Virus record (IMG/VR): IMGVR_UViG_3300044216_003480
Location: 1-24,197 of that record
DNA length: 24,197 bases
DNA from: a virus
Lineage: Duplodnaviria; Caudoviricetes
Direction: 5' to 3' (one strand)
The notes beneath the pieces were generated by a model. The model was given only the letters and a program-made list of their open reading frames with translations, ran no database searches and was not told the origin of the DNA. Shown here in pieces: positions 1-24,197 of the stretch. Position 1 is the first letter of the stretch; each line of letters starts with the position of its first letter. The translations under genes were made by a program, and so were the position numbers.

Positions 1-87
1 ATAGGGAGAGATAAAGAGCTCATTCTTGTTGGAGATTACTCAAACTTGCAGACGAAGTTCAAGAACAAACAGAAACAAGGAGTGATA

Positions 88-648
88 ATGCCTAAGATAA
101 TTACTAAAAAATTTACAATTTATGACCACGAAGATTTACAGAAAGATGATGAATTGTGCAACAAAATATATGAGAAGTTTTGGTTGGATAGCAACAACAC
201 TAATCCTTGGGGCAACGAAAATATAAAAAGTTTTGAAACTTTTGCTAAAAATTTATACATGATATTAAAGTACGAACTATCCGATAATATAGATGGTGAT
301 TACAGAGATTATATAATCCTAACACCTGAATATGAATTCTATGCAGAAATAGACAACAAAAACTACAAAAAGTTGTTAAAAAACTATAAGGGTATTGGCT
401 ATTGTATGTGCGAAGACCTAAAAATATTCACCTTAAAACTATTAGATAAAAAAGAATATAAAGTTTTAGATGAAAGTTCTACTTACAAATTTAAACAAGA
501 AATAGAACGTAAAATGTTACGTTTGTGGAGAGCCGATAATTCTCAACATTTTTCTAAAGAGAATTTTTTAGAAGTTGTAGAAGGTAACGATTACAAATTT
601 TACGAAGATGGTACTTTATATAAGGAGAGCGAAGATGAAACTAACTAG
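88..648 (+). CDS. Hypothetical phage early protein (186 aa)
   Basis: ORF track 46..648; ATG at 88 follows an AAGGAG Shine-Dalgarno and is the preferred start. No recognised family. Confidence 0.75.
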   Translation: MPKIITKKFTIYDHEDLQKDDELCNKIYEKFWLDSNNTNPWGNENIKSFETFAKNLYMILKYELSDNIDGDYRDYIILTPEYEFYAEIDNKNYKKLLKNYKGIGYCMCEDLKIFTLKLLDKKEYKVLDESSTYKFKQEIERKMLRLWRADNSQHFSKENFLEVVEGNDYKFYEDGTLYKESEDETN

Positions 649-802
649 CAATAACTTAGAAAAGATTTTTAACTATATAGAATCTCAATTAGAGGATGGT
701 GACGGCAGAGGAGAATTTGATAAAGAAACTTCAATCTTATCAGCAGTTGATAGAACTATAGAGATGTTTAAAGAGAACGAAGAGAGGAGGAAAAATGAGT
801 AA
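635..802 (+). CDS. Small hypothetical phage protein (55 aa)
   Basis: AAGGAG SD before ATG 635; overlaps the previous stop; ORF track 608..802. Confidence 0.7.
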   Translation: MKLTSNNLEKIFNYIESQLEDGDGRGEFDKETSILSAVDRTIEMFKENEERRKNE

Positions 803-998
803 AGATAAAAGGAAAGATTATTGTGTCACTTTTAAACGTGCTGTAATTGATGTAGAAGTTCTTGATTGTATAGATGAACATGAGGCTATCGCCTATGCAG
901 AAAATAAGATAAAAGAACTTGATTTCGACTTTGAATTAGAGGCTTATGAAATCAGCTCAGACAGTGGTGGCCATGGTTTTGAATTAGAGGAAGAATGA
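795..998 (+). CDS. Small acidic hypothetical protein (67 aa)
   Basis: GGAGG SD; overlaps upstream gene; D/E-rich C-terminal half. Confidence 0.75.
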   Translation: MSKDKRKDYCVTFKRAVIDVEVLDCIDEHEAIAYAENKIKELDFDFELEAYEISSDSGGHGFELEEE

Positions 999-1138
999 GT
1001 AAAGTAATTATAGAATTGGAGTTTGATAATCGTAAGAATAATTATCAAATAACTGATGCAGAAGTTTACAATTATCTGAATGAGTTAATGAAGAATGATT
1101 GTTTGAGTTATGAAATCAAGGACAAGGGAGATGAATGA
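995..1138 (+). CDS. Small hypothetical protein (47 aa), absent from ORF track
   Basis: Hand translation MSKVIIELEFDNRKNNYQITDAEVYNYLNELMKNDCLSYEIKDKGDE*; ATGA overlaps at both ends; GAGG SD. Confidence 0.7.
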   Translation: MSKVIIELEFDNRKNNYQITDAEVYNYLNELMKNDCLSYEIKDKGDE

Positions 1139-1335
1139 TGACACTATTTAATATTTACTATCACGATAGTTGCGGCAATACAGATTTAGTTGCCACTACT
1201 AACAATCCAAGTAAATGGTTACAAGTCAATAATCAACAAAGAATTGGTGATGGCAACGAGCCTGAAAAACTTGAAGATTTTGAAATCCAAGAAACTAATT
1301 CATTTATTTTCGAGGAGATGAATGATGAGCATTAA
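1135..1335 (+). CDS. Small hypothetical protein (66 aa)
   Basis: ORF track; GGGAG SD; ATGA coupling to the upstream ORF. Confidence 0.7.
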   Translation: MMTLFNIYYHDSCGNTDLVATTNNPSKWLQVNNQQRIGDGNEPEKLEDFEIQETNSFIFEEMNDEH

Positions 1336-1501
1336 GAAAGTAGAAATAAAATTAGTTGTAGATGTTGATACAACTGATGATTTTATATGTCCTAGTGGTA
1401 ATCCCTTAGAACATAACGTTGTATTAAATACGATAGAAAGTGATTATTTTTTAGAGCCAGTAAGTGTATTAGAAATTAAGGAGAGAGAAGATGAAAGTTA
1501 A
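1322..1501 (+). CDS. Small acidic hypothetical protein (59 aa), absent from ORF track
   Basis: Hand translation MMSIKKVEIKLVVDVDTTDDFICPSGNPLEH...EIKEREDES*; GAGGAG SD; overlaps both neighbours. Confidence 0.7.
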   Translation: MMSIKKVEIKLVVDVDTTDDFICPSGNPLEHNVVLNTIESDYFLEPVSVLEIKEREDES

Positions 1502-1658
1502 AGACCTTATAAAGACTTTAAAAAAGTTTGACGATAATGATGGAGTAATTTTCTATCATTTGGATAACTACGACCTGAAAGAATGTCAGTTAGAAAGCAT
1601 TTTAAAAACTGATGATGATTTAGGTGTCGAGATAACAATAGAGGAGATGGAAAGATAA
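1491..1658 (+). CDS. Small hypothetical protein (55 aa), absent from ORF track
   Basis: Hand translation MKVKDLIKTLKKFDDNDGVIFYHLDNYDLKECQLESILKTDDDLGVEITIEEMER*; AAGGAG SD; MKVKDLIxxL starts are common in small phage ORFs. Confidence 0.7.
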   Translation: MKVKDLIKTLKKFDDNDGVIFYHLDNYDLKECQLESILKTDDDLGVEITIEEMER

Positions 1659-1683
1659 TTTATGAACATAAATTTACATAGAG

Positions 1684-1734
1684 AACACAAACGAGCAATC
1701 AGTCAATGGATAACGGGTGTTATTCGTTGGTGTT
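1684..1734 (+). promoter_or_regulatory. Stem-loop in the 5' leader of the Cas7-like gene
   Basis: AACACAAACGAG (1684-1695) pairs with TTCGTTGGTGTT (1723-1734) with one mismatch and one G-U; the enclosed region contains TCAGTC. Confidence 0.5.
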
Positions 1735-1761
1735 GAGTGCATTAAATTTCGAGAGGAAATT

Positions 1762-2391
1762 ATGACTAAGAAAATAATAGGCGAGAGCCTAGTTATCAAC
1801 CGACCAAATTTCGCTATGTCGAAACTGACGGTTGAGGGATTAACTCCTTTAATTCAAAATAAAATGAAAGAGGCGTTAATTAAAGAAATGGAAGATGTGC
1901 GTTCAGGTAAGGCTAATAAAGTCAATGCCAAAAGAACTGCTATCGACCCGAAGAAAGAATATCTAAAATCCGCTTATCAACAAGAAGGTGGTGGTTTTGG
2001 ATTTCCAGCGTCAGCATTTAAACAATGTGCTGTAAGGGCAGGTAAAGCTCTAGGTTTGGCTATGACAGACGCTAGAACTTTATTTTTTGTTCTACCGACG
2101 GCTCCTGATGGTGAGTGTGTTTCTATAAAGAGCAAGAAACCTATACTCAGGAAAGACCCCGTTAATGTGAAAACAGGTAAAGATTTAAGATTTAGACCTG
2201 AGTTCAGAGATTGGACTGCTGAATTGCTTGTTAAGTATGACAAAGATAGAGTCACACTTGAACAAGTTGCTAATTTACTAGACCACGGTGGTCAAACCGT
2301 TGGTGTAGGAGAATGGAGACCTGAAAGAAATGGCACATTCGGAATGTTTAGAATTAAAACTGATGGGAGAGTAAATGAAAGTAAGTCTTAA
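1762..2391 (+). CDS. Cas7/RAMP-like RNA-binding protein (209 aa), candidate effector of the adjacent pentamer array (Vipr-like)
   Basis: GAGAGG SD before ATG 1762. RAMP-like motif order: N-terminal strand LTVEGLTPL, helix motif FPASAFKQCAVRA, RFRPEFRDW strand, and C-terminal glycine-rich loop GVGEWRPERNGTFGMF. No other cas genes in the window. Recognised by eye only. Confidence 0.75.
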   Translation: MTKKIIGESLVINRPNFAMSKLTVEGLTPLIQNKMKEALIKEMEDVRSGKANKVNAKRTAIDPKKEYLKSAYQQEGGGFGFPASAFKQCAVRAGKALGLAMTDARTLFFVLPTAPDGECVSIKSKKPILRKDPVNVKTGKDLRFRPEFRDWTAELLVKYDKDRVTLEQVANLLDHGGQTVGVGEWRPERNGTFGMFRIKTDGRVNESKS

Positions 2392-2884
2392 ACCTAAGAA
2401 GATTAATCTTAAACAAGAACTTACTAATGTCAAAGAAAAGTATGGGTCGTTATCGGCTCATACTGTCTTGGCAGAGGCTAAGAAGAAATCTAGTCCTTTA
2501 CATAAATTTTTTGAGTGGGACGATAGTATTGCTAGTCACAAGTGGCGTTTGCACGAGGCTAGAATGTTAATCGCTACTGCAAAAGTGTATGTGAATGAAC
2601 AGGTTTCTCCTGATACCGTCAGAGCATTTGTAAGTTTGAAAACAGATGATGGCAGAAGATTTGTCGATACATCTGAGGCTATGACTAATGAGGATTTGGC
2701 TCTTGAATTATTTGATGGTCTTAATAATAGAATGTCAAATATAAGAGACCAATTAATTAGCTTTGGTGTTTATCAAGGCACAATTAAAGACTCATTAGAA
2801 CAAGCTATGAAACCGATAGCTAAACAAAAGGCTAAGTTAGAAAAAACAAATCGTGATTCTAACTTAACGCCTAAGTTGGCTTAA
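2375..2884 (+). CDS. Conserved phage protein (169 aa, LHxxFEWDD motif), probable accessory of the Cas7-like gene
   Basis: Overlaps the Cas7-like gene by 17 nt with a GGGAG SD; motifs SPLHKFFEWDDSIASHKWRLHEARMLI and RAFVSL; lies directly before the array. Confidence 0.7.
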   Translation: MKVSLKPKKINLKQELTNVKEKYGSLSAHTVLAEAKKKSSPLHKFFEWDDSIASHKWRLHEARMLIATAKVYVNEQVSPDTVRAFVSLKTDDGRRFVDTSEAMTNEDLALELFDGLNNRMSNIRDQLISFGVYQGTIKDSLEQAMKPIAKQKAKLEKTNRDSNLTPKLA

Positions 2885-2889
2885 AGTTT

Positions 2890-2951
2890 ACGCTGAACGA
2901 GTTTGGCTGATTGTCAGTCCCCATATTTCTAAGCTGAACTCGTTTATGCGT
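2890..2951 (+). promoter_or_regulatory. Leader hairpin preceding the array
   Basis: ACGCTGAACGAGTTTGGCT (2890-2908) pairs with AGCTGAACTCGTTTATGCGT (2932-2951): 19 bp, three G-U pairs (implying + strand RNA) and one bulge. Confidence 0.65.
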
Positions 2952-2956
2952 CGCTA

Positions 2957-3328
2957 GGCAGTCGTGGTATCGTAAGGTGGGTTGCGTTAAGTTGGGGTTG
3001 GTTATGGCAGTCGGGGTTAGTTATGTCGTGTTCCGTTTGGGTGCGTCAGTTATGGCGGGGTATGTGTCGTTCTGTTCCGTTTCGGTCAGTTGTGTCATGT
3101 CGAGGCAGTCCAGGTGGGGTTGGTTGCGTTCTGTCACGTTGAGGCAGTCGTGGTAACTCTTGGCAAGGAGAGGCTCGTTACGTCATGTTCGGGTGAGTTA
3201 AGTTCAGGCAGTCTAGGAGAGGTTTGTCAAGGTGTTTCAAGTTGAGTTATGGTCTGTTGGGGCAGTTGTGGTTTGGTCTTGTGGGGAACGGAGAGGTAAG
3301 TCTCGTTGAGGTCGGGCAGGTATGGAAG
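2957..3328 (+). ncRNA. Non-coding array of GKY-NN pentamers in units delimited by GGCA; candidate guide-RNA array (VIPR-like)
   Basis: Separators at 2957, 3006, 3045 (GTCA), 3104, 3143, 3207, 3261, 3315. Unit lengths 49, 39, 59, 39, 64, 54, 54, all 5n+4. Of 66 pentamers, 57 start with G[G/T][C/T] and all 66 have G/T at position 2. No ORF in the track; G/T-rich against an AT-rich background. The repeat structure is certain; the RNA function is inferred. Confidence 0.85.
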
Positions 3329-3334
3329 TATAAT
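3306..3334 (+). promoter_or_regulatory. Candidate sigma70 promoter overlapping the array 3' end
   Basis: TTGAGG (3306-3311), 17 nt spacer, TATAAT (3329-3334). Confidence 0.4.
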
Positions 3335-3420
3335 AAAATAACAATTTTGGCTAGGGCTAACCCTATCCCCCTATAGTGTATAATCTCTGGGTTAGTCTTA
3401 GTCTTTTAAAAGGAGAGGAA

Positions 3421-3603
3421 ATGAAAGGAAAAGAAGTAAAAAAATTTACATACGACGAAAATAGAAGTGCGTTGGATAACTTTAAGTTATGGCTTTACGA
3501 AAATGGTAATGAACGCTATTGGAATGAAGAAAAACCACTACAATACAAAGAGGCCGTTAATATTTTTGAAAGGCAATATTGCGTGAAATTAAATGCCGAT
3601 TGA
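3421..3603 (+). CDS. Small hypothetical protein (60 aa)
   Basis: AGGAGAGG SD directly before ATG 3421, preferred over the track start at 3376. Confidence 0.7.
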   Translation: MKGKEVKKFTYDENRSALDNFKLWLYENGNERYWNEEKPLQYKEAVNIFERQYCVKLNAD

Positions 3604-3604
3604 A

Positions 3605-4210
3605 TTAGTTGTCCTCATCATCAACATCTTGGTCTTGATTGTCGTTGACTTCTTTGACGACACCCAGACCCCATGAATTATCTGCTAATTCTGATTTCTC
3701 TTTAACTTCAGCTTCCACGCTAGTATCTAATAATTCTTGACCCATAAGCTCTTTTAGTCTGGACTCTATTTCTTCTCTAGACATCATGTCTATCTTACCG
3801 AATCTAACTTCTTTCCTGTCTACGACTAAGCCGCCGACTTTCAATAAACTGTTTTGGGCAGATATAGCTGCGTTATAAGAGCCATCTTCCAGAGCTTTGT
3901 CCCTAATATCGTATAAATCCTTAACTGCTCTATCGTGATTCAATTCATACTTTTTACGCACTTCCGACATTAAATATTTATACTCCGACAATACGTTGTC
4001 ATTCTTCATTAACTTATACGCTGATTGCCGAGCGTCTTTATAGCCCGACCGTGCTGCTGCTTCGACATAACTCATCTGTGGATTATTGACTATAGTCCAA
4101 ACGAAAACTTGCTGTCTTCTATTTAGTTTCTTGTCCAGGTTGAAATATTCTATCTGTGGATTTTCTGCTGTGTGTAAGACAGGCTCGAACTTGGTGTCTG
4201 CTTTGCTCAT
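3605..4210 (-). CDS. terS: Terminase small subunit
   Basis: N-terminal HTH pattern LNRRQQVFV...EAAARSGYKDARQSAYKLMKNDNV and the helix AAISAQNSLLKVGGL are typical of phage TerS; acidic tail. Confidence 0.75.
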   Translation of the reverse strand: MSKADTKFEPVLHTAENPQIEYFNLDKKLNRRQQVFVWTIVNNPQMSYVEAAARSGYKDARQSAYKLMKNDNVLSEYKYLMSEVRKKYELNHDRAVKDLYDIRDKALEDGSYNAAISAQNSLLKVGGLVVDRKEVRFGKIDMMSREEIESRLKELMGQELLDTSVEAEVKEKSELADNSWGLGVVKEVNDNQDQDVDDEDN

Positions 4211-4309
4211 GTTTGCATTTTAGAGTTTCTAAATGTAGATGTAAAGTATAGATTTGTTATTTGGATTAACTTTAGTGCCTACCCCTACTTATCCTATAAG
4301 TATATTCTA

Positions 4310-4339
4310 AGATTAGCACACAACTTTTGTAGGCGTCAA
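4310..4339 (-). promoter_or_regulatory. Candidate promoter for terS
   Basis: Minus strand TTGACG, 18 nt spacer, TAATCT with a TGn extension. Confidence 0.35.
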
Positions 4340-4380
4340 GATAAAAACACAATAAATATTAAATTAGATTACCAGACTAT

Positions 4381-4472
4381 GACAAAAATGAAAAAAATGA
4401 TTTTATTGCCAAAACCACTAAACATCAATGTTTCAGCTGTCAGAGTTTTGTTGACAAAAACAGACAAAAACA
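4381..4472. repeat. GACAAAAA repeats and A-tracts
   Basis: GACAAAAA at 4381, 4453 and 4463; the last two form the tandem (GACAAAAACA)2. Confidence 0.5.
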
Positions 4473-4476
4473 ATTT

Positions 4477-4764
4477 TTACTTAATATCTGGTGGATTGTC
4501 GTAAAGTTTTTGATAAACTTCTGGGTCCATGTATTGCGATATAATACTATCTAAAATACCGACTGCTGTATTTATATCTTTAACTTCGTGAACTAATCTA
4601 GAAAAAGCATAACTAATAATCCAGATTATTGTTTCTGTGTTTTTTGTGCCTCTTATATTATTGTTTTTTAATAGACTATCTAATTGTGCTGCAGTCTCAG
4701 TAGGACTAGCGTCTTTCATGTGGTCTTTCAACTCTAATACTTTCATATAAAAATATGATAGCAT
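4477..4764 (-). CDS. Hypothetical protein (up to 95 aa)
   Basis: ORF track; start uncertain (alternative ATG at 4746). Confidence 0.6.
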   Translation of the reverse strand: MLSYFYMKVLELKDHMKDASPTETAAQLDSLLKNNNIRGTKNTETIIWIISYAFSRLVHEVKDINTAVGILDSIISQYMDPEVYQKLYDNPPDIK

Positions 4765-4770
4765 AATAAA

Positions 4771-4863
4771 CAGAGGGTTGTGTTGCTAAGGCCCCTCTGA
4801 CGCCTAAGTCCGTACAAACTTCTGTTCTAATGGCAAGGAGAATCTACTGCCGAACAGGCAACA
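4771..4863 (-). ncRNA. Candidate structured cis RNA (multi-stem junction plus pseudoknot)
   Basis: Complementary pairs 4781-4786/4858-4863, 4822-4827/4852-4857, 4832-4835/4848-4851, 4789-4792/4802-4805 and the crossing pair 4771-4777/4793-4799, in a GC-richer intergenic gap. Strand inferred from the flanking genes. Confidence 0.4.
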
Positions 4864-4867
4864 AAAA

Positions 4868-5101
4868 TTATACGCCGTTACAATAAGGGTCGTAACCAGT
4901 TTCTGCTAAAAAATAACCAATCTCAACAGCAGCGTCCTCTGCACTCAATTCAATGCCTGAAGATTTCTGCAGATTATCTGCATATCGTCCTGCTAATTCT
5001 TCTTGATTGTCCCAACCAAAAGCATCAGCTTTTTGAAATGCCTCTATCTTAGCTGGGTCTTCGACTATCTTTTCGTAACATTCACGCATATATCTACCCA
5101 T
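4868..5101 (-). CDS. Hypothetical acidic protein (77 aa)
   Basis: ORF track; AAGGAG SD on the minus strand. Confidence 0.75.
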   Translation of the reverse strand: MGRYMRECYEKIVEDPAKIEAFQKADAFGWDNQEELAGRYADNLQKSSGIELSAEDAAVEIGYFLAETGYDPYCNGV

Positions 5102-5137
5102 AAATTCTCCTTAATCAGTAATATTTATTACCGATAG

Positions 5138-5171
5138 TGGACATTTTATATCAAGATAGATTATACTTCAA
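5138..5171. promoter_or_regulatory. Overlapping divergent sigma70-like promoters
   Basis: Plus: TGGACA (5138-5143), N18, TATACT (5162-5167). Minus: TTGAAG (5171-5166), N17, TAAAAT (5148-5143). Lies between divergent genes. Confidence 0.45.
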
Positions 5172-5187
5172 TGATAGGAGAGAATAT

Positions 5188-5388
5188 ATGTCTATAAATA
5201 AAGATAAGAAAAATTTACCTGCAAAAACAGATGATTCCTTAATAAACCATGCAGAGCATTTGTTAGCAGAAAGTTACTTCGCTCTTAGAAATTTAGAACA
5301 AATTTCAAAAGAGACACAAGATGATTTAATAAATATTATTAACAACGTACCTGTTTTCAAAGCAAGGGAGAGCAAAGATGAAGAATGA
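5188..5388 (+). CDS. Hypothetical protein (66 aa)
   Basis: AGGAG SD before ATG 5188; overlaps the downstream exonuclease gene. Confidence 0.65.
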   Translation: MSINKDKKNLPAKTDDSLINHAEHLLAESYFALRNLEQISKETQDDLINIINNVPVFKARESKDEE

Positions 5389-6268
5389 GCTGCCAGAAGA
5401 ACTTATACGTTTTGACCATCAACCTTTGGGAGAGGCACTATACTTTCCGCACATAACAAACAATGAGTACCATGATAGTCCAGGTGTATCATCATCAGTT
5501 ATAAGAAACTTTATGGACTCACAACTTCATGCCTTAGAAGAGGAAGTGTTACAGACTTCTGCTTTGAAGTTTGGTTCTGCAGCACACTCATTAATTGTAG
5601 AGGGTGAGTCAGCTTTCAATAACGATGTAGCCTGTATTGTTGGCTCACCTTATACACAATATAACAAAGACTTAAAAGCAGACTATGAGTCAAGAGGATT
5701 AACTGTAATAACACAAAAAGAAAAAGATACCATCTTTGCCATGAAAGAAAACTTGTTGGGCGAGGCAAAAATATTATTACATCCTGCTGATTTTGAATTT
5801 CCTGAAATTTTTACATACCCATATGAAAGAGCAATTTATTGGTGGGAAGATGATATTTTATTAAAAGTAAAAGCTGACGTTGTTAGATGTCCAACAGAAC
5901 CAGGATTCGATAAAGATACTATTATTATAGTTGATTACAAAACAACACAAAGTTGTGAGCCAAATGCTTTCGCATCTTCTATAAAAAAGTATAAGTATGA
6001 TTTACAAGCAGCGTGGTACAAAAGAGGATTTGAAAAAGCAGGATTCAAAGTAGCGGGTTTCTACTTTGTTGCACAAGAAAAAAAATATCCTTACGCATGT
6101 AAAATTTTTAAAATGAAAGCTTCTGATATGGAAGAGAAGTGGCAAGTTCTAGAACAATATTTAGGTGAATATAAAGAGGTGTTAAACGGCAAACAACCGT
6201 CTGTTTATAACACACCTGATATTGTAGAAGTTGATTTAAAAGGAGAAGAAAGTGATGAAAAAACGTAA
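5378..6268 (+). CDS. RecE/exonuclease VIII-like PD-(D/E)XK exonuclease (DUF3799-like)
   Basis: Motifs YHDSPGVSSS, FGSAAHSLIVE, KVKADVV, IVDYKTT, YDLQAAWY, FYFVAQEK. Confidence 0.85.
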   Translation: MKNELPEELIRFDHQPLGEALYFPHITNNEYHDSPGVSSSVIRNFMDSQLHALEEEVLQTSALKFGSAAHSLIVEGESAFNNDVACIVGSPYTQYNKDLKADYESRGLTVITQKEKDTIFAMKENLLGEAKILLHPADFEFPEIFTYPYERAIYWWEDDILLKVKADVVRCPTEPGFDKDTIIIVDYKTTQSCEPNAFASSIKKYKYDLQAAWYKRGFEKAGFKVAGFYFVAQEKKYPYACKIFKMKASDMEEKWQVLEQYLGEYKEVLNGKQPSVYNTPDIVEVDLKGEESDEKT

Positions 6269-6563
6269 AAATATAGACAGCATAAGCCCAAAAGAGTGGG
6301 ACGAAGCTAGTAAGACTTTTGTAAAAAATGGCAAAACAGAGGATTTTGACCCTGTGAACAGACCACCACATTATAATCAAGGCACTATGGAAGCTATTGA
6401 TTATATCAAACAACAGTTAGGGCCAATCGGTTATCGTGCTTACTGTGAGGGTACCGCTATTAAATATTTACATAGATATAAGTACAAGCAACAAAATATA
6501 CAAGACCTTGAAAAATGTATATGGTATTTAAATAGGTTAAAAAATGAACTACAGGATATGTAA
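6252..6563 (+). CDS. DUF3310 family protein (T7 gp1.7 nucleotide kinase-like)
   Basis: DPVNRPPHY...EAIDYI...KYLHRYKYK...QDLEKCIWYL signature. Confidence 0.85.
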   Translation: MMKKRKNIDSISPKEWDEASKTFVKNGKTEDFDPVNRPPHYNQGTMEAIDYIKQQLGPIGYRAYCEGTAIKYLHRYKYKQQNIQDLEKCIWYLNRLKNELQDM

Positions 6564-6565
6564 AA

Positions 6566-6667
6566 TTGGTTGAAACTATTTTTGATGGTTTGCTGATTAG
6601 TCTTTTAATATTATCTTTGTTAGCTATAGCTTGGTTGATATTTATTGCTTGGTGGTTTGATGAATAA
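6566..6667 (+). CDS. Putative single-TM micro-protein (33 aa, TTG start)
   Basis: Hand translation MVETIFDGLLISLLILSLLAIAWLIFIAWWFDE*; starts 2 nt after the DUF3310 stop. Confidence 0.45.
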   Translation: MVETIFDGLLISLLILSLLAIAWLIFIAWWFDE

Positions 6668-6797
6668 AAATATTAAGTTCACAAACAAAAAAGTAATAGA
6701 GTGGCTTGTTGTCTTCACATTAATTTCTACTATTTTATTTATTAAGTATTTTAAATTTGGTTGCTTATTAATTTGTGGTGATTGGTATGATGAATAA
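6660..6797 (+). CDS. Putative membrane micro-protein (45 aa)
   Basis: Hand translation MNKNIKFTNKKVIEWLVVFTLISTILFIKYFKFGCLLICGDWYDE*; overlaps the previous ORF. Confidence 0.45.
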   Translation: MNKNIKFTNKKVIEWLVVFTLISTILFIKYFKFGCLLICGDWYDE

Positions 6798-6820
6798 AAA
6801 AGGGGAGTTTACACTCCCCT
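6796..6820 (-). terminator. Rho-independent terminator
   Basis: Minus strand AGGGGAGT-GTAA-ACTCCCCT followed by a T-run. Confidence 0.7.
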
Positions 6821-6896
6821 AACCATTCGGGAGAGAACTTATGAATGATATTTTTAGATAATAAGCTAAATATCTAATATTGTCTATTTTTTATAC

Positions 6897-6932
6897 AAAA
6901 AAAAAGAGCCGAATGTTACCACTCAGCTCTTT
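6897..6932 (-). terminator. Rho-independent terminator after the SSB-like gene
   Basis: Minus strand GAGCTGAGTG-GTAA-CATTCGGCTC then T9; the G-U pairs fit only the minus strand. Confidence 0.8.
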
Positions 6933-6947
6933 ATATAAACGCCCTTA

Positions 6948-7442
6948 CTATAAAGTAGGTGCTCTTTTTGGTGCACTTGCCTCTGTTGTGGCAGCCTTTG
7001 GGGCTTGGGCAGAGTTAGCAGCACTAACTACAGGCATATAAGCCTTTATATTAGTTTTTGTAACTGTGACCATTTCACCTTCATCATTTTGAAAAGAGTC
7101 TTCAAAATTACCAACTTTCAAGCGTACAGCTTTTCCCTGTAAATCAGCAACCGCTTCTGGAAACTGTTTAAAACCTGCAGCTTTACACAACTGAGTAAAT
7201 ATTTCATTTGATATTTGTTTAGCGTCAGGGTTAGCAGACCACAAACTATAATACTCGTTATGGTTCCTAAAAGTTCCGTTTGCTAAATCAAACACTACAT
7301 GAACGGTCCAATTACCTTTAGCAGATTTATATTTCTCTGCTACGATAATCTTCGCATCATAAATTGCAGGTGGTGCAACATCTTTTGTTACCTCACCATC
7401 ACCTGTGGTCTCTCTCCACTCGACATCATTAAAATCACTCAT
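6948..7442 (-). CDS. Probable ssDNA-binding protein (DUF669-like)
   Basis: PPAIYDAKI...SAKGNW...FTQLCKAAG...LQGKAVRLKV pattern, low-complexity tail, ATGA-coupled to the Sak4-like gene. Confidence 0.7.
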   Translation of the reverse strand: MSDFNDVEWRETTGDGEVTKDVAPPAIYDAKIIVAEKYKSAKGNWTVHVVFDLANGTFRNHNEYYSLWSANPDAKQISNEIFTQLCKAAGFKQFPEAVADLQGKAVRLKVGNFEDSFQNDEGEMVTVTKTNIKAYMPVVSAANSAQAPKAATTEASAPKRAPTL

Positions 7443-8161
7443 TTCTCCTCCTTACCTACTGGTTGTTGAGTGTTAAAACCTAGCTTATTAATTACGCTAG
7501 TTAAACAAGGTTCTTCAAAAGAGTTCAGTTTTCCTGACCTATCTTTTGCTGTATACCCTTGACCAATTTCTGTTTGCAACCATCTATTTTTTACAATAGT
7601 GCCTTCGTCATCTTGCTCTTCAATAACTCTAAGAGCTAACACCTCATCAAAAAAATATGTGATAGATTGTCCTAATTTAGTGCCAACCATTTTTGGTTCG
7701 TACTGCATAATATTATCAACATTTTGCTTTTCCATTTTTGATACAAATACGACGTGCATATGTAAATCTCTGAAAGCACGCATGACATTAGTAACAGACT
7801 CTTGCACATTACCATATGCCATTCTTGGGTCTTTGTGTTTTGCTTTTTCATAATTAAGTAAAATCTCAGACATTTCAGAAATAGAATCAAGACAAACAGT
7901 ATCGTAGTTAAGCTCGCCACTTTTTAAGGCGTCATGTATTTCCATGATTTCTTGTGCTTCTTTAACTTCGATAGCATCAACATTTTGACGGTCTCGTATA
8001 GAAAGCAAACCACTCTCCATACTAATCATCAAAACTTTACCAGGTGCAGTAGCACAAGCAGTAGTTTTACCTGAACCAGCAGCACCATATATAAGAATTT
8101 TTGCACCTTGATTTTCTACTAACGCAGAGGGTGCAACGATACGACTTTGCAAATTACTCAT
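7439..8161 (-). CDS. Sak4-like AAA ATPase / recombinase (AAA_24)
   Basis: Walker A GAAGSGKT, Walker B VCLDSISE, C-terminal AKDRSG motif. Confidence 0.85.
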   Translation of the reverse strand: MSNLQSRIVAPSALVENQGAKILIYGAAGSGKTTACATAPGKVLMISMESGLLSIRDRQNVDAIEVKEAQEIMEIHDALKSGELNYDTVCLDSISEMSEILLNYEKAKHKDPRMAYGNVQESVTNVMRAFRDLHMHVVFVSKMEKQNVDNIMQYEPKMVGTKLGQSITYFFDEVLALRVIEEQDDEGTIVKNRWLQTEIGQGYTAKDRSGKLNSFEEPCLTSVINKLGFNTQQPVGKEEK

Positions 8162-8180
8162 AAAGTTTTCTCCATAGTTA

Positions 8181-8216
8181 TTGAAAAATTATAAAACATG
8201 AATTACTATTTGTAAA
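8181..8216. promoter_or_regulatory. Overlapping divergent sigma70-like promoters
   Basis: Plus: TTGAAA (8181-8186), N17, TACTAT (8204-8209). Minus: TTTACA (8216-8211), N17, TATAAT (8193-8188). Confidence 0.6.
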
Positions 8217-8233
8217 TAATTAAGGAGAACCTT

Positions 8234-8596
8234 ATGGAGAAAAAAGCAGATTTAGTTTGGTTAGCAAACTATTACTACCGAAACAAAATACTTTCAACCA
8301 GTATTTTAAGCAAACTACAGATTTTGAATGTAGAACCTGAAGTTAAACAAAGTGCCTCAGAAATGAAGCATTATACTTTAAAAGAGTATATTGAGTTTAT
8401 TGGAATGAAAGAGGCTGCGGAAGAGTTTAACTGTTCATCAGCATCTGTCAAAGCTTGGCGTTATGGCTATAGACAACCGTCTATTGCACAAGCGAAACGT
8501 ATCATCAAAGCTACAGAAGGCAAGTTAGATTTTGAGTCCATTTACGGCAACCTATCTAAATTAGTGGCTGATAGTGTTCAATCTGACCTTAACTGA
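8234..8596 (+). CDS. Cro-like helix-turn-helix regulator
   Basis: AAGGAG SD; TLKEYI...KEAAEEFNCSSASVKAWRYGYRQPS...IIKATEGKL HTH pattern. Confidence 0.8.
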   Translation: MEKKADLVWLANYYYRNKILSTSILSKLQILNVEPEVKQSASEMKHYTLKEYIEFIGMKEAAEEFNCSSASVKAWRYGYRQPSIAQAKRIIKATEGKLDFESIYGNLSKLVADSVQSDLN

Positions 8597-10694
8597 TAAC
8601 GAAACTTCATTAGATTTAGCTACTACATATTACGATGAGGGCTTTTCTGTTGTTCCTTTGTTGCGACAAAGTAAAAAACCACCTGCCTTTTTGGGGGGAT
8701 GGCATCAATACAAAACAGAAAGACCACCAAGAACAGAAGTAGAAAAATGGTTTAAAAACCGTGACGATTTAGTAGTAGCACTAATTTGTGGAGAGTTTCT
8801 GGTTGTCGATGCAGACACGCCAGAGGCTATGTCTTGGGTAGAAAATAATTTACCTACATCACCATATCGGGTGATTACTGGTAAAGGTATGCACTATTAT
8901 TATAACAACCCACAAAATTACACTACTTTTGCAACTAAAAGATTAAATGAAACACCTTTAGAAAGACATATTGATATTCGTGGAGAGGGTGGTTTAATTA
9001 TCGCACCATACAATAAACATGCTAATGGGACTCTTTACAGGCCTAATTTAATTCCTGAATGGGATTTACATGATATTAGTGACTTGCCTGATTTTACTGA
9101 AAAAGAATGGATAAAAATTACAGGAAATGGCAGAGCAAATACAACACAAGTTACAGCACCTATCTCATTAGAGGGTGTGCATGAGGGGTCAAGAAATGAC
9201 CAAGCTGCAAGATTAGCAGGTTACTTAATATCTAAAAATATTAATATTGATTTTTGTAAATTTTTTTTACAATCTTGGAATAATCAAAATAACCCACCTC
9301 TTTCAAACCAAGAAGTATTATCAGTAGTAGAAAATGTAAAAAAAACACACGATAGAAAAAACCAAAAAGCACCTTTATTTGTCAACTCAACAGAAAAAAT
9401 AGACCCACCAAAAGATTTATTTAACCCACCAGGAATACTTAAGGATATGTATAAATTTTGTGAAGAGATAGCAAAAGTTAGTCAACCAGAACTGTCTATT
9501 TTAGCAGCACTATCATTAGTATCAGTCTCTTGTGGCCGTATTTTCAGAACTAATATGAATAATTTTTCATCACTATATTTTATGGGTATAGCAAAATCAG
9601 GACAGGGCAAAGAAAATATTAAAACTTTTGTTGAGTCTGTGCTTAATTTATCTGACCACAATGAATTAGTAGTTGGTGATGGTTATACGAGTTCTGGAGC
9701 TGTGCACTCTATACTAAAATACAGGCCCACGCAAATTACTATTATGGATGAATTTGGCAAGAGATTAGAAAACATAAGTGCACAAAGCAACACTAACAAA
9801 GAAGATGGCATACAAACTTTAATGGAAGCTTGGGGCAGATGCCACGGTACACTTCGTCCTGACAATTATTCTTTAATGAACGTGCCAGAACAATTTAAAG
9901 AGCAAGCTATGAACAGAGTTACACATAAACCTGCAATAACATTAGTCGGTATGTCTGTGCCACAAAATTTCTATAAAGCACTAAACTCAGGCAGGATAGC
10001 TGATGGTTTTTTGAACAGGTTTATAATTGTTGAATCTAAAGAACCTAGAAAAATACAACAGTTAAAAAAATATATAAAACCGTCTTTTAACATAATTAAT
10101 TGGGTAAATCATGTTAGAAGACCACAAACTGAGTTTGGTACATCAGGTCAAAATAATAGTGAGTTAGACATATCACAAAAAGTTCTTAACTTTTCAAAAG
10201 AGTCAGAAACACTTTTAGAAAGCTTTGCAGAAGAAATTGTTAAAAGACAAAACACATTAGAAAAGGATAATCTAGAACCTTTATTATCTAGAACAAGAGA
10301 AAAAGCTATGCGTTTAGCCCTTTGTTGTGCACTAGCAGAAAACGCAACGGCTAAAGAAATAAATTCAGACGTAACAAAATGGGCTATAGATTATGTTAGA
10401 TATTATGATTTACTTTTTATAGAGGCGTGCAAAGACAAAGTTGCATCTTCTGCAACAGAATCCAAAATTAAAAATGTTTTATCTTTTATTAGGTCAAGAG
10501 GAGGTGAGGGTATTAGTAAAAGAGAAGTAGATAGACATGAATTATTTAGGTCAATGAAATCATACGAGGTCAAAGAAATTATTGAACGATTGAAAAATGC
10601 AGGTGAGATACAAGAGATTGACATAAGAGTTGGAGGTAAAGGCAGACCAACAAAAAGATTTGTTGCTGTAGACCCAAATTATTATGAAGATTAA
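8574..10694 (+). CDS. Bifunctional primase-polymerase with PriCT and DUF3987-like helicase domain
   Basis: Prim-pol motifs VVDAD, TGKGMHYYY, IDIRGEGGLIIAP; PriCT EGSRND; P-loop IAKSGQGKE, MDEFG, DGFLNRF. Confidence 0.85.
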   Translation: MFNLTLTDNETSLDLATTYYDEGFSVVPLLRQSKKPPAFLGGWHQYKTERPPRTEVEKWFKNRDDLVVALICGEFLVVDADTPEAMSWVENNLPTSPYRVITGKGMHYYYNNPQNYTTFATKRLNETPLERHIDIRGEGGLIIAPYNKHANGTLYRPNLIPEWDLHDISDLPDFTEKEWIKITGNGRANTTQVTAPISLEGVHEGSRNDQAARLAGYLISKNINIDFCKFFLQSWNNQNNPPLSNQEVLSVVENVKKTHDRKNQKAPLFVNSTEKIDPPKDLFNPPGILKDMYKFCEEIAKVSQPELSILAALSLVSVSCGRIFRTNMNNFSSLYFMGIAKSGQGKENIKTFVESVLNLSDHNELVVGDGYTSSGAVHSILKYRPTQITIMDEFGKRLENISAQSNTNKEDGIQTLMEAWGRCHGTLRPDNYSLMNVPEQFKEQAMNRVTHKPAITLVGMSVPQNFYKALNSGRIADGFLNRFIIVESKEPRKIQQLKKYIKPSFNIINWVNHVRRPQTEFGTSGQNNSELDISQKVLNFSKESETLLESFAEEIVKRQNTLEKDNLEPLLSRTREKAMRLALCCALAENATAKEINSDVTKWAIDYVRYYDLLFIEACKDKVASSATESKIKNVLSFIRSRGGEGISKREVDRHELFRSMKSYEVKEIIERLKNAGEIQEIDIRVGGKGRPTKRFVAVDPNYYED

Positions 10695-10926
10695 TCCAAG
10701 GGCTATGAAAGAAGCGATTATAGACACAACAATAGGGTTGCCTATAAATTGGTTTTTTGCATACATAACTATAGTTGTGTTAATGTTATTTGAGATAAAT
10801 AGTGCTTTTGTTATATCTATTGTTCAAGTTGTAGTGCTTACAATATTGGCAATTATTAGAAAATATTTGGTACGAATTTATTTTAAGCAAGGAGACGCTT
10901 ATGAAAACACCAAGTCTAGAGACTAA
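10684..10926 (+). CDS. Small two-TM membrane protein
   Basis: Two hydrophobic segments and a basic C-terminal IIRKYLVR; overlaps both neighbours. Confidence 0.65.
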   Translation: MKINPRAMKEAIIDTTIGLPINWFFAYITIVVLMLFEINSAFVISIVQVVVLTILAIIRKYLVRIYFKQGDAYENTKSRD

Positions 10927-11362
10927 GGATGACCAGAAGAGAGAGGAACGTGTTGCAGGATATTTGGAGGGAGCGTGGAATGTTACTTGTCATAAATTAC
11001 CAACTTCATACAGTTTAGATTATTGGATAGAATCTAAGGATGCGTGTTTTTGGTGTGAGGTAAAATGCAGAACTTTCGCAAGTGATAAATATGATACCTT
11101 TATTTTATCTGTAGCAAAATTACGCAAGGGTGCAAGTTTTACCAGGTCAACAGGAGTACCATTTATTATTGTGTATGCTATGACAGATGGCTTGTTTTAT
11201 CACAAATGGAACGATAAACACACATACGATATAAGAATGAATTTAAAACCAGAACCAAAATATGAAGAGGATAATGAGCCATACGTTCACATACCAAGAG
11301 ATATGGTAGAATGTATTACAGATAAACCTCTGGGTATGGATAGAAACGAGATAGGTTTTTAA
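10901..11362 (+). CDS. Putative PD-(D/E)XK nuclease
   Basis: AAGGAG SD; LDYW...WCEVKCR catalytic-like spacing. Confidence 0.6.
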   Translation: MKTPSLETKDDQKREERVAGYLEGAWNVTCHKLPTSYSLDYWIESKDACFWCEVKCRTFASDKYDTFILSVAKLRKGASFTRSTGVPFIIVYAMTDGLFYHKWNDKHTYDIRMNLKPEPKYEEDNEPYVHIPRDMVECITDKPLGMDRNEIGF

Positions 11363-11766
11363 TGAGTAGAATTACAGAATCAGTAATCGGCGTAGCAGAT
11401 AAAGTTTTAAGTAAATTTGTAACTGATAAAAATTTAAAATTACAGCTAGAGCACGAACTTAAAACAGAATTACACAAAGCTAATCTAGCACAAATTGAAG
11501 TCAACAAAGAGCAAGCAAAACATTCATCAATATTTGTTTCTGGAGCAAGACCTGCAATAATGTGGGTTGCTTGTTTTGGGTTGTTGTGGTCTTACTTCTT
11601 AGCCCCTATCTTAAACTGGATAATTATTGTTAGTGGTAGTCAGGTGCCACTCCCAGAGATACAAACCGAAGGATTATTAACTTTAACTCTATCTCTTTTG
11701 GGATTAGGCGGAATGAGAACCTATGAAAAAATGAAAGGGGTAGCAAGAAGTAGTATGAACGAATAA
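11362..11766 (+). CDS. Holin of 3TMs (GTA holin-like)
   Basis: NLAQIEVNKEQAKH-SIFVSGARPAIMWV and LLGLGGMRTYEK signature. Confidence 0.8.
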   Translation: MSRITESVIGVADKVLSKFVTDKNLKLQLEHELKTELHKANLAQIEVNKEQAKHSSIFVSGARPAIMWVACFGLLWSYFLAPILNWIIIVSGSQVPLPEIQTEGLLTLTLSLLGLGGMRTYEKMKGVARSSMNE

Positions 11767-11768
11767 AT

Positions 11769-11829
11769 TAAGAGGGTGGTAGCTAATTCATGTTCCATAT
11801 GCCATTTTTAGTAAGTTGCCACCTTCTTA
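11769..11829 (+). terminator. Long hairpin at the convergence of the two transcription units
   Basis: TAAGAGGGTGGTAGCT pairs with AGTTGCCACCTTCTTA: 16 bp with three G-U pairs on the + strand, 29-nt loop, weak U-tract. Confidence 0.45.
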
Positions 11830-11894
11830 TTTGCTCTGTATTGAATTTTGTTTGATTTTTTTGACCTTACCTACAGGGGTGAATATATTTTTGG

Positions 11895-14800
11895 TTATAT
11901 GATGCCTCTATCGCCCAGCAGTATATCTGACTCTATTTGTGGTGTTCTGAGCTGTCCCTCTAAGTTACTTAGGTCTGATACGGGTAATATTTCAGGCATT
12001 TCTATTTGAAGTTGACTTACATCTCTTTGAGGTGTTCTAAATTCATCAAATTCTTTTAATAACTCTTGTCCTTTTAGCCTAGATTCTCTAATTACTTCAT
12101 CATCCAGGGTGGTCTTTTCAAATGCGTCACCAAGTAGTTGTTCTGCACTTTCTTGTAAAGAAGCATATGTGCCAGCTACTGTTCTTGTAAACCCTTGCAA
12201 TATAACTTGGTTTAATATATCTATAGTTTGTAAAATTGCACCTTTTTCATTACTTGCAATCATCTTAATATAACTTGGGCTTGAAAATAATTTTCTTACA
12301 GCAGCAAGGCCTACTAATGTTCCCCATGTTGCTGGATTGTAAGCATTTAAAGCAATATATGCTGCAGCTAAGGTACCTGCCGCAGCCCCTCTTCCTACTT
12401 CTCCTGCACCCATAACCTCTATAGCTTTTTCATAATCTCTTAATGCTCTTCTTGTTTGAGGTCCAAACATAGCGTCTAATGTTTCATCTCCATACGAATC
12501 TAAAATACCTTTGAATTTTTTATGATTAAATATCTGTGGTATTTCTGCAGATTTACTTAAAGCATCAACATCGACCGCTCTATTGAATAATCTGTTCATA
12601 GCTTTGGTTTGTATTACAGTAAACTGTTCAGGCGTAAGTGTTTCTTTTAGCAGTTGTATATTTTCAGCACCTTGCGGTGTAAACATTTTAGTAACAATCT
12701 CATCTGTAGTTGCATCTGGTAGTTTTCTTATTAATGCGTTAGAGGCAAACTTAGATGCCTCATCGCTAGCTGCAGCTAATTCATTCAAAGCAGCTATAAA
12801 GTTTTTGTCTAGGAAAGAGTCACTACCTTTATCTATAACATTTATTTTGTTAAATTTGGATATTTCGTCAAATAAAACACTTGGGTTTATGTTTGGTTTA
12901 AGTTTATTTAATTGTTGTAAAGTTTGTTTAAGTGCAGCTGTATTCTTACCAAATATTGTTTCTGCTTTTGTTAAGTCGCTATCAATAAATTTTAAAAGTT
13001 CATTTGAAAATTTACTAAAATCTATCGGCTCACCAGGGGCAGTTAAAGATTTTACATATGCGTCATTAAATAATTTTTGTTTGACAATAGTTCGTAATTC
13101 GGTAGCTCTTGTTGCAACACCACCTGTATCACCAATTAAGTCATCATAATTTTGTAAAGCTCGAAAAAATTTTTCTGTGTCAGAACCGCTGCCTCTTCTT
13201 ATTAAATTATTAAATACTTCATTAAGTTCATAAGCACCAAATTGTGCCTGATAAGTAATTTTTCTTACTGCATCACTATCTAATGGCTCCAATAACATTT
13301 GTGCGTTTTTATTTGCTTTTCTCATATCTTCAATAACTTTTTTTGCTAATTGTTTATCTTGTGGGCTTATTCTTTTGCCTACATCTTTTATTGCTTTTAA
13401 CGCACTTTTTTCTAAATTAACTTTAAACATTTTTGCACTTACTTCTGCTGGGTTTGCTATAGCATCAAATATTCCGTCATATAATCCTATCAATTCTTGT
13501 GCTAGTTCAGTACCTTGGCCTCTACTAATACCCATGAAAGCATTAAGTTGTGCTTTTACTGTACCGATAGTGTTTCTTAAGTTTACTAAACTAAAACCTT
13601 TTACAAATGTATCATCTGACATAGCTTTCAACTCCTCGGGTATGAACTCATCTGGGATATTCTTTTTAAGTGCCTCTGCCGTTGGAAACTTTCTTCCTAT
13701 TGAGGCAGCAGCAGCAACTTCTTCATCTGTTGCTCGCACAGCAAATTGTGCTTGTCTAAGCAACCTTTCATTTAAAACGTTAAAAAATTCTACAGGAGCG
13801 TCTTTTAATGTTGGTTCTATTTGTAGTAACTGTTCTTTAGATATACCTGAAAATAATTCATTATCAACTTTAGCATTTACAATTCTGTGTCTTCCTTGCA
13901 GTAATATTTTTTGTGCTATCTCAGATATTTTAGGTAGTAGCTCAGGGTCTTGAAAAGTATAAAGTAGGGCGTCAACATCTCTATATTGTTCACCCATAGC
14001 TTTTTGGCTCGCAGCTCTAGCCGCTACTAAGTCATCAGCAATTAATCTGCCTATCTCTCCCTCTGACATATCGAAATCATATATGCCTGCGTCCATTCTC
14101 TTTTCAAAAGTCTCATCTAATAAGTCGCTAACCCTTTTTGATAACCTTTCAGATGCTGCAGTTTTATCTAGTTTAACCCTATCAATTTTGTCTAATATTT
14201 CAGCTCTCATACTTGGAGTTATACCTGCCTGTTTATAGCTACCAAGTAATTGTTCTATTTCTAAATTTTTAGCGTTTATAACGCCTAACTCTTCGTAGAC
14301 ATTAGACATTTCTTGGAATAAAAATTTCTTAGTTTCTTCTTTTCTTGCGTTACCAAAAACTACTTCTGAAGTAGCTTGTAATCTGCCAGGTATGGCTTTG
14401 TTAAAAGCTGATTGGCTTGGTAATCCTGGGTTATCATTTATTCTAATTTTTACACCAGCTAATCCCTCTTTTGCAGCTTTATCCATTTCTTTTAGTGTTG
14501 GCTCTCTACCAAGTGCACGCCTTAATTTTAAAACATCTAATAAAGAATATTTTTGTGCTGCTGCACCATATAAAAAATTATCGGCAAAAGGTGCTTTTTT
14601 ACCTATAAGATATTGTGCACTTGCACCAAAAACTTCACCTATAGTTTGACCTACTGCCCCTATCAAAAATTCTGTTCCTAATAGTTTAGCTATATCCTCT
14701 GATTGTTGGTTTTGAAAACCCTGTATAGCATCTAACGCTTCTTCTGCACCTTTTCCTGCTGCTGTCCCCAACCCAGCCGCTATAGGTCTAACCACTCTAT

Positions 14801-15317
14801 CACCAAATATTCTTAAATTACTTTTGACTGCAGGTAAAAATCTACCTTGAGGTGAGAGAGCAACAACGGCACCTGCGATTGGCCCAACTATACCTGAAAA
14901 ATCTAAAAAGTCTGCACCACTTATACCAACCTCGTCTACTATTCTGTTCTGCTCTAGAATACTGCCGTCATCTAACTCTACAAAGGAAGGTCTAAGGCCC
15001 ACACGTCTTAGTCCTACTGGAGTAGCAGCTAACTCACCCTTACTGTTAAAAATGAATCCGTCTTCTCCAAAATAGTTTACTGCTATTCTTTCACGTTCCT
15101 CAAAAGTTTCAGCCCTACCTAAATCTGTTCTTAAAAAAAAGTCTTTTATACCTGTGTCGTAATCAAATAAAACATCATCTAAATAAGGTGCCGCAGTTCT
15201 TTTTGCGTTTGCTGCCTCTATGTCTTGATTAACTTTTCTTCTAGCATCTTCTGGGCTATTAGCATCAACTAAAACTGAGTTGCCTGATTTACCAAAAGTT
15301 ACTCTGTATTTGGGCAT
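11895..15317 (-). CDS. Large virion protein, probable ejection/internal core protein (1140 aa)
   Basis: Size, helical Ala/Gly-rich composition, and last position in a coupled series after the gp10-like gene. Function inferred from synteny. Confidence 0.6.
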   Translation of the reverse strand: MPKYRVTFGKSGNSVLVDANSPEDARRKVNQDIEAANAKRTAAPYLDDVLFDYDTGIKDFFLRTDLGRAETFEERERIAVNYFGEDGFIFNSKGELAATPVGLRRVGLRPSFVELDDGSILEQNRIVDEVGISGADFLDFSGIVGPIAGAVVALSPQGRFLPAVKSNLRIFGDRVVRPIAAGLGTAAGKGAEEALDAIQGFQNQQSEDIAKLLGTEFLIGAVGQTIGEVFGASAQYLIGKKAPFADNFLYGAAAQKYSLLDVLKLRRALGREPTLKEMDKAAKEGLAGVKIRINDNPGLPSQSAFNKAIPGRLQATSEVVFGNARKEETKKFLFQEMSNVYEELGVINAKNLEIEQLLGSYKQAGITPSMRAEILDKIDRVKLDKTAASERLSKRVSDLLDETFEKRMDAGIYDFDMSEGEIGRLIADDLVAARAASQKAMGEQYRDVDALLYTFQDPELLPKISEIAQKILLQGRHRIVNAKVDNELFSGISKEQLLQIEPTLKDAPVEFFNVLNERLLRQAQFAVRATDEEVAAAASIGRKFPTAEALKKNIPDEFIPEELKAMSDDTFVKGFSLVNLRNTIGTVKAQLNAFMGISRGQGTELAQELIGLYDGIFDAIANPAEVSAKMFKVNLEKSALKAIKDVGKRISPQDKQLAKKVIEDMRKANKNAQMLLEPLDSDAVRKITYQAQFGAYELNEVFNNLIRRGSGSDTEKFFRALQNYDDLIGDTGGVATRATELRTIVKQKLFNDAYVKSLTAPGEPIDFSKFSNELLKFIDSDLTKAETIFGKNTAALKQTLQQLNKLKPNINPSVLFDEISKFNKINVIDKGSDSFLDKNFIAALNELAAASDEASKFASNALIRKLPDATTDEIVTKMFTPQGAENIQLLKETLTPEQFTVIQTKAMNRLFNRAVDVDALSKSAEIPQIFNHKKFKGILDSYGDETLDAMFGPQTRRALRDYEKAIEVMGAGEVGRGAAAGTLAAAYIALNAYNPATWGTLVGLAAVRKLFSSPSYIKMIASNEKGAILQTIDILNQVILQGFTRTVAGTYASLQESAEQLLGDAFEKTTLDDEVIRESRLKGQELLKEFDEFRTPQRDVSQLQIEMPEILPVSDLSNLEGQLRTPQIESDILLGDRGII

Positions 15318-17293
15318 TATTCATCCTCTTCTACTTCTTCAACTTCCATGTCCTCTACGTCATCTCTTCTGAAAGGAACATCACGAATACTAGAATCAGC
15401 AAATCTATAACCACCATCATCAGGGTCATACATAGGGTTGAAAGCGTCTAAATTTATGTTAGCAACTTTGTTTATAAAGCCAATTGAATCAGCAAGTACA
15501 GTAGACCTTTGATTTGAACTTTGGAAGTAATCCAATGCTGCTATAATTCTACCTCTACTACTTTCTAAAGTTCGTTTGTAATCATCTCTAACAGTTTTTA
15601 ATTTTGCTAATAAAGCTGCCTGAGAATCAAACACGTTAACTGTACCAAACACTCTTGCAACTATTTCTCTATCTAGGTTGGATATTGTTCTACCTGACTC
15701 TCCTAAAATTTCTCTAATGCCTTTTTGTTTTAATTGCTCTAAAATGATATTCACTTTTTCTCTGTCATTTAAATCTTGATATTTAGAGGTACTCGACCCA
15801 GTAAATGCCCTCACACCTTGTTGTATTGTTTGTTGTATTAATCCACCAATTCCAAAACCTGAAAATGTTTTTTGTTCTAATTCATTTATAGCGTAGTTCA
15901 ATCTTGCTAAATTATCTTCACCTCTTGTGAAATCATCTCTAGCTGTTATGAAATTTTCTACAATATCTGTGTTTCTTTTCGCATCTTCTGTACTCATAAA
16001 CCCAGCTTTAGGTCTGGTAACAGCGGCATATAACATTCCTTGACCTATGCTCCCTGTTTGTGCTAGCCCTTGTGCTAGATTCTCAAAAAATCTAAACATT
16101 TCTTTACTTGTTAAAAAGCTAGCTTTAGTTATCTTTCTTTTCTTTGTTGGGTCTGTTGTGTTGTGTGTTATACCTTGATAAACAAACTCTTTGTTAGGCC
16201 CTAACTCTCTCATAGCTGCACTTCTTGCATCTTCTAGATTTTCATATACATCATATGGTGACTGCACTAACTGCTGTTTGGTTTTCTCACCTACCTCAAT
16301 CTTGTCATCATCTAAACCCTCTCTTCTTCTTAAATAATCTCTAGCAAGAGTTTTTTGTGCTAAGTTGCCACTATCTAGTAATTCGTTTGCTAATTTATCT
16401 AATTCCGCTGTTCCGCCTTTTTCAGGAAATAAACTCTTTGGTCCAGTATCTTCAAAACCTGCTAATTCAGCTGTAAAATCAACTACAGTAGGTGCAACAG
16501 CTAAACCAAGAGGAAATCCTACTGCTGCTTGTGGATTTAATCTTAAGTCCCTTACAAACCCGCCGACGTTGCTAAGAGGACTTCTGATTTGACCACTTCT
16601 TAGACCTTGTATAAAACCAGGATTTTCAAAAGCATATTTATTTTGTAATTTTTTTAAACCTTCGTCGTATGCTTCTTTAGTAATTTCTTTTCTTCTAAGT
16701 TGTCTATCTAATTTAAGTTTTTGGTCGTTAATATTTTTAATTACTTGTTGTTCAGAACCCCCAGTTACAGGTTTCATCTTTTTTGTTTTTGCATCCCTAA
16801 CAAAAGTTTTTTGTTTACCTCTAAGAGGATTCATAAAGTCTAGTAACTGTCTCCCTCTAAATGCTAAACCTGCACCTGTTGTAGCTTGTGCTCCAAGACC
16901 AAGAGGGAGTCCTCTAGTAAGTAATAATCCACCTACTGCAAGAGCTCCTAGTCCAACTTGTTGTGCTTTCCCTAGTTGTCCTTCTCGAAGATAGTTTTCG
17001 ACTGCCTCACCTGTGTCTAATGTGTTTGGTGCATATTGAGCTAAATCTATATCAAATTCCTTTTGGCCTGCACCTAAACCTATACTCAATCTTTGATAAA
17101 TTGTGCCATCTGGTTCTCGTCTGACTAAAAATTGTTGGCCGTCTTTTTCCTCTATAGTTTGAGTAAAATTTCTTGTACTTAATAGAGGATTTAAAAAACC
17201 TACATCTTCTACTACAATTGCATCCTCTACAGGCACGTCATATGTACTTGCTGTGCCCCCTTTACTAAACATTTTTCTTTTAAATACGTCCAT
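15317..17293 (-). CDS. Probable ejection/internal virion protein (658 aa)
   Basis: Coupled ORF; Gly-rich hydrophobic patches; synteny. Confidence 0.55.
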   Translation of the reverse strand: MDVFKRKMFSKGGTASTYDVPVEDAIVVEDVGFLNPLLSTRNFTQTIEEKDGQQFLVRREPDGTIYQRLSIGLGAGQKEFDIDLAQYAPNTLDTGEAVENYLREGQLGKAQQVGLGALAVGGLLLTRGLPLGLGAQATTGAGLAFRGRQLLDFMNPLRGKQKTFVRDAKTKKMKPVTGGSEQQVIKNINDQKLKLDRQLRRKEITKEAYDEGLKKLQNKYAFENPGFIQGLRSGQIRSPLSNVGGFVRDLRLNPQAAVGFPLGLAVAPTVVDFTAELAGFEDTGPKSLFPEKGGTAELDKLANELLDSGNLAQKTLARDYLRRREGLDDDKIEVGEKTKQQLVQSPYDVYENLEDARSAAMRELGPNKEFVYQGITHNTTDPTKKRKITKASFLTSKEMFRFFENLAQGLAQTGSIGQGMLYAAVTRPKAGFMSTEDAKRNTDIVENFITARDDFTRGEDNLARLNYAINELEQKTFSGFGIGGLIQQTIQQGVRAFTGSSTSKYQDLNDREKVNIILEQLKQKGIREILGESGRTISNLDREIVARVFGTVNVFDSQAALLAKLKTVRDDYKRTLESSRGRIIAALDYFQSSNQRSTVLADSIGFINKVANINLDAFNPMYDPDDGGYRFADSSIRDVPFRRDDVEDMEVEEVEEDE

Positions 17294-17294
17294 A

Positions 17295-19235
17295 TTAACT
17301 TTGTCCCATTCCTATAAGAGGTATAGGTCCTTCTGGTTTATCTTTATCATCTTTTGGTTTTGCTCTTTCTCTGTCTTGGTTTTGTGCTAAAGCTTGTTGA
17401 TATGGATTTGCAAATTGTGTATATGCTCCAATACCTGCAGCTAGGCCACCTGCTACTGGGTCTTTTGGTGCTGCGTAATCACTAACAGATATAGTATAGC
17501 CTGTTTTATATTGTGGTAGCATTTGTTGTGTAGCTGCTAAAACACCTAATGGCCTATCTATTTGAGCTCGTTGTTGTGCAAATCTTCTGGATAATTCGTC
17601 TTGTCTTAAACCTCTTTGAATACCACCCATAGACATAAGTTCAGCTCTTTCTCTTTGACCTAATTCTTGCTGCTCTCTACCTAAAGCTCCTACTTGTGCT
17701 CCGTATGCAGCGAGTTGTCGTCCTATATCTCTAGATAACCCTGTTTTTTGTAATCCTAAATCTAATAAATCTCTAGATACATCACCTCTGGCTCCAAATT
17801 CAGCGGTACCCAATCCTGATTCAAAAGCAGCTGCGTCTTGTAAAGCTCTTCTAGAAAACTCAGATTCTCTTATAGCTTTATCAAGTGCAGACTCAAAGCC
17901 TCCTGCTCTTATGCCAGCTAGTGCTTCACCTAACCCTCTAGCGAGAGCTGACTGTCTTTCGGCAGCTGTTAGTTTGGCTCTAGAGCCGAAGGCAGACTCG
18001 CCACCTCTAGCTATATTTTCTGCTCTTTGTGCTATCTCATCCATCTCGCCTCTTTTTAAGACATCAGAAATAGTTTGTTGTACTACTTGTTCTTCAAAAG
18101 GATTAAAGAAAGCACCTGCAGACCTTGGGTCAAATCCAAATAATGAGGCTCTTTGTAAATCTCTTGCAGATGGACCTTGTTGCCCAAAAGAGCCCAATAA
18201 ACCACCTAATCCAGCTCCTAGTTGTCTTTGTGCTTCGCCGAAAAAAGGCTCTGCCATACCTGCTGCACCTCTTTCAGCAGCAACACCCTCTCCGATAGCG
18301 TCGCCATACGCTTGTAAAAAAGGTTGAAAACCTCCAATACCTTGTTGTGCTCCAAGTAAAGCTGCTTGTTCTAGACCTGCTAGTCCAGCAGTTTGTTCTA
18401 GTGGTACATCTGCTTGTATAGCTGCTCTAGTTGCTTGTTGTAGTTGGTTAATAAATCCAGGTGTATCTGCATCACCAAAATATAATTGTCTTACTAAAGG
18501 GTCTACGTCATATTCCTCTGACCTTTGACCAATTAATACTGGGTCTCTCCTAGGCATATCGTTAGAAAAAAGAGTTGGGTCTAACGGAGGTGTTGCTGGA
18601 GGAACTCCAGATGCAGGCTCGCCTGGAGTTTCTGTCTGTTCTGTAATTAAATCACCTATTGGCGGTTCCTCTTCTGATGGTGGTGTTTCACCTGCCTCTC
18701 TTTTTACTATTGCACCTGTATCAGGGTCTAGTTTTGACTGTTTCAATACAGCAGTTTCTATAGATTCTTGAGAAGATGGGGGGCTAAATCCTATTGTTTT
18801 TTCAGGAAAAAAACCTGTACGAGTTGGTTCTCCAGTATCTAAATTAATAGCTGGTGGCATAACTTGTGCTTGCACCATACCAGGTGCTACTTTAGGCATA
18901 GGTGGTTGATACAGTCGCTCACCATTTGGGCCTGTAAAAAATTGACCTCCAGGTTCTACTCCTGGTGGTAGGCTTGCCATATCTCTACGGAATTGTTCCA
19001 TCTGTTTTTCGTTTTCACTTCCAAAGTTATCATTAGGTCTTGGATTAGCAATTCTCATACTTCTAGGTAAATCGCTAGGTAATGGTGCTTGTGTAATTAC
19101 TGGCATGCCAAATCTGTCCGTTGTAAACGTCGGGCCTGGGAATCCTCTGCCTCTTGGTGGTCTTGCTGGCGTTGGCACAACTGGTCCTGGCATACCTTTT
19201 ATTCTTTGCAGTATATCTCCTAATTTTCTTATCAC
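17295..19235 (-). CDS. Probable DNA pilot/ejection protein (646 aa)
   Basis: Pro-rich N-terminus, Gln/Ala/Gly-rich body with FFNPFEEQVVQQT and AFGSR motifs seen in phage pilot-like proteins. Confidence 0.55.
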   Translation of the reverse strand: MIRKLGDILQRIKGMPGPVVPTPARPPRGRGFPGPTFTTDRFGMPVITQAPLPSDLPRSMRIANPRPNDNFGSENEKQMEQFRRDMASLPPGVEPGGQFFTGPNGERLYQPPMPKVAPGMVQAQVMPPAINLDTGEPTRTGFFPEKTIGFSPPSSQESIETAVLKQSKLDPDTGAIVKREAGETPPSEEEPPIGDLITEQTETPGEPASGVPPATPPLDPTLFSNDMPRRDPVLIGQRSEEYDVDPLVRQLYFGDADTPGFINQLQQATRAAIQADVPLEQTAGLAGLEQAALLGAQQGIGGFQPFLQAYGDAIGEGVAAERGAAGMAEPFFGEAQRQLGAGLGGLLGSFGQQGPSARDLQRASLFGFDPRSAGAFFNPFEEQVVQQTISDVLKRGEMDEIAQRAENIARGGESAFGSRAKLTAAERQSALARGLGEALAGIRAGGFESALDKAIRESEFSRRALQDAAAFESGLGTAEFGARGDVSRDLLDLGLQKTGLSRDIGRQLAAYGAQVGALGREQQELGQRERAELMSMGGIQRGLRQDELSRRFAQQRAQIDRPLGVLAATQQMLPQYKTGYTISVSDYAAPKDPVAGGLAAGIGAYTQFANPYQQALAQNQDRERAKPKDDKDKPEGPIPLIGMGQS

Positions 19236-20929
19236 GCTACACCCTCAAAAAATCTCATTAGTTTCATCATGTTGTCTGCACCTCTTTTTCTATCTGGCTC
19301 TAAACTTGGCACTATTTCCATAATACCGCCCTTTTTCTTTTTAACCTTTACACCACCTGCACCCATATTTGCCTTAGCTGTCATAACAAATTCGCCATCA
19401 CTCAACATAGCAGGTATATCGTCAGAAGTGCCCGTACCTGGTCCAATAGACTCACCACCTGGTCTCATATCTAAGACATCACCACCTTCAGAAAATTCTG
19501 ATGCTTCATCTGTGTCCATAATACCGCCTTTTGCTTTGCCTGTTTCTCTTTCCTTTTTTACATATTTAACTGCCAACTCAAATATTTCTGGATAATTATC
19601 ATAAGCTGTTCTTAAAGGCATTTTAAAAGGTGCATTTGGGTCTGGTTCGTTAACAGGTTTACCAGTTTCTACATATACCGCTCTGTCTGATAAATCATCT
19701 TTTACTTGTCCTTTTCTTACAGCTTCAACATACGCATCAAAATCTCTGTCAGGTATGTCCTCTAAACTTCTCATGACTTTCCCGAATATGCTTTGCTGTC
19801 TTACAGCGGCATTAGAGTCTTCTAGAATTAAACCATCTGGACTTATTAATAAATTAAATTTATTTTCTTCAGCAGGCCCTCCATTTGCAAAATCAGCTTC
19901 ACCAACTACTTGTCCGCCTTTTGCAAATGAAGCTAATCCTCCTTTAGCCAACCCTAAATCAAAACCCGTACTGTATGGTGTTTGCACTTTTAAATCAGGT
20001 CTCAAAGTGTCTCTATAATCCTTAAGACCACCTAACTCTTTTTCTAATTGTTTTTGTGTAGCTTTACCATAAGCTGTTGCTAAGGCTAAAAGTTTAGGGT
20101 CCAACCCGCCTTTACTAGGGTCGAAAGTGTCTCTTAAACTGCCAAAAACTCCTCCTTTACCAGGCACTAATCCTAATAAATCATCTAGTATTCTATCTTT
20201 GAAAAAATTGTCACCCTCATATGTATCTGGGTTTAAACCAAATAAGCTGCCAATACCTGTTAGTGCTTTTTTACCACCCCCTAGTGCTTTTTGAAAAATA
20301 TTTTTCTTAGTTTCTTCTCCTGCTACTTTTGATGCAGAGCCCCCCATTTCTTCAATAGGAGACTTAGCGGCCACATCTCCAGTACCAGCATCAGCTCCAC
20401 CCCCAAATTTAGAACTAAACAGGTCTCTAGCCCTACCCCCAAATTTTGTTCCAGTACCAGAGGCATCTGCTGTTAACTGGCCGTCTTTAAATCCTATATT
20501 TGTAAACGCATACGATTGAGCTAGATTTCTAACTAAAGCCATAGGGTCTTGGTCTCCTTTAGCTACATTAATTGCTACACGACCTGTATCGTATACTTGT
20601 GCTGGTAACTGCCAAGGACCAGGCACAAACTTTGCTACTTTGGCTACTTTATTTACTATTGGTTTAACTTTTTTGTTCCAAAATCTTCCTATTTTTTTCA
20701 AAAAGAATTCTGGTAATCCTGTTTCAGGATTAATAGATGCCATATCAGAACCAACGGTTAATTCTGATAATAAAGTTTCATCCTGCTCTAATATATTTTC
20801 TATAGCTTTTTTGATTTTTGGATTTTCTTGTAGAAAATTAGGCGGCAACACCACCTCACCAGGAGTCACATGAGCTAATTCTGTATCTCCAAATCTGCCT
20901 TTATTTTTTAAACTCTGTATTCCTAACAT
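19232..20929 (-). CDS. Virion-associated protein (565 aa) with repeated xAxGG motifs
   Basis: GRFGDTELAHVTPGE, SINPETGLPEF and GPGTGTSDDIPAMLSDGEFV motifs typical of phage virion/tape-measure-related domains. Confidence 0.6.
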   Translation of the reverse strand: MLGIQSLKNKGRFGDTELAHVTPGEVVLPPNFLQENPKIKKAIENILEQDETLLSELTVGSDMASINPETGLPEFFLKKIGRFWNKKVKPIVNKVAKVAKFVPGPWQLPAQVYDTGRVAINVAKGDQDPMALVRNLAQSYAFTNIGFKDGQLTADASGTGTKFGGRARDLFSSKFGGGADAGTGDVAAKSPIEEMGGSASKVAGEETKKNIFQKALGGGKKALTGIGSLFGLNPDTYEGDNFFKDRILDDLLGLVPGKGGVFGSLRDTFDPSKGGLDPKLLALATAYGKATQKQLEKELGGLKDYRDTLRPDLKVQTPYSTGFDLGLAKGGLASFAKGGQVVGEADFANGGPAEENKFNLLISPDGLILEDSNAAVRQQSIFGKVMRSLEDIPDRDFDAYVEAVRKGQVKDDLSDRAVYVETGKPVNEPDPNAPFKMPLRTAYDNYPEIFELAVKYVKKERETGKAKGGIMDTDEASEFSEGGDVLDMRPGGESIGPGTGTSDDIPAMLSDGEFVMTAKANMGAGGVKVKKKKGGIMEIVPSLEPDRKRGADNMMKLMRFFEGVA

Positions 20930-21240
20930 TATCCTATTGTAACTGATACACTACCTAGCGAACTTGTCGCACTTAAACTACTAACATACGTCCTATGTGT
21001 AGTTAAATCAATAAATTCTGTCCCGTCAAAAACTTGCAATACTTCCGTAGTTGTATTGAATATGAGCGTGCCTGGTTGAAAATTCAACTTATCACGTTGA
21101 GTTGTAGTTAATTGTATCGTATTTACAGGGTCAAAACTACCTAAATTGATTTCTAAAATCCTAACAAGTCTGTTAAATATTTCGGTACTTACATTTTCAC
21201 CAGAGGAGACTGGTAGTCGTGTAGGTAAAAGTTTTGCCAT
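20929..21240 (-). CDS. Small hypothetical virion protein (103 aa)
   Basis: Abuts the gp10-like gene and overlaps the downstream gene; GTLIFNTTTEVLQVFDG resembles a tail-fibre-type repeat. Confidence 0.6.
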   Translation of the reverse strand: MAKLLPTRLPVSSGENVSTEIFNRLVRILEINLGSFDPVNTIQLTTTQRDKLNFQPGTLIFNTTTEVLQVFDGTEFIDLTTHRTYVSSLSATSSLGSVSVTIG

Positions 21241-23106
21241 TTATCTTCTGCCGTCTGTTCTTATGTCCATCCTAGTGGCCCCTAATCTCCAACCGACGTT
21301 ATTATTGCCTACGTCTCCATCATTTGACGCAACTCTTAAAACGGCTTGTCTCCCTCTACCTCTAATGTGCTTTTGTTGTGTTGTAGAATCTACCGTTGAG
21401 GTTGCAATAGTAGATAAGCTATCACCAGGAAAATTTCTAACTTTAGTCACTAAATTTACGTTACCACCTGAGCTAGATAAAAACTTTATATCTGGAATTA
21501 TTTTTTTTAAAAATGCAAAACTTTCTCCATCTCCTATATCAAAATCAGATGATTCTATAAAAACACCTGTCATTTCGCTACCATCATCATTAAATCCGAA
21601 CTCGTGTTCAAACAAGGTATTACTGCCTACTGCTTGTGGGAAAGGCTCAACACCTGAGTCTAGCCATACTGTTCTTACTAATTCACCAAAATACCAGACT
21701 TGTTCTTCGTAGTTATAGATTACATATCTATCAACTTCTTGCGAACTTTCAGATGGATAAAACCAGCCTATTTCATTTTCTTTTGTATTTGTAAATGCAG
21801 ATACTTTATATGCTTGTTCACTATTAAAATTAGAAAAAACAAAATTTAAAACACTACAAGGAACTTTTTGTACTGAGCCGTTATAAACGTAAAAATTATC
21901 ATAAGACATAAAAAAGATACCTTGTGGTGCTGTTACTGCAGCGTTTGGTCCAACTAACCCAGTATTTTCGTTTATTAAATTTACAGAAAAAGTAAAAGGC
22001 GGACCAGTAAATTGCATGCTGTATACCGATGTATCAGTAAAGATTATTGTCTCTTGTCTAGATTTTACGGCACCCACTATAGTAGAGCCTGAAGATAGTC
22101 TTAAAGAACCAGCGGTATTGTCTATTTTAGGTTCAAACTCTAGTTCATTTTCTTGGTCTGAGAAAGCGATAAACATAGGGTCTATAGCACCTGTTCTAGC
22201 AGTTCCTGCAGTATTTAACGGGTCAGCACCCAAAACTATCAAATGCCTATCTACCTCAGATGTTAGAACTTGTAAGGCCTTAGTTGGTACTAAATTTGCA
22301 CCAGTAATACCTGATAATTCTACTGCCCTAGTGCTAAGTCCTCCACTCTCTAACCATCTAAATATACCACCCGCTCTGGCATTTATAATTAAATTTTCAC
22401 CAAAATTATCGTGCGACCATAATCTTAATTGGTTTGTTGTTTCTAGTGTAGCAACAGAGCCCCAACCTCCGTCACCCCAAGCGTTTGCACCCCAACCAGT
22501 CGATGAAACATAAAAATCTAAGCCTACATTTATTTGATAGGCACCTACCACACTAGAACCACCATTACCACTATCAGAAGCATTAGCAGTTACTGTTGAG
22601 CCAGATGTATCTTTAGCTGTAATTTTGTATGAATTTGCATTTACTATACTGTCTATTTGATATTCTTGATTAAGTACGGCAGCAACTATATTGCCACCCA
22701 AAGAAGCAGCACCACTAAAAGTTACAAAATCGTTTTTGACTGCACCATGAGCAGTATCTGAAACTGTTATCTCAGAAGAACCATTAGAGGCACTAAAAGT
22801 TACATCTCCAGCGGAAGTCGTTGACCTTATGGGTGTTATGTCATTTATTGAGGTGCCTTCTTTTATTAAATATTTAAGATGTGTGCCTATGCCTAAATAC
22901 TTAGTGCCCTCTAAGGCAATCCAATTATGTAAAGCTCTTGCAGTTCCAGTAATAGAAGTGCTAGTTAGATTTCTCCAACCACCAAATTTTTCTGGCCTAC
23001 CAGACCTGAATCTAATTAAATTACAATCAAACCAACCGCCTTCATTATCATAAGCAGTACCTTCTCTGTTTATTCCTGGATTAAACTGTAGTTTTTGTAA
23101 CGGCAT
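21241..23106 (-). CDS. P22 gp10-like DNA-stabilisation / tail hub protein (621 aa)
   Basis: N-terminus PGINREGTAY...WFDCNLIRFRSGRPEKFGGW, beta-rich body, C-terminal WRLGATRMDIRTDGRR; located upstream of ejection-type genes. Confidence 0.7.
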   Translation of the reverse strand: MPLQKLQFNPGINREGTAYDNEGGWFDCNLIRFRSGRPEKFGGWRNLTSTSITGTARALHNWIALEGTKYLGIGTHLKYLIKEGTSINDITPIRSTTSAGDVTFSASNGSSEITVSDTAHGAVKNDFVTFSGAASLGGNIVAAVLNQEYQIDSIVNANSYKITAKDTSGSTVTANASDSGNGGSSVVGAYQINVGLDFYVSSTGWGANAWGDGGWGSVATLETTNQLRLWSHDNFGENLIINARAGGIFRWLESGGLSTRAVELSGITGANLVPTKALQVLTSEVDRHLIVLGADPLNTAGTARTGAIDPMFIAFSDQENELEFEPKIDNTAGSLRLSSGSTIVGAVKSRQETIIFTDTSVYSMQFTGPPFTFSVNLINENTGLVGPNAAVTAPQGIFFMSYDNFYVYNGSVQKVPCSVLNFVFSNFNSEQAYKVSAFTNTKENEIGWFYPSESSQEVDRYVIYNYEEQVWYFGELVRTVWLDSGVEPFPQAVGSNTLFEHEFGFNDDGSEMTGVFIESSDFDIGDGESFAFLKKIIPDIKFLSSSGGNVNLVTKVRNFPGDSLSTIATSTVDSTTQQKHIRGRGRQAVLRVASNDGDVGNNNVGWRLGATRMDIRTDGRR

Positions 23107-23518
23107 TTTTTAACTCATCAACTATTGTAATAGACTTTCTTAAACTTTTTAATGTGTCTATTTCATCTAAATATTCTACCTTTTTCTGATATTTTTTTCC
23201 TACTTTATAATTTGCTACAAATTCAACAACATTATCTGGCAAATATACAAAAGCGAATATATCTACTTCTTCTGCTGCATATGTTTTTTTTGTTTTATTA
23301 ACTTTTTTATACATGTCCCATCTCACATATGTTGAAGAATGGTGTTTAAATGGAGACTCTGTTGTTTTGACTTGTATTTTGTAGGATTCTTCTGCAGATT
23401 GTGCTAGGAAGTCATATCTCGAACTAGATGAGGCTTCAAAAACCTCTTCAAAATGTCTTATTAAGTAGCTTGCTGCTAAATATTCGCCAGCTCTGCCAAC
23501 TCTTTGCGTAAAAGCCAT
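23081..23518 (-). CDS. Free-standing PD-(D/E)XK endonuclease
   Basis: GRAGEYLAASYL...YDFL...KIQVKTT...VDIFAFV pattern. Confidence 0.7.
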   Translation of the reverse strand: MAFTQRVGRAGEYLAASYLIRHFEEVFEASSSSRYDFLAQSAEESYKIQVKTTESPFKHHSSTYVRWDMYKKVNKTKKTYAAEEVDIFAFVYLPDNVVEFVANYKVGKKYQKKVEYLDEIDTLKSLRKSITIVDELKNAVTKTTV

Positions 23519-23569
23519 AAGACCCTCCGTTATAAATAGTGGTTATATTAATCATAACTAATATTTATA

Positions 23570-23791
23570 TTAAGCCAAAAAGTTTCTTAATATCAAAGTA
23601 ATCATACTTGTAATAAGAATACCTAACAGACCAATAATAGATTTATTTCCTGCATCTATTTTATTTCTGATTTCTTTTACATCTGTATCTATTTCTTCAA
23701 ACTTACTAAAAGCTGTTTTCCAACGCTCTGAACATTCTTTTTCATGCACAGCAAGTTCTAAATGTACGTCTGCAGCCGTTTTTCTTGCCAT
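23570..23791 (-). CDS. Small coiled-coil protein with C-terminal TM (XhlA-like architecture)
   Basis: HEKECSERW, heptad region, hydrophobic C-terminus. Confidence 0.6.
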   Translation of the reverse strand: MARKTAADVHLELAVHEKECSERWKTAFSKFEEIDTDVKEIRNKIDAGNKSIIGLLGILITSMITLILRNFLA

Positions 23792-23961
23792 TATTTTTTT
23801 ACCTTAAATCGTAAAGCGATTACATCTAAGTAATCATATAGTTTGCTTATCCATTTGTCGTCTCTCTCGCTAGGTGTGAGTGTTGATAAGATTGAAGCTA
23901 AACTAATAACAACGCTTAACGAAATAAGTAAATCACTTAACCAATTTAAAAAATACATCAT
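23791..23961 (-). CDS. Small membrane protein (56 aa), absent from ORF track
   Basis: Hand translation MMYFLNWLSDLLISLSVVISLASILSTLTPSERDDKWISKLYDYLDVIALRFKVKK*; GGAGG SD; overlaps both neighbours. Confidence 0.65.
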   Translation of the reverse strand: MMYFLNWLSDLLISLSVVISLASILSTLTPSERDDKWISKLYDYLDVIALRFKVKK

Positions 23962-24095
23962 TTTTTATACCTCCAGACTCTCTTCCAAGCCTCATTTTTG
24001 TGTTTTGTTTTTTTGTTGTCAGGAATATATTTACCATCTTTATCCCTTTGACGAACCCATACAAAGCCTAACATTTCTAAAAATTTATTCCACAT
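23958..24095 (-). CDS. Small basic protein (45 aa), absent from ORF track
   Basis: Hand translation MWNKFLEMLGFVWVRQRDKDGKYIPDNKKTKHKNEAWKRVWRYKK*; AAGGA SD; ATGA overlap with the next ORF. Confidence 0.6.
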   Translation of the reverse strand: MWNKFLEMLGFVWVRQRDKDGKYIPDNKKTKHKNEAWKRVWRYKK

Positions 24096-24195
24096 CTTTT
24101 TTATCCTTATCTTTTTTTTGTTCTACAACTTCAGACTCTTGTAATCTTTTAACGGTTTCTTCTCTTACCACAGAAACGAAAGATAAATCTTTACC
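24085..24195 (-). CDS. 3' end of a gene running off the window
   Basis: Open frame ...GKDLSFVSVVREETVKRLQESEVVEQKKDKDKKDVE* overlapping the next start. Confidence 0.45.
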   Translation of the reverse strand, partial: GKDLSFVSVVREETVKRLQESEVVEQKKDKDKKDVE

Positions 24196-24197
24196 AA

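Follow-up and report, generated by a model that had tools for sequence, protein, structure and literature searches.

Organization of the locus

The locus lies within a 24,197-nucleotide virus record (IMG/VR IMGVR_UViG_3300044216_003480), the whole of which was analyzed and is referred to here as the window. It contains genes for a terminase small subunit, exonuclease VIII, a Sak4-like protein, a primase-polymerase and virion proteins, one of which (621 aa) is 32–40% identical to proteins of phage DSL-LC04, Roseobacter phages CRP-901/902, and Pelagibacter phages HTVC023P/027P; the RNA runs that match pieces of it are metatranscriptomes from seawater, marine or marsh samples. The features of the locus are listed below, with L numbers denoting related Vipr loci.

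1762..2391, plus strand: vipr, encoding a RAMP-fold protein of 209 aa (phrog_4652; SUSP1 Vipr homology; structure model)
2375..2884, plus strand: accessory gene in the vap position, 169 aa (phrog_15946), overlapping the vipr stop
2885..2955, plus strand: leader hairpin with a stem of about 19 bp and a 23-nt loop (-25.5 kcal/mol, z -3.8)
2957..2960, plus strand: first GGCA step, closing the leader (parse)
2961..3009, plus strand: U1, predicted guide; 9 pentamers and a 3' GGCA; identical and always first in L001–L004 and L007–L010
3010..3048, plus strand: U2, predicted guide; 7 pentamers and a 3' GTCA; also present in L007–L010
3049..3107, plus strand: U3, predicted guide; 11 pentamers and a 3' GGCA; limited to the window and L002–L004, and absent from L001
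3108..3146, plus strand: U4, predicted guide; 7 pentamers and a 3' GGCA; common to L001–L010, with one change in the last NN
3147..3210, plus strand: U5, predicted guide; 12 pentamers and a 3' GGCA; limited to the window and L002–L004
3211..3264, plus strand: U6, predicted guide; 10 pentamers and a 3' GGCA; 20/20 NN letters the same across L001–L010
3265..3318, plus strand: U7, predicted guide; 10 pentamers and a 3' GGCA; common with L001, with one change in the first NN
3319..3328, plus strand: terminal stub of two pentamers (parse); the L005–L010 arrays also end in a two-pentamer stub
3349..3403, plus strand: 15-bp hairpin followed by a T-run, a possible terminator or processing site

The vipr and accessory genes form a two-gene operon that ends 72 nt ahead of the array; an in-frame GTG at 1717 would extend the vipr product to 224 aa. 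No Pfam, NCBIfam or PADLOC family was matched here, and no other cas gene was found among the window ORFs that were scanned. The sole PDB sequence match for Vipr at E≤1 is the Vipr of Escherichia phage SUSP1 (36pp_D, E 8.3e-12), a match that reaches E 2.3e-13 with a 64-sequence profile, and BLASTP against the SUSP1 gene product gives 27% identity over 152 aa (E 2e-16). A structure model (pLDDT 86), built on the database representative P0001, which is one residue off the window ORF, matches the Csm3/Cmr RAMPs (Foldseek E 2e-5), and aligns with a RAMP over 153 residues at an rmsd of 3.8 Å (VIA-align Z 10.2). Residues of SUSP1 Vipr that contact RNA are named in 10.64898/2026.04.26.720927, and those that correspond in the alignment are R138 (R145 in the window protein), D177 (E184), W178 (W185), R179 (R186), and K82 (K95); R145, W185 and R186 are invariant in 64/64 Vipr sequences. 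H17 is N33 in the window protein, and E71/M72 are S84/A85.

The accessory gene adjoins vipr in 17/17 close loci and in most distant loci. Its product has no similarity to SUSP1 vap1 by BLASTP, no PDB fold match at E≤0.001 (model pTM 0.41), and no PDB sequence match of note; family searches returned no family name, and matches were limited to unnamed viral relatives. Two long hairpins with 23–25 nt loops flank the array, and the loop of the downstream one is partly conserved in the L005/L007 lineage. At the leader position L005 also has a hairpin, of another sequence (z -5.6). The leader hairpin is not universal: the arrays of L013 and L017 begin directly after the vap stop. In the downstream hairpin, 15/15 pairs are kept between two lineages with three two-sided and six one-sided changes, a comparison of four rows that are in effect two independent sequences; its folding z of 0.36 is not significant by itself. 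Promoter and terminator scans gave 7 and 2 sites respectively, compared with 5.3 and 1.3 in shuffles.

The array is a chain of pentamers in an unbroken register

The region had been described in a first-pass annotation as 4-nt separators joined to runs of GKY-NN pentamers, and every unit of that exact parse was reproduced, together with its coordinates, its position counts, and the GKCA-GTY-NN-GG opening of 7/7 units. Parsed in this way, units start at 2957, 3006, 3045, 3104, 3143, 3207, 3261, and 3315, each has a length of 4+5n (n = 9, 7, 11, 7, 12, 10, and 10, with n = 2 for the terminal stub), and the register is unbroken by any indel across the window array. Among the 66 pentamers of U1–U7, position 1 is G in 62 and position 3 is C or T in 61, and position 2 is G or T in all 66 (T in 39, G in 27), never A or C. 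Positions 4 and 5 have near-maximal entropies of 1.93 and 1.95 bits; the parse agrees with the view that fixed and variable letters are interwoven at 5-nt intervals, unlike CRISPR blocks. By scaffold class, the pentamers comprise 36 GTY, 21 GGY, and 9 others. The periodicity check against shuffled sequence that had been proposed gave a chain score (5-/4-nt steps) of 43; none of 2000 dinucleotide shuffles exceeded 9, and the score was 3 on the minus strand and outside the array, and the array autocorrelation has maxima at lags of 5, 10, and 15 (0.41–0.44). The units abut directly with no tails or ribozymes between them, single-unit RNA structures are no better than those of shuffles (z -0.8 to 1.4), and there are neither Rfam families nor tRNAs in the window. 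Unit starts are usually a GTY followed by a GG pentamer, and the last NN is skewed to AT or AA; off-consensus scaffolds are also non-random, with GGA mostly followed by GA, both in window units U5–U7 and in related arrays.

Short ORFs of 50–59 aa overlap the array, as might be expected if it were a tandem repeat made by slippage, or low-complexity coding sequence without a role as RNA. However, no single conserved frame is compatible with a 5-nt period and -1 steps, and the NN letters have almost the highest possible entropy. The array also accompanies vipr in distant phages, and different genomes have whole units in common. Such an origin is already refuted by the comparative data, and we give it almost no credence.

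The locus has the features of a staggered VIPR system

VIPR guides are composed of GGY/NN pentamers and are read with a one-base skip, mostly at the wobble position (10.64898/2026.04.26.720920). In the 'staggered' class of arrays the guides overlap by 1 nt (10.64898/2026.04.26.720920, fig. S18 legend), and because each GGCA followed by G corresponds to a 1-nt overlap, the 4-nt step in the window is the same as the published staggered layout. Small-RNA sequencing confirmed the ribozyme-type and single-guide architectures in that study, and not the staggered one, and guide lengths there are 9–16 pentamers, compared with a center of 10 in the clade described below. Like staggered VIPR, the window locus belongs to a phage, combines vipr and an accessory gene with intergenic pentamers whose units overlap by 1 nt, and is without cas genes or CRISPR repeats; it differs in its GTY-majority scaffold. 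The locus thus has a Vipr-family RAMP gene, minimal composition, adjacent pentamers (consensus GKY), and a viral location, the features by which VIPR is recognized, and we assign it to VIPR with high confidence. The array lies directly behind a Vipr-related gene, and therefore likely encodes VIPR guide RNAs.

We compared the window locus with three other systems. The type II VIPR of SUSP1 (PDB 36pp; 10.64898/2026.04.26.720927, 10.64898/2026.10.15.759431) has a homologous Vipr and the same vipr-vap-array order, and the E/D-W-R of the G-loop and the thumb arginine are kept in the window Vipr. SUSP1 guides are about 100 nt long, with linkers between them and a conserved 3' pseudoknot tail of about 40 nt, whereas the window units abut and are tail-less, and the accessory gene is unrelated by BLASTP; because it is without 3' tails, the window locus is not type II. 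The non-canonical VIPR-like arrays in the available passages of 10.64898/2026.10.21.760802 likewise have a period of 5, a degenerate or altered trinucleotide, and an adjoining Vipr-like fold, but the motifs named are GAC, CAC, WGT, and TGH, and GKY is not named in those passages, as distinct from fig. S10, which covers 21 clusters. Finally, the Cas7/Csm3/Cmr proteins of Class 1 CRISPR-Cas systems share the RAMP fold, and analogy suggests that a filament of protein on guide RNA may be common to both; the window differs in having no repeat-spacer array (direct repeats with contiguous spacers), its specificity being interleaved.

Related arrays and base composition

We parsed 87 Vipr loci, consisting of the best 80 of 374 IMG/VR loci and 7 GenBank phages. 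Defining a clade by at least 65% Vipr identity gave 29 non-duplicate clade arrays and 42 arrays outside it. Arrays were called beside 16/17 close Vipr loci; the parser called no array near the vipr and accessory genes of L015 and L136. GGCA steps occur in 29/29 clade arrays and in 35/42 outside arrays, the latter including those of Gordonia phages ODay and Pipp, Mycobacterium phage Donkeykong, and cyanophage Cy-LDV1, and the GGCA separator grammar is therefore a common VIPR architecture and no peculiarity of the window. The GenBank annotations of Pipp (L113, 2563–2832) and Donkeykong (L114, 1444–1830) treat the VIPR array as a gene for a hypothetical protein.

The window array is unusual mainly in that GTY exceeds the canonical GGY. 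The 1985 pentamers of the clade arrays include 812 GTY, 672 GGY, and 279 HGY, compared with 304 GTY, 1549 GGY, and 73 HGY among 2191 pentamers outside; CGY, TGY and AGY are thus frequent in clade arrays (279/1985), and pentamers with G at neither position 1 nor position 2 are rare. As the GC content of the locus rises, the share of GTY declines (Spearman rho -0.82, n=62), and it does so too when only outside arrays are considered (rho -0.67, n=35), noting that loci are not phylogenetically independent in either case. Three loci (L156, L158 and L161) belong to a separate AT-rich Vipr lineage with 39–44% identity and have GTY-majority staggered arrays, the scaffolds of L156 being even more degenerate. 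These Vipr proteins keep the histidine corresponding to SUSP1 H17 and their arrays are 61–69% GTY, and the change of H17 to N33 therefore does not explain GTY use. Because the GTY share falls with GC and these AT-rich, histidine-keeping outsiders are GTY-rich, the shift to GTY is a continuum tied to base composition and not a private code, and it is still constrained, in that the window array has neither A nor C at position 2.

Whole units are gained and lost in a fixed order

From 38 clade loci we obtained 119 distinct units in 81 families, although the caller misses or splits a few; their lengths center on 10 pentamers. L001, with a Vipr 99% identical to that of the window, has U1, U4, U6 and U7 in common with it together with three other units; L002–L004 carry the window array and may be from the same population. 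The 27 distinct arrays contain 92 unit pairs that are seen in two or more of them, and conflicts in unit order arise solely from one family that is present twice in one array (L140). This colinearity indicates that whole units are gained and lost in a fixed order, as the first-pass annotation had anticipated for related phages, with insertion and deletion not separable by the data; shuffling of units was dropped as an explanation, the order being colinear. L007 (5844–5961) and L001 (2054–2112) hold three paralogous units of 11 pentamers, two of which lie side by side within a single array; several of their NN are different, as though they were versions that follow a changing target.

Two further proposals did not survive the comparison. 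One treated the separator as the opener of the unit that follows. However, the rare GTCA step stays behind U2 whichever unit comes next (L007–L010 have a different next unit), and in L005/L006 a GTCA step follows another unit, while U6 elsewhere has GGCA before it. The separator moves with the upstream unit in 2/2 informative cases, and is therefore a 3' end and not a unit opener. The other proposal predicted that substitutions would be biased to NN. Orthologous-unit changes relative to allowed diversity are 0.11, 0.20, 0.31, 0.17, and 0.12 for positions 1–5 respectively in 16 non-independent unit pairs, such that K and Y (0.20 and 0.31) change more than the NN letters (0.17 and 0.12), and NN is not the fast-changing part within a unit. 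Interleaving and unit turnover thus stand from the earlier interpretation; the separator role and NN bias do not, and the upstream vipr-vap operon had been overlooked.

These comparisons also bear on the possibility that this VIPR cassette is decaying or drifting neutrally, with GGY worn down to GTY by AT-biased mutation and the guides left without targets. Both the correlation of GTY share with low GC, within and outside the clade, and the lack of targets found (see below) are as this would predict. Drift toward AT alone would supply A at position 2 as well as T, but only G and T are seen there (66/66); moreover, the register is free of indels, vipr and vap are intact, and unit exchange is ongoing between 99% identical phages. 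Among phages with 85% identical Vipr, U6 has kept 20/20 NN letters in four scaffold variants, showing that its scaffold changed while the NN letters did not. We consider decay very improbable.

RNA coverage and reading register

RNA contigs were compared from 6 of the 17 runs that match parts of the stretch. In run X5, a 272-nt contig matches 3043–3314 with no differences at a depth of 11.7, the only other full-length match in 20 kb being 248 nt at 19219, and a contig from run X17 matches 3180–3340, also with no differences; contigs from the remaining four runs match parts of the vipr gene, the vap gene or the leader. The X5 and X17 array contigs cross separators, which suggests a precursor, noting that strand and ends are not shown by these contigs and that DNA carry-over is possible. 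Elsewhere in the window, a region with a small minus-strand ORF (4813–5114) is matched by zero-difference contigs from runs X3 and X4.

If guides are read with a skip at the wobble position, then NN pairs should resemble codon positions 1–2. We took 645 inner NN from the 81 unit families and compared their log-odds with those of two reference gene sets. The correlation with codon positions 1–2 is 0.73 for window genes and 0.79 for DSL-LC04 genes, compared with -0.38 and -0.41, or -0.12 and -0.02, for the other frames, and positions 1–2 are the best frame in 1000/1000 and 979/1000 family bootstraps, although the signal is driven largely by AA/CC/GG/TT enrichment. This fit gives indirect support to a one-base skip. 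Outside the clade, no frame was preferred by 129 units compared with AT-rich references, and the strand-consistency of units was not in excess of shuffles (p 0.91).

Searches for natural targets

Collection scans were by exact match under the one-skip rule, using window units U3, U5, U6, and U7, with the short units U1, U2, and U4 left out. There were no exact matches in IMG/VR to all 20 letters of U6, the inner 20 of U5, or the inner 18 of U3. The inner 16 letters of U7 gave 8 unrelated matches in IMG/VR, none reaching the last NN, and a degenerate pattern of an 11-unit family from relatives gave 4 matches. These are spread over 3 unrelated elements, none with another guide match close by; two of them are 20/22 matches in a phage portal-like gene and are at chance level for a pattern of about 18 letters. 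Searching metagenomes with 18 letters of U6 yielded 39 heterogeneous matches, of which 2 extend as compared with 2.4 expected (1 in 16). The inner 20 letters of U5 have a single match in GTDB (22/24), in an Erysipelotrichales MAG and in a putative nagB gene, and this was rejected because about one chance match is expected by a rough estimate and the host is implausible.

Searches that allowed mismatches gave similar results. With 97 guides against 0.97 Mb of kin-phage DNA at a threshold of at least 85%, there were 3 matches, compared with 4 and 2 for shuffled guides; U6 and U3 with up to 3 mismatches had no match in 50 records. Skips of 0–2 against kin phages and self gave no excess over shuffles, and self-targeting was not seen. 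A 20/22 match of an L152 guide in L008 was equalled by one of two shuffle runs. We thus find no natural target above chance, and this is weak evidence of absence because the collection scans were exact-match only, whereas 80% matches were accepted in 10.64898/2026.04.26.720920.

An alternative explanation is that the locus is VIPR but the array is one long unprocessed RNA, or is read in another or no-skip register, so that the units are genetic and not RNA-level modules. This accommodates the RNA contigs that span several separators (3043–3314 and 3180–3340), the staggered layout being without sRNA-seq confirmation in 10.64898/2026.04.26.720920, and the failure to find one-skip targets. Contigs are, however, blind to short products, the codon 1–2 fit favors a one-base skip, and skips of 0 and 2 likewise gave no targets above shuffles. 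We regard this alternative as improbable.

Discussion

We consider it very likely that this array is the guide-RNA cassette of a marine phage VIPR system with a staggered architecture, which would act by one-skip silencing of a competing mobile element. Counted against the guide reading are the lack of a target above chance, the presence of only 21/66 canonical GGY pentamers, and the contigs that cross separators.

A SUSP1-like mode of action, with a filament, a skip code, and transcriptional repression, is proposed here from the published accounts of the SUSP1 system. Vipr would coat each unit with one subunit per pentamer, holding the G-K-Y letters and presenting the NN pairs to double-stranded DNA, such that every third target base would be skipped; U would be tolerated at position 2 of the pentamer, with its share drifting with the AT content of the genome. 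The -1 register step at each GKCA|G would break the 5-nt phase of the filament and mark the guide end, which is probably formed by cutting or trimming at the unprotected GKCA|G junction. Guides of this type likely silence genes of a competing mobile element.

The VIPR system and the staggered layout are already known from 2026 preprints. The repeats named in the text of 10.64898/2026.04.26.720920, as distinct from its logos, are YNNGG, NNNGG, YNNNG, and NNNNG and not YNNGK, fig. S12B lists no GGY>GUY substitution, and the term GGCA is not in the available supplement passages of that preprint. The term GTY is absent from the available passages of 10.64898/2026.10.15.759431 and 10.64898/2026.10.21.760802, as is GUY from those of 10.64898/2026.10.15.759431. 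The published text passages available do not contain the GKY scaffold or its relation to GC content, the assignment of the separator to the 3' end, or colinear cassette turnover, and the figures, logos and data tables may hold the clade.

A broader proposal is that a widespread marine phage clade has a tail-less VIPR that accepts U in the G2 pocket, splits a single transcript into guides solely by -1 steps, and gains and loses whole cassettes at GKCAG junctions in an unchanging order. This would constitute a CRISPR-like adaptive memory operating without Cas1-Cas2 or Cas6, with 81 guide families directed against marine mobile elements not yet in databases. We put this forward tentatively, as a possibility that we judge somewhat doubtful.

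A 209-aa effector with tail-less, multiplexed guides of 39–64 nt would be a more compact tool. For the biology of VIPR, the clade is useful for addressing how staggered arrays are cut into guides and whether the G2 position needs a G. It is also useful for the question of guide acquisition, as its 27 distinct arrays, with units in conserved order, represent a population-level record.
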